Source: Epithemia pelagica
Lineage: Eukaryota; Protista; Bacillariophyta
Reading direction: 5' to 3'
NCBI GenBank assembly: GCA_946965045.2
Contig: OX337228.1
Coordinates: forward strand, 1,736,001 to 1,800,000
DNA: 64,000 nucleotides
Shown: in pieces, positions 1 to 64,000 of the stretch
Numbering within the stretch: the stretch's first letter is position 1
Layout of the letters: every line of letters starts with the position of its first letter
Translations under genes and position numbers: made by a program
The notes under the pieces: model-generated
What the model was told of the DNA's origin: nothing
Seen by the model: only the letters and a program-made list of their open reading frames with translations
Databases searched by the model: none

Positions 1-1
1 A

Positions 2-2275
2 CTCACCAGCACCATTGGCTCTGTACATCATCGTGTAACCCGAAGTCCAGATCGAGACGACTTTCCACGTTTTGCTAGTCCAGGTGGAGTCCTGAGTGAA
101 GTGTCTCCGTCTAAGCGCTTGAGAACCACTGAATCGCGTGCTACTGTTCGTGCATCATGTGAAAGTGCGGCTTTGCTCCGAAGGGCTCTGTTCGAATCGC
201 AACAGGAAAGCGATAAGTCTACTACGACGGCCGCAGTCCCAAACTCTTCTATTATTGAGCTTGTTGATGACTTGCCTCCTCCTTCAGAGAAGACGAAGAA
301 GAAAACAGCATATGCTTCTATTATTGAGCTTGTTGATGACTCGCCTGCTCCTTCAGAGAAGACGAAGAAGAAAACAGTAGATGTGGTCGACCTTGTGGAT
401 GAGTTCGATGTAAATGAGTGCATAATGGATCAGGCACCACGTAGAGATGACACTCTTCGATCGGACTCAAAGCCAACAGCTATCCCGAAACGCAAATTAG
501 ACTTTCCTGCGTCCAACGTTCTCGAACTCCTAGAAAGTGATGATGATGATGACGAACTGCTTGCCGGTGGTCCCACTTTCAAAACAAAGTGCGAAAGAGT
601 CCGGTCTTCGTCCTTCAAGGACTCCCAACTCATCGACATCCCTCACGGCGCTTTGCTGTCCATTGCAATTGATAACCGTGAGCGCAACCGTAATTGTACT
701 CCTCGCTTTCTCCGAACGGAGCTTGTGAGGTTGGTTTCGTCTGGTCCAGTTTCATTTGCATGGCCATCGGTGGTGCGTCGTCCACAAGTTGTTGAAATGC
801 CATTGACCTACGGTGACTTCAACTTCCTAATGAAAAATGAGTCTGGAAAAGAGTCGACGCTTGCCGTCATGGTCGAAAGAAAGAGAATTGGGGACTTGGT
901 GCAACGCAGTGCGACCAGAGATCATTGGGGCCAACTTCAGAGGATGCGAGATAGATGCTCTGCCTTGAGTGTGCTACTGTTGGAAGGAGACTTTCGGACG
1001 GCAGCTGCATTCGTTGCCTTTGGTGCACCAGAGGGTTGGCGAAAACGTGACCACGTGATTGATGATGAGGAAAGTCTTCTGAGATTTATGGGTAGAGCAA
1101 TTCTTTCTTCAGGTAGTTTTCGATTTGTCCAAACTAAAGACGAGCAGGAGTCGCTACGAGCCGTCGCAGCTCTTGGCCTTGTCTCGATGGTGGCTTTAGC
1201 AAAGCAAACGGACCAACAGGTTGACAAGTTGAAAAATCCATACAAAGGAAGTGATAATGGTGGCCCACAGATTCTGGCGGATCGTCTACAAGCTGGTGGT
1301 ATCCCGTGGCAGATTGCCAAGGATTTATCTCAAGAGCTGGGATCTGTCCGTCAGTTCGATTCGCTCTATGCTGCGATCGAAGATAGTGAATGCCGAGAAC
1401 AGCTCTTTGCGCCGTTCATCGAAGATGCCTGCCTGCAAGTTGAATCGGAATCTTCACCTCACGCATGGAGTAAGGCCATTCATTCTGCACACTATACGAC
1501 TTGTTGCAATAGCCAGGAGATCCGAGCTCGTTTTCAAGGTACGGAGCAATTTGTTACAGATCGAGCAGAGCTTCTTTCCAGACTTCATTCAGGCCAAGAT
1601 CCAGAAGCAGCCATAAATGCCAGTTTCGATTCAAGTGGAAGTGCGTCGAGCACAGAGCTAGGACGACGTCGAGTTGTGCAAATACAACTCCCCGAGCACT
1701 TGAAAGATACTTTCGAGAGCACTGATTGCCTGCAACATACATCGTTTTACAGAATGCAATATAGTCCGCGGAAAAACCTTGTTGTGATGCAAACAAGGGA
1801 TGAACGGTACGAGTCAGAGCCCTTAGCCATTTTCCTTCTGGAGGGTATTACAATGGTGGAGCAGCTTCGATCCGCCATGAACAAAAATAGCGACTGCTTC
1901 ATTGCTTCACGAAGCCTCGCAGCTCAGTTGGACCGGGAAGTCTGTCGCCGTCCTGTTTCAATGTCACCTTCCTACTTCTCGCGGCGTGTCTTGCTCATAC
2001 GTGGGTTGAGACCCGCGTTGGAGCAAATGGCCAAAAAGTCCGGTTATCGACGAGAGAGTCGATTTGTGTCTGACTTGGCTTTGGCTCATTTAATGATATC
2101 GCATGGAATTGTCGTCATTCATGCCGTTCGAAAAGGAGATGCGGCGGCGGCAACAGCAGCCTCAGCCAGGCGTCAAGAATCGAAACCGCTATCGGATCAA
2201 GCCAAAATATTGCGTTCTTTGGCCTTGGCTTGTTTCCACTTTCAGCTTCTCACCAAGAAGCGATCTTTGTCATAA
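2..2275 (+). CDS. MUS81-like ERCC4-domain structure-specific endonuclease, 5' partial, with a putative second degenerate EME1-like ERCC4 domain
   Basis: The frame is open from base 2 with no stop, so the gene starts upstream of the window. Motifs: IAIDNRER, YGDFNF (GD at 812), VMVERKRIGDL (ERK at 875), LLLEGD, and an HhH-like LQAGGIPWQIAKDL segment. These match the XPF/MUS81 GDx(n)ERKx3D active site. Confidence 0.8.
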   Translation, partial: LTSTIGSVHHRVTRSPDRDDFPRFASPGGVLSEVSPSKRLRTTESRATVRASCESAALLRRALFESQQESDKSTTTAAVPNSSIIELVDDLPPPSEKTKKKTAYASIIELVDDSPAPSEKTKKKTVDVVDLVDEFDVNECIMDQAPRRDDTLRSDSKPTAIPKRKLDFPASNVLELLESDDDDDELLAGGPTFKTKCERVRSSSFKDSQLIDIPHGALLSIAIDNRERNRNCTPRFLRTELVRLVSSGPVSFAWPSVVRRPQVVEMPLTYGDFNFLMKNESGKESTLAVMVERKRIGDLVQRSATRDHWGQLQRMRDRCSALSVLLLEGDFRTAAAFVAFGAPEGWRKRDHVIDDEESLLRFMGRAILSSGSFRFVQTKDEQESLRAVAALGLVSMVALAKQTDQQVDKLKNPYKGSDNGGPQILADRLQAGGIPWQIAKDLSQELGSVRQFDSLYAAIEDSECREQLFAPFIEDACLQVESESSPHAWSKAIHSAHYTTCCNSQEIRARFQGTEQFVTDRAELLSRLHSGQDPEAAINASFDSSGSASSTELGRRRVVQIQLPEHLKDTFESTDCLQHTSFYRMQYSPRKNLVVMQTRDERYESEPLAIFLLEGITMVEQLRSAMNKNSDCFIASRSLAAQLDREVCRRPVSMSPSYFSRRVLLIRGLRPALEQMAKKSGYRRESRFVSDLALAHLMISHGIVVIHAVRKGDAAAATAASARRQESKPLSDQAKILRSLALACFHFQLLTKKRSLS
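246..377 (+). repeat. 69-bp tandem duplication (2 copies) inside the ERCC4 gene
   Basis: cttctattattgagcttgttgatgac...agaagacgaagaagaaaacag starts at 246 and again at 315. The copies encode SIIELVDD(L/S)P(P/A)PSEKTKKKT. Confidence 0.95.
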
Positions 2276-2579
2276 GGAAGCTGGCTCAGTGACTCCAGTT
2301 TTGGTGATTTTGGAACTCGAACCATAGATACAGTTAAAGTTCTAGTACATAAATACATAGCATACAAACTTTGATCTCAAATGTTCCATGCTAGAATGAT
2401 TCTCTATGGACTTCTTCGCATGTGTTCTGATTCATGAAACATGGTTATGACGTGGTAGCGTGGAAATAAAATGACGTAAATAGTCACTCAGATGCTTCTC
2501 CTGCTAGTTTTGTTACATTCATTCAAAGGTGGGAAGACAAGAAACCCCTAAAGGGTAGCTTTTGTGTGACCAACAACAA

Positions 2580-3647
2580 TTACATACGGGCATCCATTCT
2601 CCGATACGAGTCGTCTTCGTGCTCGTCGTGCATTATACGTCCCCGTTCCACAAATCCCATGGACCACCAGTGGCTAAAATCTTCAAAGGATATGAGACGA
2701 TCCCCGTCCTCGTCGATTGAATTAAAGGCCTTCATGGTATATCGATCATCAAGTTCTACTCCCAAGTTCATCAATAACATGGAAAATTCTCGCGCGTCAA
2801 TGTATCCATCGGCATCCGTGTCGTAGGTAGAAAATACCAGCAACAAATAGGATTGATCAGCCAGCGAGTTGCGAAGCAACGCAAACTTTCTGGAAGCATG
2901 TACACCAACGGCCAGCGCCATGACTCCAACAAACAAAAGAAAAGCTCCCGAATAAACACTGGGCGCCCACATTTGACCAATGGAAAGGATACCAACCGTC
3001 ACATAAAGGAAGCCTCGGCCCCACAAAAATCGAAGGATACTGAAGTTTCTTGTAATGAGGTTGCGCACATGCGACCTTAAACTCATGGGATGCGTCGACA
3101 TAAAACGCCCCTCCAAAGCCATGATCATAATTGAAAGAATAGTGATACAGACATACAAAACGATGGATTGTGTCTCAATCGAACTTGGACGGTCAAAATA
3201 AAAGGCTGAAGCGGAAACGACGATTGCCAATAAGGCTCCAAGAAAGGCAGGAACTCTAACAAAAGGTGTTCCTTCCTCGGCCTCGAATTTCCACTTCATC
3301 AAATGGCCGTTGAAAAGACTGTTGACGTGGTTTTGGTTGGCAACAGTTTGCATGTTCCGTTCGGATTCTTCATACGTCCCTTGGTCGTACGAAGTATACA
3401 TCCTATTGTTCTCGGATTGTGAATCCGTCTCCTGAGCCTTCATGGTTTCATCGTGCATATCGTAAGACGAATCATCGGATCGCACTGGTGGAATCACTCT
3501 CATGTTGTTGTTGTTCCTGGCAGAACCGCCTGTTTGTGAGGCTGCCCCTCTGTCTTTGATGGATTGGCCGCCCGTCCGCTTCTTTTCCGAAGAAGAAGTA
3601 GCTTTTCGGGGAAGGCTCGATTTGGGTGAAGCACCAAACCAGCCCAT
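2580..3647 (-). CDS. COPI-associated/TVP15-like membrane protein with C-terminal EF-hand pair
   Basis: Four hydrophobic helices with a FLRFLWGRGFLYVTVG-type motif, then two canonical EF loops (DTDADGYIDAREF, DEDGDRLISFEDF). The N-terminus is MGWFG. Confidence 0.7.
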   Translation of the reverse strand: MGWFGASPKSSLPRKATSSSEKKRTGGQSIKDRGAASQTGGSARNNNNMRVIPPVRSDDSSYDMHDETMKAQETDSQSENNRMYTSYDQGTYEESERNMQTVANQNHVNSLFNGHLMKWKFEAEEGTPFVRVPAFLGALLAIVVSASAFYFDRPSSIETQSIVLYVCITILSIMIMALEGRFMSTHPMSLRSHVRNLITRNFSILRFLWGRGFLYVTVGILSIGQMWAPSVYSGAFLLFVGVMALAVGVHASRKFALLRNSLADQSYLLLVFSTYDTDADGYIDAREFSMLLMNLGVELDDRYTMKAFNSIDEDGDRLISFEDFSHWWSMGFVERGRIMHDEHEDDSYRRMDARM

Positions 3648-3685
3648 GGATGATCACGATGAGGGTTGGTCTGTGAAGAAAGTGC

Positions 3686-3741
3686 TGGTGGTGGTGGTGG
3701 TGGTGGTGGTGGTGGTGGTGGTGGTGGTGGTGGTGGTGGTG
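3686..3741 (+). repeat. (TGG)18 microsatellite
   Basis: Perfect trinucleotide run about 40 bp upstream of the ATG at 3647. Confidence 0.98.
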
Positions 3742-4866
3742 TTTACGCTGCAAGAGGACCCTTCTCGCCAAGTTCCCAAGTTGAGGATCGGCGATGATGG
3801 TCGTAACCAAATCGGACGTTCAAATTCCTTCAGGGACACTGCCTAGACCTAATGTCGCTTCAAGGTCACCCAATTATTGATCCTTTCTCTTCTTCTTTTC
3901 AGAAGCACTATCGTCGACTTGGATGATGATGGTGCGCGATGTAGCACATGAACATACACACCAACAAGGAATGCTGCCGGTGTTGCTTGGTCTCGGTTCT
4001 CTGGTGATATTTTGTGGTCTGGCCCATAATTCAGCGAGTCGCCCAATCGCCGGCCATCTCGCCCTGAAAACTCAAAGCGCTTCAGGATATAAACTCATAA
4101 CATACTTTGTTGTTAAAATTCCATACTTTCGCTTGGTAGTATACAATTCTCGTGTTTCCAAGATCGACCCTACGCACATGCCAACACCCTATATAATCAT
4201 CGATGTGGAAATTTGGTGTCTCGCCTCGCGTCCCACAAAGTACCTGGACGGCTCGTCGTTCGTAAAATTTTACTTGGACGTTGCCGTCGGTTGAGGGCGT
4301 GCGGCACGTGTGCAAATGCACTCCTCTCCAACACTCCAAGATTCAAGAAGCCAGCATTCGGAATCAGCTTCTCGTCCAGAAGTCGTTGAACAATTGCAGT
4401 GACAAGTGACAACCAAAGAAACAAAAATAGATCCGGTAAAAGAAAATGACTCTCTCTAATCAAAATTTGCCTGCATTCTTTTTGATGGAAAACCTCTAAG
4501 ATGTCCAATAGCCTCTTGCTCGATGACTGCACGTTCAGAGACAACGGAATTTGGGTTTCAGTTGGGAAACAAGGATGGATTTAAGTAGGTAGTGTGTGTA
4601 CTATGATCTTATCGGAGGAGACGAAAGAATAACAACTACTCGCCATCAATCTCCTCTTGGAACAACACCTTCTGATGCTGTTAGCGGATTGGATCATCCA
4701 ACTCCCTGTGTTGCAATCGTCCTTTTCAATCAGGAGGCATCTCCTGCATCAACGATTTCGAGACAGCACCTCTCCGTGACAAGAATTATCTGGTTCTGGA
4801 AAGATGACAGAGCGAAAAGTCTCACTTTTTGTTCGCTAGAAGTAAAGTTTGGTCTTGTGTCTCAGC

Positions 4867-6316
4867 TTACGGTACCGTGGGTTCCAAGCCAATTGCTGCG
4901 TCCGCACCAATCCCCAGAGTACAATTGATGGTTCTCAGAGTGGGCTCACTGTTGTTGTCCGGCTGTTGTTCTTGCGCAGCCATGGAGAGATAGGCCAAAC
5001 TGTAATAGGAGTGCAAAACATCGGGAGGTGCCTGGAATAGTTTGCCAAACCCTCCCATGGGCGTTTGACAGGAAAACACATAGTCGCAAAGAGCCCTGTG
5101 ATCCAAGAGATGATGCCGCTGCAAGAGTTGTAGGGTGCCTCCAATCCAATAGGAATAACAGGTATCCTCTGCCTTGTTTGGTCGTCCTTGCATCCCACCC
5201 ACTTGGCGAGAAACACACCAATGAATCAATTCGTGTCGCCAGTCCTCTGTCAAAACTTGATCCAATCGGTTCATTAGTACCAAACTGGCGATACCCGTAA
5301 AGGTGGATCCACCATGTCCCTCTTGACCTGGAATCAATGCCACGCCACCATCCCATGATTTGCATGCACAAATATACTGACAGGCACGGTCCATATCCAT
5401 ACCGGACCAATCTTGCAACAGGTAGGAAATGGCGGCGGCGCAATACAAGAAACGCATATCGTGTTCGCTGCCCACGGCAATACAGGCAAAGGATCCATCG
5501 GACAATTGCAACCTTGACAAGGCTCGGACAATGCCGCGTCGGTCCACCCGACTCAAATCATCGCCCAAGGTTCGTAACGTACACAAGGCAGTATAACTAA
5601 CGAGTACCTCCCCATGGAGAGTAGTGTTGTGTTGGAGGAGTGAGGTTGTAGATTGGTGGTGGATCGTCATCGTCATGCCAAACGCGCAACACAAAAAGAA
5701 AACCAAGGTGTTGAGAGCCTTTCCAAACCAGAAACATGCACACAGCAGGAGTTGGTCCATTCACATTCACTTACGTCATGGCAATGTGTCCATGATTGTA
5801 CTGCCAAGGCGGAGAATGGCCTTCGTTCGTCGTCGTTGTGTTTGTGCGAGCAAAGGATCCCCCTAGAAAGGTTCCTCCCTTGAAACCTACCAAACCTTCC
5901 CATTCCGGTGGCAATCGGTCATTGTCGTCGTCTTTTAATGGCGGAGTGGTCTCTTGTTCTTCGTGTTGCTGTTGTTGTGTGGCCAAGTAGTCTTGAATGT
6001 CTGGTGAGGTGACTTGGAGGGCATAGATCCATTCAATCAAGGCGGCCTTGTTAAGACGTAACTTTAACTGTGCCGCTTCATTTTGCCATATTCCAAACAA
6101 ATCCAAGGCGTGAACAGCAAAATGAACCAAGGTCAATCGATTGGTATCGAGTTTGGCATAGGGCATGGGGACCTTGCGCAAACAATAGGCAAAGTATGCC
6201 ACTTGGCGTTCCTGATCCAACGCCGACAATAACGATGACGGCGACAAAGTGTGAATAGGAGCTTCACTCGGATGGGAGCATGGTTCTTCTCCCGTTTCTT
6301 GTTGTTCGGAAGCCAT
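4867..6316 (-). CDS. PGGT1B: Geranylgeranyl transferase type-I beta subunit (2 exons)
   Basis: Prenyltransferase repeats: YAKLDTNRLTL, GHIAMTYTAL, DMRFLYCA, GQEGHGGST, GRPNKAEDTCYSYW, PDVLHSYYSL. The GT-AG intron 5774-5597 joins the two ORFs in frame (HIAMT|YTAL). The ATG at 6316 is inferred. Confidence 0.93.
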
Positions 6317-6584
6317 GACAGAGGGTATGATTATGATGGATGATCGCAAAAATGGCGGTGGCAGCAGAAACAGTGCGACATGGTCGACTATAAACCCCCC
6401 ACTTTGTCTTAGGTTGCCCCACCACGTGGTAAAGGCGCTCACTCCCACTTAGCCTCCCATCCCATATCCACGTGATCTTATCCATCGAATTCATCCACTT
6501 ATCTATCATCCATCTCCCAATCGGATCTCACCATATATATGCATCAACAAACAGAGTTTATAGCTCCTAAACAAGAGAGCGAGG

Positions 6585-8255
6585 ATGACAACACTAACAG
6601 CCACCCAATTACGCAATGCTCGGAAACGAAGATCACTTCAACGCAAGCGCCAACAGCAACAAGAGGAAGGACACAACAATTCACCAAGAAAACGACCTCG
6701 ATTGTCCAATCATGCTACTGCTGGAGTGCATAAAGTGCTGGATCCATCGATGCAATACATTCAAGATCCCTTGCAGGCTCCCCTGGTGAAACAAGCCAAG
6801 TCTTTCTTTTCGGATAAATTACCACCACCATCCACGACCACCACCGAATCGTCAAAGTCCAGTGAGTCTGGTTCGGCCGACCCAGCTCCCACGAATCCAA
6901 GATTCCAAGTGTTCCTTGGACCGTGCTATGAGTGGCGTACATTGGTGAAACTGGCGGTACGACAATCTACTGAATCACAAAACCAACCAGAACCGTTGTT
7001 GACCTTGGGCCTGTTTGCTCCCCATACGCATTCCTTGGTACCGAATTCCGGTTCCACCTGTCGTTTGCATCACCCCGTTGTGAATCATGCCTTGATGCGA
7101 GTGGAAGCATGGGCTCGACAGCTAAATGTGAATGCTTTTTCGGAACACGACAACGACAATTCGAACAAGGATCCACAATTAAAGTATGTCACAGCCAGTT
7201 TGGAACGAGCCACACAACGTGTTCAACTCACCTTGATTTGGCAACAACCATCGAAGGACCGACCTCCAAAACAGTCACGGGACAGCAACAACAACGACCC
7301 AACGCAATCATGCAGTGACAGTACAAACGAGAATGTTTGTCAGCATCCAGTGGTACACAAGCTATGTCAAGCTTTGATTCAAGATGGTACTTGTCCTCCA
7401 TCCAACTCGAGCAAAAAGAACAAGAAGAAAAAGAAAAGGGCAGCAACCACCAACGGTGCCTGGTTGCATTCCTTGTGGTTGCACGTTCATCCATACAATT
7501 GGAGTCGACACAACAATGCCATCTATGCCATTCCTAGCAGCAACCAGGAGGGTGGAACATGGCAGACGATTCATGGACCGTCGACGGGTACGGAGGAATC
7601 CTTTGGTCTATCTGTACTAGGTTCACCACCACCCACTCTCTCCATTCCACCCACCGTGTTTCGTCAAGGGAATCTGGACGCATTTGGAGCAATTGTTGGT
7701 CAGATTCGATCCTTTTTGCAGGAACAGAAACCACTCTCGCCTAACAACAAGAAATTACAGTTGGTGGAACTCTATGGTGGTGTGGGTACCATTGGATTGC
7801 ACTTGACGGACTTGTGCGCCTCGTACATTTGTTCGGATGAGAATCCACACAATCAAGCATGCTTTGAACGAGCCGTACAATCGATACGAGCGCAGGGACC
7901 AGGAAACGACAACGACGACAAGAAACAATGTGACATTCAATACCTTCCACTAAATGCAACCGACATGGTACAACAGCAAAAGCATGTCTTTTCAAAGGCT
8001 GATTGGATCATTGTCGATCCACCACGCAAGGGATTGGAACCAGTCGTGTGTCAGGCCTTGACGAATCATGGTCGAGCTTCGATTTTGGTTTATGTTAGCT
8101 GTGGATTTTCGGCCTTTGTCCGCGATTATCAACACTTGACCAGCTCCAATTCACGACATTCCTGGGAATTGGTCCATGCCTCCGGCCATGTCTTGTTTCC
8201 GGGAAGCAACGCCATTGAAACGCTAGCCTTTTTTCGACGGTGTCGGCCGTCCTAG
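6585..8255 (+). CDS. TrmA/RlmD-family RNA (uracil-5)-methyltransferase
   Basis: FRQGN, ELYGGVGTIGL (SAM binding), IVDPPRKGL, YVSCG (catalytic Cys) and LFPGSNAIETL. Confidence 0.88.
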   Translation: MTTLTATQLRNARKRRSLQRKRQQQQEEGHNNSPRKRPRLSNHATAGVHKVLDPSMQYIQDPLQAPLVKQAKSFFSDKLPPPSTTTTESSKSSESGSADPAPTNPRFQVFLGPCYEWRTLVKLAVRQSTESQNQPEPLLTLGLFAPHTHSLVPNSGSTCRLHHPVVNHALMRVEAWARQLNVNAFSEHDNDNSNKDPQLKYVTASLERATQRVQLTLIWQQPSKDRPPKQSRDSNNNDPTQSCSDSTNENVCQHPVVHKLCQALIQDGTCPPSNSSKKNKKKKKRAATTNGAWLHSLWLHVHPYNWSRHNNAIYAIPSSNQEGGTWQTIHGPSTGTEESFGLSVLGSPPPTLSIPPTVFRQGNLDAFGAIVGQIRSFLQEQKPLSPNNKKLQLVELYGGVGTIGLHLTDLCASYICSDENPHNQACFERAVQSIRAQGPGNDNDDKKQCDIQYLPLNATDMVQQQKHVFSKADWIIVDPPRKGLEPVVCQALTNHGRASILVYVSCGFSAFVRDYQHLTSSNSRHSWELVHASGHVLFPGSNAIETLAFFRRCRPS

Positions 8256-9035
8256 TATAGAATGTGCTTACGATAAGCGCTGGAACTTCAAAACAGCTCG
8301 GAAACTACGCATTTCTGTCTACTAGAGATGCATTTGGAAATCTCTATCCTATTGCAACTTGCAAGTTGTCTACGACGATTGACAAGACTCTCTTGTCAGT
8401 CGCTCGTGGAGAGCATGATGAGGATGGAACAGAGCTTCTTGGAGGTAGCCTCTAGGCTCATCTGAATGGCTATCTATTAGGTGGATAGGCGAAAACGCCA
8501 AGCAGGACAGCCGATATTCTATGCACAGCTTTGTCATTTGTTGCGTTTGCGGGAGAAAACGTTCTTACCAACCGAGATATGGGCTACAGTCTACAGTACC
8601 GGGTCGAACAACACCGGAGAGAACTGAACTGGGAACATTAAACAATGATTCAATGCACAGATACTGGTTAGTTGCCCGTTCATTCACCTTCGCTGTACCA
8701 AAGTTGCAGTAGTTGGTTCCTAGTTCAAAGACGGAGAGGAAGAAGCATCTTTGGAACATGGATACGGGACCGGGTTGTGAGTGGGTCTCGCGACTCCATA
8801 TCCCGGTTTCTATGCGGTTTTCAATCTATGCTATGCTTGTTCCGTTTCCTATCGCTATTCTTTTACCGAAATGTTTCAATCTGCACCCAATTCAAAGAAT
8901 ACGGGATGAGGAAACCAACTCCTCGCGACCCATTCTCTAAATCCACACAAACCACATGCCAGGTCCCAGGACCCCCGTTGGCACAATGACAAATAGGTAG
9001 TAAATAATCCATAGACTCCCCTTGTTGTCCTCTTG

Positions 9036-11416
9036 CTATTCTTGTGGCCCGTACAAGATTTCGGGAGACGACGACCCATCATCCTCGTGTTCGTGAGCTT
9101 GCGAAAAGGTTGTGCGGCTGGGAGTAGTACGACCACGCGGTCGACGACTGCGCCGGGATATGGTCGTAACATCCAATATCGGCTCAGATTGTGGATCCTC
9201 CTCCTGACTCCAATTCATGGGTGAGGAACGATTCGTATACCCTGGTGGCGAGGAGGAGGAGGAGGACGACGACGAGGGCGACGGCGAAATGGCAGCCTCT
9301 TTCCCCCGAGCATTGCTACTGTGGTTGCCCTCGTGGTCGTCGTTCTTGTCCAAGGAACCCTGGTCACTGGCCGTTTCTAACAACAAATTGCGCGAAGCAG
9401 TAGATGAGGGCGAATCGTCCATAGACTGTTGCTGAGGTTGTTTTCGATATCTTTGCCGCTCAGGTTCATCGGGAGGATCTTGTTCTTGGTGGACGTCCAA
9501 TGTTGTTGGCGATGAGGAGGATTGCGCTTGTCGTTCGTGATGTTGTTGCTGGCGTCGTCTTCGCTTGCGTAGATTTCCGTCCGTCGACGACGACCGTGGT
9601 ACCGTGGAGGAGCATGCACCAGCGCTTTGTGTCATGGTTAATGTGGGGAACAAGACCACTGACGAGGCTGCCGTGCTTTGTGAATCACCTGGTTCTCCTT
9701 CTTGATTCATCTCGACTACGGCCTCCTGTGGTTGTTGTTGTTCTGATTGGTGGGGAACAGTTTCTGGATGAAACGTCACAGGAGAAGCTTGACTGGACCC
9801 TTGCGTCAACGGTGGTCGCGGCAACGACGCTTCCTCCTCTTGCTGCTGCTCTCTTGTTTGTTGTCGTTGTCGTTTGGAGTTTGCCTTTTTTCGCTGTCTT
9901 GGCTGCTGTTCTTCCGTGTCAGTAGGAATAATGGCCGTTTGTTCATCATCATCGTTCTCATCATCATCATCATTCTCGTCTTGTTGGAGACAAGCCAAGA
10001 TGAATTCCACGTAGCAGCAGGGAGCCTTGGCGGCAGTTGGTTCCTCATTATTATTTGCCGTAGTATATTGTTTGGAAGGATGATCCAACAAAACTTGATG
10101 TTGCACGGCCATCATACCTTGGGCATTCAAGGTCAAACAACTTTCTTGTGCCGTCTCCAAACCTCGCAAACTAGCCATGAGAGCGGACCATGAAAAGTGA
10201 CTTGTCACCACCTGGCTTGACGACGACGATGATGATGATTGGTTGTGTTCCGTATTGTTGTTTTCGTCCAGAATGGTGTTGGTCAAGAGGTAGTACGGTG
10301 GTACGGTCCAGCAACATTCTCCCATATGTCCTACCGTGGCCATTTCCAAGCCTCGTGTGGGATGGACACGAACCGTCACGACCCGAGCTCCACTGACCAT
10401 TTGCAATTCTGGAATCAACAGAGCCAGGAGCGGAGATGAGACAAGAACACGAGCTGCCAGGGGAGACGATCGAAAGGCACCATGCAAGGTACCCTGTGCT
10501 TGTTGTTGTGTGGAATGGTCGTCATTGTCATTGTCCTCCACACTGTCGGGAGGAGGGAGCATTCCGGGAATGGTAGCCGTCGAAAGTACCGTACCACGAC
10601 GTTCCAACAACAATTCCAATCGCAAATATTCTTGAGTGGCATTGTAAGAGAAGGCCACTTGTGTATGATCCAAGGATTGGGTACCAAATACATGCAAACA
10701 TTCCAAGACCGACGTGAGACTGACACAAAACTGTGTCGATCCACAGTAGGAATCGAGAAAACCCCCCCACACACGGTTTCCGAGAAATGGATCAACAGGG
10801 AAAAGCAAACACACAAACGAAGAGAGAACGATCATAACAATATTAGTTCATGTTCGTCTCTTTTCAGGAAAAGAATCACAAAACTCCAAAAAACCACAAC
10901 AACGCTTCTTTGAGTAGCCTTTGTGTGTGTTCGTACCTCTCCTCCACTGGCCAAGGCTTCTGCTGCCACTGGTTCTTCTTCGTCCTCTGCTGCAGGTTGG
11001 GTGACTGTCGGAGGCGCGGATGCGACTCGATATTCGGTAAACCAGTCGGCCGGAATGTCAATCGAGGCTTGATACTGTTTGGATCGATTGCCTTGGACAT
11101 GAAAGGTGATACCTTGCGCATTGCAAAAGACAGTCAAACATTGAGAACCCGTCAATGACGATGACGACGACGACGGCAAAGAGGAGGCGGTTCCCGTGGA
11201 AGTGGTACTAGTGGTGCTGTTACTCGGTTGCACCAAACAGGAGAGAAGAGAGGCAATCCCCTTGGCCGATGCACATTGACAGGAAACGAGCCATTCGTCT
11301 TCGGCCTCGCTTTGGCCGCCTTGGTCGTCGGTGGCCGTGTCATCATCTTCAATGTTGGGCGTCCGTTCTTCGTCCTCATCGTCGTGCGTGTGTTGTTTTT
11401 CCTCATTGGCCGCCAT
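9036..11416 (-). CDS. RAD1: 9-1-1 checkpoint clamp subunit RAD1 with long disordered C-terminal tail (2 exons)
   Basis: PCNA-like clamp pattern: GITFHVQ, YQASIDIPADWFTEY, FCVSLTSVLECLHVFG, SCLTLNAQGMMAVQHQV, YVEFIL. A phase-0 GT-AG intron at 10936-10731 joins GGE|FCVS. Confidence 0.78.
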
Positions 11417-11522
11417 GTTTCTTTCTTCTCTAGAAGGATTCCTTGGGGTTCATTTGTCGTTCATTCATTCGTTCGTTTGATTGCCGTATTGCACATTGTG
11501 AATTGTGATCCGGGGATGACGA

Positions 11523-11670
11523 TAAATGGTGGGGGCCCCTATCTATGGATCAAAGATCTTTAGGGGGCATCGATGGTGGTCAGTGTCATTAAATGGTGGG
11601 GGCCCCGCTTATCTATGGATCAAAGATCTTTATTGTAGGGGGCATCGATAGTGGTCAGTGGTCAGTGTCA
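11523..11670. repeat. Imperfect tandem duplication (67-bp offset) in the RAD1/TRF4 divergent intergenic region
   Basis: taaatggtgggggcccc..tatctatggatcaaagatcttta..gggggcatcgat.gtggtcagtgtca starts at 11523 and again at 11590. The second copy has small insertions. Confidence 0.92.
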
Positions 11671-11714
11671 ACCCCCCCCCTCATTTGTAGAACGACGGTT
11701 ACCATTGGAAGACA

Positions 11715-13559
11715 ATGGACGATACCTCTGTCTTGGTGAAACAAGATACGAGCCTCTCCAAGAAGAAGGAAAAGAAAGAGAAAAAGGAAAAGAAGGAAAA
11801 GAAAGACAAGAAGGAAAAGAAAGAGAAGAAAGCGAAAAAGGAAAAGAAGAAAGAGAAGAAGGAGACGGAAGACGTGGAAGACACTCCGACGATCGAGGAC
11901 GGTTTGGACGACAAGGAGGAGGATGCAGCGATGAGTGACCTTCCACAATCCTCCACAAATACTATGAATGAAGCGGAATGGAAAGATGATGATTTCTTGT
12001 TGTTTGTTACCAAAGACGACGAACCGACCAACCAAGATGACAACGAGACCAACCCTACAACAAACAATGAGGAAGAATCGTCCCTTCCTCCTTGGATGTG
12101 GTTTGATACTCCCGAAACATCGTCCCTCTTGTCGTCATCATCACCCCCCGTATCCTCCAGTGGACGTGGACGACAGAGGCAGCGAAAACAACAACAAGAG
12201 CAAGTGTCTCCCTTGGTACGCTTGCACAATGAAATTGTAGCCTTTATGCAGTTGGTGGAACCCACTGTCGAAGAAATTCAACAACGGCGTGATTTAGTAG
12301 AGCGGATGCGACAATTGGTATTGGTGCAAGCCTTGCCAGACGAAGCACAATCGGTGCAAGTCTTTGGTAGTTTGGCCACTGGTCTCTTTTTGCCCTCGTC
12401 CGACATTGATTTGGTGGTGGTGGTGGGGAATAAAAACAAAAAGAACCAAACAAACAAGAAGGAGGACACCACCACAGGAATCCAGTCGCCACCGGCCAAA
12501 CGAAGACGAATGAATCACGTGAAGGACGAAGAAGACGATGACGACGATGATGATGGCTTGGTTTCGGAAGAACCTGTAGGCGATCAAGCTCCCGAACATT
12601 CCAACGACAACGACAACGACAAGGACGACGACGTCCTAGATATAGAGGAGGCAATTCCTCGCCTATTGCATACCTTGGCGGATACCATTCGAACTGAATG
12701 GTATTCTGAATTGAGCTACTTGGAAGTGATTGAACAAACTCGAATACCCTTGGTCAAATTGACCCATGTGCCCACGGGGTGCAATGTCGATTTTTCCTTT
12801 TCAACGGACGAACAGCCCTCGGGTGTGCAAGCGGCTAAATTGGTCTCGAGCTATTTGGAAAAATTGCCACCGGTGCGGCCTCTCACGTACACTCTCAAGT
12901 ACTTTTTGGCCATTCGAGGACTCAATGAACCCTACTCGGGCGGAGTTGGATCCTTCTTACTCCAACTCATGATTGTAGCCTATTTGCAACAACGACACAA
13001 TCATCATCAACGACTCCAATCGCAGCAATGGGCAACCAATACAGAACTGCAAAATTTGGGAAGTCTGTTGATGGAATTTTTGGAGTTTTATGGGTGTCAA
13101 TTCAACTATGTCACTACAGGGATTTCGCTTTTGGAGGGTGGAAAGTTCTTTCCCAAGGGACACCGGCCGGATCCTTTTTGGAAACCAGACCGGCCCTTTC
13201 ATTTGGCCATGGAAAATCCCATGGATACTAGTTTGGACGTTGGATCGGGGAGTTTCCGAATCAACATGGTACAACGGGCCTTTGCCACGGCACACAAACT
13301 CTTGGCCACGCAATTGGCATGTCCACACTATCTTCCCAAGGAAGATGCAGGAAATGGAAACGATCCAAATACAACCAGCAGCATCTTGGATTCCATTCTC
13401 CGGCCCAACGAGGCATTGTTGGACCGTGCACGCAAGCGACGACGACAACTCCAAAAGGAACAAGCAGAACTTGTTCCACCATCTCCTCCTCACGGAGCCT
13501 TGGCCGCTTCGAGGCCCGATGGAACCAAGAACAAGAGGAAATTCGCACGGAAACGATAG
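11715..13559 (+). CDS. Non-canonical poly(A) polymerase, TRF4/5 (PAPD5/7, TENT4) family
   Basis: RLHNEIVAF, FGSLATGLFLPSSDIDLVV (nucleotidyltransferase GS/DxD), RIPLVKL, GLNEPYSGGVGSFLL, and the PAP-associated LAMENPMDTSLDVGSGSF. The N-terminus is K/E-rich. Confidence 0.93.
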   Translation: MDDTSVLVKQDTSLSKKKEKKEKKEKKEKKDKKEKKEKKAKKEKKKEKKETEDVEDTPTIEDGLDDKEEDAAMSDLPQSSTNTMNEAEWKDDDFLLFVTKDDEPTNQDDNETNPTTNNEEESSLPPWMWFDTPETSSLLSSSSPPVSSSGRGRQRQRKQQQEQVSPLVRLHNEIVAFMQLVEPTVEEIQQRRDLVERMRQLVLVQALPDEAQSVQVFGSLATGLFLPSSDIDLVVVVGNKNKKNQTNKKEDTTTGIQSPPAKRRRMNHVKDEEDDDDDDDGLVSEEPVGDQAPEHSNDNDNDKDDDVLDIEEAIPRLLHTLADTIRTEWYSELSYLEVIEQTRIPLVKLTHVPTGCNVDFSFSTDEQPSGVQAAKLVSSYLEKLPPVRPLTYTLKYFLAIRGLNEPYSGGVGSFLLQLMIVAYLQQRHNHHQRLQSQQWATNTELQNLGSLLMEFLEFYGCQFNYVTTGISLLEGGKFFPKGHRPDPFWKPDRPFHLAMENPMDTSLDVGSGSFRINMVQRAFATAHKLLATQLACPHYLPKEDAGNGNDPNTTSSILDSILRPNEALLDRARKRRRQLQKEQAELVPPSPPHGALAASRPDGTKNKRKFARKR

Positions 13560-13589
13560 ACCGTATCCTCGGTGAATCGATCGCACGTA

Positions 13590-16328
13590 TTATCGTTTGG
13601 TTCGTTGCCATTTGGATCCTCGTGTATCGAGTTGGATGGAGTCGTCGGTATACAAGCTTGTCGCCCGATCAATTACTTGCAATCGCAGTTCTTGAAATTG
13701 CATGGGCGACACATTGAGACTGGCACCATGCATGATAGGTTTAGTCAGTTGACCGTCGTCGGCACACAATTCCACCATTTCTCGGACCCATTGCCACTTT
13801 TTCTCTTTATCCGAGACTTGAGTATTGATCACGCGGAGCATGGTCAAGTAGGTAATGTGATTGGCCCCCACTGTGTTGCGGGCTTCCTCAAATACCTTCA
13901 TGGCAATCTCAAAGACGCGCTTGGGTCGATCCTTGGGGTGGACACTAAAGGCACACGCGTTCAAGACGTTGTTGTAGGTTTCAATCAGGGGCGCTACAGC
14001 GGCCGATTGCATACGACGCAAAATGTCCAAGGCCACCTGGGCCTTACCTGGCGTCGTTGATTTGGCAATGGCATTGATACAGCAATTGTATGTCAAATGA
14101 TGAGGCCGCATACTGGCTTGGCCTTTCAAATGAACTTCTTCCAAATGATCCAGTAGGGCCACCGCCCGTTGCATCGAGTCGTGTCGTCCCCTCGTAGCAA
14201 AGCAGTTCAAGACATTGGTAAAGGTATAGACATCAGGATTGACATCATCAAACCCCTTTTCATGCAATTCTCGCATCTCTTTCAACACGGACTCTGCTTT
14301 TTCAATCGAATCTCGTCGTTTGGCTTTGGCCAATGCTTTGAGATAGGTATCATAGGTATAACGGTTCGGTGCTGGTACGTCGTTTCCTCCTTGCGAGGAG
14401 GATCCATTGGTACCATTTGCTTTTTTCTGTTCCTCATACGAGGCCAAGGCTATGCGACGCATTTTGGCCACCATGGCTTCAATCTTTTCAAAGGCATCGG
14501 GACGATTGCTCTTGAAGCAGGCCACCAATAAGGAATTGCAGGCGGTTGTATCGACACGAATCGATGGATCGCCATCCTTTTGCTTTTGTTCCATTTCCTT
14601 GAGCAGGGCTTCTACCATGTAGCTGGCTCTTGGCAATCCGCTCTTGGCAATTAAATTCATGAGACTATTGTACAGGATGGAATCAGGTTTGGGTAAATGC
14701 TGATTGGACGGCGATCCCAGTCGGCGAAATAATGTACAGGCTCGTTGGACCTTGTCCTTGAGGTGGGATCGAGCATAGCATTTCATCAAGGTATTGTACG
14801 AACTAATCAGGGGACAGGTGTCCCGCGTGTAGCCCTTGGCGGCATGGTATCGTTCTTGGAGACGTAACAAGTTTTCAAATCGTTCGGCGGATTCACCCAA
14901 ATCGGCAAATGCCCATCGTCGAAAAACACACTGAAAGGACCAGGAATTGGGGTGCAATTCGCGATTCGTATGTCGTAACATGCGCTCCAAATGTTCTTCT
15001 GCCAAAAGTGCACCATCACGACCAGAGATTTCGTGTCGACGACAGGAAATGTCAATGGCAATAAAGTACTGATGGTAGCACAACAAATCCGGTTTCACTG
15101 CTGGATAATCTTGAGACAATTGGTCCATTTTCAGCAAGAGACGCAAAACAATTTGGCGATTGTTGTGGCTCTCCAATTGTGACGAGAAAGTCGACGAAGG
15201 AGTGGGCAAGGATGAGGGGTGGTGCTTGCCATTGTTGTCCTTGTTCGTATTTTTATGTTGTAAGGCCGAGAAGACCAGATCTTCTTCATCATCCTGACAG
15301 TCAGATTCTGCACTTGGAGGGAGGGAATTTGCATAGGCATGCATAATGGCTGCATAAGAAATGGAATTGGGAGGGAAGGAGCACTGTCCATTTTCGTACC
15401 ATTGGTACCATTGCGATAAGAAATGAACCGCCTTGCCAGGTCCTTCCGCATGACCCGATCGGGCATAGGACCACAACATCATATTCAAGGTTTCGCGGGG
15501 CGGCCATTCTTCCTGCTCCAGCTGGTCTTGGCTATGCTCCGCTGCCGTGTTGTTGTTATGATGATAGCCATTTTTGTCAGCTGTGGCGTTGGACCACGGT
15601 ACGATTGCGGTAGTTGCCACAGTTTGACTGGAATTGGCTGGTACAACAAGTTCCTCTTCTTGTTGGCCTTTTGGAGGTGCTCCAATGGGATTGTACTGGT
15701 CCATCATGTGTTGAATAATTTCTTGGGCTCGATCCAAGCCGGAAATGTCTCCACTTTTGGTCCAACTGGTAATCAACGAGATATAGGCTGGCGCCAAAAT
15801 CCATCGATTCAAGAGGGTATTACCTGCCGCTTGTTCTTGCCGCAATCGATACACAACACGTTCCATGGTGACCGAGACTTGGGGTCGTCGTCGAATTTCC
15901 GAAACCTTTTGAAGCAAGAACAAGGCCTTGTCTATCATGGAACGATCCAAGGCACCAACAGGTACGGCTGTTCCATTGGGTTTGACAAACAATAGGGATG
16001 CTTCTTTCTCCACTTGCCAAGTGGAGTAGGGATAATACTGGTTTGGATTGGGATGCGCAGCATTATAATAACCATTTTGGTTGTTCGAAGCAAAAGTGGT
16101 AGAAGAACTCGTCGTTGTCACTCCATAATGATGGTTCTCATTCTCCTCGTTCCTACGGTGACTATTGTGCGTGGGCGTTGCCCTTTTGTGGGTGGAAACA
16201 ATCGAGGCAACCACCAAGCTTCTTTGGCTGGTGGTCAAGAGGGCATCCAGTCTCGTAAGGCTGAAGCAACACCACCAAAAGGTTGAAATGGCGGCGGTTA
16301 CCACCCACCCGCTTCTCTTTCTTCGCAT
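13590..16328 (-). CDS. Pentatricopeptide-repeat (PPR) protein, probably plastid-targeted
   Basis: About 11 PPR-like units (PNSISYAAIMHAYA, PDSILYNSLMNLIAKSG, PNRYTYDTYLKALA, PDVYTFTNVLNCFA, etc.). A hydrophobic signal peptide ends at LDA|L and is followed by an S/T-rich transit-like region. First ATG at 16328. Confidence 0.88.
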   Translation of the reverse strand: MRRKRSGWVVTAAISTFWWCCFSLTRLDALLTTSQRSLVVASIVSTHKRATPTHNSHRRNEENENHHYGVTTTSSSTTFASNNQNGYYNAAHPNPNQYYPYSTWQVEKEASLLFVKPNGTAVPVGALDRSMIDKALFLLQKVSEIRRRPQVSVTMERVVYRLRQEQAAGNTLLNRWILAPAYISLITSWTKSGDISGLDRAQEIIQHMMDQYNPIGAPPKGQQEEELVVPANSSQTVATTAIVPWSNATADKNGYHHNNNTAAEHSQDQLEQEEWPPRETLNMMLWSYARSGHAEGPGKAVHFLSQWYQWYENGQCSFPPNSISYAAIMHAYANSLPPSAESDCQDDEEDLVFSALQHKNTNKDNNGKHHPSSLPTPSSTFSSQLESHNNRQIVLRLLLKMDQLSQDYPAVKPDLLCYHQYFIAIDISCRRHEISGRDGALLAEEHLERMLRHTNRELHPNSWSFQCVFRRWAFADLGESAERFENLLRLQERYHAAKGYTRDTCPLISSYNTLMKCYARSHLKDKVQRACTLFRRLGSPSNQHLPKPDSILYNSLMNLIAKSGLPRASYMVEALLKEMEQKQKDGDPSIRVDTTACNSLLVACFKSNRPDAFEKIEAMVAKMRRIALASYEEQKKANGTNGSSSQGGNDVPAPNRYTYDTYLKALAKAKRRDSIEKAESVLKEMRELHEKGFDDVNPDVYTFTNVLNCFATRGRHDSMQRAVALLDHLEEVHLKGQASMRPHHLTYNCCINAIAKSTTPGKAQVALDILRRMQSAAVAPLIETYNNVLNACAFSVHPKDRPKRVFEIAMKVFEEARNTVGANHITYLTMLRVINTQVSDKEKKWQWVREMVELCADDGQLTKPIMHGASLNVSPMQFQELRLQVIDRATSLYTDDSIQLDTRGSKWQRTKR

Positions 16329-17141
16329 CCTCAAGGAACGAAGGAATGTACCAATGAGAGTATGTCAAGCCGGCCGTGTGTTATGGTGTGTACTTGAAGA
16401 AGACAAACAACTCTCTTTCATCCATTCATGACAAGCAATCGAGGACGGGCACCACTACCACAACAACAAAACAGGACTTGCGCCTATTGGGACCGCCCAC
16501 AGTTCCTTTTGGTTGGAGAATCCTTTCCTGCAATAGTTCGGGTGCTCTCCACAGAAGATTGCGTTCTTGAAAAAATGGCACCGCTACTAAATCGCCATAC
16601 GAGGCCACGCCCTCTTTTGCCTTGCACAAACGATTCGTCGTACGATCCAGTCTATCGTGGAGCCAACGTTGTCGTCCTGACGAGAGAATACGAATGATGT
16701 TGCAGCAAAGAATAACACAAACCTCAACAATACACACAGAAACAGAATGTGATGGGTTCGTCCCTTTTTTTGTTATTGTTGTGCGTGTGTGCGTGGTCCG
16801 TGTTGGTGCGTGGTGTGTTCGCCGCGTCTCTTCGTCTGTCTGCCGCCATCATGGGCCGACCGTTGCCCCAAAACACAACACATAGGCACCATATTAGCAG
16901 CCGCTATATAAACATGGCTTTCCAGTTTCAAGTGGACCAAGTGAAAGAACGAAACACCCAGGTTGATTCTATGAACAAGTATCTCTCTAAAGACGTAATC
17001 GCTTCTTCTTAGGGAGAAAGGAAACAATTTCCCAAACGCGTCTCAACGCATTGTTTATCCGTAGCCGCGGATGTCGCTTTTTGCATTGCGCGATTCTGGT
17101 TTCCAATTGATACTCCCAGGCAACTGCGCGTCTATATATAT

Positions 17142-20100
17142 CTATGAGCCTTGTTCCACCGCCGCGGCAAGTTCGACAAGCGCTTCTTCCACCAATGAGC
17201 TCAACACACCTTGTTCTCGTAAATGCAAGGACAGTACATGATCGTCATAGTCGTGCGCAATCAACTGCAGGTTCTCTTGCTGGTTGGATGCTGGCTGTTG
17301 TAGTGGTGTCGACGACAACAAACTCACTTGTCGGACATCTTCCGGACAATAACGACCGTAATGGATGCGATACCGAGTTCTTTGCTTGCAAGACGACGAC
17401 GCTGTTCCTTGTACCGATTCCAAAATTTGGGTTTGATAGTCTTGTCGAAGGGTGGAGGTGAAATCGCATCGAGTAATGGCGGGATAGGATTGCAAATCAA
17501 TTTGGGGGGTAAAACACAAGACACCGTGCGCCAAGGAGGAAAATCGGAGTGCGGCACCTCCACCCATGGAATCTCCCAAGTACAGGATACAACGGTATCC
17601 TGCCACTCGTTGCGTCAATTCCTTCAAATAATAGGAATATCCCTGCCATTGACATGTGGGATCTTGACTATACCACGAAAAGGCCGGATCCAACACTTGT
17701 AAGACATGCCACTTGCTTTGTGGAGGTGTCCCACCAATGGTCGTGTTGTCCTTTGGTTCTTGTTGCTGCTTTGACAAGAAACTTTGAATGGTGCCATTCC
17801 ACTCCGGTCGCGCCAGGCCCGATCCCAAACTACTAAAGACCACCAACAAATTGCATTCGGCCCGTGCTTCAAGGTCGTTTGGTTTATCGTGCCAAAAGGC
17901 AAATCGGTCTTTTCCACCATGCCACCATGACGAAAAGGCTTCCTCCAACAGCACAGATGGTACTTGTGCTGCACCAGTGCTACTCTCTTTCTTCTTACCC
18001 AATCTTGTGGATGCCTCATGAGCCTTGAACAAGGCCAAAAGGAAACAAACCGAAAATTCATTCACGGGCAATAACGATCCCGCCCGTCGAGCCAAACTGG
18101 GAGATTCCATGATCCACATGGTACCCGTCAATTGATACAAAGCCTGGACATCACTCAAATCAGTACTAATACTAGCAAAATCCTTCTTTTCTTCATCATC
18201 CTTGTCTGTCTGGGCTCGTTTTCGCGCGGCCTTGGCGGTGGCCAATACCTCTTGTTTACGCTCACGTGACGCTGGATTCAAGAGTGCGGCAATCAACTCT
18301 TGGTACATGTCATGCTTTTCTGTTTCCGAACAATTCAAAAAGGTTAAAACAAACGTCATGGCAGCCATGTAATAATTCGGTTCCTGACGTCCCTGCTTTT
18401 GTTGTTCCTCCCACAGGTGCAAATCAAATCGGGTGGTGTAATGGGGATGACCGGCAACGTCGTCCGTCGAGTCATTTGGTACGTCTTTGCTCATGACCAA
18501 TCGATAGAGTTGGTGACAAGCCGCTCGGGCATATTCCTTTTCGGCAATGGTTTGCGGTGACTCTTGTTTTTCGTCTTCTCCTTCTTGTGCAAACATGTGT
18601 TGTTCTTGAAACCAATCACGAGCTAGGGTAAAGTACAAGACGGGTCGATCTTGAAGACTGAGATTGGCCAAACCACGATGAAAGACACGGACGTCAAAAA
18701 CAATGGCGGATCCGGCCGGAACAAGTGCCCGAATGGCCCGTTCATGACAGGGTGAGACCGCGTGTTGTGAATTCTTGTCCTTGTCTTGTTGCTGTGCCCA
18801 CAAGACGAGATCTGGTGCCCATTCATTGTAATAGGCATCGACATGAGAGCGAGGGACGAACTCGGTTGTTCCATTTTCTTCGTCAACATTAATGAGGGGA
18901 ACAAACACATTGAAACAATGGGTCGGATGATGCTTTTGAGGGTTGGCAAACAAGGAGGGACCATCGCGATGCCAAAATTGTGCCGGTGGTACTGGATCCT
19001 CTTGAGAGGCTCGTGCAAAGGCATGGACTACACCTCCATGCAATACCTTGAGCGTCGGAAAGGACGATGCTGCATCTCCTTCTCCTTCGGTTGGAAACAA
19101 GAGACGACCAAGTTGTTGCGCAAGTTTTTGAGCCAATTGTGCCAGGGGAGACTGTGAATCCGACAAGATGCCATAGCGATTGTCCACGCGATGTCCTGGT
19201 CGTTGTCGAACATGGACCATGTCGAACGCCTCTGCTCCGTTCACGGACAAACCCAAAGGATCCAATTTGTCTCGTTGCAATTGTTCCAAAGCCTTGTCTG
19301 CTTGTTGTCGATAGGAGTCGAGTAGCGTATCCATGGTAGAGCTGCCGTCATGGTTATCCTCGGAATACAAAGACGTGAGCAAGTCGGGGACAATGACCAT
19401 GCCATATTCGTCAAAGATTTGCCCAATTCGTTCATCTACCTTGTCGTCGTCATGATCCACCCGGACCGTGGTCGTGACTGTTTCCATGGTGATAGGCTTT
19501 GGGGTGCTATCCCGGTTGTCCTTCTTTTCTGACGGCGACACAACGGCTTGTGAATCTTGCTGTTTGTCAGGTCGACGAATCAAGGCTTTGGTCGCTCGCT
19601 CCAGTGCCTCGATTTGTTCCTTTGTTTGCTTCGATGCATTCGGACTTGTTGGAAAAGACTTGTCGAAATGAAGTTGTCCTAATCGATATATGTCCCTCCA
19701 TTGGTCCCATAAGGCTTGACACGCTTGTTGAACATGACAAAAGGATATGTTCTGGTCCGAGTTGGTGAGTGCATCTTGTGTCGGTTGTTGCTGTTGTTGT
19801 TGAAGGATGCCTCGTAAACTCCGTTGCAAACCAGATTTTTTAAATCGCGACAGGGGTGGACAATATGGCCAATCCTGCTGTAATCGTTGAACCGTTTGCC
19901 ATACCATTCGAGCACTAGGGGCTGTCGTATTGCGATTGTTATTCGTCGAGTCATTTTGGTGATCCATATAGTCCTTCAAGACCTTGGATGTGGATTGCAA
20001 GTCAAACCCTTGCAAGGCCTTACGAAATTTTCCATGATACAATCCTTCTCGTATCCGTGTGACTTCAATCAAGACGAATTGGGCTCGAGGAACTACCAGC

Positions 20101-20651
20101 AAATTGTCACAAACGGCCGTTTCGGTCATCCAGAAACAATCGTAACAATTTCCTCGTAACAAGGTCAAGAAATTATAATCGTCCATTCCTCCCTCCAATG
20201 CCAAGATCAAATCGCGCCATCGATCGCTCACCAATGGATTCCGACCAACCATGGAATTACCACCACCGGATCCAGCCTCCGCCACGGCAATGTCTTGAAT
20301 ATTAAAGTAGGCACCAAAGTTGGATCGAAATCGTTTCCATAACCGTACATCTTCCTCGGGCGAAACCAAGACCAGTTCTTTGGTATAATGACAACTCAAG
20401 TGGCTGTTGTTGCTGCTAGTGTTCTCATCCCCATTCGTCTCGGAGATGATCTTCTCCTCATCATCGTCATCGTCTTCATCGGCCTCTTGCTGCCATAGGG
20501 GATCCAACAAGTGCGAATCTTTTCGTGCCGCTTGCGCCAATCGTTTCCAAAATTGTAGTGCATAAACAGCAGTGGCATTCGCTCCCAATCGTTCAATTTC
20601 TGGATCGTTGCTAATATCCAAGGCAAAGCCATCGATGATTTCCTCCTCCAT
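17142..20651 (-). CDS. Multidomain protein: PBDC1/Chp1-like domain + PhyH-type Fe(II)/2OG dioxygenase + alpha/beta hydrolase
   Basis: One uninterrupted ORF. N-terminal domain: SNDPEIE...DYNFLTLLR...VPRAQFVLIEVTRIREG. Middle: WHRDG...NVFVPL..VDEENGTTEFVPRSH...AGSAIVFDVRVFHRGLAN..DRPVLY. C-terminal: LVVFSSLG...LGDSMGGGAAL...DDH. Confidence 0.8.
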   Translation of the reverse strand: MEEEIIDGFALDISNDPEIERLGANATAVYALQFWKRLAQAARKDSHLLDPLWQQEADEDDDDDEEKIISETNGDENTSSNNSHLSCHYTKELVLVSPEEDVRLWKRFRSNFGAYFNIQDIAVAEAGSGGGNSMVGRNPLVSDRWRDLILALEGGMDDYNFLTLLRGNCYDCFWMTETAVCDNLLVVPRAQFVLIEVTRIREGLYHGKFRKALQGFDLQSTSKVLKDYMDHQNDSTNNNRNTTAPSARMVWQTVQRLQQDWPYCPPLSRFKKSGLQRSLRGILQQQQQQPTQDALTNSDQNISFCHVQQACQALWDQWRDIYRLGQLHFDKSFPTSPNASKQTKEQIEALERATKALIRRPDKQQDSQAVVSPSEKKDNRDSTPKPITMETVTTTVRVDHDDDKVDERIGQIFDEYGMVIVPDLLTSLYSEDNHDGSSTMDTLLDSYRQQADKALEQLQRDKLDPLGLSVNGAEAFDMVHVRQRPGHRVDNRYGILSDSQSPLAQLAQKLAQQLGRLLFPTEGEGDAASSFPTLKVLHGGVVHAFARASQEDPVPPAQFWHRDGPSLFANPQKHHPTHCFNVFVPLINVDEENGTTEFVPRSHVDAYYNEWAPDLVLWAQQQDKDKNSQHAVSPCHERAIRALVPAGSAIVFDVRVFHRGLANLSLQDRPVLYFTLARDWFQEQHMFAQEGEDEKQESPQTIAEKEYARAACHQLYRLVMSKDVPNDSTDDVAGHPHYTTRFDLHLWEEQQKQGRQEPNYYMAAMTFVLTFLNCSETEKHDMYQELIAALLNPASRERKQEVLATAKAARKRAQTDKDDEEKKDFASISTDLSDVQALYQLTGTMWIMESPSLARRAGSLLPVNEFSVCFLLALFKAHEASTRLGKKKESSTGAAQVPSVLLEEAFSSWWHGGKDRFAFWHDKPNDLEARAECNLLVVFSSLGSGLARPEWNGTIQSFLSKQQQEPKDNTTIGGTPPQSKWHVLQVLDPAFSWYSQDPTCQWQGYSYYLKELTQRVAGYRCILYLGDSMGGGAALRFSSLAHGVLCFTPQIDLQSYPAITRCDFTSTLRQDYQTQILESVQGTASSSCKQRTRYRIHYGRYCPEDVRQVSLLSSTPLQQPASNQQENLQLIAHDYDDHVLSLHLREQGVLSSLVEEALVELAAAVEQGS

Positions 20652-21131
20652 GTTCGATTCGCTTCTCTTATTGGCGTCGTTCACAAGATATGAATCTTTT
20701 GGAGAGAAAAAAAATGAATGCGTGGCGGAAAAAATGAGGTCGAATGAGCGGGCGGGGGACAGACTGTATCGGTTTGTGAGGGACTTTTTGTTGTAGGGGA
20801 TTTTTCCCCCCCGGTCCCCGTCATTCCGCCGTCGGTCTCCGACAATAAAGATCTTGTATCGCGCGACCCGGAAAACGACTTCCCAGATCTCGTGCTTGCT
20901 TCTTTCGACTTTTCAACATACACTTTATATGAAAGAAATATTCATTGAGATCTGGGTAGTCACCGAAAAATGCAAATCCAGTCGTCACGCATTGTTTGTA
21001 ACTTGTAACCCAAACAGAAGACAGAAAACAGAACATCCGCAAACCCCCGACAACAACAGCCATAGTTCATAGTCCCCTTTTTTGCTTGATCCATTTGTTA
21101 AGGAGTCAGGGCGTGTCGCTTCAGTGGAATC

Positions 21132-21794
21132 ATGATCAAGACTGTGGATCGTTCTTCTTCGTCGTCTTTTCCTGGACGGCCGCGACTCACAACCTATTTG
21201 AGCCTCGTTGTTGTGGTCATGTCTTGTGTGACGGTGGTTGTGGAAGGCCTTGAGATGCCATCTCCGCAGGTCGATACCTCTTACTTTCAGCCTAAAATGG
21301 CCACAGAACAAGACCATACCAAGAAGGACTCCAAAGAGGAAGGTGCACTCGTTGTGGTACGAAAGGAACCCCACCAAGAGGATCTGGTCGTCTCCAGAGA
21401 GTCCTCCTCCTCGTCATCTTTCAATCTTACTCAACATGAACCATGCTCCTCGTCGTCCACGACTCCAGCGTCCACCAACACTTCCTCATACCAGGCCCGA
21501 TCCGATGCCTCCAACAACCAGGAAATGGTCGACTACTTGTCACAATTGGAACAACGATTGACACGTATTGAAGATTCGCAACGTGACTTGCTTCGCATGC
21601 GAAATGAAACGAGATCGTTTGTCTTGGAGTCGATTCGGTTGATGGTGGTTTCAGCAATACCCATGATTTGCTTCGGTGTCTTGATTGCAACCTCAATGTG
21701 GGTTCTCTTTCACTTGATTGTGTGGCTCTCGGATCTTTTCTTTTTTCTAGAGTATGGTTATTTGAGCAAAAGAGTTGGAGGCTTATCGTGCTAG
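21132..21794 (+). CDS. Hypothetical membrane protein (N-terminal hydrophobic segment, coiled coil, C-terminal TM region)
   Basis: ATG-initiated 220-aa ORF with LSLVVVVMSCVTVVVEG, a heptad segment LSQLEQRLTRIEDSQRDL and a long C-terminal hydrophobic stretch. No family recognised. Confidence 0.6.
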   Translation: MIKTVDRSSSSSFPGRPRLTTYLSLVVVVMSCVTVVVEGLEMPSPQVDTSYFQPKMATEQDHTKKDSKEEGALVVVRKEPHQEDLVVSRESSSSSSFNLTQHEPCSSSSTTPASTNTSSYQARSDASNNQEMVDYLSQLEQRLTRIEDSQRDLLRMRNETRSFVLESIRLMVVSAIPMICFGVLIATSMWVLFHLIVWLSDLFFFLEYGYLSKRVGGLSC

Positions 21795-22214
21795 ACAACA
21801 GGGATAGGTAATTAGGTCTATGCGTTGGCAGGCAGACTTTGGAAAAATGTTGAGGAACAAGTTAAGTGAGTGAGCGATGACTCAAAACCAGGAGTTATGT
21901 TGTTACAAAAGTTGACATGGTCTCCATCAGTAGAGAACCCTTTTGACGAGTTTATTTTCCCCATGTATGTGCTCATCTCCAACAAGAAGCCGTCGATAGC
22001 GTCTCCTCTACAACCCTGATTTTTCGAATGGCGTCAGAATGACTCTGCATTTTACAAAGCATTTTCTAGGGCAAAAGATACTACTTCTTGGAGGCAAACA
22101 GAAACAGACCCTTGTCATCGTCCTTGGAGCTTTGTACGCTGAGGGACGACGCCTCTAGGACGCGGAAACGACATGCCACTGCATATTGCTATATCTCATT
22201 GCTGGGACTATCGT

Positions 22215-24023
22215 TCAATCTTCTTCTTCTTCTTCGTCTTCTTCTTTGTGTTCCACCTGTTCATTGGTGTCGTCATGGTCCTCCTCTTCCTCTTCTCCTG
22301 GATAGGCGAGAAAGGCTTCCATGGATGGTCCAAATTGGACCAAGAAAACGGATGCTTCATCATCTACCGGCATGGGAGGAATATAGGTTCGAAGGACCAT
22401 GCCCAGTTCCGTCGTTTCATCGTCGTCCTCATTTGTTTCTGCCTGGTTTAGATCCGTTTCCGAATCGGGTGATTGTGACATTGTCTTGGACGTTTCCTCC
22501 TCGTCCTCACGACTACTAGTGATGGTGGTGGCGGTGGCGGTGGCAGAAGGTTCGGGTGTGACAAAGGGCAAATCAATACGTTCTCGAGTTTCCTCCTCCT
22601 CATTTACCTGCGTCGTCAAGTGTACCGTCGGATAGGAAAGGGGTTCAAAACACAGCTTCGGAATGGCAAAGCTATTAGTTGTTGCAGTTCTTGTGGTTAC
22701 CAATGGTGTCTCATTGACACACGACTCTTCTTGTTGTTGTTGTTCCATGGCGAGCAAGGCTTGTCGAATCTCTGGAGGCAAGGGTTGAACTCCGGCTGGA
22801 CCCTGATTGGTCCACACATTGACCAAAAAGGTGATGCGTTTCGTGTCACGAGGTGGAGCGGTGGTGGTATTAGTTGTTTGGAATGGTCGTGACAGGCCGG
22901 CATGATAGGGTGCCCCATGCAACCATTGTCCATCAAAGACAATATGTCGACCCATGTGCGGATAACTCACCCACATTTGATCCATCCTACCATGGGTTTC
23001 GTCGTCCTGCTGGTCATTGTGATAACAATGAGGAACCACCAGAGTAGGCATACTACTGCTCATTGACGTGTCGTTGTTCTTGTCGTCGTCGACAGGGTGA
23101 TGGTGGTTAAGGCCCGTCAAGTAGGTGACGGTCGACCAAGTAGGAAAGAGTCCCACTCCAAAAGACTCTGCCACGACTTCATCCTTGTCAAAATGCAAAT
23201 CAATCGATGGTGTTGTCGTTGTTGTGGTGGACAAGTCTTTGACTTGAACCCACCACTCCACTCCACCTCCATCCAATGCACAAGAGGAATCCATATGTTG
23301 TTGGCCAATTTGACAAGCGACGCGTTCCAAGGCACACATGGTCGTATCGTCTCGAAGAATGTCGTTCTGGGTCGTCGTTTGGTGGAAGGGAATCCAAAAG
23401 GTTTCTTTGGAGTGTTGTACCAATTCCATGGCTTGCTGTCGCAGCAAGAGACTGAGTGAACTCGGTGTTTGTGGATCATTCTCTGTGGAGGAAGCTAGAA
23501 GAAATTGAGGAATTTGATAGGCACGTCGTTGGTGCGGCGCAAACAAGGAATGGTCCATCTCGTCTTTGTGGTTGTCGTCGCCGTCTGGTTGGATCTGTGG
23601 TGCCTCGGTTGTGCATGGCCAGAGGGACTGGACATACAACCGAGAGGGCTCGACAAGTTGACAGGAAGGACTGGTCAAGGTGCAGCAATCGCAATACGCT
23701 CGTGCCGTTCCCAAATACTGTACGGCCAAAGACTTGTTCTTGTTGTTGGATGGGTTGTCATCGGCTGGTTCGTCTTGGTCGTCCTTGTCGTTGTAGCCAT
23801 GACAGTACATGGCACAAGCATGACACACCACCCACAGAGCGCCACTGTCGGGGTGATTTTCATCAGTTTTCTGCTCGAGAGCCTCGTCGTCGTCGTCGGC
23901 TTGTTCTTTGGTGTTGCTGCCTGTGGTAGGATTCGCAATGGCATAGATATCTTGCAAGACGGGCGTCGTTCCTGTCAAGGCCCGTGTACAATAACAAGAA
24001 TACGACATTTCCTCTACTCTCAT
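22215..24023 (-). CDS. UBR-box-like zinc finger fused to a 2OG-Fe(II) oxygenase domain
   Basis: N-terminal SCYCT...QDIYAI...VVCHACAMYCHG...YCDCC. C-terminal GVEWWVQ, DLHFDKDE (HxD), PTWSTVTYLT, VFDGQWLHGAP and RITFLVNVW. The tail is acidic. Confidence 0.75.
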   Translation of the reverse strand: MRVEEMSYSCYCTRALTGTTPVLQDIYAIANPTTGSNTKEQADDDDEALEQKTDENHPDSGALWVVCHACAMYCHGYNDKDDQDEPADDNPSNNKNKSLAVQYLGTARAYCDCCTLTSPSCQLVEPSRLYVQSLWPCTTEAPQIQPDGDDNHKDEMDHSLFAPHQRRAYQIPQFLLASSTENDPQTPSSLSLLLRQQAMELVQHSKETFWIPFHQTTTQNDILRDDTTMCALERVACQIGQQHMDSSCALDGGGVEWWVQVKDLSTTTTTTPSIDLHFDKDEVVAESFGVGLFPTWSTVTYLTGLNHHHPVDDDKNNDTSMSSSMPTLVVPHCYHNDQQDDETHGRMDQMWVSYPHMGRHIVFDGQWLHGAPYHAGLSRPFQTTNTTTAPPRDTKRITFLVNVWTNQGPAGVQPLPPEIRQALLAMEQQQQEESCVNETPLVTTRTATTNSFAIPKLCFEPLSYPTVHLTTQVNEEEETRERIDLPFVTPEPSATATATTITSSREDEEETSKTMSQSPDSETDLNQAETNEDDDETTELGMVLRTYIPPMPVDDEASVFLVQFGPSMEAFLAYPGEEEEEDHDDTNEQVEHKEEDEEEEED

Positions 24024-24266
24024 CCATTGAATCCAGGAAGGAAACGACGACAAAACGTTGTAGTGCGGGGATGATCCAAAACGTGATGGATGATACTCCT
24101 ATTATGGATAATGGATCTTCTGGTGTTGTGAGGAAAGATCCAAGGAAAACTGAGACACATAGCTTTTGGAGCTACTCCTATTATTACTCCAACTCTACCC
24201 ACTCTATTATACCCCACCATAGTCTCATGGAGTGACTCTCTAGTATGGGTGCAGTCTTCTCGCTAC

Positions 24267-24338
24267 GAAGGCCATGAGGGCAATAACACGTTTCATGCCT
24301 TTGAAGGCCATGAGGGCAATAACACGTTTCATCCCTTT
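24267..24338. repeat. 36-bp direct tandem repeat x2 (one mismatch)
   Basis: gaaggccatgagggcaataacacgtttcat(g/c)ccttt at 24267 and 24303, with no spacer between copies. Confidence 0.95.
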
Positions 24339-24545
24339 TGAGGAGAGAGCTCAAGAATCACTAGAGACAACAGTATTCTTTGATAACAGAGTAATCAATG
24401 TCGAGGAGAGTCGGTTGTGACTCTACTAGAATAGTACGAAACAGTCGAATGTGAAGGTCCACCCAGTTCCCCAGTGCGTATAGATACGGATATGTCACAA
24501 CAACAACAACCACATTCCCCATTTGTGAGACATGCGTCGGCGTTG

Positions 24546-26258
24546 TCATCTTTTGGAAGTGGTGATGACAAGGGTCGTCGTTTTTGGCTCGAGTGAACCA
24601 ATGTGCTTTCGGGGATCATTGTCACCGTCCTTACGGTCTTCTTCTTTTTGTTGTTGCTGCTGCTGTCCATGGATGGTTTCAGTCTCGTTTCCTCCTTCTT
24701 CTTGGTTTTCGTTTTCCTCCGGCTCTTCCTCTTCCTCATTACTACAACTTTCTTCTTCTTCGTCGTCGTCATTGTCGTCTTCCAGGGATTGCGTCAAGGG
24801 TTCTCGGAGTGCCTGGCTTGTTTTTTGGACTGCTCTCACAAATGGTACACAGGTCCATTGTAGCACTCGTTTCTTTTTGGTAGCAGTACTTCTTCGACTA
24901 GTACTACTAGGACTGTCACCGTCCATACTGCCTGGGTGTGTCCTGTTGGACGAACCACCATCACCATGACCGAGGGAAGGTGAATGGAAGGATGGTGGTG
25001 ATGATGGCTGTGGCTGGTCGTTCTGTGGTTCTTGTTCTTGCAGCCAGAGGAACCGTCCTCCCTGATTCAAGACGGTACGAACAATGCTTTGAGAAACCAA
25101 ATTGCGATGTCGTTTGGGAACTTGCTTGTACAATTTTTTGTTGTGATCGACAATTCGACGATAGACAATGTTCCCGGGATGCTTGTTTATGAGACCCCCT
25201 CGTCCACACAAGACGTCGGCATTGGTGGGTGTCGACGCAATGGACATATCGTCCTTTCCCACAGCAGCAGCAGCAGCAGCAGCAGCAGTACCTTCGGCAT
25301 CTTGGACGTTGTGTAGATCCGACGAGCTGGGTGTTCTCGTGCTGGACGAGGATGGAGGAGGAGATGAATGGGATAGAGGAGACGTTGGACGACTTGTGGT
25401 TGTGGCAGGGTGTGCCGTGCTGGAAGAAATAGCAGTCGTAGCAGCATTGGTTGTTGAACGTTCTGTGAGCGCACTCTTCCAATCCGTTCCAGTCGCTGTA
25501 GTGTCGGGACCGTTGGTCGGTTGTTGCACAGAGAAGGAGGAGGACACGCACGAGATTGGTGGTGACTGGTGTATCGTGGCATTGTTTGCTTCTTGCTGTT
25601 GCTGCTGCTGTTCTTCTTCTTCCACTCTGGATTGAAGCAAGCTGGCTGCAAAGAGAAGTTTGAGTCCAACTTGCGCTTTATCACTCTCTCCCTCTTCCTG
25701 TTGTGGCTGGTAGGAGCATGGACGAAATGCTGGATGCTGCTGATTGAGATTCGAGGTGGAGGTGGTTGGTGACATTGTTGTTCCCTGTGGTACTCCATCT
25801 GCAAGTCCACAACAGACGGAGGGACCTTCCTGCGTCACTCTCCGAGTGGTCTTGGAGGCTCGTGGTTGAGGATCCGACTCCTTCCTCGTGTTTGAGCCAA
25901 AGGAAGACCAACCGTCTTGTCCTTTGTGAATCATTATTCCAGCAGTTGTAGGAGTGTGCTGGCCCAAGAAAGAAGATGATGATTTCATGGTGGATGGTTC
26001 GGCGGAAGAGGATGGTAGTTTCAGCAAGGCAGCGGTACCTTCCAACAACGAACTGGTGGTAACATTGGCAAAGACATGGTGTTGTTCCTTCTGACCAGGG
26101 GAACGACTACGCTTGGAGGTTGTTGTCGTTGTTGTTGTTGTTGTGGATGATTCTGTGTGGTGAATGGTGAGTTCCGAAGTATGAAGAAATGAATCCGAGG
26201 GATGATTATTATTTCTTTCACTGCTTCTGGTTGTCCCCGCCAAAGGATTGGGCGACAT
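24546..26258 (-). CDS. DUF6824-domain protein (diatom-expanded family) in a low-complexity backbone
   Basis: DVLCGRGGLINKHPGNIVYRRIV...SIVRTVLNQGGRFL...KTSQALRE. The start codon is uncertain (ATG at 26258 or 25988). Confidence 0.8.
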   Translation of the reverse strand: MSPNPLAGTTRSSERNNNHPSDSFLHTSELTIHHTESSTTTTTTTTTSKRSRSPGQKEQHHVFANVTTSSLLEGTAALLKLPSSSAEPSTMKSSSSFLGQHTPTTAGIMIHKGQDGWSSFGSNTRKESDPQPRASKTTRRVTQEGPSVCCGLADGVPQGTTMSPTTSTSNLNQQHPAFRPCSYQPQQEEGESDKAQVGLKLLFAASLLQSRVEEEEQQQQQQEANNATIHQSPPISCVSSSFSVQQPTNGPDTTATGTDWKSALTERSTTNAATTAISSSTAHPATTTSRPTSPLSHSSPPPSSSSTRTPSSSDLHNVQDAEGTAAAAAAAAVGKDDMSIASTPTNADVLCGRGGLINKHPGNIVYRRIVDHNKKLYKQVPKRHRNLVSQSIVRTVLNQGGRFLWLQEQEPQNDQPQPSSPPSFHSPSLGHGDGGSSNRTHPGSMDGDSPSSTSRRSTATKKKRVLQWTCVPFVRAVQKTSQALREPLTQSLEDDNDDDEEEESCSNEEEEEPEENENQEEGGNETETIHGQQQQQQKEEDRKDGDNDPRKHIGSLEPKTTTLVITTSKR

Positions 26259-26570
26259 GAGTTTTAACGCATTCGTATCGAATAGGGGGCCAAGAGGAGA
26301 ACGAATAGAAGAGGATATCAGTAGTATTTGTTTTGTTGATGGCCGGCTTCTCCTGGATTGAGTATGAAACCCCGGTTGGCACCACACATTTTCTAGAAAA
26401 TGTGTGGATGGAGCAGAAAAAAAGAAATCTTTCAAGTCGTATATTGGTCGCTCTATTAGAGCGACTGCAGAAAGTTCTTTGGCTGGCTCACTCCCGCGGA
26501 TTCGGGAATCGACAATGACGTGTTTTACAGTTCTTGTCCTCCGTCTCATCTCATTTTTGGAGCAATTTTG

Positions 26571-28805
26571 ATGACCACCATGACAATGATGGCAGCTCGT
26601 TCCCTCGTTGGTCGGGGGCTTCTAAACACTAGTCGCTATGTGGGTATGAAAAGATCTGCGCTCGTTCTGGGAGCAGCGGCAACGGCAACCACAGTGGCTG
26701 TTGTTTCCGCAAACAAGAAGGAGGAGAATTCTTTTCTGAATTTTTTTGTGCCGCAATGGACCGTGTCGACCAGTTCAACGACTGCCTATTGTGATGCGGC
26801 TGCGGCGGTTTCCCAAAATAGCGACGCTTTGGGCAAGGATACGACGTTGAAACCAAACCAGGAGGAGGAGGAGGAGGAACTGTTGGCCTCTTCCATGGCG
26901 GTGGTCAGTGAGAAGGAGTCGCTCTTGTCCTATTTGTCGTCGTCCGAACTGACCCTCCCAGCCCTGGAAGCTGCCGTTCGAGCCGCACGTCTCGGCTGGA
27001 CGGTCATGGGAATGATTGCCGATTACAAATTAGGTGATTTTGATCTACTTTCCACATCCACAACGACAGAATCGGACGATCCTCGTGTCCAAGCGCTGGA
27101 AAACGAACTCGATTCCTGTCGTGAGGCACTGGAACAAGCCCAATTACACTATTCTCGGTCCTCCCATGAACATATCCCCTCTCTAACGGACCGAGTCAAA
27201 GCCAAACGACTTGAAAAACAAGCCATGATGGACGCTGCTCATCGACTGGCACAAGCCGAAGAAGACTTGGCCCTCTTTCTCGCCTCGCAAGTCACGGACG
27301 ATACGACCCAAAACAGCAGCAACAACAATACTCCCACAACACGCCGGGGTCGGCAACACCAACGAGCGGCCAATCGACTACTGGACTTGTGTCGGCGGAA
27401 CGGCGGTGTTTACATTAAAATTGGGCAGCATTTGGCCAATTTGGACTACCTTTTGCCGGATGAGTACATTGCGACCCTGTCGTCCTTGTTTGACGATACA
27501 CCCCAAACCAGTTATGAAAATGTAGCAGCCGTTATTGCCGAAGAGTTGGGTGCGCCGCCGGATGCATTGTTTGATGGCTTTGAACGACAACCCATGGCCT
27601 CGGCCAGTTTGGCCCAAGTGCATGTGGCCTATGACAAAGCGACGGGTCGTAAATTGGCCGTCAAGGTACAACACCGAGGATTGCGCGAAACCTCCCGCGG
27701 AGATTTATATGCCTTGGTATCGGTCGTTCACTGGGCCGAACGTGTCTTTGCCGATTCCTTTACCTATGGATGGTTGGCCGATGAAATTGCACCGCACTTG
27801 CCCAAAGAGTTGGATTTTGTGAACGAAGGTCGAAATGCCGAACGAGCGGCCCATGCCTTGCAAACGTACCACCAGGAATTGGATTGTGTGGTGCCAAAGA
27901 TTGACTGGTCTCACACCACGGCACGTGTCTTGACCATGGAATTTGAAGAGGGTACCAAGGCCACCAATGTCGAAGCCATTCAAGCCATGGGATTGCAACC
28001 ACGGCAGGTTGCCCATTTGATTTCGTCCGTCTTTGCGTCTCAAATCTTTGGGGATTCCGGTGGGTGGGTACACTGCGATCCTCATCCGGGAAATTTACTG
28101 GTTCGTCCCAATATCAAGACGGGTCGTCCTCAATTGGTCTTGCTCGATCATGGTTTGTATCGCGAGTTGGACCGGGACTTTTGTTTCCACTATGCGCAAC
28201 TGTGGAAAAGTCTCTTTTTGGCTGATTTGTCCGGTATTCAAAAAGCCTGCTTCCAACTGGGTGTCGATCAAGCCTATCCCCTCTTTGCGGCTGTCTTGAC
28301 GGCTCGTCCCTTTGACGAATTGATTGAACGATCCAAACAACCCTCCTTGTCCTTGCCTACTACTACCACCTCACCACATCCTTCTTCCACGACGACGGGG
28401 AATGCAGACGCCTCGTCGCATCGTGCCGATCATGCCATTATGCGAGGCTATGCCCAAAATTACATGGGTCAAATTTTTGACTTGTTAGGTTCCTTGCCCC
28501 GACAAATGCTACTCTTGTTGAAACTGAACGATTGTTTGCGTCATGTCGATGCCTTGTTGTTGGGTTCGCCGACCAATGCCAATACCTTGCTCGTGAGTGG
28601 TCGGTATGCCAGTCATGCCATCTGCCAACACACCTGGCAGAGTACGACGGCAAGCCTGTGGGAAAAATGTCATGCCTGGTGGAGTTGGATCCAAGTGTTG
28701 TGGCGGATTCAATTGCATGATGTAGCCGTCTGGTGGATTCAACAACAACATCGACCCAGTTGGCGACAATGGTTGGAACCACGTTCCACGGCCGCCGTCG
28801 CGTAA
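26571..28805 (+). CDS. ABC1/aarF-domain atypical kinase (ADCK1-like), probably mitochondrial
   Basis: NGGVYIKIGQHL, ASASLAQVH, AVKVQH, ELDFVNEG, HCDPHPGN and LLDHG. The N-terminus is an Arg/Ser-rich presequence followed by a hydrophobic anchor. Confidence 0.92.
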   Translation: MTTMTMMAARSLVGRGLLNTSRYVGMKRSALVLGAAATATTVAVVSANKKEENSFLNFFVPQWTVSTSSTTAYCDAAAAVSQNSDALGKDTTLKPNQEEEEEELLASSMAVVSEKESLLSYLSSSELTLPALEAAVRAARLGWTVMGMIADYKLGDFDLLSTSTTTESDDPRVQALENELDSCREALEQAQLHYSRSSHEHIPSLTDRVKAKRLEKQAMMDAAHRLAQAEEDLALFLASQVTDDTTQNSSNNNTPTTRRGRQHQRAANRLLDLCRRNGGVYIKIGQHLANLDYLLPDEYIATLSSLFDDTPQTSYENVAAVIAEELGAPPDALFDGFERQPMASASLAQVHVAYDKATGRKLAVKVQHRGLRETSRGDLYALVSVVHWAERVFADSFTYGWLADEIAPHLPKELDFVNEGRNAERAAHALQTYHQELDCVVPKIDWSHTTARVLTMEFEEGTKATNVEAIQAMGLQPRQVAHLISSVFASQIFGDSGGWVHCDPHPGNLLVRPNIKTGRPQLVLLDHGLYRELDRDFCFHYAQLWKSLFLADLSGIQKACFQLGVDQAYPLFAAVLTARPFDELIERSKQPSLSLPTTTTSPHPSSTTTGNADASSHRADHAIMRGYAQNYMGQIFDLLGSLPRQMLLLLKLNDCLRHVDALLLGSPTNANTLLVSGRYASHAICQHTWQSTTASLWEKCHAWWSWIQVLWRIQLHDVAVWWIQQQHRPSWRQWLEPRSTAAVA

Positions 28806-28905
28806 TGGAACAACAAGTGACAAAGGAATTTGATGTACATATAGTAGTAGTTGTTGTTGTAATAGAAAAGGTATAGAGTGCTCAAGTAACAAAATTTGGT
28901 TTGGA

Positions 28906-30054
28906 CTACAAATGAAAGGTTTGACCCTTGCGTTTCTGGCGCACCAGTCGATATTGTTCTTGAACCTTTTGTCGCATTTGTTCCATAATGGCTTGTTCCT
29001 GTTGAATGTGCAAGGGTTTCTTTGGTTTACTTTTGTTGTTGTTGTGGTTGTTGGAAGCAGCGGCTCCTCGTGGAAGTTGCCGAAAGGTGGGTGGTCGTTC
29101 GGCTTGTACTCCAAATGCGGGTCTTGCCATGTTCCAGTCCTTGTCATTCTCATCGTCATTGTCATTAGTATTATCCCCGTCCGTTCCCAGGTCCGTTTGG
29201 TTTCGTTTCCTCTTGTTCTTTTTCTTTTGTTTCATAAATTCTCGCTTCTTGGCATGGCGTTCGGGATTCCCCTCTTGGGCACGTCGTTGCGATTGAATAA
29301 TTTGTTGCGTTTCTTGATGGACGCGTCGTCGATAGGCCCGTTTTCCCTCTCCCGGCAGTCGTTCGGCCGTTCTTGTCGTTTTCGTGGTTGCTTTCGTCTT
29401 GTGGTTGGCATCGTCCTCCAACTGCAAGGCCTTGTACAAGGCAACCTCTTCGGCAGGTTCCGTGGCCACCCGACGTGACGAGGAGGAAGAAGATGAATGG
29501 GATGGTAATTGTGTGGATGGAGGCTTGCCGTCCTGTTCTTGCTCCTTGAAAGATGGTTCCGCAGGGGAGACTGGTGTGCTGTTGCTGCCATGTCCGGCAT
29601 TCTCCGTGTCTGTTCGTGGAGGTTGTTTGGTCACCGGGGCATCTTCGGGCGACGACGACAACAACAAGGCATTGGCTACTACAGACGGATGAGCCTGTTT
29701 TTTCAAACTCCCCGTCAAATCATTCAAATCAAAGTCGTCGTCGTCGTTGGTGTTGTTGTTGTTGGTGGTGGTTGTTGCAGCAACGTGATCGGGTGGTCGA
29801 TCAAAAAAGTCTTGAGGACTCGGTTTTTGTGATTTTTGTTGTTGTTGTTGCTTTTGTTTTGTGGACAATCGTTGCAATCGTTTGGCTTGTTGCTGTGCCT
29901 TTAATTTGAGTGCCGTCCGACTCTTTTTCTTGACCTTGCGTCCATCGTCCCCCAAGCCCCAAATCCCCACATGATCCAAATTGAATCCTCCAGCTTGTTG
30001 TTTGGAAAAGGGATCAAAGGATTTAATCTTTTTGTATCGAGCCACACGACCCAT
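28906..30054 (-). CDS. CCDC137-like basic coiled-coil (putative nucleolar) protein
   Basis: MGRVARYKKIKSFDPFSK start, RLPGEGKRAYRRRV, FGVQAERPP and a C-terminal basic helix. Confidence 0.6.
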   Translation of the reverse strand: MGRVARYKKIKSFDPFSKQQAGGFNLDHVGIWGLGDDGRKVKKKSRTALKLKAQQQAKRLQRLSTKQKQQQQQKSQKPSPQDFFDRPPDHVAATTTTNNNNTNDDDDFDLNDLTGSLKKQAHPSVVANALLLSSSPEDAPVTKQPPRTDTENAGHGSNSTPVSPAEPSFKEQEQDGKPPSTQLPSHSSSSSSSRRVATEPAEEVALYKALQLEDDANHKTKATTKTTRTAERLPGEGKRAYRRRVHQETQQIIQSQRRAQEGNPERHAKKREFMKQKKKNKRKRNQTDLGTDGDNTNDNDDENDKDWNMARPAFGVQAERPPTFRQLPRGAAASNNHNNNKSKPKKPLHIQQEQAIMEQMRQKVQEQYRLVRQKRKGQTFHL

Positions 30055-30869
30055 ACTATTCCATCAATGGTGTTGTGGTCGGTCTGTTTAGCGAAGAGTT
30101 TCGGTTCAATCGAATCGTTCTTGTCTTGTGTGTTACAAGGCAACGGCCGGCCGTGCCATTGCCGCAAAATTTCTTGTGATGGTCCCAGTGGTGGTGGCAG
30201 TGGTGGCACCCGAGTTTGGTGTGACGGCCAGACTCTTTTATGCGATTATGCGATCTATATGCGACGCATATGTTAGTCGCGTTTATCGGAGAAGCCTACT
30301 GGGGCAATACAGCATAAGTACGAGTACTATAAAAAATAATATTGCATTGTCAATTGTCAGAGAAAATTGGTGGGATGTTATGCCTCGATCATATAGTGTA
30401 CGGAAATCTACAGGATTACGGAGTACGCAAGGCTCCTTCTTCCTCGGCTTGCTTTCGGAACAGACCTTCCCTACGGACTTGCGTTCAATATGAATGGTGG
30501 AGCTTGGGGACCACCACTGTAGGCCAGACAGTGGGGGATACATACAATAGCGTCTCACGGCTTTCGCTTCAAGATCAGACACAAGACAGAGTGGTCGTGA
30601 ATGTGAACCTGTCGAGCTCTCTATCGTTGTTGTTGGTTGGGTGTTCTACTGCGGTGGTTTGTGGTGGCATCTACGCTCTCTGTTGTTTTTCTTTTTTTTG
30701 TGTCTCATCTCATCTCTCCCATCTCTCCCCTCTCTCATCATCATATCATCAACATTCTCTCTCCTGGATTGCTGGTTGTGTTCGAATCGAGTCGTCGTTT
30801 CTCGGTGGACTGACTGGTTGTTGTTGTTGTGTGTGTGTGGTTCGTGTCGTTCTGGTTGTGGAAGCCGTC

Positions 30870-33164
30870 ATGATGGTGTTGAATCCAATCGTGGGCAAGG
30901 AAAAAATCACGTGCCCTCCTCCTCCTCCTCTTGTGGCACTAATGGACACGCATCCCGATTGTCCAGAGAAGGAGGAAAAAGAGGACGAGGATGTTCCCGT
31001 CGGAGGTGGATGGACTCGGTCTGCCCCACCCAACGAATCCTCCTCCTTGTCACAACCACAATCCTCTTCGGTTCCCATGGCCTGGTTGTTGGGTGCCTTG
31101 GTGGTGACACCGCAAATTCGGGCCACCTTGCAACAAGCTTCTCGTCACATTCAACAACAAGCACAAGAACAACGAGCTCGTCGATCCAAAGTTCGATTCC
31201 ATTCCACCCTGACCATTTTTGGCAGTTCCACCAATAGTACCATGGTACTTCCATTGATGAATCGTCCCCACAAACCCGTGCGGAGAATGATCCAGAACCC
31301 CCCAAAGCAGCAAGCCAAGAAAGCAACCACCATCACCACCAAAAAGACTGGCAGCAGCAACAACAACAACAACACTAGCAAATCCATTCCAGGCAAACAG
31401 CCATCCCCAACCCCCAACATTCAGGAGGACGAGCAAGAGGAGAAAAAGCAAGACGAAGATCGTGACAGTCTGGACAAGAAGAAGAACAACACCTTGTTGG
31501 GTCTTGCCGACGGCAGCAGTCATTCGACATCCTCGTGCAGTGACAGCAGCAACAGCAGTAGTAGCAGCAGTAGTAGCAGCAGTGGGAGTGATTCCGAAGA
31601 GGATCCAGAGGACCATCCCGAAGAGGAAGAGGAACCCGAGGGGCATGTAAATCTCTTTTCTCGCAACAATCCTAATACCAAAAAGAACAAGAACACCACC
31701 AAGAACAAATACCCCAGTGCTTGGACCTTGGAAGAACGACACTTAATTTGGTATACCCGGACCGAAATTCAACACATGCGCACCAGCAGTCGTCAAGAAA
31801 TCAAACATCAGGGCTTGACGCGAGATACGGAGGAGTTTAGTGTGCGAGGATTGGAAGATGCCGTCTCCACACAAGTCCTGCAAGACAAGCGGGCTCGACG
31901 CAAATCGGTCATTACGTGCGTCTTGCAAGAACAAGAACGACAAGCGCAAGTTCGCAAACGACAACGACAAGAACGTCAATTTCAATTTGTCTTAAACAAC
32001 AACAACAACAACAATTCTTCTTTGTCCGGAACAACCTCCACAACCACAACCACAACCACAACCAGCAATAACAGCAATGCCCTGGCCTCGTCCCTTCCAA
32101 CCGCACCGGCCGTGGCCCTGGCGACCACCACGGCCAATTGGGAAAAGATTCGCAAAAAGTGTCATGTCACCTCCAAAAAATCCATTGCCTTGGCCTTGTC
32201 ATTGGCGGCTCGAGATGAACAAGAAGCGCGGGGTGAACCAGACCAACCACTAGCACCACAACCACAACAGGGTTGGTCTCGAGGGGGAGCAACGGCACCA
32301 ACGACACCACGGCGAGGAGCAGCACCGCCCACAACGACTCCCACCAAACCCACCAGCAACCACAAAAAAATGACACGACCACCACGCATTCCCTTGGTGC
32401 TCCAGTCCCCCAAACCATCCTCCTCCCAACCACGAAAACCACCACAAACACCGGTATCGACGACGACCAAATCCAAACCACCATTATCACAAGCATTGAT
32501 CGGTGGAGGAGGGAGAGACATGCCAACCATCCCTCCGACTACTACCAAACCGGTTCGACGAAAGAGCCTCCCCTTTCAGTCCCCGCGACCAGCCGCAGCC
32601 ACCGCACCCACCACCACCATGATGACACCATCCTCCTCGTCAGTCAAACGAAGGGTCAGTCTCTCCTCCTCCCGAACCACCAATACCAATACCAATACGC
32701 TTCCCACACCACCCTTGCCACCCGCGTCGTCTCCACTCTGGACGGTTCGCAATAATAATACTAATACTAATATTCCCAATACGGCACCACTGACACCATT
32801 GCCGTCATTGCCACCCAAACAACCCAAACAACAACAACCACCATTGTCGCAGCCGTTTCCTCCTCCGGCACCGTTTCTTTCACCCAGACCAAAGCAGCAA
32901 CCACAAAAGGATGGAATGGCCGGTGGTTGTCCTCCCTCCTCTCCGGGAACCGTCCTTCGGACTCCTACCACCAAACGACACAGTCTCTCTACCAGCAGCC
33001 ACAACAACCACAACCACTACCACAAGACGAATGCCGCGTCTCCCAATCCATACAAAAACAACAACCACAACAACACTCTTCTTTCCCCCACGGGACTCGT
33101 AATGACACCCAGAACCAAGTGTCGCAAATCGTCCCTTCAGTTGCCCCGAAACAGTTACCATTGA
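30870..33164 (+). CDS. Diatom-type hypothetical protein with KVRF motif and WY..RGLE..VLxEQ core; long Pro/Thr-rich tail
   Basis: KVRFHSTL, IWYTRTEI, VRGLED, VITCVLQEQERQ, SKKSIALALSLAARDEQEA. The upstream part of the listed ORF (30342-30869) reads as UTR-like T/G-rich sequence, so the ATG at 30870 is inferred. Confidence 0.7.
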   Translation: MMVLNPIVGKEKITCPPPPPLVALMDTHPDCPEKEEKEDEDVPVGGGWTRSAPPNESSSLSQPQSSSVPMAWLLGALVVTPQIRATLQQASRHIQQQAQEQRARRSKVRFHSTLTIFGSSTNSTMVLPLMNRPHKPVRRMIQNPPKQQAKKATTITTKKTGSSNNNNNTSKSIPGKQPSPTPNIQEDEQEEKKQDEDRDSLDKKKNNTLLGLADGSSHSTSSCSDSSNSSSSSSSSSSGSDSEEDPEDHPEEEEEPEGHVNLFSRNNPNTKKNKNTTKNKYPSAWTLEERHLIWYTRTEIQHMRTSSRQEIKHQGLTRDTEEFSVRGLEDAVSTQVLQDKRARRKSVITCVLQEQERQAQVRKRQRQERQFQFVLNNNNNNNSSLSGTTSTTTTTTTTSNNSNALASSLPTAPAVALATTTANWEKIRKKCHVTSKKSIALALSLAARDEQEARGEPDQPLAPQPQQGWSRGGATAPTTPRRGAAPPTTTPTKPTSNHKKMTRPPRIPLVLQSPKPSSSQPRKPPQTPVSTTTKSKPPLSQALIGGGGRDMPTIPPTTTKPVRRKSLPFQSPRPAAATAPTTTMMTPSSSSVKRRVSLSSSRTTNTNTNTLPTPPLPPASSPLWTVRNNNTNTNIPNTAPLTPLPSLPPKQPKQQQPPLSQPFPPPAPFLSPRPKQQPQKDGMAGGCPPSSPGTVLRTPTTKRHSLSTSSHNNHNHYHKTNAASPNPYKNNNHNNTLLSPTGLVMTPRTKCRKSSLQLPRNSYH

Positions 33165-33516
33165 GCTACACTTTCATTATTATTCTGTGGGGCGTGGAGC
33201 ATTCGTGCATCTCGACAGGAGAGCAGAGTGATGAGAAGAAAAAACAGTCTATTGTTAAAAACATTCAAGAATGAAACAGGGAAACTTTTTGTCCTTGCCA
33301 CCAGCCTTTTGTTTGTACAAACTGCTGCGCGGTTAACGACAGAACATGTATGTACCACACGAGTTCAAGTCCAGAGTACAGGGGATATTGTAAACAGCGA
33401 GCTCTAAGATAGTTGGAACACACTATTGGGACTTCCCGCCGTAGTATTAGTAGTAGCGATCCATGTATGTGTTTCGCTCTCTCGGAGGAGCAAACAGCAA
33501 ACACACCATGCATCGA

Positions 33517-36500
33517 TTAATGTCTTTGGCGACGAAGCAACTCGGGTCCCAGGTTCAAGAGTACATCCGACACTCGGCCATCGCCATCCAAGGATGGAGA
33601 AGCCGTGGTAGCCCGTTGCGCATAGGCATCGCAACAGGACAAGGTGACCAACCAGGCATCTTCCTCCCCATGATCTACGGACCCATTGTAATCCACCAAT
33701 TGGGAAAACACATATTCTTCCGCCTTGACACGTTTCGTGTGATGTGGTGAGGACAACCAACTAGGAGCATAGGAAAACAGGTAGTGGATGATGGTCGATG
33801 GTCGGAGATCCCGAATCCAGGCTTCGCGCAACAAGGCCTTGGCCAAATCGGATCCAGATTTCGTCTTGGATTCAAACCCATTCCAAAACAACATTTGTCG
33901 TACAGCACGAAGTTCGGCGTAGGGACGACCATTTTCAATTTGACTCAAGTGAACACTCTTGTTGCTGCTGCTGCCGCCACCTCGAAGCACCAATTGTTCC
34001 AAGGCCAACTCCAGGTCCGCCAAATCCTGCGTCAAATGCAAGCGTGCCGACTCTCCCAAGGGTCGAACCAAGGCAGCATTGGAGACAAAGGCATGAATGG
34101 AAAAGGATGCAATCTTGGAGGCTACAATCGAGGCGTACGGAGGTGGGAACTTGGTCAGAATTTGATTCGCAATCGCCTCGTAGACGGGTGCCAAATCAGT
34201 TTGCACAAAGGTGGTCGACACTTCTTCTTCTTGTGCTTGGTCTCCCTCTTGCCGATAATAGACACCCAAATGAATGCGGGCAATCATATCTCCCAAACGA
34301 CGATTGCTGGCATGACAGAGTGGATCCAATATATGGCTCTGTACCATCTTATTAATGTGATTGAGTGCTGGTTGGAGGGCCTCCAGGCAAAGTGCCGCCG
34401 CTTCTTCCTGCTGTGGAGACGTGGTAGGTCGGTAGGGTGCAACAAAAGTCTTTTCCGGACCTGCTTCGAGGTAGGAATGCAACGTGTACATCTGCACAAA
34501 ACAACAACAACAACAACCAAAATTCAGTTCCACAACAAGAGTGTGAGTACACATACCGAGTACCAGAGGCAACAGAAGTGTCCACAAGCACACACAAAGA
34601 CACACTCCAACAATCTTTTACGTACAATGGCCGCCACTTTTCGATCGTGTTGGAGAGCTTCCGTCATGGTCCAGTCGACTGGGTGGGCCGCACTGGTTAG
34701 TTTCAAATAATTCTTGAGCTGATGATGCTTGTGATGATGATGATGGTGCGTCTTGCTCAGAGCGTTGCGAGCCCGGAGACAAAATTGCGAAATCATGTTC
34801 ACGACACATTCGGCAATCATGGTCACGGCCGTAAATTCCCCTCCACCCTCCTTGGGATCGGCCAGGGACAATTCGTGTCGAATATTTTCATCAAAGCGTT
34901 GGACATCAAATTTGCTGGGCAACAAGGAACTATTGGGAATCATGGACGGATTGGTAGTAGTAGTATTGGTGGCGGCCGTGGGCAATCCATCCTCGCTCAG
35001 AATCAAGGCCGCCTCATCTTCGTCGTCGTCATGAGTAGGGTCGGGGAACATGTATTGCAAGGGTTGACACAAGCGTTGTGTACAGGCTTGTACAAAGGCT
35101 TGTTGCAAGGGATACAAACCTTCTTGTTCTTGATCGTTACTCAACAATGTCTTCCATTCCCTGCATTGAAACGAGGCCACGTCGGAAGAGGAGGACGCGG
35201 ACGTTGCGGCAGCACTGCCAATGAGACTCAACGAAGAAGCAGAAGTGTTGGTACCCAGCCCTCCTCCTCCACCCGCAAGACTTGCCCAGGAACCTGCCGT
35301 CGAGGTGGTACTTGTCGTACTGGGAGGAGTCGTCCAGGAATCCGCCGCCAGGGAACTTGTGTGCGGCGGTTCGTCGGCTGCTTCTTGTGGATTCCGGGTA
35401 GTCGTCGTACCATTGGCGGGACTACTCCAGGACTGCCAGGCCAAGGCCGTCTCCAAGGCCTGGGACCCGCCCAAAATACCGCCACTGGTGCTGCTGCTGC
35501 TGGGAATACTCCCGGCCATGGCAAAGGACTGTGGTTCTTGCCATTGTCCCACCAATTGCAAGGCGACCCGACGAACGGGTGGATACAAGGCGGCGACATC
35601 GGCGCGGTCCAATTTCGTCTTGTGGTGACTGCTGGAAACTTGATGCAAGACTTGTTGAATGAGGCGTGCCATGGTACGACAAGTGCGTTGCCAAAACAGG
35701 GTGACCAACGACTCGGTGACAAGAGTCGTCTTCGTACTGGTACTGCTCGTCTTGTTGTGGTTGGCAGTCGTATATTCGGGAGGACAGGGCCCTTGGGTCA
35801 TGACGACGGTCCAAAAGACGTTGCGAGATTCGGGATCGGTTTTGCTGTGCAAGACATGTTGCAAATGTCGCACACTCGTCATGGCTTGCGCCAAACCCCG
35901 CGCCCAGTGTTCGGCCGCTTCCAAACGCAATTGGACCAATCGTTGGGCAATGCCTTCTGTCATATTGCTTGTAGTACTACTAGTACTGGCACTGGTTTTT
36001 TTGGGTTTGGTCGCACTGGCACTGCTGGTCGACAACGACAAGGACGAGGACGAGGCGGCTTGATCCTTCAAGTGTTGCAAGGTGGTGGTATTCCACAATT
36101 GTCGACACGCCGCTTCGGCTTGATCGTGGGCTTGATTCACGACATACCAGGCCGCTTGTGACAATTCTCCCAAATGAAAATATACTTGCAAGGTGGCACC
36201 CAAGGAGGCCATGGCCGCCATGCGAGATTTGGTGGTATTGGTGGTTCCATCCTTCTCCTCCTCCTCGTCTGGTTGAAAGTGTTGGGACCGACAATAGTCG
36301 TGCAACAAGGTTTGACTGGCCTGCCGGACGGCGGCCGCCGTTTGCGTGGCGGGTGGATGCCAGTGTTGGACCAAGGCAATGGCCGATGATTGGGACGACG
36401 TGCTGCCGCCCCCCAAGAGTCCCAATTCCGGTTGGTCCCACAAGTCTTGTAAAATGGCCACGGCCGCGGCCGCCTTGGTCAAATCCCGCACATCGGTCAA

Positions 36501-37208
36501 ATCGTACGTTTGCAATTTGACCGATTCAAATTGCGCCCGCAACATCATTTTTAACGTTTGGGACAAGGTCAAGACACGTTCCAATTTGAGACAGGCGCCA
36601 TTCATGCGATGCAAACCGCGTTCCAACGAGGTTTGCACGCGTTGGGCGACTGTTTCCAAGACTTGCGATTGCCGATCCAACCGATGCGCCCGATCGCGAA
36701 GCGACGATAAGGTCGTGGTCGTCGTTGTTGTTGAGGCACGAGTCTTGTCGTTGTCGTTTTGGTCATTCTTGTCCTTCTTATTATCCTCCTCCTGGTTGTC
36801 GTCCAAATGTTGTGATTCTTCGGCAGCATGCACGACGAGGGTCCCATGTCCATGCAATCGCATCAAGGGACCGGCCACAGCTTCGGGCGACGTTCGACTC
36901 AATTTGACCGCCAAGGATTCCACCAAGGCCAATTTGCGTTCCACATCTTGCAAGGCAGTATCGGCTCGTTCCTTGGCCAACACGGCGGTACTACTATGAT
37001 CCAGTGGTTCTTGGGATTGCTGCAAGACGGCCGCCGCATAGGGAATGGCGGCCTGATCGGGACGGTGGGGATTCCATTCCGTCATGCCATGATCCAACAA
37101 GAGAGGATCTTCCCGCAACAACAATTGCAAGGATGCGGCAGCTGCGGCGGCTGCGGCGGCTTGATCTCCTCCTGTCGTGCTGGTGCTGCTGGTGACGGGA
37201 GCTGCCAT
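33517..37208 (-). CDS. COG5: Conserved oligomeric Golgi complex subunit 5 (2 exons)
   Basis: N-terminal coiled coils, DLTKAAAAV, LGATLQVYFHL, DLADLELAL, RPYAELRAVRQMLF and IIHYLFSYAP..LSSPH. A phase-0 GT-AG intron at 34625-34492 joins KVAAI|MYTLH. Confidence 0.8.
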
Positions 37209-37581
37209 GGTCCCTGTAATAGTACGTCGTAGTCTGGGATGATTCTCGCAGTCTCGATTCGTCTCACAGGGTTGCTTTTGGGTTGTTGTCTTGCTCGAGG
37301 TCACCGAGGGGTCTGTAAATTGTAAAAGGCGCATTCGGTCGCGTCTAATTCGCGGAACGCGGAGCGTGGATCGAAAAGTCGAGTCTAGCTCCCAGCGAGT
37401 AAAGTTCGTCACTGCATGGGGAGTAAAACCAATGCAGACATGGTGCCGTAATCGGTACACTACTCTGAATAGATGACACGTTGGGAAGTAATCGAAGAAA
37501 TCCTTGCGTTGGACCGACAAGCATGTCAAACTCCACAAAGATCTAGGTAAGGTAGGCAGGTAGGAGTAATACAGAACCAGC

Positions 37582-40460
37582 ATGACAACCCGTTGGATTC
37601 TTCCTCTTCCTTCCATGCAACCACCATGGTTCCACAAAGACAAGCATTCACCACAACCGAGAAGAAGAAGAAGAAGAAGGCCAGCGACGCCACAAGCCAC
37701 GATGATCAACAACAACAAGATACCATCACCGACCATTCCTTGCACCCTTGGTCCACTCCTGGTGGGATGGAAATGGCAGTGGTGGCGGTTGTTTTTCTTC
37801 GTTTTCTTGTGTCTTTGTGGGACACCAAGAGTGTATCCTGATTTCGCAACAACCAATGGAGTAGAGGCCTTTTTGGCGCCACGTCGTGGGGATTCCTTGT
37901 CGTCGTCGTCGATGTCGTTGTTGGGGAGACAACGACGTTGCAACTCTGGGTTCCCACCACCAACCAGAAACCAAATCCTGGTAGAAATGGCCGCCCACGA
38001 CAACGACAAGAACAATTACCCGAGGCATTCCACCACCAAACACCCCAAAGATTGGGAACAGGAGCAGGAACCGAAGGAGCAACTGAACATGGGACACTCC
38101 GGCCCCACAAACAACACGACTGGCGTACCAATCGCCCGTCCCCACAACGACCTAGTCTCGTCGTCAATGTCGTCATGGTTTCTTCCATTCCAGAATCGTC
38201 GTCGCACCTTGTTGACCACGACCAGCTGGCTGGCCAGCCAGCTCTGGGGGACCACACAAGCCTCGGCCACTCCTACCAGCCCAACAACGACCGCTCCTTC
38301 CTTGGTCCAATGGTTGGAACAACAACAACAACCACCCGCCGGCGCTGGTGCTTCGTCGTCATCGTCGTTGTGGATGATGATTCGACCACGATTGCGCAAT
38401 GCGACATCCACCCCCAAATTCCTCCACAAGGCCCGGCAACCACCACAACCACAGCAACAATCGGACCATGATTTGAGTCGCGAACGGGCCTTGTTGCAAT
38501 TGCTCCCCATTCGCAACGATCGAAAATTTGTCTTTCGGGCTCTCCAAGGACGACTGGAAAGCATTTCCTTTGCTCTGGCCGAAGGACTGCAACAACCATC
38601 ATCATCATCATCATCACCACAAACACAGCAAAAATCATCCTCCTCCTTTCCAGACCAGCAAACGACGTCGACGGAACCATTGGTATCATCACCACCCACC
38701 ATTCCTCCAAGGATACCACACATTGCCACGGCGACCTGGAATCGTCTGAGTGCTTCCATGAATGAAACCATTGCCTTTTTGGACAATCAACGAGATTTGT
38801 TGGCCCCCGTCTTTAATCAAGAAGATAGTACCGAATTGGCCATTCGCAAGGCCGAACAAGGAGAATTTCGCATTGAAACCTTAAGATCCTACTTGGTCGA
38901 ATTGAGTACCGTCTGTACCACGGCGGCCGCCACTAATACCAAACCCCCAACAATGACCACGAGCACAACATCAACAACATCAACAACAACAACCACAAAA
39001 CAGGACGATATGCGAGCCTCTGATCCGGTGGACCACCAAGAGCAGCAGCCAAATGCAGTGAACGTGGACGACAACGACGACGAGGCACCCATTTATGCCG
39101 TCCAACGTTTGCAACGAATGGCCTTGTTGGCCTTGGCCGAAGTGGGTGAATTGTTGGTGGCCACCTTTCCCTACAATGTCCCGGCACAAGGCAAATTCTC
39201 CTACTTGCCACGACTCTTGGGACGAGCCCGTGTGACCTTTTCCTTTCGACGCAACAACAACAACAACAACAACAAGATTGGAACACGACGAAGAACTCTC
39301 TTGGGTGGATCGACCACAACCGATCCAGTCGACGCGTCTTTGCCACTCAACAACAACAACAACAACAACAACAAGGGATTTTTGGGAAACATTACCATTG
39401 TGGCGGATGGATTCTTGGCACCCATTTCCGCGGGAAACTTTGTCGATTTGAGTATGCGCAACTTTTATACGGGATTGCCGGTCAAATCATTCAAGAAACG
39501 ATTGTTGCAAACCGTTCCAACCGGCGGGAGTGCCTCAAGTAGTAGTACAGGTTTGGGCGGCAGCAGCAGCAGCAGCAAGTTTTCGACGGCATCTTCTTCC
39601 TCCTCGTCGTCGTCGTCTGGAGGAGGAGGACCTTCCTTGTTGGCCATTGTTGAAACCGCCGATGTACCCGTCATGGGAAGTTTCAATGAAGGTTTTTACG
39701 ATCCCTTGACGGCCAAATTACGTCGCATTCCGTTGGAATTGATTCGCGTCGAAAATTCCAACAATGTACCCTCCTTGAGTTATTCCCTTCAAGGAACCAG
39801 TTTGGGTGGTTTGGCCTTTTTGGATTTGTCATCCAAATTGGACGATACCACCAACACGGTGGTAGATTTGCAACCCCTGCAAACGCAACAACCACCACAA
39901 CAACCACAACAACAATCCTCCACTGCACGCGGGATTTCGTATAGTTCCAGCAAGCCGCTCGTGTCCTTTGGCGATATTCAAGGTTTGGTGGCCCTGAATC
40001 ATCCAGACAAGTATCCCAACAGTGGGTCGTCTGAATTTTTTGCCCTCCAAACCAATTCCATGTAAGTGTTGGTGTTGTTGTTACACCACAAAGTGTGGTG
40101 ATTTATCCACGCAAACATGTCTCTGCAACTATATACGAAAAAGAGGGAACTCATGGTGTGTTTTGTGGTGACTGTTGTTCTTGTTCTCTCAGACCCAAGG
40201 AACGACGCCAATGGTTGGACGGACAATATGCTCCATTTGGTTACATTGCTCAGGGATGGGAATTGTTTGATCAATTGCAACCGAATGATGTCATTACCGA
40301 TACAGTTGTAGATGAGTGGGGAATTTTGAACCTTGTCAAGATTCGAGAATCCAGATTTGCCGATATTGTTTCTCAGGCTGGAGGAGAACCAGGATCTATC
40401 GACGATGATGAGGACGAACAAGAGAAGGGCGACAATGAGAACAACAAATCAAAGGAGTGA
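37582..40460 (+). CDS. Thylakoid-lumen cyclophilin, CYP37/CYP38 type (2 exons)
   Basis: YLPRLLGRARV, IVADGFLAPISAGNFVDL, GFYDPLT..RRIPLE, SGSSEFF, LDGQYAPFGY. The presequence has a signal peptide, VEAF and a twin-Arg-like NRRRTLL...ASA. GT-AG intron 40062-40192 gives NSI|PKERR. The start ATG is uncertain. Confidence 0.85.
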
Positions 40461-40582
40461 CGTAACCACTCTTTTGCTTGTATGGCTGTGGATCATTTAC
40501 AATTGGACCAATCATAGTGTTTAAAGTATAAAATTTCTCTACCAACAAGAGTAAAAGACGGCATTTCGTGTCTGTTCTTTCA

Positions 40583-42745
40583 CTAATGATGGAACAATCG
40601 CACCTCGGTAAATGCCATTGCCATTCCATACTCGTTACAAGCTTCCGTCACCTCGGTATCTTGGACACTGCCACCGGGCTGTGCCACAAACGAGACACCC
40701 AGCTTGGAGGCATGATCGATGGAATCGCGGAAAGGGAAAAAGGCATCGCTGCTAATGGCCACCCCCGTGGCTTTTTGAAGAAAGTCATCCTTTTCTTGCG
40801 CTGTCAGCGGCTCCGGGACGGATTCAAATTGTTGTTCCCAGCGAGCCTTTTCTTCCACTGTAAAATCCCCTTCAATGTATCGGACGCGGGCATTGACCCG
40901 ATCCTGTCGCTTGACACCCTCTTTGAACGGCAGGGCCAAGACCTTGGGATGTTGTCGCAAGTACCAGGTGGCCACCTTGCGACCCGCCAATTTGACACAA
41001 TCCACTCGACTTTGTTGGCCGGCCCCGACACCCACCATCATACCATCCTTGGCAAATCCCACAGAATTACTCTGCGTGTACTTGAGACAGATGGAGGCGA
41101 GAATCAAATCGCGAACGGCCGCTTCGCTCAAATCCTTTTTGGCCGTCACAACCTTGCTCATGTGTTCCTTACCAATCACAATGGTATTTCGCTTTTGCGA
41201 AAAGGCCATACCATAGACTTCACGGTATTCAAATTCTCCCGCATCGTAGTCCGGAGTGGCTTGCAAAATGATAAACTTGCCCGACTTTTTGCTCTTCAAA
41301 ATTTCCAAGGCTTCAGGTGTATACGACGGTGCCACAATGCCATCGCTCACTTCCTTTTTGAGAATTTTGGCCGTGGCTTCGTCGACTTGATCCGAGACGG
41401 CACAAAAATCTCCAAAACTACACATGGGGTCCGCATTCCGTGCGCGGAGATAGGCCAAGGCCACGGGCGTCAAAGCGGCGGCACTGTCGGCCTGAATTTC
41501 ATAGGCCTGACATTCCACGTCCGTCAAGGGCACTGCCACGGCGGCACCCGCCGGACTGACATGTTTGAAACTGGCCGCGGCGGCCAACCCCGTGGCTTGC
41601 TTCAATTCCACCACCAATTGCCAGGCATTGGCGGCATCGAGTAAATTAATGTATCCCGGCGTCCCATTCTGCACGTTAAAGGGCAATTTGGAATTGAGAC
41701 GCGACAAAATTTGGGCTGGCTTTTGATGAGGATTGCATCCATACTTGAGGGGAAATTCGGGTTGATAAACACGTGCGACCACCGGTTTGAGTTCCTCTTC
41801 TTGCTCGAGTGGCTGTTGACTAAACCATGTTGCAATAGAGGAATCGTAAGCCGCCGACAAGGCAAAGGCCTTGGCAGCCAACTGTTTGCGCAAGGCCAAG
41901 GTCGTTCCTCCATTGTTTTCTTCCATAACCTTTTGGACGAGCTTGTATTGATCAGGTGAGGTGACAATGGTAGTAAACGCATGATTCTTGGCGGTGGATC
42001 GCAACATGCTGGGTCCTCCAATATCAATATTTTCAATGCATTGCTCAAAGGAGGCACCCGAAGCTACCGTTTGTTGAAAGGGGTACAAGTTCAAAATCGT
42101 CATGTCAATCTTTTCAATCCCTTGATCTTTCATTTCTTGTTCATGCTGCGCATTCCCTCGAACGCCCAACAGGCCACCGTGCACTAAGTCAAAGAAAACG
42201 CAAGCAGGTGAGTTGGTGAGAATGAGCTTCCATCTACGGTTTCGTGCGTCATCTCGTCGAAGCTTGTGGTGAACATCTCTCTCTCTCTCACTACAAGTAT
42301 TCGTACCTTTGGGATGCAAGGTTTTGACACGGCCATCCAAACATTCGACCGCTCCGGTATACTCGCTGACATCCATGACAGGGATTCCTGCTTCTCGAAT
42401 CTTTTTGGCCGTCCCACCCGTGGACAAGATTTGTACCTCTTGACTGGCCAAAAAGGTGGCAAATTCGACAATGCCCGTCTTGTCCGAAACCGAAATCAAG
42501 GCTCGAGTAATGGGTACCACATTGGTGGCGTGTCCTGGAATTGGAGAGAGAAAGAGAGAGTTTGAAAAGAGATGAAAGACAATCAGAGAAATTGGTCAGA
42601 GTGTCATGAAAAGGCATATGACAGGAACGAATCCTGATTCCTCATAATCCGCGACAAGCGACAAGATACACCCTCGTCAAAGTGTCAGAAGACACAACGA
42701 TCAACGAAGAAACATACCAGAGACTGCAGTCAAAATGTGTGCCAT
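40583..42745 (-). CDS. ATIC: Bifunctional AICAR transformylase/IMP cyclohydrolase (3 exons)
   Basis: RALISVSDKTG, GRVKTLHPK|VHGG, NIDIGG, LKYGCNPHQ, SFKHVSPAG, GQQSRVDC, SSDAFFPF and RLFHH. Exon 1 is 42745-42718 (MAHILTAVS). Introns are 42717-42535 and 42306-42184. Confidence 0.96.
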
Positions 42746-43407
42746 GATGATGATTAGAAGAAGAATCCAGGACACAATGGTAAAAGAAGCAAATACAAAG
42801 AAGAAGATCTACGGAAAAGCTGGATGCTAGAGCGTCGTCCTGATGTGGTCCACTTGATCAGTGGATGTGGATGGTGGAGATGGATGAGTGATGGATGATG
42901 GATCTTTCTCGATTTCAGTCGCCGAAAAAAGAGAACGGATGGCCGTATCGACGGACGGACGGGTTGCCTAAATAAAAAAATTGTCACGACGCTTCCATCT
43001 TCCATCCTCTCTCTATCCAATCCATGAGTATTGCCCCCGCGTGATACTCCACCGTGACGGCGCGAAATCGAACGAGGCATCCACCGAATTCTAAGCACAG
43101 AACACCTTGAACCGCGCCTGGCGACCTTATCCATCCGTTCACTCTTATTTTGTCGCCCATTCCCCGGACAAAGTTCCCCACGACGTGGACGTGGTGGTTC
43201 TTGCCTTTCTTCATGTGGTATTGACGTTTCCAGTTTCGAACGCTCTAAATCTTGTGTATTCTGGTTCTGCGATTGGTTGTGGGAAGCTCTTCTTTGTGGG
43301 GATACTGCAGGATGATTGGAGGTTGGTGGTGGAGGATTACGGCAAAGAAAAACGCATTCTAGCAGTGGACTTCCGCACTTTTGAAACAACGAAGAAGGAG
43401 AATAGCC

Positions 43408-45060
43408 ATGATGCAAAATGAAGCCTGCGGATTGTTGCTGTTGGGCTTTAGTCTTTGGTGTTTGGGAACTTGGCCAGCCTTGTTGCGGGTTTGTTCCTAC
43501 GATGAAAAACGGGGTGTTCCCTGTTTGGCACACAAACAGGATGACGTTGCCTCGGTATCCTCCTCTGCTTCGTCTTCAACGGGTTCCTTTTTTCGAGCAC
43601 GGCACATGTCATCCCTCTTGCAACAGACACGAGGACTACGCAATATTTGTCACGTCTACATGGATTTCGCCACAGCCTATTTCCTCTTGTCATCCCTGCC
43701 ACTCTTGTTGACCATGATTTTAGGGAACCGAACTTCCAACCAAGACGAGGCTGCTGCTGCTGGTGGCAGCAGTAGCAATCATGTGGGTGGTAGGCTTTGG
43801 TTCGGACTGAACAACGACAATGACATGTCGTTGGGTTTGATGGTGGTAGCCATGGTGGGTGGTTCCTTACTTAGTGTGGGCAATTTATCCTTGCAATGGG
43901 CCACTTCCATGTATGGGACTTCTCTGGCTGTGACCCTGGCCATTCAAGCATCCTTGACAGTCGTCTTGGGGACGTTTATCAATTATGCCCTGGAACCCTC
44001 CAAAACCAATCGTCCCCTGTGGTTGGTGGCAGGTGTACTAGCCTTTTTGCTGGCCATTGTCTTGGCGGCCTTGGCACAATTTTGGCAAGCCTCGTATTTG
44101 CAACGAGAACAACACTTGTCGCCGTCGTCATCGTTGCCACCAACAACCACACATACGGCTACGAAACTGGAATTGTTGCCTCCTCCAAAACGATCCAAAC
44201 CTACAAGTAGTAGGAATGATGCATCCCATGGAATTCAACCCTCCAGCAGCAACGATTCCACAGTATCGTCCTCGGAAGATGAATGGTCTCTTCATCAGTA
44301 CCATGCCGCCCTTTGTGGTGGTGATGAAACTCAGGGGGAGGAACTTTGCTGCAACCACCAAACGCAGGGTGGTACTCCAAGTACCACGACCACCACAATA
44401 TTGGAACCCACGCTCTCCCAGAACTTGTCGGTGCTCTCGGCAAAAGAGGAGGAACGTCAGGAACAACAATGGCGTCAAACGAAAAAGGGCATGGGAGTTG
44501 CCATTGTTGGTGGATTGGCCTTTGGATTTTATTCGCCCGCTTTTAATATTGCCATTAATGATCCCTTTCACTGGATGGACCACGAGGACGACATGGATGG
44601 AGCCTTGTCCGTGGCACGAACCAACATTTGGTTTAGTTTGGCCTTTTGGATTACCTCCATGGTGGGAAATGTGCTCTTGTTGCATCGCGATTATCATTCC
44701 TCTTCCGCTCTACTACCCACACATTTGCGCTGCGATATGGATTCTTCTTCTTCGTCGTTTGCCTTTATTCTATGGAGATATTTGACCACCGAATCCTTGG
44801 CCGATCGACAATTGGCAATCATGGCTGGCTTTGTCTGCGCGGTGGGAAATGTGTTGCAATTTCAAGCCGGAACCATGGTGGGTTATGCTGCCGCCGATTT
44901 GGTTCAAGCCTATCCTTTGGTATCTACCTTGTGGGATGTCTTTTTGTTTCAAGAATTCAATCATGTGGATTTGTGTTCCAAATTGGGTGCTCTCTTATTG
45001 GCCATGTACGTGGCCTACCTTGTGGGGATTGCCCTCTTGGCTGGGAGCAGTGTCTTGTGA
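43408..45060 (+). CDS. Ureide permease (UPS family, DMT superfamily)
   Basis: About 10 TM helices with CLGTWPALL, GNLSLQWA, VVLGTFINY, FSPAFN-like YSPAFNIAINDPFHW, and GNVLQFQAGTMVGYAAADLVQAYPLVSTLW. First ATG at 43408. Confidence 0.88.
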   Translation: MMQNEACGLLLLGFSLWCLGTWPALLRVCSYDEKRGVPCLAHKQDDVASVSSSASSSTGSFFRARHMSSLLQQTRGLRNICHVYMDFATAYFLLSSLPLLLTMILGNRTSNQDEAAAAGGSSSNHVGGRLWFGLNNDNDMSLGLMVVAMVGGSLLSVGNLSLQWATSMYGTSLAVTLAIQASLTVVLGTFINYALEPSKTNRPLWLVAGVLAFLLAIVLAALAQFWQASYLQREQHLSPSSSLPPTTTHTATKLELLPPPKRSKPTSSRNDASHGIQPSSSNDSTVSSSEDEWSLHQYHAALCGGDETQGEELCCNHQTQGGTPSTTTTTILEPTLSQNLSVLSAKEEERQEQQWRQTKKGMGVAIVGGLAFGFYSPAFNIAINDPFHWMDHEDDMDGALSVARTNIWFSLAFWITSMVGNVLLLHRDYHSSSALLPTHLRCDMDSSSSSFAFILWRYLTTESLADRQLAIMAGFVCAVGNVLQFQAGTMVGYAAADLVQAYPLVSTLWDVFLFQEFNHVDLCSKLGALLLAMYVAYLVGIALLAGSSVL

Positions 45061-45439
45061 CGACGACAACGACGACAAGGACACGTGTGTCCCACACACT
45101 GTCCCCCGCTGTTACGGGCATTCGTATCGCTGGGACGATTCCACAATCCTACAGTGTCTCGAGAGACACTACAGGTGTATTCCGTAAATGGGTGGATGCT
45201 GTCCCTGTCAGCAGCGTTTCTCCAAACCACACAAGGAAGGCCAGGCGTCTTTTTGTTTTTGAGACTGATTGTGGGTTGAAAAGACTAGCTTGACAATTCA
45301 AAGTGCACGCGACTCTTATCATTTGTGGAGCATCATCCAGGAAGAAACAAAGTCGGGACTCTTTCTTGGCACGTAACTCCGAGTATAAGTATCGAGTTTA
45401 ATGCTGTGACAATGAGTATGATGGAAACTCTCTTCTCTT

Positions 45440-46582
45440 TTATGTCGTTGGAGAGGAACCTATTAATGTAACCTTGTCAGTATCGATAATGGCTGCTTGG
45501 CCCACCCGATATCCTTCTTCATCGTAAACGTTCCACAAGATAATGTCCTGAATCCTGTACAAGTCTCCATATTTGGATTGTCGCACCGTCTGATGAATCC
45601 AAACCACACCATCCCCCATTGTCGTTGTCGTTGTTGTGGTGGTGGTATTGTAGGTGGAAGAGGGAGTGTGATTGGTGACTGGTTTCTCGTCGTCCTTGGT
45701 TGTATCCTTGTTGTTGGTTGTTGGATCCGAGTCGTCAGTATCCACCGCACGGGCGGCAACCGTGTCAATCATGGTTTGTCGTAGGGACCGTAAATCGGGA
45801 GGGGCCGAATAGCGACTAGGCAATTGATAAATTTCGTCCAGACTGTATTGAAACAAGTCCAGAGCGGCTTGATTGAAGAAACAATAAATGGGATCGTCTT
45901 GGGACCCATGCGACAAAAAGGCAAAGCGAGTTTGGTTTTGAATAAAGTCGGTGGCCCACAACCATTGTTGTTGTTGTTCTTTTTCTTCGTTTGGCGCTAG
46001 CAAAGAGCTTGGAGTTGTGACGGCTGGCATGGTAGCCATCCGTTGGGTGCTGCTGTCGTCGTCGTCGCAGTACTGCCATACCGAGGATCCCGTGGCCTGT
46101 TCCAACGATCGAGCGGCCAACCATAACCAGTGGGTCACATTTTGGACACGACCCGTCTCGGTGAGCGGAACCAATCGTCGTCGTCGAGGCGGTGAAGTGT
46201 GTGTCGTTGTTGTTGTTTCATTTGAGCCGTCACTGGATTCCAGGGTGGTGGTGGAGGCCTGCACGGTCATATGGGAGGTGGTCCTGGAACGAAACGGACC
46301 ATGCGGACGTTTGGCCCTTCTCATCGTCGACGTTGGATCAGCAGGAAACGACCAGGAGCATCTCGGCTTGCGGGGAGGACGGCATCGACCACGACGTGGT
46401 GGAACGAGAAAGGAACTGGGTGGTGGTGGTGGCTTAAGTCCTAGTAGTGAGGATGAAACTCGATCTCCCCTCCTTGTCGTCATTATTCCAATCCATTGTT
46501 GTCCATTACAAGAACGACTTTCACCAGCAATCGAAAGCACAACAAGGAGTGCAAACCAAAGCATCCACGACGGCAACAGCAT
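45440..46582 (-). CDS. Stand-alone MEKHLA (PAS-like) domain protein with signal/transit peptide
   Basis: FAFLSHGSQDDPIYCFFNQAALDLF, LPSRYSAP, VRQSKYGDLYRIQDIILWNVYDEEGYRVGQAA. The N-terminus is a hydrophobic signal peptide followed by an Arg/Ser/Pro-rich region. Confidence 0.85.
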   Translation of the reverse strand: MLLPSWMLWFALLVVLSIAGESRSCNGQQWIGIMTTRRGDRVSSSLLGLKPPPPPSSFLVPPRRGRCRPPRKPRCSWSFPADPTSTMRRAKRPHGPFRSRTTSHMTVQASTTTLESSDGSNETTTTTHTSPPRRRRLVPLTETGRVQNVTHWLWLAARSLEQATGSSVWQYCDDDDSSTQRMATMPAVTTPSSLLAPNEEKEQQQQWLWATDFIQNQTRFAFLSHGSQDDPIYCFFNQAALDLFQYSLDEIYQLPSRYSAPPDLRSLRQTMIDTVAARAVDTDDSDPTTNNKDTTKDDEKPVTNHTPSSTYNTTTTTTTTTMGDGVVWIHQTVRQSKYGDLYRIQDIILWNVYDEEGYRVGQAAIIDTDKVTLIGSSPTT

Positions 46583-47056
46583 ATCTTTTACTCTGCTCTT
46601 TTGTACTACTTTGTTGTTTGGATTTCTGTGGATGATGGACCGCACATTATTTCCGTGCCACTGAAAGTGGTCCCCACCGGACGAAATCCAGACGGCAACG
46701 TGGTGGGTGGTGTGGGTGTGGGGGGTGTTCTCTATTGTACATGTTTTCTCTACGAGATCTACGATCGCTTTTGCGATCGAAGAAGTATTGCAGCGAGTGG
46801 GGTTTGGCTTTGGCGGGGCCAAAAGCGATCCTCTTGCGGTAAGAACTAAATCATCCTACATCCCACCACCACCACCAACGATCCAAACCTTTGGCATCGA
46901 AGTACCGTCCCCACCAAAGAGACCCTTTCGTGTGTTGGTGGGGCAACCAACAAAGAACCAAAACATTGTCAGATCATTTCTCGAATCTTGTGTGGGTGTT
47001 GTCTCACAATCTCGAATTTGTAAAAAACAGAAAACCGTGATTTTCGGAACGAGATC

Positions 47057-48874
47057 ATGTCCGGAACAACGCAAGAACACTTGCCGGAAGATCCTCCTCC
47101 TCCTCCGCCACAAGAACCAAACACTACTCTCCAGGAGGGACATGTTGCTGGATCTTCCACCAATGCCCTTGTCGTCGATGCCAGGGAAGAACCGTCGCAA
47201 CAAGAACAAGAACAAGTACCAGCCGAGCCCGATGGTGCCTCTGCAAAGACCCTGAAACGAAAATTGGACCAATTGTCCACTACTACGACTACGGAACAAC
47301 AGGATCTTGTCACCACCACACAAGGTATCACTGGCCCAACAACCACCGCCTTAAGTCCGTTGACGACCGCGCCCTCTGTCATTCCGACGACGGTCCCTCT
47401 GGCCACATCGACCACTGCTACCACAACGACCGCAGCTCCCTCTACGACGACGACTACTACTCCGAACGTCCCCTTGACGTTGCCGAATGAACCATTGGCT
47501 GTCACCAACAACAACGCCGCTGTCCGAGGTTCCTTGTCCTCTCGTTGGTATCCCTCTTCCATTTTGATTGAAGCCCGAACCTTTGATGGAACGGCCGTGA
47601 ATGCCGACTTGATGAATGTCATTGGTCGTGGTGTCAAGGCCAACAAGTGTACCTTGACGGAACGCTTTTATTTGCCACCCCAGTACAATCAAAATACGGC
47701 CGAATATCGGGCCAAAACCATTGCCCCCATTTTTGCCAGTGCCTGTGCCTGCGCCGGCTGTGAAGTTCGACTCAAGGGATGGGAAAAGTCCAAGGGCTTT
47801 CTCAAATTTGTCTGTCCCCAATATCGACGATACAAATCCACGGCCAAACAAGCACCCACCGCCTCGAGTTCTTCCACGACAGCAGCAACAACAACAGCAG
47901 TAGTAGGAGGGCCCGTGCAGCCACACTCCGACACTCCATCCACCTCGGTGGAGGATCCAAACAACAACAACAACAATCTCCATCTTTCTCTTCGCAGCAG
48001 TACGAGTAGTATTGGCAGCCTTCCGAGCGCCGCCACTCCCACTGCCGGAGGAGGTAAACGTACTCGCAACAATAGCGGCAGCAACAGCAACAACAACAAT
48101 AATAATCGATTTATTTCTCGTCCCATGGATAAGGAATCGACCTGTCCCTTTTCCTTTTTGGTCTTTTGGGAAGAACATCCCAATCAAGAAGAGGTGGCCG
48201 TGGAAGCTCGCAAGGGTCGATGGTTTGTCTGTGCCACCGGTGCCGGGACACCCTACCACGAAGGTCATGCGCGCAAGGAGTTTTCTCAAGGGGAATTGCG
48301 TCGAAAACAATTGCAAGTGGAAGGTTCGTACGATATATTAATGCCCTACTACAAACGCATTGTTGAATTGGTGGAACGAGATGAAGAAAAGCTCAATCAA
48401 GCCATTGGGCGCTTCCAACAATTGATTGATGGATTGAAACGACATGCCAGCTTTTTGGTTCATCCACCACCACCCAGTCCACCCATGAACAGTAGTAATA
48501 ACAACATCTTGTCGACGACGTCCACCATGGGTCCTCCCTTGACGGAACCACCACCACCACCTGCTCCCTTGCTGTTGGAAGAGGCATCGTCGTCCAACAA
48601 GCCACCACATGCACAACAACCACCACTTTTACTGGTCGAAGGATCGTCCGTAGTCCCCGAAGAGACCATGGTGGGCGTGGAAGAAGCAGCAGCATCTTCG
48701 GCACTCGCCGCCGCCGCCGTATCGGCCACGACCAGCACGGAGGAGGCCACCGCCACCACCACGGCTGCCGCAGTAGTCGCCGCCGCAGGGTCTTCGGCGG
48801 CTGTGGCGGCCACCAACACCTTGTTGGATCCATCGTCCGTCATGCACATGACGGAAGAAGTAATCAATTTGTAG
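47057..48874 (+). CDS. Hypothetical protein with putative C2H2 WRKY/FAR1-like (MULE-derived) zinc ribbon and coiled coil
   Basis: KFVCPQYRRY...TCPFSFLVFWE...RWFVC...YHEGH pattern, then a short helical region. The flanks are T/P/A low complexity. Confidence 0.55.
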   Translation: MSGTTQEHLPEDPPPPPPQEPNTTLQEGHVAGSSTNALVVDAREEPSQQEQEQVPAEPDGASAKTLKRKLDQLSTTTTTEQQDLVTTTQGITGPTTTALSPLTTAPSVIPTTVPLATSTTATTTTAAPSTTTTTTPNVPLTLPNEPLAVTNNNAAVRGSLSSRWYPSSILIEARTFDGTAVNADLMNVIGRGVKANKCTLTERFYLPPQYNQNTAEYRAKTIAPIFASACACAGCEVRLKGWEKSKGFLKFVCPQYRRYKSTAKQAPTASSSSTTAATTTAVVGGPVQPHSDTPSTSVEDPNNNNNNLHLSLRSSTSSIGSLPSAATPTAGGGKRTRNNSGSNSNNNNNNRFISRPMDKESTCPFSFLVFWEEHPNQEEVAVEARKGRWFVCATGAGTPYHEGHARKEFSQGELRRKQLQVEGSYDILMPYYKRIVELVERDEEKLNQAIGRFQQLIDGLKRHASFLVHPPPPSPPMNSSNNNILSTTSTMGPPLTEPPPPPAPLLLEEASSSNKPPHAQQPPLLLVEGSSVVPEETMVGVEEAAASSALAAAAVSATTSTEEATATTTAAAVVAAAGSSAAVAATNTLLDPSSVMHMTEEVINL

Positions 48875-49561
48875 TACACATCATATCTACTGTAGAAAGT
48901 CAGCGTGTTGTTGTTCCTACGAACTACTGCTACTATCATGTCGCTATGACATCGAAAGATGTGGCTTTCCAGATACAGTGTCTGTGAATCTTTTTCTAGG
49001 AGTACCAACTAACCAACAAAGAGTGACGACGACGACAACAACCAAGTCTCTTGGTGTTGAGTGTGCGTATTGCAAAATCCTGGAGAAGTTGTGGGGGTTT
49101 CCGTTGGTCGCCAATAATCCAATTCCAGAGCATGAGAACCCACGGATCTACTACCAATGCTGAATTCACCACATGTGTCGTCCATTCACAGTTTGCCTCT
49201 CTTGGGACTAGGTGGGCAAAGGAGTTCTCCTTACACATCATGAGGCCTCTCGTGGGATCGTGTGCAGAGCCGTGACGACCATGCCTGCCTTGTGTGCACC
49301 CATCGTTCCGACTCCGCCAACTGCCCGGTGTTGGAGTCTCAATGTACAGATAGCACTGTTGTTGTTGGGTAGTCCCGAAAACGTTGCATAGTATGGTCCA
49401 CGTCTGTTGATCTCTCATGTTTCACGACAAATTCAAGGAGGAAGAATGGAGCCACAGGCCCATGGACACATACATACATGTTACCCTTTACCAAGACAAT
49501 CGAACGTGGCGTGCGTAGTCATCCACAATGTCGTTTTTATGCATCCAATAGTGTTTTGGAT

Positions 49562-50857
49562 TCATCTGCGGCCGGACTGGCCGACATTTAAGAGTTCCTT
49601 GGACCATTCGTAGACCATAAACATGGTACTGACCATGGGAATGACCTTGAGCAATTCCGGCGTCAATCCACGATACAAGGACGACAAGCCTTCCTTGTGC
49701 ACCAAATTGTACAGCAATTGTTGCATCGACAAGGACGAGGCATGCAAATTTTGAATTTGCATTCGTCGTCGAATCGTATCCATGGGAAAGGTCAAGAGTG
49801 TTCCCAGTGAGCCACTCGCGGCCCCACAGAGAACCGTCAAGACGAGGCCCAATTTGGGTTCGCCCGAATCGGCATCAATTTTGCGTAAATTGTAAAACAA
49901 TTCATCGTCCAAGGTATATTCCTTGAGTGTTCCATAGACAGTGTAGGAAATGGCAAAATTGGGTACTGCCACCAAGAGTGTGGGACTCACCCCGGAATAA
50001 AAGCCCCGCAAGCCTTCGGATCGAGCAATTTTGGTAAAGGCATCGACAATACCCTTATAATGTTCGCGGCCTTCCAATTCGGTGGTCAATCGAGTCCGGA
50101 CCAAATCCAAGGGATAGCATGCCAAACAAGCCACGGTACCAGCCAAGCCACCAGCTACCAATTTGTGCCAGGCTCGTGTTTCATGGGCTGCCGACTTGTG
50201 GTGATTGCTGTGCGGCCTTGTCGTCGCCGCATTTTCCTCCTCCTCTTCGTCTTCGGTCATCATGACGATTTTGGACAATCGCCGAACCACCTGTCCTTGG
50301 GTTTCATTTTGTTCTTCCATACGCAAACTGGGAGGTGTCGCCATGCGTTGAACTCGAGTGTTGTTGAGATGTTTGTGCGTCTGTCTCGACTGCCATTCGG
50401 CCAAGACATCCATGGTGTTTTCATAGACAAAAAAGTTAATGGCCGAATAGGGAAATCGATGAAGGACCGAGGTCATGTTACCCTTCCAGAGAGACAGAAT
50501 ACCACCTCGTTCCACCATTTTGGACAAGCCACCTTGTATGGTGACGGCAAACTTAGGGCGATGTTCCTTGGTGGTGACCATGGAATGAACTTGAAACAAA
50601 ATGGTCAAACGACTGAGGGGAGCCGTGACAGTCTTGGCCACGGCACCGGCCAACCCACCGCAAAACAATTGACGAGCTGCTTCGCTGGTCCGAGTCTTGG
50701 CCATATCGGCCACCGCCACGACGGGTGAAACCGTGGGTGGGTCTTGTCGTGGAGGCAACGACGACGACCCTACCATGCTGGTCGCTGTGGAAGAGGACGA
50801 AGATGTCAAGGGCGAAGAGGTGCTGGAACTGCTGGTCGATTGGGTACGAGTGGCCAT
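49562..50857 (-). CDS. Mitochondrial carrier family (SLC25) protein, adenine-nucleotide/CoA-carrier-like
   Basis: Three carrier repeats: TAPLSRLTILFQV, YPLDLVRTRL and FPMDTIRRRMQ, with GGLAG signatures. Confidence 0.92.
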   Translation of the reverse strand: MATRTQSTSSSSTSSPLTSSSSSTATSMVGSSSLPPRQDPPTVSPVVAVADMAKTRTSEAARQLFCGGLAGAVAKTVTAPLSRLTILFQVHSMVTTKEHRPKFAVTIQGGLSKMVERGGILSLWKGNMTSVLHRFPYSAINFFVYENTMDVLAEWQSRQTHKHLNNTRVQRMATPPSLRMEEQNETQGQVVRRLSKIVMMTEDEEEEENAATTRPHSNHHKSAAHETRAWHKLVAGGLAGTVACLACYPLDLVRTRLTTELEGREHYKGIVDAFTKIARSEGLRGFYSGVSPTLLVAVPNFAISYTVYGTLKEYTLDDELFYNLRKIDADSGEPKLGLVLTVLCGAASGSLGTLLTFPMDTIRRRMQIQNLHASSLSMQQLLYNLVHKEGLSSLYRGLTPELLKVIPMVSTMFMVYEWSKELLNVGQSGRR

Positions 50858-51349
50858 GACCTTCTGGTTGTGCCGTGATGGGGTGTCGTTGTTCGTTGTT
50901 GTAACGAGGGTTGGTCTATGTCTTCAATCACCTTTGGGCTCGTGGTTTTTCTTTTGTGTATCGCAATGGTTCTCTTCTTTTTTGTGTTGGTAGGTGTTCG
51001 TGCATGTGGTGGTGTCGTCATGGTCGGTGCCGACGCGGTGCTGCTTCCTGATGAGTACTGTGATAAAGTATGTACGACTATTCATCGATGTGTAGGTGCG
51101 GCACAGAAGGCCGCGACTCACAAGAATCGCGATTGGACAAAGTGTGTGTCGCGTCAGTCCGTTCGGGATTGTGGCGGTCGCGTAAACGGGTCGCCCAAGA
51201 GACGCGTGTCGTCTGCCACATTCCTGATTTTTTTTCTCTCGACCACAACCTCCTATCTCGAGTCATTCTCTCCCTTGGTGTAGAAGAACAAAAGAGTTGC
51301 ATGTTGCGAACGAACTTGCACAAGCTCCATTCGATTCCACTCTTTTAGA

Positions 51350-52697
51350 ATGGGTGGTGTGGACATCTTTTTCGACTATGTGTGTCCCGGTATAGGAGTC
51401 GTGATGGCGACCAGCATCTGTGCAGGTACGTACGTGCGTGTTGGGTTCCGTGTGCTTGGTGGAAGCACCATCCTATGGACTACAACGACGACGGCAATCG
51501 TTGGTCTACTTTCTTTTCCCTGTGAGACTGCTATCATTTCTTCTCTCTCTCTCATTCATTTATGGATTCGTTCTGTTCTTTTTGGATTGGCATCCTTCGG
51601 ATGACGATGATTGCATCTATTTGGTTGGCACAACGTTCTACTGACGTATCAATGAATGGATTGCTTGTTGTTGCTCTTTGGTCTTAGCTCCCGTTGTGGA
51701 TTTGCGCCATGCGTTGGTCAAGGGTCGATTGGGTGATTTGAATCCCTTTCCGTGGGTCATGATGACGGGCAATTGTTTGGGATGGTTGGCGTATGGCTAC
51801 TATTTGCAACCGAACGATGCCTTTGTCGTGGCAGCGAGTTTGCCCGGCCTCGTCCTGAGTTTGTGGCTCAATTCCGGTGCGGCCAAGTTGCAATATCAAG
51901 AATTGCGAGATTTGCAACGATTGCAAGAGGAACGAAACCAACACGAATGGGATGCCGATGACAATCCTGAGCAAGAAGACAATGATGATGGAGATGATGT
52001 CGCTCTTAATCCAGAATCGCAACGACGTGGTCCACGACGAGGAGGCCGCCGCCGCCGCCGACAACGTCAAGAAGAACGACAGCAAGCCAATTTGCTTCAT
52101 GAGTATCATCCAGAATATTTGGTGACCACTCCACAAGAACGAGCCTTGATGCAAATTGTGTGTTTGTGGATTTTGGTGTTGGTGTGGGTGGGTTGGATTG
52201 GTCAACCTCGGAATGCGGCTCCCACGGTGGGCATTGTGATGAATTTGAATCTCGTCTTTTTTTACGCAGCACCCTTGCAAACCATGAAACAAATCATTTT
52301 TGTCGACCACCATTCGAATAGCATTCATCGACCTACCATGTACATGAATTGGATCAATACGAGTTTTTGGATCCTCTATGGTTTGGCGCGACGCGATTAT
52401 GTCATTGTCACACCCAATGCCATTGGACTGTCTCTCGGTGTGGCACAAGGACTCTTGTGTTTTTGCTACCCTCCTTCGCCAACGGCATCTGCCAGCAACA
52501 ACCCTTCCACTACGGCACCCCACAAGAACAAAAACAGCACGGCATCCCATTTGCCCGTGCAAGATCATGACGGTGCGGAAGAGGACGCGATTCATCATAG
52601 CAATACACAGTCGTTGATTCAATCACGGCAACCCGATGGTCCTCCAGCTTCTACCATCACAACGTCGAGAAGCACGGGACACGACCACACCGGGTGA
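51350..52697 (+). CDS. SWEET (MtN3/saliva) sugar transporter, copy 1 (2 exons)
   Basis: Exon 1 is 51350-51425 and the intron is 51426-51687. Motifs: LGDLNPFPW, FFYAAPLQTM, FWILYG, PNAIG. 7-TM layout. Confidence 0.92.
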
Positions 52698-53561
52698 GAA
52701 AAACTGCAGCAGCAACACCTACACACAGAAACAATTTCAACGAGACTGGGAAGACAGAAATGCACACGCCCACCAAGGTGATGGAGGGTCGTTTGCCTCC
52801 TCGCGTGTTTGTCATCTCGCGTGTCCTACCAGTAACGAGCTCGAGGGAGAAAGAATCCAACCACAACCACACGACACACACTTCGTGGCGACTTGAATTC
52901 TTTAATCGATCGGAAAATGCGACAGTCATGGTGGAAATCGACCGACACAAGGTACTGGACATAAATGAGACTTTGTTTGGAAGTACCGCTCCTTCAAGAG
53001 TTACAACTTGCGCCAAGCCGACCATGGAACTAGCTGAGCTCAAAGCCAATTGCAACAGGGGACGATCCACGCTAGAACCAAATACGGACCCGTCAATACG
53101 GTCGCATACAGATAGGCAATGACCACACCTGGTGGATTGTTGTGATACATATGTTGTGGTAGACTTGTAATTAGGGTATTCCACATTCCACTCACCTTGT
53201 AGCGGTATGAAACGAGGAAGGACGTGCCATAGGGGTGAGAGAATAGGAATGCCTTTTATCCGACTCAGGTGGGATTCCGCTACTCACCCCTGCTATTTGT
53301 ACAACGGGGTAGGTCAGTCCGTTCGGGAATATGGTGGTCGCGCAATCGGGTCGCCCAAGAGACGCGTCTCGTGTGTCGACTGGAAAAGATCCATTCCATA
53401 CATCCATGATTCCTTTTTCCTCCCTTCGGCCGTGTGATTGATTGTAAGAACTCTTCTTGTATCTCATTCTTGGTAGAAGAACAAAAGAATACTTCTTTCT
53501 ACCTAGTTGTGTGTTGAGAGAACGAACTTGAGTAAGCTGCATTCGATTCCACTTTATTAGA

Positions 53562-54915
53562 ATGGGTGGTTTGGACGTCTTTTTCGACTATGTGTGTCCC
53601 AGTATGGGAGTCTTGATGGCGACCATCATGTTTGCTGGTACGTACGTGCGTGTTGAGTTCTGTGTGTTTCGTGAAAGCACCAGCCTATCGACTAGAACAA
53701 TGTTGGTGCTCTGTGAGCTGTGAGAGACTGCAATCGTGTCTTCTCTCTCTCATTTTCTCATTCATTCATGGATTCGTTCTGTTCGTTTTGGATTGGCATC
53801 CTTCGGATGACGATGATTGCATCCACTTGTCTGCCACAACGTTCGACATACTATACTGATCAATGAATAAATGAAATGAATGGATTGCTTGTTGTTCCTC
53901 TTTGGTTTTAGCTCCCATTGTGGATTTGCGCAATGCGTTGGTCAAGGGTCGATTGGGTGATTTGAATCCTTTTCCCTGGGTCATGATGACGGGCAATTGT
54001 TTGGGATGGGTGGTGTATGGCTATTATTTGAAACCGCACGATGCCTTTGTCGTGGCAGCCAATTTACCGGGCCTCGTCCTGAGTTTGTGGCTGAATTCGG
54101 GTGCGGCCAAGTTGCAATATCAAGAATTGCGAGATTTGCAACGATTGCAAGAGGAACGAAACCAACACGAATGGGATGCCGATGACAATCCCGAACAAGA
54201 AGACGATGATGATGGAGATGATGTCGCTCTCAATCCAGACTCGCAACGACGTGGTCGACGACGACAAGGCCGCCGCCGCCGACAACGACAAGAAGAACGA
54301 CAGCAAGCCAATTTGCTTCATGAGTATCATCCAGAATATCTGGTGACCACTCCACAAGAACGAGCCTTGATGCAAATTGTGTGTTTGTGGATTTTGGTGT
54401 TGGTGTGGGTGGGTTGGATTGGTCAACCTCGGAATGCGGCTCCCACGGTGGGTATTGTGGTGAATTTGAATCTCGTCTTTTTTTACGCAGCACCCCTGCA
54501 AACCATGAAACAAGTTATTTTTGTCGATTGTCATTCGAATAGCATTCATCGACCTACCATGTACATGAATTGGACCAATACGAGTTTTTGGATCCTCTAT
54601 GGTTTGGCGCAACGCGATTATGTCATTGTCGTACCCAATGCCATTGGACTGTCTCTCGGTTTGGCACAAGGACTCTTGTGTTTTTGCTACCCTCCTTCAC
54701 GAACGGCATCTGCCAGCAACAACACTTCTACTTCCTCAACCAATAACAACACCACGGCATCCCGTTTGCCCGTGCAAGATCATGACGGTGCGGAAGAGGA
54801 CGCGATTCATCATAGCAATACACAGTCGGTGATTCAATCGCGGCAACCCGATGGTCCTCCCACAGCTGCCACCACAACATCGAGAAGCAAGGGGCAGCAT
54901 AGTCACACGGGGTAG
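53562..54915 (+). CDS. SWEET sugar transporter, copy 2 (2 exons)
   Basis: Exon 1 is 53562-53637 and the intron is 53638-53911. Nearly identical to copy 1. Confidence 0.92.
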
Positions 54916-56522
54916 AACAAAAACTGCAGCAGCAACAGCTACACCCAGAAACGATTTCAACCACAGTAGGAGGAGAAAAATGTGCACACGATGGAGGTCT
55001 GTTGCCTCGCGTGTCCTAGGAAAAATTTGCGCAAGGGAGAAAGAATCCAACGACAACCAAAAGACACCCAAACGCATGTCGTTGTTGCGTTTCCATACCA
55101 CTGGACTCCTCTCAGAGAGCCACAACACCAGTGCTGGCGACAAAACAAAACCATGTGCTGCTCATCCTCGTGACCCAAAAGATTTCCGTTGGCATTAGAT
55201 CAACAATTCATGTATACATAATACTAATACTCCTAAACGAAACGACCAACTATAGTGTTATTGTTTTGATTTCCTCACACTCGTGCCGTACGGTCTATCT
55301 AAATTCCTAGGAGTAGGTGTAGAACATTCCACTCCTACTAGATTCGGTTGAGAAAACGCACTTTGTTCGCTTCACATCAAGAGGTGATAGTTCGCTTCTC
55401 TCGTTCCAGGATTGGAGCCACAATGGAGACACACACAAGCAGCAGACAGCAAAAGGGTCTGTGCAGAAAGAGTGAGATTGCAGATGCGCAACAACAGATG
55501 TTTGGAGCCGAACTTTGAAATGCACAAAGAAAGTTGGGATGAGAACACAGAAGTCACCATCATCTGTCGCAGGACGCAAGGTCCCAAACAAGGTTCTCGT
55601 CGTGTTTGGTTTGGATCCCTTCAGCTTTTTGTTTTTTATTGGAAGGAAGTTTTATGATGTATCATCTGCCACACTTGTGTGGACAGATGTCACCTCCCAA
55701 GTTCGCACGAGTTCGGTCCCAGTCATGGAGCGTATGACAGAGATGGAGTATAATCGAAAGTGTAGCCCAGAGACGGCAAGGAGTGAACCATCCGTTGATG
55801 TCTGCGGCAAGCTGTTCCATGAAGAATGACGACATGCAATATCACCCGGTTTTATCCGCCTGCCATCACCCAACCAACCTGTGGTGAGAGTGGTGAGAGA
55901 ATCTTGGTGGTGGGGGGATCTGGGAGCGTGGACGGACACCGAGATCTTTTTTCCACGTAGAACTGACCGCGATCCGACCAACCAAAACACCCCACCCACC
56001 CAAATCTTCCGACGACCGCAGCCGCAGCCGCACAGCCCTTGGCAGCAGGATACCTCTGTCTGGATGAACGGAAGAACATACGACGAGCATCCATCACCCA
56101 AAAGCTGATCTCGGTCGTCTGTTGTCCACACAGCCTCTCGACCTCGACTGCCAGAAAGGCAAATAATCTTGCACACACTCGTGAACTATAGAGAGTGCTC
56201 TGTCATCGATTCTCTCACCTTCTCTGGTGTGAATTCCCCACAAGGCGAAGACACACCACCTCTATTTTGTATAGTGTGCGTGGGGAGATAACCAAGGAAG
56301 TGAAGTAAGAGTAGGAGGGGGTGTCCAGACGACCAGAAGACACCACGCCCATCAACGCACAGCTTGTCTACAACGCCAAACAGAGGGAGACAAGGATTCT
56401 GTGGTGCTGGTGCGACGAGGAGACAGAGAAGTCTCGTCGTCTTGTGTGCACCGATCTCGCAACCACTGCTCAACGACAAGAGCAACTCCTCGTAACAATC
56501 ACAAGGACATACCATCAACACC

Positions 56523-58180
56523 ATGAAGGACTTTCTGACCCTCTTTACGGGCACTGTTTGTCCTAGCGTAGGAGCTATATTGGCTACCTTCTTGTTTGGA
56601 GGTAAGAGAAGTTGATGTTGACAACGAAGAGTTCGTATTGGGACCCGAGAATATTTACCTCTCTAGACAAGAACCAGAACTGTCGGACAAAGATACTGGG
56701 TGTCAAATCTGATTCAGGGGCGCACTCATGGATACCTTGTCATATCACCATGACACTCTCTGTCATTCCCTTCTTGTTCTTCTTCTCACAATCATGGTCT
56801 CGTTTTCTTCGATTGTGGTTGTTCTTGTTGTTGCTTCTGTGTTTCCTACTATATCGGCACACTCGTGAATCACCCTTCATTCTTGACGAACGAACGAACT
56901 ATGCTACAGCTCCCATTATGGATCTGCGTCGTGCCTTGTTGAATGGTCGATTGGGAGATTTGAATCCCTTTCCTTGGGTCATGATGACGGGTAATTGTTT
57001 GGGATGGATCGTCTATGGGTATTATTTGGAACCAAAAGATGGCTTTATTGTAGCCGGCAATGTACCAGGGTTGGTGATCTCCCTATGGTTGAATTTGGGA
57101 GCGGCCAAGCTACAATACAAGCAAGTGTTGCAAGATATGTGGCAACAACAATTGCGAGCCGAAGAAGAGGAAGAACAAAATGCCAAGTCGTCGCACACTT
57201 CCAACGAACATAGCAGTAGTGGAGACGAAGACAATCACAGTCAAACGAATGGCCACCCTCACCATCTCATGACGGACCCGCACAAGGAGACTACAGATAC
57301 TACCATTGCTACTCTCCCACCGATTGCGACGAGCAATGCCGTTGTACTTCCCAACGCATTGACAATGATCAAGAATGGACAAGAGCCACCCCCTCACCCA
57401 CAGTATTCGTATAGTCCGATCCATCATCTTCCAGCACCTACCGTTTTGTTGGTACCTTCCGATCATAAGGAAGATCAACACCATTTGGTTCATCGATCTC
57501 ATGGTGCTGCGGCTCGTTCTCACCCTCCACTTACAGTTGCGCCTTCGCCCTCCAAACTACAACATTTGGTCCGAAGCCGAAGTGGACCATACGACAGCAC
57601 TTATACGACATCGGCCAACTCCTCCTTTGCGGGCGCCACCTCGGTTCCGATGGAAGAGTTGGTTCTGGTACCTCAAGAAGTGGGCTTGTTGCGCATTTTA
57701 TGTGCCTGGATTGTCGTGTTGGTCTGGGTCGGTTGGATGGGTACCAGTCGACAAGGTACGATTTCCACCATTGGCATTGTGGTGAATTTGAATCTCGTCT
57801 TTTTCTATGCCGCCCCCCTCAAAACCATGCAACAAGTGATATTTTTGGATCGACATTCCAATACCATTCATCGACCTACCATGTACATGAGTTTGACGGC
57901 CTCCTGTTTCTCCTTTTTGTACGGTGTCGCCAAACGAGATCCCATTATTGAATTGCCGAATGCAATGGGAGTGATCATGGGATTGATTCAGGTTTTGCTC
58001 TGTTTCTGCTTCCCCAAACGAATAATTCCTCCAGAAGGAGGCGACGACACGGACGACCAAGAACATCCACAACCATCCCAAGTATTTGCACATAATGACA
58101 AACTTCTACGAAAACAAAACGAAGAGGAACAGGATGAAGAAGAGGGATACGCATCAACTCAAAGCATGTCCATGGATTGA
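56523..58180 (+). CDS. SWEET sugar transporter, copy 3, more divergent (2 exons)
   Basis: Exon 1 is 56523-56601 (MKDFLTLFTGTVCP...) and the intron is 56602-56909, at the same position and phase as in copies 1 and 2. The TM3-TM4 loop is much longer. Confidence 0.9.
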
Positions 58181-58642
58181 AGAAGTTACATCAACTACAC
58201 CAACACGCGCAAGGATAACCTATATTGAGACGGAACCACCCTGCAATTGTGGAAAGACCCAGTGTGAAGAACAAAAAGGAACTCATTCTTTGCTTTAAGT
58301 GCTATCTTTTTTGTGTCTGCCGTCCAAGGCACAGGTTGCTGTTTTTGTTGTTGTTGCTGCTGCTACAGTTGTGGGTATGTGATTTGTCACGGGCTTGCTG
58401 GGAAGAGAAAAATGACCTTATATCTTCTTCAAAAAAACGAGGCTTTGCAGCCCAGAACAGCCACAGCACCAAGCATAAAAACTACGCCTGCAAACGACCC
58501 ACCCAGAGGCCAAGCCTGAAAATATATTATATGTGCGCGATTGGAAGATTCGGAGCTTTTTGTTGTTGTTGAGTTATTTTTTGTTGTTTTAGAGAAATCT
58601 TCTTCTTCTTCTTCCTTCTTTTTTGCCACCACCGCGATGCTA

Positions 58643-59977
58643 CTACGGATGATGATGACGATAACGATTAGTAATAAGAATGATAGAGTTGCATAGTAAA
58701 CAGGCTACCATAAACCCCACTGCAAATCCTTCCAGCCAAGGTTGACCATAGGGTCTTGTCGTCGTGTCATCATCATCATTTCGATCACCTTGATTACGCT
58801 CCTGTGAGTTGTATAGGTTCTTGTTTGTTGTCACTGTTGTTGTCTTGGTTGTTGCGATTGCTCCAGTCGGACTGTTTGGTGCTTTGGTTTTGGACTCGTT
58901 TTCTCGCGGATTGGATTTCTGTTGTTGTTTTGTATTTGCTAATGGTTTGGGGCTGAGATGAGCTTTTTGGTAAGCTCGTTGCAATCGTTCATGAGCCTTT
59001 TCAATGGCCGTGTCACGAACCGTCGTCGTCGTCGTCGTCCCACAACAATACGAGGGCTGGGCACGGCATACCAGGATTCGGTTTTGTGGAGTAATGCGAG
59101 GATCCAAAACCTTGATTCGTACAGTGTACGAGTATTCGGACGAATCCAAATCATCATCATCATCCACAAAAGAGGTTCTAGTAGACTTGTTGTGGGTGGT
59201 GTCATTCGTTTCTCCTTCTTGTTGGTGGTGGTTGAGTGCCTGACGACGAGGACGAGTCCAAACTTGTTGCTGGGCTCGTCCAGCCAAGAGAAGATCCATG
59301 ACAATTGGAAAGGGTACTTGTTAATTGCGAGCCGTGGCCTTCCAGGGTGCACCGGGTGTCAAATCGGTTTGACAACAGGGCATGACGGCACAATGAACTC
59401 CATATCGATAGGCAATTTGCATGGTTTCTTCGGACAAGTGTTGGCAGGCATGACAAGCCACCACCAAGATTTGAAGTCGACGACCATCCCTTTCGGAGTG
59501 GTTCGTGTCGTCCTGTGTCATGAGGAGCCGTTGGAGCTCGTTGGGCAAGGCCGTTCGCAAGCATTCGTGACGATAGCGTAATTGTTTTTGGCCGTGATAA
59601 AAGGGCGCCCAGACCTTGGCAACTCCACCGCCTTCTTGACCTACTTGAGCCGGATCAATGACACAAGCATGGCGTGCTGACGTTAACACCAAAAAGAGAG
59701 CCGCCACGGCACCATGGCCACCGGCAACATCGATCACGACATCCAAGGCGTGACTTTGTTGTTTGCGTTGTTTGTGCAACAAGGTGGATCGAACGCCATT
59801 GACAAAGGCATAGGATTCATCAAATTCCTTGACAGATGGACAACGAATTCGAGCCTTCCGCAAGGCATGAAACAATTCTTGCTCCAACGTTAACTTTTCA
59901 TCAGTCTTCTTTGTGTCGTTGGGTGTACTGTTTGGGTGCTGCCGGTGGGTTAAGGATTGGGGTGTATCTGCCGACAT
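58643..59977 (-). pseudogene. Class I SAM-dependent methyltransferase interrupted by one in-frame TAA at 59323-59321 (pseudogene, readthrough or sequence error)
   Basis: ORFs 59977-59321 and 59299-58643 are in the same frame. VIDVAGGHG, VACHACQHLS and VMPCC precede the stop. ARN*QVPFPIVMDLLLAG and YTVRIKVLDPRITPQNRILV follow it. Confidence 0.75.
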
Positions 59978-60237
59978 TTCTGTTCAGTAATGGTGGCCTA
60001 ATCTTAATCTTCTCCTGTGGACAAACAATTGCCGAATACAAGATACTCTATTCACCTGGCTTTGAGATATAGATTCGCAACGACACAACCAATTCAACGA
60101 GATGGATGATGGATGCAAGGATTTTTTTCTGATTCGGCACGCGCCTGTCGCTCGGAAGTATCTTCTGATCGCTACTTAGTCGCGTATAATATGATCAAAG
60201 GAGGTCCACGTCATCAGTCATCACCCATTGTAGGACC

Positions 60238-61511
60238 ATGACGACCATGACGGGTCGCCATTGTCGTCGTTGTTGCAGTCATGTCTTGTTCTTTCCCATC
60301 CTCCTCTCTCTTCCGATTGCGTGCAGTGCCCTTTCTCCCACAATCCGTAAACAAGCAACTTTACAGCGGTGGAGTCACTCCCCCCTTTGTTCCTCTGCCA
60401 ATCCGAGCACCACAACTGGGAAAGATCCAACAAGCTGCTCCTCTTTCTTTCCCAATAATGAAGGGATAACGGCATTGGTTCGTGGTGTACCTACCAATTT
60501 GGAAAAGGACATTGAGGTAGCGCTTAGGCGACAGGGTATCCACTATCAAAGCTCCTGGGATGAGGAGAACACTCCGGCATGGACAACGACGACGACATGT
60601 GAGGAATTTGTGGTATACCAATGGAATGCCGCGGCTGGAATGCTCAAGCTTCAACCAACAAATTCTGCATCATTGGCGGTGAATCTCCCTCGGTGGATTC
60701 CTCTCCTGCAAGATCAAGAAACTGTGTTGGTTCGCAATGGGTGGTCCTTTCTCGATCATGACGACAACGACAACGACAATGAACCCATGTCGAAGGAGAC
60801 TACATCGGCTTCCCAGTGGGAAGGAACGTACAGTCCCAAATGGAACACAAATCCAAGCGTGATGGACCAAAAAACGGAAAGAGTGTCATCCCTGGGCTTT
60901 GCCTTGGATTTCCCGAATCTAGTGGAGGATCTCGCCCTGGAACGGTTGCAAACCGACTTGGCGCGACGCGTCTTGTTGGAAGGGGCCACCGACCCACCAG
61001 GGCTCAAGCGTACTCATAATGGTCATGATTGGACGGGATCCATGACGGACAAGAAGACTGGAATCTTTACCTGCGCCTTGACCCTCCTTCCATTGTTTTC
61101 CTCGACAGACTTGATGCCCACCACGGCCTCTTCGGGATGGCTCTCCTTTGCCCGACCCCTGGCCAAGGATCATGTTCTACTGTTCAATCCTACAACAACA
61201 ACAACAACCGATACAGCATCGTCTTTAGAATGTGACTTACGCACAGAAGTGCTTTGCCGGGACATTACTTTGGACCTGGAGAAGGCTATTGCATCAATGC
61301 GAGCGCCTTGAATTTTGTACCCCTCCAAACTACCACTTCCACAGACTGTACAAGTCCAACAACCATTGGTGGAGCGATCGAGTCCACGGCAAGGCATGCA
61401 CGCAACGTATTGCAAGGTCCCCGTTCGTATCAACCACTGATGGAGGATACAGATTCGATGGATCCTGCAGTGTTGCTCCTCCGTCGCATCGTGACACAAG
61501 AACAAGAATGA
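60238..61511 (+). pseudogene. msrB: Methionine-R-sulfoxide reductase MsrB-like gene with signal peptide, frameshifted near 61254
   Basis: RRVLLEGAT, GIFTCA..LPLFSS, SSGWLSF and RTEVL lie in one frame. GHYFG..EGYCINASALNFVP lies in another frame starting at about 61254. Confidence 0.75.
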
Positions 61512-62479
61512 CAGCAAACGTTGTTCCCACCAAACGATGGACCTGCAGATGGAGAGTGCTCCAACAGGCTACGTTGTGTGGAAGTAGCAGCCATGAGATA
61601 ACCTCACATTGGTCTACGATGAGAGTGCTGTATGTAGGAGGATTCGTCTTCATTGCCGGTCCCGTCGTTTCTACCGATTGTCCAACCATAACAAGCAGTG
61701 TGTTCAAAAGTTGCATCATGAGTCATCCCCCTTGAATCGACATGGTTTTGTCGCCTTTCCTCGGCCGACAGACCCGCACGTGGTACTCACACAAGCCTCA
61801 TCACATGTTACTGATATGTGATATGGCAATTTAGTATCTCCATTCCAAGCCTTGGAAGTTTGAAGATAATGATTGTTTCAAAAAGGATCAGTCATTCGTC
61901 CTGCGTTGCTCGTTCTACGATCTAGAGGAGTACGAGTGGTATGGATAATGGATGAGATATAAAGTAGGAGTAGGTAGTGCCTCAATCTCAACCTTTCGGA
62001 TCTAGAACTCTAGGAGGACCTCGCACTACAGAGCACCTATATATAAAGCGATAGGAATGCGACTCAATGAGGGAGAATTTCTCGAGACACGCATTCCCAA
62101 AGATTCCCATTCTCTACATTGAAGAATCTGTGTGTGTCACACACGCAACGTTCTCGTAGAACATCACGCACATCACTGCGTTCTCCTTCACATCATTCTC
62201 GTCTCTCTTGTCAATTCGGCAACGACGACAATCAAGTCACAACCTTGGTAGTCTTTCCAACAAGCCACTCTTTCTATCAATCAATCCAACAAGTTTGCCC
62301 CTCGACACTTTTCTCCAGAGGCCATTCCTTTTTTCCACTACAAACAAACGAACACGAGCCCATTCTTCCCAACATCGTGCCTCTTCTTGTCGACAATAAT
62401 TCCCAGACGTGTCGTGTCGATTTCATCCCTCATTGTCCACAGAGCAGTCAATCATCTTGGCATCTTTATCCCTACTATC

Positions 62480-64000
62480 ATGGTTCCCGCCCTTACTTTA
62501 CCACCAGCCAAATCCACGACCACCGGTTCCACTACAACGACGACAATAACAGCAACAAACGGCACAAGCAGCAAAAGTGGCATGAAGCGCGATGCCGGTG
62601 AATCCATTTCAGGATTGTCCCCCGTCTTGGGTCCCAAGAAAACCAAGACGGATCATTTGGGTGGGTGAAATGTCCTAGTGTCTTGCAAAATGTGTTTTTT
62701 GGTTGTCTCACACGTGTCTCATCATTTGCTGTTCCATGTCGGGTGCGCTTCTCTGTGATGGGTCATTTTGACGGCCAAACAACGGTCGATTGATTCATCT
62801 TACTTAATTGCTTACGAACTTGCTTCATTTCGATGGAGGTAGAAGAGGACGGTATCCCCGTTCCTGAAATTAGCAGGTTGGTTCATGTTCGTTTGGTTAT
62901 GGTGATGTCTTGTTGTTTTACTGATTGATGCATCTGTGGTCTCACGTTGGTTGTTTGGCGTTTTCCTCTGTTTGCTGATCATGTGTGTCTCTCAGTGGAA
63001 ACAATCACATTGCCTTGACTTCACATCCGGATGCGTTTGGTGTCGATCCTGTGCCGATTTCCTGGGGCCATCCCGATCCCAAAATTCGTGGCCCCGTCAT
63101 TTGTACGGTCCGTCATTCCGCGCAACGCAATGCCATTGGGGCCCATTCCGGATCGTATTGTGTCTATACGGGGCTGGCGGTGGCGGCCAACAAGCTCGAT
63201 CCCGACTATGTACCCAATTTACGATTGACGAGCCCCGTATTTCCCATTGGTCCGCATCCGTCCTGGTCCGATCCTCGCAAAATTGGGACGTTGGATCCCT
63301 TTGGACATTTAACGACCGAATGCTATGGAGAGTGGCTGGAAAAGGGGTGGGATATCCGTCCCACCATTGCCGTGACCAAGGCACACATTGATTTACCAGA
63401 GTGTCGAGAGGCGGTCCAAAAGGGACGCATGGTACCAGATGGCAAAATATTAATGCCGTCGGGACAATCCATTGTCTGTAAGGCGGCCATTGAACCGGTC
63501 TGGTACTTGCCAGAAGTGGCCCGTCGCTTTCAAACCACTGAAACCAATTTGCGCTTTTCCATTTTTCGTATGACCAATGGCATGTATCCGGAACTCATTA
63601 CTCGACCGGATATCAAGGTCTTTCTGCCTCCGATTGGTGGTTTGACCATTTATATTTGGGGCGATCCCGATACCATCCCCGACGAAGACATTGAATTGAC
63701 CTGTCGTGTCCACGACGAGTGCAATGGAAGTGATGTGTTTGGGAGTGATATTTGTACCTGTCGACCCTACTTGACGCATGCCATTGAAGAATGCATTGCC
63801 ACGGCGCAACGGGGTGGTTGTGGCATTGTCATTTACTTTCGCAAGGAGGGACGGAGTTTGGGGGAAGTGACCAAGTATCTCGTGTACAATACTCGCAAAC
63901 GACAAAAGGGTGGCGATTCGGCCGATCGGTACTTTTCCTGTACCGAACAAGTCGCGGGGGTTCAAGATACACGATTCCAGGCCCTCATGCCGGATCCCTT
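62480..64000 (+). CDS. URC1/urg1-type GTP cyclohydrolase II-like protein (3' partial, spliced)
   Basis: The main exon starts at 62996 and reads ALTSHP..ISWG..RGPVI..RNAIGAHSGSY..DIRPTIAVTKAH..EPVWYLPEVARRF..FLPPIGG..RVHDECNGSDVFGSDICTCRPYL..YFRKEGRSLGEVTKYLVYN. The 5' exon structure (62480-62660, 62843-62876) is tentative. Confidence 0.88.

Follow-up and report, generated by a model that had tools for sequence, protein, structure and literature searches.

A diatom MUS81-family protein with a second, apparently inactive ERCC4-fold domain: a candidate single-chain form of a heterodimeric nuclease

To our knowledge, all characterised nucleases of the XPF/MUS81 family are obligate dimers, and the eukaryotic ones are heterodimers of an active and a degenerate subunit. 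In the known MUS81-EME1 complexes the HhH2 of EME1 contributes both to dimerisation and to DNA binding. EME1 (Mms4) evolves quickly, and sequence searches can easily overlook it. Pseudo-dimeric single-chain nucleases are known elsewhere, as in the monomeric LAGLIDADG enzymes compared with the homodimeric I-CreI, and in the two-domain BsmI. A 2015 survey of diatoms found MUS81 in five species and did not find Mms4/Eme1 in six (PMC4647503); the absence of EME1 considered here rests on that survey, which concerns diatoms other than Epithemia pelagica. Our search of the literature for tandem ERCC4 domains or fused MUS81-EME1 proteins returned no description of such an architecture.

The window analysed here is a 64,000-nucleotide stretch of the E. 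pelagica genome (contig OX337228.1, positions 1,736,001 to 1,800,000). It contains an uninterrupted reading frame of 724 aa, whose features are as follows in window coordinates.

101..2275, + strand: open reading frame (ORF), 724 codons and a stop, forming the 3' portion of a gene of the MUS81 family (ORF call)
246..377, + strand: tandem repeat, two copies of a 63-nt unit at a spacing of 69 nt, identical at 61 of 63 positions
638..1219, + strand: active-type ERCC4 (XPF/MUS81) nuclease domain (N-domain), ORF residues 180-373 (Pfam, VIA, Foldseek)
671..895, + strand: catalytic signature, D191/E194 (671-682, IDNRE), G238-D239-F240 (812-820) and E259-R260-K261...D265 (875-895)
1265..1510, + strand: MUS81-type (HhH)2 domain (HhH2), ORF residues 389-470 (AlphaFold2 helices at model residues 215-290; MUS81 alignment)
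1511..1660, + strand: three-helix connector leading from the HhH2 to the second ERCC4-like domain, ORF residues 471-520 (AlphaFold2 helices)
1670..2257, + strand: second ERCC4-fold domain (C-domain), EME1-like, apparently catalytically dead and the last of the protein, ORF residues 524-719 (AlphaFold2, Foldseek, VIA, ESM-Atlas)
2273..2275, + strand: stop codon, at the place where relatives spanning the whole C-domain also terminate

The preliminary description of this DNA placed the gene at 640-2275. Its motifs are where it put them, with GDF starting at 812 and ERKRIGD at 875, but the gene is longer than it supposed: the 5' portion lies upstream of the window, where further exons are present (locus L001), and the gene model from this genome (P0001) has 848 aa. 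The homologue in Epithemia clementina (P0002) is 1109 aa long and 59% identical, and the full-length protein of the relatives is typically ~1,100 aa, with additional middle regions. Each 63-nt repeat unit codes for SIIELVDD-(L/S)P-(P/A)PSEKTKKKT, a third motif of similar character (VDVVDLVDE) follows the two repeats, and hydrophobic-acidic motifs of this kind precede the nuclease domain in relatives too; with their hydrophobic core and acidic residues they resemble the SUMO-interacting motif and are putative examples of it. In the stretch directly upstream of the window Pfam matches no family at E <= 1, R3H included. In a sister assembly that is 99.6% identical, the part of the gene upstream of the window contains an in-frame TGA at L001 5998-6000 and a conserved strand carries the L-to-P change L292P at window position 975, because of which this particular gene copy may not be fully functional. 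Contigs of sequencing run X3 halt at gene borders in a transcript-like manner, one of them ~95 nt past the stop codon; such contigs are no proof of a transcript, and none of the runs is recorded as RNA.

The N-domain is a complete nuclease domain. Pfam recognises ERCC4 at residues 229-296 (E 7e-7, 29.6 bits against a cutoff of 24), and both the GDxn-ERKx3D signature and the upstream D-x-x-E are intact. The D, E, E-R-K and D residues are kept in all relatives that have a residue at the position (64-67 of 67), and the GDF aspartate in 66 of 67, the lone exception being H. In the AlphaFold2 model the secondary structure elements run b-a-a-b-b-b-a-a-b-a-a-b-a, and VIA identifies the restriction-endonuclease-like fold of ERCC4 with Z-scores of 13.6-14.8 to MUS81, Aeropyrum XPF and Hef at rmsd 2.0-3.1 Å; the human MUS81 nuclease domain superimposes on the N-domain model at Z 14.5, rmsd 3.0 Å over 163 residues and 22-24% identity. 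For the active part as a whole the 11 best Foldseek matches are all MUS81 chains, and the VIA scores for MUS81 (14.8) and Aeropyrum XPF (14.4) are tied. BsmI appears in the VIA search with the nuclease-HhH2 region as a weak structural match (Z 6.7).

The similarity to MUS81 continues through the HhH2. Model residues 6..296 align by VIA with MUS81 residues 263..551 in human and zebrafish, which takes in the nuclease domain and everything up to the last residue, and the GIPWQ...LYxxC...LL pattern of the family profile aligns with the zebrafish HhH2. Further upstream, 14 of 22 full-length relatives match PF21136 (MUS81-like_WH) at the same position with E <= 0.1, all under the curated Pfam cutoff (best E 9e-5, with 25.9 bits where the cutoff is 27); the corresponding sequence of this genome gives E 0.25. 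Searching the PDB with a profile of the N-terminal 260 residues yielded no MUS81 HhH or winged-helix match. We consider it fairly probable that the protein is the diatom orthologue of MUS81, with the nuclease-like domain of its partner in the same chain.

Solved MUS81 chains end before the connector, which has no counterpart in them. Its three helices (model residues 297-310, 314-322 and 327-346) form an ordered segment of ~50 residues, conserved in length and with a mean pairwise identity of 26%. A second HhH2 at this place was considered and is unproven: similarity to the first HhH is non-significant (E 0.12), and hhalign of the HhH2 against the connector gives no signal (probability 0.5%).

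Beyond the connector, the C-domain is predicted with confidence by AlphaFold2, which was run on a 36-sequence alignment in two independent runs (mean pLDDT 88-89; 88.9 for the run on the C-domain). Its elements follow the order b-a-b-b-b-a-a-b-a-a-b-a-a, such that the six strands occur in the same order in both domains, with helices at matching places. The preliminary description had seen here a second alpha/beta region that repeats the ERCC4 strand and helix order without ERKxxxD, and had named a non-ERCC4 fold or disorder as what would count against it; the model bears out the repeated order and is a confident ERCC4 fold. It had also proposed comparing this region with EME1 by Foldseek, and in the PDB the best match is indeed EME1 (2ziv_B), all 30 of the 30 best matches being in the XPF/MUS81 family; the E-values are modest (9e-4 at best), with TM-scores of 0.35-0.55.

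Other structural searches give the same picture. By VIA the human EME1 nuclease-like domain matches the C-domain at Z 10.8, rmsd 2.8 Å, over 127 of 137 residues. In an exhaustive VIA search of 48,161 PDB chains the best 12 all belong to the XPF/MUS81 family (Z 10.3 to 6.4, EME1 first), the best unrelated chain scoring 6.2, and the best family chains cover nearly the entire target domain at rmsd 2.8-3.6 Å. EME1 scores 10.3-10.8, MUS81 8.5-9.1 and Hef 10.2-10.4, with EME1, Hef and EME2 tied within one unit; ERCC1, FAAP24, FANCM and Zip2 follow at Z 7-8.6. The best ESM-Atlas matches are an oomycete cluster with PF21292 (EME1-MUS81_C) and a cnidarian EME1 (TM 0.61-0.64), and EME1 ranks first in the Foldseek, VIA, exhaustive VIA and Atlas searches. 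Protein-language-model features point to ERCC4, SPO16 and EME1 clusters, which we take as a lead only. The models thus support the assignment of the C-domain as an ERCC4 fold resembling the nuclease-like domain of EME1.

The catalytic residues are absent from this second domain. Across 67 sequences the ERK position reads L-E-G and the GDF position has no conserved acid, so that the C-domain is to all appearances catalytically dead. Its sequence carries no detectable similarity to EME1 in the PDB profile search, in Pfam or among 1.84 billion representative sequences: Pfam at E <= 10 recognises the first ERCC4 domain alone, a phmmer search of the PDB with the ORF returns nothing relevant, and when all PDB sequences, EME1 and EME2 among them, are searched with a profile built from 36 C-domains, no family match appears. 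Matches of that profile to a metallophosphoesterase and DUSP26 (E 0.09-0.6) are contradicted by the fold searches and are chance matches. The EME1-type HhH2 (PF21292) is absent as well. The protein ends a few residues past the last helix of the C-domain, as do all relatives spanning the whole domain, and because these stop at the same place we conclude that no second HhH2 follows.

With the sequence signal gone, the C-domain may derive from EME1 or from a MUS81 domain that was duplicated. An internal duplication of the MUS81 nuclease domain in the diatom lineage, convergent with EME1, would leave the same function and change only the origin. The order nuclease, HhH2, connector, nuclease-like domain speaks for it, since a plain fusion would add a terminal HhH2; loss of that HhH2 after fusion would, however, be an easy event. 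A recent duplication is not supported, because no similarity appears when the nuclease domain and the C-domain are compared by hhalign (probability 1%), and the structural scores are somewhat higher to EME1 than to MUS81. We regard duplication as rather unlikely. Whatever its origin, we do not file the C-domain as a member of the EME1/Mms4 family, since one ORF encodes both it and the nuclease and it occurs almost only in that context; at most it works like EME1.

The arrangement that we favour places the C-domain in the partner's position within the same molecule. The 550-residue AlphaFold2 model, which covers window positions 623-2272, has a pTM of 0.89. As pTM is defined, 200 residues forming a domain whose position was uncertain would keep the value near 0.7 or below, and the observed value therefore suggests that the C-domain has a set position with respect to the nuclease core; it points to one compact assembly of nuclease, HhH2 and C-domain. 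It is from this pTM that we infer intramolecular ERCC4-ERCC4 packing. The N-domain, with its complete metal-binding and catalytic site, would do the cutting, and duplex DNA would be bound by the HhH2. The three-helix connector would then bring the chain back to the dead C-domain, which is predicted to pack on the active domain of the same molecule and to take the structural role of the EME1/Mms4 nuclease-like domain, keeping the active domain stable and giving the DNA-binding surface its shape. Such an enzyme could do without EME1 as a separate subunit when it cleaves 3' flaps, stalled forks and nicked Holliday junctions; pairing within the chain, choice of substrates and independence from a partner are all proposed in this scheme. 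The preliminary description had suggested that both halves, MUS81 and EME1, are encoded in one polypeptide, which the models support for the nuclease-like half of EME1 and which does not extend to its HhH2.

The same domains could pair in trans, as a domain-swapped homodimer with two active sites, nearer to the archaeal XPF/Hef homodimers. All characterised XPF-family enzymes are dimers, the HhH2 of known members also dimerises, and a second chain could satisfy the single HhH2 present here. The single-chain AlphaFold2 prediction is nevertheless a self-contained assembly with high pTM, and the connector is ordered and of conserved length, which makes pairing in trans improbable. The chances are about even that the intramolecular form is correct in full, namely that the XPF/MUS81 family has here its first natural single-chain member, monomeric, with an EME1-like pseudo-nuclease in cis and the HhH2 of the partner dispensed with; if so, EME1/Mms4 would have been absorbed into MUS81 in diatoms, not lost.

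The C-domain goes far beyond a chance resemblance: it is kept in 66 full-span relatives with a mean pairwise identity of 36%, about equal to that of the HhH2 (35%). RGLxPALDxAAKxxGY is one of its conserved segments, and its profile finds 114 protein clusters among 1.84 billion representatives. It is always the last domain, at the C-terminal end of MUS81-like proteins of 850-1400 aa. No clear stand-alone form occurs among the 114 clusters: nearly all shorter matches are collinear sub-stretches of the long protein, most of them beginning within the preceding helices and two (P0064 and P0088) near the domain boundary, and we read them as fragments that stem from short contigs or ORF-based gene calls. 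A subgroup of C-domains ends at profile position ~142, most simply explained by an intron there that cuts ORF-based gene models. We infer that the family is diatom-wide, Epithemia clementina being the named relative. In oomycetes, likewise stramenopiles, an EME1-type protein cluster of 475 aa exists separately (Atlas). The domain built into MUS81 may account for EME1 not having been found in diatoms.

These data also weigh on the notion that the C-domain is a docking or DNA-binding module and that a diverged EME1, still unrecognised, exists separately. Inactive ERCC4 domains are recruited in this way: the central domain of ERCC1 binds XPA and Zip2-Spo16 binds branched DNA, and ERCC1, FAAP24 and Zip2 match the C-domain at Z 7-8. 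Given how fast EME1/Mms4 evolves, its not having been found in the survey is weak evidence of absence. Nevertheless every library ranks EME1 and EME2 highest, the C-domain is seen only fused to MUS81, and the pTM implies a fixed position on the nuclease core, so that a docking role is decidedly improbable. It is scarcely credible that the C-terminal ERCC4 assignment is a modelling artefact imposed on a generic alpha/beta domain: the blank Pfam and PDB profile searches and the modest Foldseek scores would suit it, but two independent AlphaFold2 runs agree, the best 12 of 48,161 chains are one family at near-full coverage, and the Atlas and language-model searches concur.

If the single-chain reading is true, these proteins are a natural experiment on which partner components are essential, the answer being the nuclease-like domain and not the HhH2, and they offer structural biologists and enzymologists a one-gene MUS81-EME1 reagent. 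A conserved domain of ~200 residues in at least 114 protein clusters, without Pfam annotation, is now flagged in any case. The 'missing' MMS4/EME1 entry in inventories of diatom meiotic and repair genes (PMC4647503) would, on the same reading, be settled.

Among known systems the closest are MUS81-EME1, MUS81-EME2 and Mus81-Mms4 (2ZIX, 4P0P, 7F6L, 9F98). Like these, the diatom protein combines an active ERCC4 domain, which bears GDxn-ERKx3D and precedes an HhH2, with another ERCC4-fold domain that is inactive and whose best matches are the nuclease-like domains of EME1 and EME2; a putative winged-helix signal of the MUS81 type lies upstream, below the Pfam cutoff in the relatives. Unlike MUS81-EME1, it carries its two ERCC4 domains on a single chain, with the three-helix connector between them; it is also longer, lacks the PF21292 HhH2 and shows no sequence similarity to EME1. 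The archaeal XPF/Hef homodimers (1J22-1J25, 2BGW) share the nuclease fold, and the C-domain matches Hef at Z 10.2-10.4, but they are built of identical active subunits each with an HhH2, whereas the diatom chain has one active and one dead domain. XPF-ERCC1, FANCM-FAAP24 and Zip2-Spo16 likewise combine an ERCC4 domain with a degenerate one, although they are two-chain complexes and score lower than EME1; the N-terminal part of XPF and FANCM is a helicase-like domain, in contrast to the HhH and putative winged helix of the diatom protein. LAGLIDADG enzymes and BsmI similarly hold two normally dimerising nuclease folds in one chain, but the folds are unrelated and the comparison is an analogy only. 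What we propose as new is the single-chain form of a known heterodimeric nuclease.

A single unbroken reading frame of 724 codons spans window positions 101-2275 (+). It belongs to a longer gene, of which it is the 3' part; the 5' part can be followed in a 99.6%-identical public sister assembly (locus L001, with window position 1 corresponding to L001 6273). The gene model for this genome (P0001) is 848 aa long, and among relatives whose organism is named the closest is P0002 of the diatom Epithemia clementina, with 1109 aa and 59% identity across the whole reading frame. The exons and repeats are as follows:

L001 5091-5243: first exon, 51 codons, start of the gene
L001, after the 51-codon exon: intron of ~76 nt
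L001, after the ~76-nt intron: long exon, extending into the window
Window 246-377: a 63-nt unit present twice in tandem at a period of 69 nt (61/63 positions identical), encoding SIIELVDD-xP-xPSEKTKKKT
Window 378-410: VDVVDLVDE motif, after the tandem units

The hydrophobic-acidic motifs at 246-410 are of the kind that bind SUMO and are candidates for this role; similar motifs (EVICLIDDSPP, VEIVDLVTP) precede the nuclease domain in relatives, and an acidic run, LLESDDDDDELL, follows them at ~520-560. Just 5' of the window, at L001 6001-6272, an R-x3-H spacing is present in ..VGKDRRKRLHRLCDELSSSPALRTQGVVLDHMSSG..RALRISLV; a Pfam search of L001 6001-6810 gave no family at E <= 1. The neighboring gene at 2580-3647 (-) encodes a protein with a pair of EF-hands at its C-terminus and hydrophobic stretches that probably cross a membrane, with a long trinucleotide run just upstream (~3600-3700; poly-His, poly-Thr or poly-Val by frame), and a prenyltransferase beta-subunit-like gene lies at ~4867-5760 (-).

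In the reading frame Pfam detects a single domain, ERCC4 (aa 229-296; E 7e-7; 29.6 bits, cutoff 24), whose GDF and ERKRIGD motifs are encoded at 812-820 and 875-895, where the preliminary description had placed them. The XPF-family metal-binding and catalytic signature (D191, E194, D239, E259, R260, K261, D265, numbered along the reading frame) is kept wherever a relative has a residue at the site concerned (64-67 of 67), apart from a single H at D239 (66 of 67). The first half is MUS81-like and looks active. An AlphaFold2 model of aa 175-724, built from a 36-sequence alignment (pLDDT 88.0, pTM 0.89), has MUS81 chains as its best structural matches (Foldseek E 8e-7); the VIA alignment of the nuclease domain to MUS81 (Z 14.5, rmsd 3.0 Å, 163 residues, 22-24% identity) continues through the HhH2 to the last MUS81 residue, at model residue ~296. 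Because Aeropyrum XPF and Hef come within 1 Z unit of MUS81 for this half, MUS81 is chosen over XPF on three other grounds: the zebrafish MUS81 HhH2 can be aligned to the family profile, sub-threshold matches to Pfam MUS81-like_WH recur at one upstream position in 14 of the 22 full-length relatives, and the N-terminus is without a helicase-like part.

Both ERCC4 domains are encoded in the one reading frame, the second (aa 524-719) being separated from the MUS81-type HhH2 by three helices (aa 471-520) that solved MUS81 chains lack. A pTM of 0.89 over 550 residues means that AlphaFold sets essentially all ordered residues of the predicted chain in one frame; going by the definition of pTM, a floating 200-residue C-terminal domain would hardly allow more than ~0.7. 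Folded alone with AlphaFold2 (aa 515-724), the C-terminal domain reaches pLDDT 88.9 and pTM 0.85, and its predicted six strands and helices are ordered and placed as in the nuclease domain. A second alpha/beta region with ERCC4 element order, lacking the catalytic residues, had been proposed from sequence, and both parts hold: the region is neither disordered nor of another fold, the structure searches agree throughout on the ERCC4 family, the E-R-K position is L-E-G (consensus h-E/D-G), and no conserved acid stands at the GDF loop. The residues that are conserved (R524, F549-Y550, the RGLxPALDxAAKxxGY segment, D658, R677 and D699, again by reading-frame number) are mostly structural in role.

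The profile of this domain found no family match among PDB sequences, Pfam recognized nothing in it, and hhalign gave no signal against the protein's own nuclease domain. The Foldseek comparison that had been suggested for it had the EME1 chain of 2ZIV as its top hit (E 9e-4), and the 30 best PDB hits are all XPF/MUS81-family chains. VIA-align gives Z 10.8 with the human EME1 nuclease-like domain (rmsd 2.8 Å, 127/137 residues), followed by Hef (10.4), EME2 (9.6), Aeropyrum XPF (9.5), FANCM (8.6), MUS81 (8.5), ERCC1 and Zip2 (7.5 each) and FAAP24 (7.3), with unrelated chains at <=5.4. An exhaustive comparison with 48,161 PDB representatives, independent of Foldseek, ranked the same 12 members of the family highest, led by EME1 (Z 10.3); the first unrelated chain had Z 6.2 over just 83 residues. 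The nearest ESM Atlas entry is an oomycete cluster with Pfam EME1-MUS81_C (TM 0.64, 162 residues, rmsd 3.3 Å), a cnidarian EME1 is also near (TM 0.61), and language-model features, which are leads only, point to ERCC4 (0.89), SPO16 (0.87) and EME1 (0.83) clusters. The domain may derive from a fused EME1 whose HhH2 was lost, an origin to which these structure scores lean; it may otherwise be a duplicated MUS81 domain, and the domain order leans slightly towards such duplication or rearrangement, against the direction of the scores.

The reading frame is matched by 42 further proteins, 35 of which cover the nuclease domain through the last residues, and 66 relatives span both halves once representatives of a second search are added. 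The chain ends a few residues past the second domain here and in every relative spanning it whole.

Mean pairwise identity by region
Nuclease domain: 46%
Linker after the nuclease domain: 20%
HhH2: 35%
Connector: 26%
C-terminal domain: 36%

Its regional identity marks the C-terminal region as a selected domain rather than a tail. Among 1.84 billion representatives its profile matched 114 clusters, 105 at E <= 1e-10, and retrieved no canonical EME1. The domain is last in every long protein found (850-1400 aa, typical start MPRPKDAKVWNEDL...), and the short matches, nearly all collinear with sub-stretches of the long protein, look like fragments. Gene models of five relatives (P0012, P0018, P0035, P0114, P0115) and ~15 fragments stop at profile position ~142, after RGLxPALDxAAKxxGY, most simply explained by a conserved intron truncating ORF-based gene calls in those species. 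In its N-terminal half the 1225-aa relative P0038 has a below-cutoff TFIIB-type zinc ribbon (aa 125-153, PF08271, E 4e-5) and a weak UIM; this half is therefore variable in the family.

The window's own haplotype is intact across the part of the gene within it. In L001 the long exon contains an in-frame TGA (5998-6000, 273 nt 5' of the window; ..NEQADKER*VGWLETASEG..), where Epithemia homologues have Leu in a gapless alignment, and for this reason the automatic model P0001 begins just past the TGA. The stop may reflect a null allele, an assembly error or read-through. L001 also carries L292P (window 975 T>C). This site lies in the strand that precedes the invariant E295 and is occupied by L, F, M or I in each of the 67 sequences; as L001 has both the TGA and L292P, one allele may be decaying. 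Sequencing run X4 shares with L001 both 975 T>C and the synonymous 1852 A>G, and it also lacks 6 nt at 1274, in frame, at the beginning of the HhH2. Run X3, whose kind is not on record, has a 3.5-kb contig over window 1-2370 plus ~1.1 kb upstream, with intergenic 2437-2523 uncovered; this fits a full-length transcript, which a contig cannot prove.

We favor a single-chain MUS81-EME1-like enzyme as the best reading, and a fairly probable one, in which the dead domain may pack against the active one through the canonical nuclease/nuclease-like interface; the active domain would do the cutting and the dead domain would give structural support in cis. The dead domain may alternatively pair in trans, or it may serve in docking while a separate EME1 has escaped detection. 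A published meiotic-gene inventory found MUS81 in 5 of 6 diatoms and Mms4/Eme1 in 0 of 6 (PMC4647503). Full-text literature searches found no account of a fused or tandem-ERCC4 MUS81. The second domain falls outside the EME1 family as usually defined: it has no detectable sequence homology to EME1, it lacks the PF21292 HhH2, and it is part of the same chain, whereas EME1/Mms4 supplies its support in trans as a separate subunit.

What the first reader, a model, noticed from the sequence alone, without database searches (positions are those of the whole stretch)
17142..20651. Three-part fusion: eEF1A-chaperone-like PBDC1/Chp1 domain + Fe/2OG dioxygenase + alpha/beta hydrolase
Seen: one stop-free ORF of about 1170 codons. 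It has a PBDC1-like N-domain (about 20620-20036: SNDPEIE, DYNFLTLLR, PRAQFVLIEVTRIREG), a PhyH fold with intact HxD (18971-18963), distal His (18680) and 2OG Arg, and a hydrolase with a GDSMGG nucleophile (Ser at 17570) and a C-terminal His. Established: PBDC1/Ypl225w (Chp1) is normally a small stand-alone ribosome-associated chaperone for nascent eEF1A, and other 2OG oxygenases hydroxylate translation components. Inference: this could be a translation-factor modification module in which the chaperone domain delivers eEF1A or another nascent chain to a hydroxylase and an esterase. I know of no description of this architecture.
Basis: partly seen in the sequence, partly recalled or inferred. 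Interest (0 to 1): 0.85.

Follow-up and report, generated by a model that had tools for sequence, protein, structure and literature searches.

The report
Chaperone-like domain fused to two enzymes
One intron-free gene of this alga, reported by other notes of this scan to be a diatom, joins a diverged copy of the small eEF1A chaperone PBDC1/Chp1 to an iron/2-oxoglutarate oxygenase and a serine hydrolase; the fusion is real, is conserved among relatives and I found no paper on it, but what it acts on is still unknown.

Summary
Window 17142-20651 (- strand) is one 1,169-codon ORF. Pfam finds PBDC1 and PhyH, both above their gathering cut-offs. The C-terminus folds as an alpha/beta hydrolase with an invariant Ser1028-Asp1105-His1138 triad. 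Two further conserved helical regions lie between the domains. Twenty-six full-length orthologues (33-40% identity) keep the same order, and so does a compact version in NCBI assembly GCA_000186865.1.

The N-domain is homologous to yeast Chp1/Ypl225w over its whole length. However, Phe19, which Chp1 needs to bind eEF1A, is a near-invariant Gly here. The oxygenase is closest to KanJ and other small-molecule enzymes. The helical-plus-hydrolase module belongs to a large family with no Pfam model (1,071 representatives). That family also occurs alone, after LRR or carrier-protein modules, and once in front of a similar PhyH domain.

My best reading (about 45%) is a cytosolic oxygenase-hydrolase pair that acts in succession on one substrate, with the PBDC1 domain repurposed as a binding or scaffold module. 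Targeting of an elongation factor remains possible (about 20%). I found no paper that describes this architecture. Other notes from this scan report another PBDC1-oxygenase fusion elsewhere in this genome; I did not check that.

The parts
17142..20651 (-). Complete CDS, 1169 aa plus stop (stop codon 17142-17144). No intron is indicated.
   Evidence: Colinear from the first to the last residue with 26 orthologues. No joints in the laid contigs.
20007..20621 (-). Divergent PBDC1/Chp1-like domain (aa 11-215) with an acidic, low-complexity insertion (aa about 55-90).
   Evidence: Pfam PF04669 scores 33 bits, above the cut-off. The family profile hits PDB 2jyn (Ypl225w) at E 1.6e-8. Orthologue P0068 aligns to Ypl225w residues 10-140 in one stretch, E 1.3e-6.
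20517..20609 (-). N-terminal helix (aa 15-45, NDPEIERLGANATAVYALQFWKRL), the counterpart of the client-binding helix of Chp1. It has Gly23 where Ypl225w has Phe19.
   Evidence: Ungapped alignments to 2jyn. E20, R21, L22, G23, A24 and N25 are at least 90% conserved. The role of F19 comes from PMC11790920.
19452..20006 (-). Conserved helical linker region (aa 216-400), with invariant W261-P262..P265 and W318 and a disordered tail (aa about 359-400).
   Evidence: Helices with pLDDT about 60-80 in the full-length model. No Pfam family.
18552..19451 (-). PhyH-type Fe(II)/2-oxoglutarate oxygenase domain (aa 401-700), KanJ-like.
   Evidence: Pfam PF05721, 51.9 bits. The profile hits KanJ at 69 bits, E 2.5e-18. 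Foldseek of the model puts KanJ first, about 300 columns, TM by target 0.56-0.60.
18963..18971 (-). HxD of the iron-binding triad (His561, Asp563, within WHRDG).
   Evidence: Invariant in 27 sequences. Aligned to the H-x-D of KanJ.
18645..18680 (-). Distal His658 (HRG) and Arg669, the presumed 2-oxoglutarate-binding Arg.
   Evidence: Invariant. Aligned to 'WHRG...RP' of KanJ. The role of the Arg is inferred from knowledge of the PhyH family.
17922..18551 (-). Helical 'Mid' domain (aa 701-910) with the motifs GHPHYT (734-739) and DFASIxTDxSDVxxLY (824-839). It forms one unit with the hydrolase.
   Evidence: The AF2 model of aa 700-1169 has pTM 0.80. Mid and C-domain occur together in stand-alone proteins. 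No Pfam family.
17145..17921 (-). Minimal alpha/beta-hydrolase domain (aa 911-1169) of a family that has no Pfam model.
   Evidence: Foldseek gives 139 PDB hits at E<=1e-3. VIA-align gives Z 14.3. ESM Atlas features score 0.95-0.96 to alpha/beta hydrolase clusters.
17568..17570 (-). Nucleophile Ser1028 in GDSMG.
   Evidence: Invariant. Ser in 117 and Cys in 8 of 127 aligned family representatives.
17337..17339 (-). Triad acid Asp1105, in the loop after strand beta7 (1093-1099).
   Evidence: Invariant. Asp in 109 of 117 aligned representatives.
17238..17240 (-). Triad His1138, in the loop after strand beta8 (1128-1133).
   Evidence: Invariant. His in 106 of 111 aligned representatives.

Best explanation
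This is a real, probably cytosolic, multi-domain enzyme that is conserved in diatom-like algae and in a distant relative (a pelagophyte, if my memory of the assembly's organism is right). Shown: a KanJ-like PhyH Fe(II)/2OG oxygenase with an intact HxD...H...R site, and a minimal alpha/beta hydrolase with an intact Ser-Asp-His triad, lie in one polypeptide behind a diverged PBDC1/Chp1-like domain. Inferred: the two catalytic modules act one after the other on the same substrate. The oxygenase would oxidise a C-H bond, and the hydrolase would cleave or transfer an ester, thioester or amide bond of the same molecule. The substrate is more likely a small molecule or an acyl-thioester than a translation factor. 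Also inferred: the PBDC1-derived domain has lost the Chp1-type client patch. It would serve as a binding, scaffold or regulatory module with a new specificity, not as an eEF1A chaperone.
For: One ORF, with an architecture conserved in 26 orthologues and in the compact version P0068 from NCBI assembly GCA_000186865.1. Catalytic residues of both enzymes are invariant. The hydrolase triad is kept in 93 of 105 family representatives. The same hydrolase family is fused to a similar PhyH domain in the opposite order in P0090, which is a second, independent link between the two activities. The nearest solved relatives of the oxygenase are small-molecule enzymes: KanJ, DhiD, FtmOx1, PrhA, SnoK and a leucine hydroxylase. 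The hydrolase family also follows AMP-binding, PP-binding and KR modules and an aminotransferase, which is a small-molecule or thioester context. Phe19 of Ypl225w aligns to a conserved Gly, and Leu12 and Val21/22/24 align to Asp and to Asn/Ala/Ala (PMC11790920). The N-terminus is acidic and lacks the hydrophobic start seen in several stand-alone paralogues.
Against: No substrate was identified and no assay was run. The PBDC1 domain is under strong constraint (ERLGAN, DYNFxTLLR and VVPRAQF are conserved), so it does something specific, and the only known PBDC1 function is binding nascent eEF1A. Earlier notes from this scan, which I did not check, report a second PBDC1-oxygenase fusion (EGLN type, a class that hydroxylates proteins) and an eEF1A methyltransferase with an eEF1B 'handle' in the same genome. 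That pattern favours protein targeting. The most common partner of the hydrolase family is LRR (32 of 58), which is a protein-binding module. The full-length AF2 model is poor (pTM 0.43, N-domain pLDDT below 50), so it gives no information on how the domains pack.
Confidence: 0.45

Rival explanations
1. The PBDC1-like domain still recognises the nascent or nucleotide-free G domain of the main elongation factor (eEF1A, or EFL in diatoms) or docks on NAC at the ribosome. It thereby presents that protein to the oxygenase and the hydrolase for hydroxylation and removal of an ester or acyl group.
For: The N-domain is homologous to Chp1/Ypl225w over the whole domain. Part of the helix face stays hydrophobic (I19, A26, Y30, F34, L38). 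There is a precedent for 2OG oxygenases hydroxylating the switch I loop of EF-Tu (PMC4682802). Earlier notes that I did not check report a PBDC1 + EGLN-type oxygenase fusion and an eEF1A methyltransferase + eEF1B-domain fusion in this genome.
Against: Phe19, which is essential for eEF1A binding, is a conserved Gly, and the neighbouring hydrophobic residues are small or polar. All of the nearest solved relatives of the PhyH domain act on small molecules. Most diatoms examined use EFL, and their eEF1A is divergent and weakly expressed (PMC3699394), yet the fusion is broadly conserved. The hydrolase-PhyH link also exists without any PBDC1 domain (P0090).
Confidence: 0.2
2. A protein-directed enzyme with a different client. 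The PBDC1-derived domain has evolved to bind some other protein, for example another GTPase, which is then hydroxylated or de-acylated.
For: A new, strongly conserved surface motif (ERLGAN) replaces the Chp1 patch. Catalytically dead paralogues that keep the non-catalytic domains exist (P0061, P0063), which suggests that the scaffold has binding functions of its own. LRR partners are common in the hydrolase family.
Against: No candidate client is known. The oxygenase subfamily has no known protein substrates among its nearest solved relatives.
Confidence: 0.15
3. A mainly non-catalytic scaffold or regulator, in which the enzyme-like domains act as binding modules (a pseudoenzyme).
For: Dead paralogues exist in relatives: P0061 has HxD changed to HRP, the distal His to Arg and the Ser to Ala, and P0063 has no PhyH domain and lacks the Ser and the His.
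Against: In this protein and in all 26 orthologues every catalytic residue of both domains is invariant.
Confidence: 0.05
4. An artefact: two or three adjacent genes read through as one ORF, or separate transcripts from one ORF.
For: No run on record as RNA holds the stretch. Prokaryote-style gene calling split one orthologue into 606 + 430 aa.
Against: The frame is uninterrupted. The order is the same in 26 orthologues, several of them on 3.2-3.5 kb contigs that carry only this ORF with short flanks. Conserved sequence runs across every domain junction. Run X4, which looks like RNA, has low-depth pieces in all parts of the gene.
Confidence: 0.03

Closest known systems
PBDC1 / Chp1 (Ypl225w), the ribosome-associated chaperone of nascent eEF1A (PF04669; PDB 2jyn)
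   Same: The sequences are homologous over the whole domain, including the long N-terminal helix (NDPEIE...FW..L) and the DYNFxTLLR / RxQFxxIExAR core.
   Different: Chp1 is a stand-alone protein of about 150 aa, whereas this domain is the N-terminus of a 1,169-aa enzyme. It has an acidic insertion after the helix. Phe19, needed for eEF1A binding, is a conserved Gly, and Leu12 and Val21/22/24 are Asp and Asn/Ala/Ala. Binding to eEF1A or NAC was not tested.
KanJ (kanamycin B dioxygenase) and related PhyH-family small-molecule oxygenases (PF05721)
   Same: It has the double-stranded beta-helix fold, the HxD...H iron triad and the Arg after the distal His. KanJ is the best hit by sequence (69 bits) and by structure.
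   Different: Identity is only about 20%. The domain is embedded in a multi-domain protein and carries a family-specific invariant motif, RQRPGHRVDNRY (aa 482-493), of unknown role. The substrate is unknown.
Minimal lid-less alpha/beta hydrolases (YqiA/UPF0227, YjfP, esterase D/S-formylglutathione hydrolase, Asp2, and capsule O-acetyltransferase CsaC-like enzymes)
   Same: It has the alpha/beta-hydrolase fold, a G-x-S-x-G elbow, and the acid after beta7 and the His after beta8.
   Different: It matches no Pfam or NCBIfam model. It always follows its own helical 'Mid' domain. It defines a large family (1,071 representatives at E<=1e-3) that is fused to LRR, carrier-protein/KR/AMP-binding, aminotransferase or PhyH modules.
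Translation-factor and ribosome hydroxylases (PPHD on EF-Tu, OGFOD1/Tpa1, JMJD4, JMJD7, MINA53/NO66)
   Same: They are Fe/2OG oxygenases linked to the translation machinery. Here the link comes through the Chp1-like domain (PMC4682802).
   Different: Those enzymes are of the prolyl-hydroxylase or JmjC type, not PhyH/KanJ-like. None is fused to a chaperone domain or to a hydrolase. No substrate link has been shown for the present protein.

Membership tests
PBDC1 (PF04669) | Matches the Pfam model above its gathering score | tested here: met
   33 bits against 28.5 in this protein and 49 bits over profile positions 1-123 in orthologue P0068. All 26 orthologues carry PF04669.
PBDC1 (PF04669) | Homology to the solved Ypl225w structure over the whole domain, N-terminal helix included | tested here: met
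   Family profile against 2jyn gives E 1.6e-8. P0068 aa 6-135 aligns to 2jyn residues 10-140 at E 1.3e-6. The fold itself was not confirmed, because the AF2 pLDDT is below 50 for aa 1-210.
Chp1/Ypl225w-type eEF1A chaperone (function) | Hydrophobic patch on the N-terminal helix, with Phe19 required for eEF1A binding | tested here: not met
   Phe19 aligns to Gly23 (at least 90% conserved), Leu12 to Asp16 and Val21 to Asn25. The requirement comes from PMC11790920.
Chp1/Ypl225w-type eEF1A chaperone (function) | Small stand-alone protein | tested here: not met
   It is the N-terminal domain of a 1,169-aa protein.
Chp1/Ypl225w-type eEF1A chaperone (function) | Binds nascent eEF1A domain I and the UBA domain of alpha-NAC | not testable with these tools
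   No multimer prediction or binding assay was available.
PhyH-type Fe(II)/2OG oxygenase (PF05721) | Matches the Pfam model above its gathering score | tested here: met
   51.9 bits against a cut-off of 22.
PhyH-type Fe(II)/2OG oxygenase (PF05721) | HxD...H iron triad and the Arg that binds 2-oxoglutarate | tested here: met
   H561, D563, H658 and R669 are invariant in 27 sequences and are aligned to the corresponding KanJ residues. The role of the Arg is inferred.
PhyH-type Fe(II)/2OG oxygenase (PF05721) | Double-stranded beta-helix fold | tested here: met
   Foldseek puts KanJ first at E 6e-8, about 300 columns, TM by target 0.56-0.60.
alpha/beta hydrolase superfamily | alpha/beta-hydrolase fold | tested here: met
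   Model pLDDT 79. 139 Foldseek hits at E<=1e-3. VIA-align Z 14.3, rmsd 3.6 A, 208 residues aligned.
alpha/beta hydrolase superfamily | Nucleophile elbow G-x-S-x-G, acid after beta7 and His after beta8 | tested here: met
   G1026-D-S1028-M-G1030, D1105 and H1138 are invariant. Ser/Asp/His is present in 93 of 105 family representatives.
any curated hydrolase family (Pfam, NCBIfam) | Matches a curated model | tested here: not met
   No hit at E<=1 for aa 900-1169. The profile against the PDB gives only 4lxg at E 0.78.

The most novel reading that the evidence does not exclude
The PBDC1-derived domain is a built-in handle for the unfolded or nucleotide-free G domain of the cell's main elongation factor (eEF1A, or EFL in diatoms). 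The protein would then be a co-translational modifying machine that hydroxylates the factor and removes an ester or acyl group while it folds. It would be the first case of a dedicated chaperone domain fused to enzymes that modify its client. The conserved Phe-to-Gly change would then be an adaptation to a different switch region.
Probability: 0.15. Interest if true: 0.85.

Novelty: new variant of a known kind. Interest (0 to 1): 0.58.

Why it matters
PBDC1/Chp1 was recognised as a dedicated eEF1A chaperone only in 2024-2025, and it is known only as a small stand-alone protein. Here a diverged copy is permanently joined to two apparently active enzymes, and the fusion is old: it is shared by many diatom-like lineages and by a distant relative. 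This gives a concrete test of whether the PBDC1 fold can be reused as a targeting module. If the client is still an elongation factor, it would point to an unknown modification of the translation machinery in major marine primary producers. Independently, the work defines a large alpha/beta-hydrolase family with its own helical domain that has no Pfam model. That family recurs with LRR, carrier-protein and oxygenase partners and has no characterised member.

Tried and rejected
1. Is the Mid motif DFASIxTDxSD a phosphopantetheine site, making Mid a carrier-protein-like domain? Rejected. There is no PP-binding hit. The Ser (S833) is Asn in one orthologue and is not conserved in the wider family. 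In proteins that do have PP-binding, that domain lies far upstream, before the LRRs.

2. Search for stand-alone PBDC1 proteins and other PBDC1 fusions. The word-indexed searches with N-domain profiles gave only fragments or orthologues and one partial canonical PBDC1 (P0057). The metagenome scan gave nine loci, all of the fusion type. I therefore could not tell whether this genome also has a canonical PBDC1, and I could not retrieve the PBDC1 + EGLN-type fusion reported in note s1-242529.

3. Full-length AF2 model. It was too weak (pTM 0.43; aa 1-210 below pLDDT 50) to say whether the N-terminal helix is free or packed against another domain.

4. RNA evidence. No run on record as RNA holds the stretch, and only contigs could be laid. 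X1-X3 look like DNA because their depth is flat. X4 looks like RNA: depth is 124-142 at the two ends of the laid stretch and 2-7 in short pieces across this gene. It cannot show a single transcript.

5. Within-species differences (12 in the CDS, 9 of them non-synonymous). They are too few to measure selection, and none touches an invariant column.

6. Peroxisomal targeting, as in animal PhyH. I saw no C-terminal SKL-like signal and no N-terminal presequence. This was by eye only.
Full report
**The observation**

The - strand of the window carries one open frame from 20684 to 17142. The first ATG is at 20651 and gives a protein of 1,169 aa. Its start and end coincide with those of its orthologues. 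No introns are indicated: the protein is colinear with 26 orthologues, and the laid contigs show no joints.

Pfam finds PBDC1 (33 bits, cut-off 28.5, aa 142-204) and PhyH (51.9 bits, cut-off 22, aa 550-670). They are invariant in a 27-sequence alignment: H561, D563, H658, R669, G1026-D-S1028-M-G1030 and D1136-D-H1138.

**The C-terminal hydrolase**

No Pfam or NCBIfam model matches the C-terminus. A profile of it finds no solved relative by sequence; the best is 4lxg at E 0.78.

An AlphaFold2 model of aa 700-1169, built from the orthologue alignment, has pLDDT 79 and pTM 0.80. It shows a helical domain (about 701-910) packed on a six-stranded alpha/beta domain.

- Foldseek finds 139 PDB matches at E<=1e-3, all alpha/beta hydrolases: esterase D/S-formylglutathione hydrolases, FrsA, AntI and monoglyceride lipase.
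- An independent all-against-all structural search gives Z 14.3 (rmsd 3.6 A, 208 residues) and 408 chains at Z>=8. These include YqiA, YjfP, a capsule O-acetyltransferase, the thioesterase DcsB and ABHD10.
- Ser1028 follows strand 1021-1027, Asp1105 follows strand 1093-1099 and His1138 follows strand 1128-1133. These are the canonical triad positions.

**Conservation of the architecture**

A search of 5.8 billion clustered proteins found 26 full-length relatives (966-1280 aa, 33-40% identity, 97-99% coverage). All carry PF04669 and PF05721. One apparent two-domain version (P0056, 606 aa) is followed within about 95 nt by a 430-aa gene on the same strand. It is most likely the same gene split by an intron or by prokaryote-style gene calling.

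Several orthologues lie on contigs of 3.2-3.5 kb. One that I examined carries only this ORF, with a 42-nt and a 229-nt flank. That is what a transcript would look like, although I could not verify the library type.

A compact 872-aa version with the same order (PBDC1 11-136, PhyH 267-503, hydrolase 627-870) is encoded on scaffold GL833123.1 of NCBI assembly GCA_000186865.1. From memory this is the pelagophyte Aureococcus anophagefferens; I could not check the name with the tools. Other notes from this scan call the present genome a diatom. If both statements are right, the fusion predates the split of diatoms and pelagophytes.

**The N-domain**

The family profile hits the NMR structure of yeast Ypl225w/Chp1 (2jyn) at E 1.6e-8. 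The compact orthologue aligns to residues 10-140 of Ypl225w in a single stretch at E 1.3e-6. This is therefore a genuine PBDC1 homologue, including the long N-terminal helix.

That helix is the part of Chp1 that inserts into the switch region of nascent eEF1A domain I. The F19A change abolishes binding, ribosome association and chaperone activity (PMC11790920), and Leu12 crosslinks to partners (PMC10869706).

In both alignments the register is fixed by N..IE at one end and A..(F/Y)W..L at the other. In that register Phe19 falls on Gly23, which is at least 90% conserved as part of an E-R-L-G-A-N motif. Leu12 falls on Asp16 and Val21/22/24 fall on Asn25/Ala26/Ala28. Part of the face stays hydrophobic (I19, Y30, F34, L38).

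I conclude that the domain belongs to the PBDC1 family but fails the one sequence feature that has been shown to be needed for eEF1A binding. Its specificity has probably changed. AF2 gave no confident model of this domain (pLDDT below 50), so I cannot say whether the helix is exposed.

**The oxygenase**

A profile of aa 400-700 hits kanamycin B dioxygenase KanJ best (69 bits, E 2.5e-18). Next come an unnamed oxidoreductase, DhiD, a leucine hydroxylase, FtmOx1, PrhA, SnoK, PHYHD1 and others. Foldseek on the full-length model also puts KanJ first, with about 300 aligned columns, 20-22% identity and TM by target 0.56-0.60.

All of these act on small molecules. This is evidence about ancestry, not proof of the substrate.

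**The hydrolase module is a widely reused unit**

An exhaustive HMM search of 1.84 billion representatives with the Mid + hydrolase profile found 1,071 proteins at E<=1e-3 and 357 at E<=1e-10.

- Many are stand-alone proteins of 420-560 aa that contain Mid and the hydrolase. Several have hydrophobic N-termini that look like signal peptides, which this protein lacks.
- Of 58 longer hits, 32 carry LRRs in front of the hydrolase and 6 carry a PP-binding domain. Some also carry KR or AMP-binding domains, and one carries a class-V aminotransferase.
- One of them, P0090, is a single 855-aa ORF. It has Mid + hydrolase first and a PhyH domain last. That PhyH domain has an intact HxD/H site and is 34% identical to the PhyH core here.

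The oxygenase and the hydrolase are thus joined in two different orders, once without any PBDC1 domain. This is the strongest evidence I have that the two activities work together.

Across 105 representatives that cover all three triad positions, 93 have Ser/Asp/His and several others have Cys as the nucleophile.

Two relatives are catalytically dead. P0061 has the HxD changed to HRP, the distal His changed to Arg and the Ser changed to Ala. P0063 lacks the PhyH domain and has Gly and Leu at the Ser and His positions. Both keep the N-domain, linker and Mid regions.

**How it most likely works**

Shown: one polypeptide with two intact active sites and a diverged PBDC1 domain, conserved over a long evolutionary span.

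Inferred: the oxygenase and the hydrolase act in succession on one substrate. The PhyH domain's nearest relatives and the thioester and carrier-protein context of the hydrolase family point towards a small molecule or an acyl-thioester. The logic would resemble phytanoyl-CoA hydroxylation followed by thioester cleavage. I stress that this is an analogy. The PBDC1-derived domain would then be a repurposed binding or scaffold module.

I put this reading at about 45%.

Those notes report a PBDC1 + EGLN-type oxygenase fusion and an eEF1A methyltransferase fused to an eEF1B domain in the same genome.
- Against it: the Phe19-to-Gly change, the oxygenase subfamily, and the fact that most diatoms examined use EFL while their eEF1A is divergent and weakly expressed (PMC3699394).

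A different protein client (about 15%), a pseudoenzyme role (about 5%) and a gene-model artefact (about 3%) complete the list.

**Expression**

No run on record as RNA holds the stretch. Of four runs from one study, three have flat depth like DNA. The fourth (X4) has depth 124-142 at the two ends of the laid stretch, but only 2-7 in short pieces scattered over the hydrolase, Mid, linker and N-domain regions and about 200 nt beyond the stop codon. This pattern fits a weakly expressed gene in an RNA library, but contigs cannot prove that or show a single transcript.

**Novelty**

Full-text searches for PBDC1 together with oxygenase, dioxygenase, diatom or PF04669 returned only mammalian gene lists and unrelated papers. 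The two Chp1 papers treat PBDC1 as a stand-alone protein.

The domain families are known. The architecture, the diverged PBDC1 subfamily and the Mid + hydrolase family are, as far as I can see, undescribed. I rate it a new variant of a known kind, with interest 0.58. It is a real, conserved and unexpected fusion with a testable hypothesis, but its function is unresolved and the most exciting reading is weakened by the sequence evidence.

Noticed in passing
It gave no Pfam hit for either domain at E<=1; only a chance-level PPP4R2 match appeared.
   Followed up: partly
window 13590-16334 (-): The downstream neighbour is a 914-aa pentatricopeptide-repeat protein (PPR_2 63 bits, PPR_3 42 bits).
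   Followed up: partly
window 21132-21794 (+): A 220-aa ORF has a sub-threshold emp24/GOLD match (21.8 bits against a cut-off of 25.9). It may be a p24 cargo receptor gene.
   Followed up: no
P0061 (1048 aa) and P0063 (897 aa; L013:516-3209): These are catalytically dead paralogues of the fusion in other diatom-like organisms. P0061 has lost the iron triad and the nucleophile. P0063 lacks the PhyH domain altogether and has lost the Ser and the His. Both keep the N-domain, linker and Mid regions.
   Followed up: partly
P0122, P0141, P0175, P0135, P0180 (hits): Long proteins with the order (KR or AMP-binding) - PP-binding - LRR array - hydrolase of this family. This is an unusual pairing of PKS/NRPS-like modules with LRRs and a C-terminal hydrolase.
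   Followed up: partly
P0075, P0081, P0089, P0092, P0093, P0117, P0119, P0132: Stand-alone Mid + hydrolase proteins start with hydrophobic, signal-peptide-like stretches, some followed by an ASAF-like motif. This hints at secretory or plastid targeting of the paralogues, unlike the fusion. It was judged by eye only.
   Followed up: no
window 20408-20574 and 19573-19950: Contigs from other loci of the same runs attach here (loose ends at 19784/19801 and 20460/20488, with raised summed depth). These places are the acidic (GAT/GAC-rich) and Gln-rich (CAG/CAA) low-complexity stretches of the gene, which are repeated elsewhere in the genome.
   Followed up: no
window 17141-19841: Thirteen single-base differences separate the window from contigs of runs X1-X3. 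Twelve are in the CDS: 9 non-synonymous, all at variable columns, and one (H745L) restores the family consensus. They are probably allelic or strain variation.
   Followed up: partly

Follow-up and report, generated by a model that had tools for sequence, protein, structure and literature searches.

A UBR-box homologue and a 2OG-Fe(II) oxygenase-like domain on one protein chain in the diatom Epithemia pelagica

UBR boxes are, to our knowledge, known almost solely as substrate readers of ubiquitin ligases. UBR7, a small protein made of a UBR box and a PHD finger without RING or HECT, can be set beside the diatom protein described here, which likewise joins a UBR box to a partner that is not a classical E3, the partner being a PHD finger there and an oxygenase here. 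The subfamily-2 UBR boxes (UBR4, UBR5, FBXO11/UBR6, UBR7 and BIG) share with our protein the spacing C-x12-Q...CxxCxxxCH...CDC...C, and in UBR4-7 the last zinc ligand is a Cys, as it is in our protein, where the Asp of the CDC motif is conserved too. UBR boxes have been described solely as protein- or peptide-binding modules, and those of the UBR4-7 kind are often without N-degron binding (PMC4506424); in UBR4 the CDC Asp contacts the alpha-amino group of the ligand (PMC10687169). In Cys/Arg N-degron oxygen sensing, an enzyme that uses O2 acts in the same pathway as a UBR box, through PCO, PRT6 and BIG in plants and ADO in animals (PMC13720641). The oxidase of the PCO/ADO systems is a thiol dioxygenase with a different fold, and the UBR box belongs to a separate E3, whereas here both lie on one chain with no E3, and the likeness is conceptual only.

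The gene lies on the minus strand of the window, by which we mean the whole 64,000-nucleotide stretch of Epithemia pelagica DNA analysed. An open reading frame at 22215..24053 has its first ATG at 24023, and by the ORF list and translation the coding sequence is a single exon without intron (22215..24023, minus strand, stop codon at 22215-22217) giving a product of 602 amino acids. From N- to C-terminus this holds a UBR-box homologue, a double-stranded beta-helix oxygenase domain, a C-terminal beta module and an acidic tail. A 580-residue protein 99% identical to the product is on record in the database, and the whole stretch is present in contigs from three public runs (one study, possibly the same source) with 3-4 single-base differences, none of them in a zinc-ligand codon, and no indels. 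A search for RNA runs of the organism returned none. Homologues number 67 (best E 2e-55), and the window protein is collinear with them from the first Cys to the C-terminus (alignment A1). The AlphaFold model has pLDDT 75 and pTM 0.81 for the whole protein, and pLDDT 82 and pTM 0.84 for the oxygenase domain modelled alone. It is from family profiles and predicted structure that the two domains were assigned, because the window protein by itself gave no match to either main domain in Pfam, NCBIfam or, by phmmer, PDB sequences. With the 67 homologues, the match to a UBR profile and residues invariant in 40/40 sequences, sequence comparison argues that a chance origin of the motifs is excluded, and we regard the architecture of UBR box plus 2OG-Fe(II) oxygenase in this diatom gene as very probably genuine.

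An earlier note on this DNA, made from the letters, had proposed an N-terminal UBR box from a Cys/His-rich module, and the motifs it quoted are all present (C10-Y-C12-T, C67-H-A-C70-A-M-Y-C74-H75 and C111-D112-C113-C). Family comparison bears the proposal out: a profile of 40 homologues matched the UBR box of UBR4 at E 1.9e-14 and also matched UBR5, FBXO11 and BIG. Pfam zf-UBR (PF02207) was matched by 9/40 members, two of them (P0026 and P0056) above the Pfam cut-off. The window protein alone matched nothing in Pfam at E<=10, zf-UBR included, and its residues 10-127 scored 47.7 bits against a UBR-only profile built without it, so that its zf-UBR membership would hold through transitive homology. 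Taking family profile, UBR-only profile and column counts together, we assign residues 10-121 (23661..23996, minus strand) as a UBR-box homologue of subfamily-2 type with Cys as last ligand, a box, as the alignments indicate, of the UBR4/5/FBXO11/UBR7 kind. It differs from UBR4-type boxes in standing outside any E3 ligase, in two acidic insertions, in the loss of three of four Zn1 ligands and in the position of UBR4 Phe1671, which is not conserved. The first insertion (residues 33-62; 23838..23927, minus strand) is of acidic low complexity and falls in a variable-length gap region of A1 with pLDDT 51-59; the second (residues 79-100; 23724..23789, minus strand) is acidic and Asn-rich, missing from most homologues, with pLDDT 58-62.

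The zinc-ligand roles, and the count of seven Cys for the Zn2/Zn3 cluster, are those of the UBR4-7 subfamily (PMC10687169), transferred here by alignment. C12, C67, C70, C74, C111, C113, C121, H75 and D112 are all kept in the window copy; the seven core Cys, predicted from the alignment to form the binuclear Zn2/Zn3 cluster, are conserved in 37-40/40 sequences. The C2H2 site Zn1 has lost three of its four ligands, replaced by I29, P32 and N78, with H75 kept. Across the 38 of the 40 A1 sequences that have letters at that region, these columns hold C in 37/38, C in 37/38, H in 38/38 and H in 33/38. Within those 38 the loss is peculiar to the window protein; uniqueness is refuted by several cases of similar Zn1 loss among 196 relatives checked. 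We read the UBR box of the window copy as degenerate by alignment, and since the site is lost both here and in several others of the 196, the Zn1 part appears dispensable. With the C2H2 site lost, the box of Epithemia pelagica would be expected to hold two zinc ions rather than three.

As for the N-degron pocket, whose retention the earlier note had left to be checked, one part stands and another does not. D112, the CDC Asp, corresponds to UBR4 Asp1715 and is invariant; Y110, the residue just before CDC and counterpart of UBR4 Phe1713, is aromatic in 35/40. The family alignment has no conserved acidic residue matching UBR2 Asp153, the Asp by which UBR1/2 select Arg, and the site of UBR4 Phe1671 is variable in the family. 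Of the known pocket, only the alpha-amino anchor (D112, Y110) is what the alignment suggests to be retained.

The central domain (residues 160-411; 22791..23546, minus strand) was assigned by predicted-structure matches as a double-stranded beta-helix, 2OG-Fe(II) oxygenase-like domain. The HFD motif and distal His that had earlier pointed to an oxygenase are confirmed in the translation, the H277 codon starting at 23195 and the H369 codon at 22919. H277-F-D279, the proposed Fe(II) ligands, are followed by invariant K280-D281-E282 (H277 to D279 at 23187..23195, minus strand; 40/40 invariant), where predicted strand 274-277 ends. The distal Fe(II) ligand is proposed to be H369 (22917..22919, minus strand), which lies in an LLHGAP-type motif on predicted strand 368-371, and R396-I-T398, the proposed RxS/T-type binder of the 2-oxoglutarate C5 carboxylate (22830..22838, minus strand), stands at the start of predicted strand 395-404. 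H277, D279, H360, H369, R396 and T398 show no variation in the 40 aligned sequences. If the last strand is ungapped, R396-x-T398 would come opposite PHD2 residue 383, as extrapolated from the end points (domain-model residue 247 to PHD2 393).

An exhaustive structure search with the domain model gave 2OG oxygenases, or chains of the same fold, for all of the best 50 chains. The four best were protein prolyl hydroxylases (Z 11.5-10.4, 157-165 aligned residues), among them Dictyostelium PHD at 11.5, PHD2 at 10.8 and Pseudomonas putida PPHD at 10.5; the full model aligned over residues 160-411 to PPHD (Z 10.1) and PHD2 (Z 9.9). Small-molecule oxygenases came next (ColD at Z 10.3, a BsmA homologue at 10.1 and HrmJ at 9.7), and AlkB/FTO-type enzymes scored Z 8.4-9.1. 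The prolyl hydroxylases stay within 1-1.5 Z of the small-molecule enzymes and lead them by only about 1 Z, a margin that the tool counts as a tie. Foldseek returned 2OG oxygenases or same-fold entries alone for the domain model (E 2e-5 to 1e-3, TM by target <=0.62) and the same kind of entries for the full model (E about 1e-4), with probabilities of 0.95-1.00 for the top matches, and 2OG-FeII_Oxy_3 clusters are among the neighbours given by the Atlas for features and for shape. Predicted fold and the full set of metal and 2OG motifs together identify the central domain as a 2OG-Fe(II) oxygenase fold, as the earlier note had it.

At the sequence level the domain stands far apart. The catalytic-domain profile found chance matches only, and no oxygenase, among PDB sequences; the best Pfam signal for the domain was 2OG-FeII_Oxy_5 at E 0.1, from 2/40 members. 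P0337, considered as a sequence bridge to PF13640, was rejected, the PF13640 match there being a second, separate domain, and hhalign of the catalytic profile against that one bona fide PF13640 domain (residues 330-541) gave a probability of 0.1. A PhyH-type oxygenase fusion encoded nearby (17142-20651) was likewise rejected as a paralogue, BLASTP giving no significant alignment (best E 3.8). The oxygenase family is one previously unannotated. Beside PHD/EGLN-type prolyl hydroxylases (PHD2, Dictyostelium PHD 6t8m, PPHD 4j25/4iw3 and Trichoplax PHD), its best structural matches at Z 10.4-11.5, it has the HxD...H...R layout on the same strands; unlike them it has no Pfam P4H or 2OG-FeII_Oxy_3 match, is 7-13% identical to them, extends the motif to HxDKDE, has a longer distal His-Arg loop (26 residues) and carries extra N- and C-terminal modules. 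The modelled catalytic core thus appears built like that of PHD/P4H-type protein prolyl hydroxylases, with most resemblance there and a separation from small-molecule oxygenases that does not go beyond about 1 Z.

Beyond the oxygenase, residues 458-578 (22290..22652, minus strand) form a family-specific C-terminal beta module, in which a long loop is disordered and the predicted strands lie near two conserved motifs, LPFV and PP. Strands 482-487, 543-547, 559-564 and 570-573 of the module reach a pLDDT of about 90. An Atlas feature search with the module gave no usable match.

Our leading explanation, put forward tentatively, is a soluble, UBR-docked Fe(II)/2OG-dependent protein hydroxylase. 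Fe(II) would be held by H277, D279 and H369, and 2OG by R396/T398; with O2 the enzyme would hydroxylate a residue in a protein docked on the UBR box, probably by a short peptide or free N-terminus that D112/Y110 anchor, and the family-specific C-terminal module may help to hold this substrate.

A first alternative is an oxygenase of small molecules or nucleic acids in which the UBR box is merely a zinc module that serves structure, oligomerisation or regulation. ColD, the BsmA homologue, HrmJ and the AlkB/FTO-type enzymes with their Z scores near those of the prolyl hydroxylases speak for it, as does the repeated loss of the Zn1 site. By Pfam, some Thalassiosirales orthologues carry an additional YecM domain, which we take to be a metal-binding fold family of unassigned function and likely an enzyme, and this too would suit such an activity. 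By its title, a paper cited in PMC10687169 reports that the FBXO11 UBR box makes zinc-mediated domain-swapped dimers. Against this stand the invariance of the CDC Asp, the four best structural matches, all of them protein hydroxylases, and the known roles of UBR boxes, which are confined to protein and peptide binding (PMC4506424); we consider this alternative possible, if somewhat doubtful.

A second possibility, raised by the earlier note, is an O2- or iron-sensing N-degron device, in which the UBR box reads particular N-terminal residues and O2-dependent hydroxylation sets the stability of the proteins read via a separate E3 ligase. The conserved alpha-amino anchor of D112 and Y110 is consistent with this, oxygen sensors (PHD2 and Dictyostelium PHD) are among the nearest folds, and plant oxygen sensing via N-degrons is known with PCO, PRT6 and BIG (PMC13720641). 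The same note had seen no E3 domain, and indeed Pfam finds no RING, HECT, hemiRING or F-box in the window protein or the 40 homologues; an N-degron device would lack its ligase on the chain and has no known partner, the side-chain selectors of UBR1/2 (Asp153) and UBR4 (Phe1671) are not conserved, and the Zn1 site of the window copy is degenerate. With only the alpha-amino anchor of the pocket kept, three of four Zn1 ligands gone and a structural lead of about 1 Z, such a device is plausible at most, and we hold it to be unlikely.

The acidic stretches invite a further thought. The C-terminal tail (residues 579-602; 22218..22289, minus strand) is rich in Glu and Asp in the translation, with model pLDDT <50, and together with the acidic insertions in the UBR box it could attract strongly basic proteins of the nucleus or the ribosome (histones, ribosomal proteins, translation factors) to a hydroxylase whose UBR box is UBR7-like. 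Several PHD-like enzymes hydroxylate translation proteins, and PPHD, which acts on EF-Tu, is among the best structural matches. The argument is however one purely of composition, acidic low-complexity stretches are frequent in diatom proteins, the neighbouring genes for example, and neither a nuclear signal nor a chromatin domain was found in the window protein, all of which makes basic substrates quite improbable. A catalytically dead oxygenase fold serving as binding scaffold would fit the great sequence distance from characterised oxygenases, yet it is scarcely credible when the metal and 2OG residues are all invariant in 40/40 sequences, which come from diatoms, brown algae and chrysophytes, such residues being seldom kept by pseudoenzymes.

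Returning to the UBR-docked protein hydroxylase, a conserved family whose box supplies an enzyme dependent on O2, Fe and 2OG would put the UBR module to a new use, and would make the protein a candidate post-translational sensor for diatoms, whose life is one of chronic iron limitation and shifting oxygen. In its boldest form, to which we give only a slim chance, this would be an ochrophyte one-chain reader-writer, the UBR box capturing particular protein N-termini and the PHD-like oxygenase hydroxylating the captured protein in proportion to the supply of O2, Fe or 2OG. If true, it would amount to an N-terminus-directed route for oxygen, iron and carbon status, separate from the HIF-PHD and PCO/ADO Cys-N-degron systems. 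Direct testing is feasible, since genetic tools are available for some diatoms and the protein is encoded without an intron.

The fusion reaches well beyond Epithemia. At E<=0.001 the oxygenase-family profile matched 2572 cluster representatives, and at least 195 of the 261 H[FY]DKDE-type relatives collected carry the UBR box; named carriers are diatoms, Ectocarpus and Epipyxis, and conservation of the fusion extends over diatoms, brown algae and chrysophytes. The earlier note had allowed that the architecture might prove common and already characterised; common it is within ochrophyte algae, but no paper describing it was found in the literature. Homologous catalytic domains occur in an HWDxDE sister group of haptophytes, dinoflagellates and one prasinophyte (Prymnesium parvum, Cladocopium goreaui, Durusdinium trenchii and Cymbomonas tetramitiformis), all annotated 'uncharacterized'; searched with the window protein they reach E of about 1e-10 at best, and with the profile far stronger values. 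Unlike the window protein, these have neither a UBR box nor the C-terminal module, whose profile matches 244/252 of the H[FY]DKDE-type relatives versus 1/36 of the UBR-less ones. On a tree of a random sample of relatives the UBR-bearing and UBR-less groups separate at 99% SH-aLRT. We take the fusion to be real because of this split, because at least 195/261 relatives are fused, and because the transcript-derived P0016 (MMETSP, marked complete) and P0059 from Epipyxis are among them. The two branches, UBR-fused and UBR-less, offer a natural experiment on the contribution of the box.

The gene under study is a single, uninterrupted ORF on the minus strand (22215..24053), with its first ATG at 24023 giving a 602-aa product. 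The protein is collinear with its homologues in every conserved block between the first Cys and the C-terminus, which gives no hint of an intron. An unnamed protein already on record is 99% identical, with a gene call that begins 22 residues later. The whole stretch is also present in contigs from a single study (three public runs), which may be where this DNA comes from, with three to four single-base differences and no indels or joints anywhere along it; a search for RNA runs found none. These differences (22324 G>A, 23223 T>C, 23454 G>A and 23613 G>A) are likely allelic or strain variation, and none of the four hits a zinc-ligand or catalytic codon of the gene.

Searched alone against Pfam, NCBIfam and PDB sequences the protein gave no domain match, a PPP4R2 line in these searches being a chance match to the acidic tail. 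A word search returned 67 relatives, all 'hypothetical', those with named organisms coming from Epithemia, Mayamaea, Thalassiosira exigua and Ectocarpus; later searches added Seminavis, Cylindrotheca, Nitzschia and the chrysophyte Epipyxis, and two of the Seminavis, Cylindrotheca and Nitzschia relatives carry the UniRef label 'UBR-type domain-containing protein'. A profile built on an alignment of 40 relatives (A1) matches the UBR box of UBR4 (E 1.9e-14) and those of a UBR4-like protein, UBR5, FBXO11 and plant BIG, and no UBR1/2-type box. These family-profile matches bear out the earlier note, which had read the N-terminal Cys/His module as a UBR box. Pfam zf-UBR is matched by 9 of the 40 A1 members, two of them above the curated cut-off, and residues 10-127 of the window protein align at 47.7 bits to a UBR-only profile from whose build it was left out.

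The UBR4 box binds three zinc ions, Zn1 through two Cys and two His and Zn2 and Zn3 through seven Cys, with Cys in place of a His of UBR1-3 (PMC10687169). Aligned to UBR4, the window protein retains all seven Cys (C12, C67, C70, C74, C111, C113 and C121) and has I29, P32, H75 and N78 at the Zn1 positions. The same columns in A1 hold C, C, H and H in 37, 37, 38 and 33 of the 38 sequences covering them. Two acidic insertions, aa 33-62 and aa 79-100, lie inside the box. All three tested UBR sequence patterns are kept in 169 of 196 UBR-bearing relatives, and the CxxC pair and/or a Zn1 His is missing in several others (e.g., the homologues P0086, P0126, P0139, P0231, P0237, P0240 and P0247); Zn1 loss is hence not unique to the window protein. 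Retention of the seven Cys, with Zn1 ligands lost in several relatives, points to constraint on the binuclear core and to Zn1 being dispensable in the UBR-oxygenase family.

The central domain was modeled by AlphaFold within the full-length protein (pLDDT 75, pTM 0.81) and as a domain only (aa 160-415, alignment A2; pLDDT 82, pTM 0.84). For either model, all of the best 50 Foldseek matches were 2OG oxygenases or uncharacterised proteins with the 2OG oxygenase fold. TM by target reached 0.62 (P. putida PPHD), and realigning the Foldseek list with VIA-align gave Z 10.1 for PPHD and 9.9 for PHD2 (residues 160-411). In an exhaustive structure comparison with 48,161 chains, all of the best 50 listed were again 2OG oxygenases or of the same fold, led by Dictyostelium PHD (Z 11.5), PHD2 (10.8), PPHD (10.5) and Trichoplax PHD (10.4), followed by ColD (10.3), an unknown protein (10.2), a BsmA homologue (10.1) and a viral collagen P4H (10.0). 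Judged on the models the 2OG oxygenase fold is secure, but the label 'prolyl hydroxylase-like' is a best guess, because the tool itself counts Z differences below 1 as ties.

None of the 40 A1 sequences departs from H277-x-D279, H369 and R396-x-T398, which fall on predicted strands 274-277, 368-371 and 395-404. Together with the structure matches these motifs uphold the 2OG-Fe(II) oxygenase claimed in the earlier note, whose coordinates were exact (the H277 and H369 codons begin at 23195 and 22919). The PHD2 alignment of the exhaustive comparison ends by pairing domain residue 247 with PHD2 residue 393; if the final strand is ungapped, R396 would lie opposite PHD2 residue 383, the 2OG-binding Arg of PHD2. 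Also invariant are K280-D281-E282, H360 and the SKETFW and EWWVQ motifs. Sequence methods gave no bridge from this domain to known oxygenases, and the Atlas listing has unnamed algal clusters foremost, with 2OG-FeII_Oxy_3 clusters after them.

The catalytic profile reaches 2572 cluster representatives at E<=0.001, of which 454 still match at E<=1e-30. Among 381 collected sequences a UBR box is present in at least 195 of 261 of the H[FY]DKDE type and in none of 104 of the HWDxDE type, found in Prymnesium, Cladocopium, Durusdinium and Cymbomonas. The H[FY]DKDE relatives scored as UBR-less are mostly cut N-terminally, or have degenerate boxes that the search pattern missed. A quick maximum-likelihood tree built from 75 domains, taken without a root and so giving no ancestral state, puts 99% SH-aLRT on the branch between the two types and pairs the window protein with an Epithemia protein (97%). 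The fusion stands on single mRNAs in the transcript-derived homologues P0016 (MMETSP, marked complete) and P0059 (Epipyxis). A C-terminal module (aa 458-578, window 22290-22652, minus strand) has conserved LPFV and PP motifs and four confident strands; it travels with the UBR box, its profile matching 244 of 252 H[FY]DKDE-type sequences versus one of 36 of the HWDxDE type, and no relative was detectable outside the UBR-bearing relatives. UBR box and 2OG oxygenase are each of known kinds; the literature searched gave no description of their combination, of this unannotated oxygenase family or of the C-terminal module.

Several homologues differ in architecture. Three from Thalassiosirales-like organisms, one of them Thalassiosira exigua, carry a YecM domain (PF06185, E 5e-23 to 7e-25) C-terminal of the UBR-oxygenase unit (P0026, aa 595-779; P0035, aa 561-737; and P0097), a three-part fusion, whereas the window protein is without YecM. 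In P0337, UBR-less and of the HWDxDE type, a bona fide 2OG-FeII_Oxy_3 domain is next on the chain (aa 440-535, E 4.8e-16), reflecting either tandem oxygenase domains or the gene caller having joined two separate genes. P0064 and P0065, from an AT-rich organism, are without a UBR box, and an inserted stretch of roughly 130-190 residues, rich in His and Asn, separates their EWWVQVK strand from the HxD motif; the tree places both proteins within the UBR-bearing group, which suggests that the box was secondarily lost or the gene models cut.

As the earlier note stated, an E3 domain is absent: in the members examined there is neither a RING, HECT or F-box domain nor any other ligase domain, so the protein is not an N-recognin E3 ligase. 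The simplest reading, a tentative one, is a protein hydroxylase in which the UBR box would dock a protein substrate and the attached oxygenase would hydroxylate it. UBR4 binds the alpha-amino group of its ligand through Asp1715 and the Phe1713 backbone; the first side chain contacts Phe1671 and Phe1713, and Asp1721, which corresponds to the Asp153 that selects Arg in UBR1/2, is unused (PMC10687169). D112 of the CDC motif is invariant in A1, and 35 of the 40 sequences have Y or F just before CDC. The position equivalent to Phe1671 is variable (P21 in the window protein, by ungapped spacing from C12 to Q24), and the A1 alignment has no conserved acidic residue between CDC and the last Cys. The earlier note had raised the retention of pocket residues; on these alignments the predicted free-N-terminus anchor (D112 and the aromatic) appears kept, but the known specificity determinants of other UBR boxes do not. 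An oxygenase of small molecules or nucleic acids, its zinc module merely structural, is a rather doubtful alternative. The O2- or iron-sensing N-degron device of the earlier note is a special case of the UBR-docked hydroxylase, and an unlikely one. Less likely still are a hydroxylase of basic nuclear or ribosomal proteins guided by the acidic tail, which we consider improbable, and a pseudoenzyme, which we scarcely credit.

No functional link of the neighbouring genes to the studied gene was detected. Next but one to it is a fusion of PBDC1 (E 6e-8), a PhyH-type 2OG oxygenase (E 1.5e-13) and a hydrolase (17142-20651, minus strand). Kinship between the two was rejected, as there is no sequence similarity (best BLASTP E 3.8); the stretch thus has a pair of 2OG-oxygenase fusions that are unrelated yet at most 1.6 kb apart. 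Convergent with the studied gene is a 220-aa ORF (21132-21794, plus strand) with a C-terminal hydrophobic stretch and a sub-threshold p24 (emp24)/GOLD match (E 2.2e-4, 21.8 bits against a cut-off of 25.9). The upstream neighbour (24546-26549, minus strand) encodes a low-complexity protein of 667 aa, with poly-Ala, poly-Gln and acidic runs besides one DUF6824 domain (aa 445-504, E 2.3e-20).
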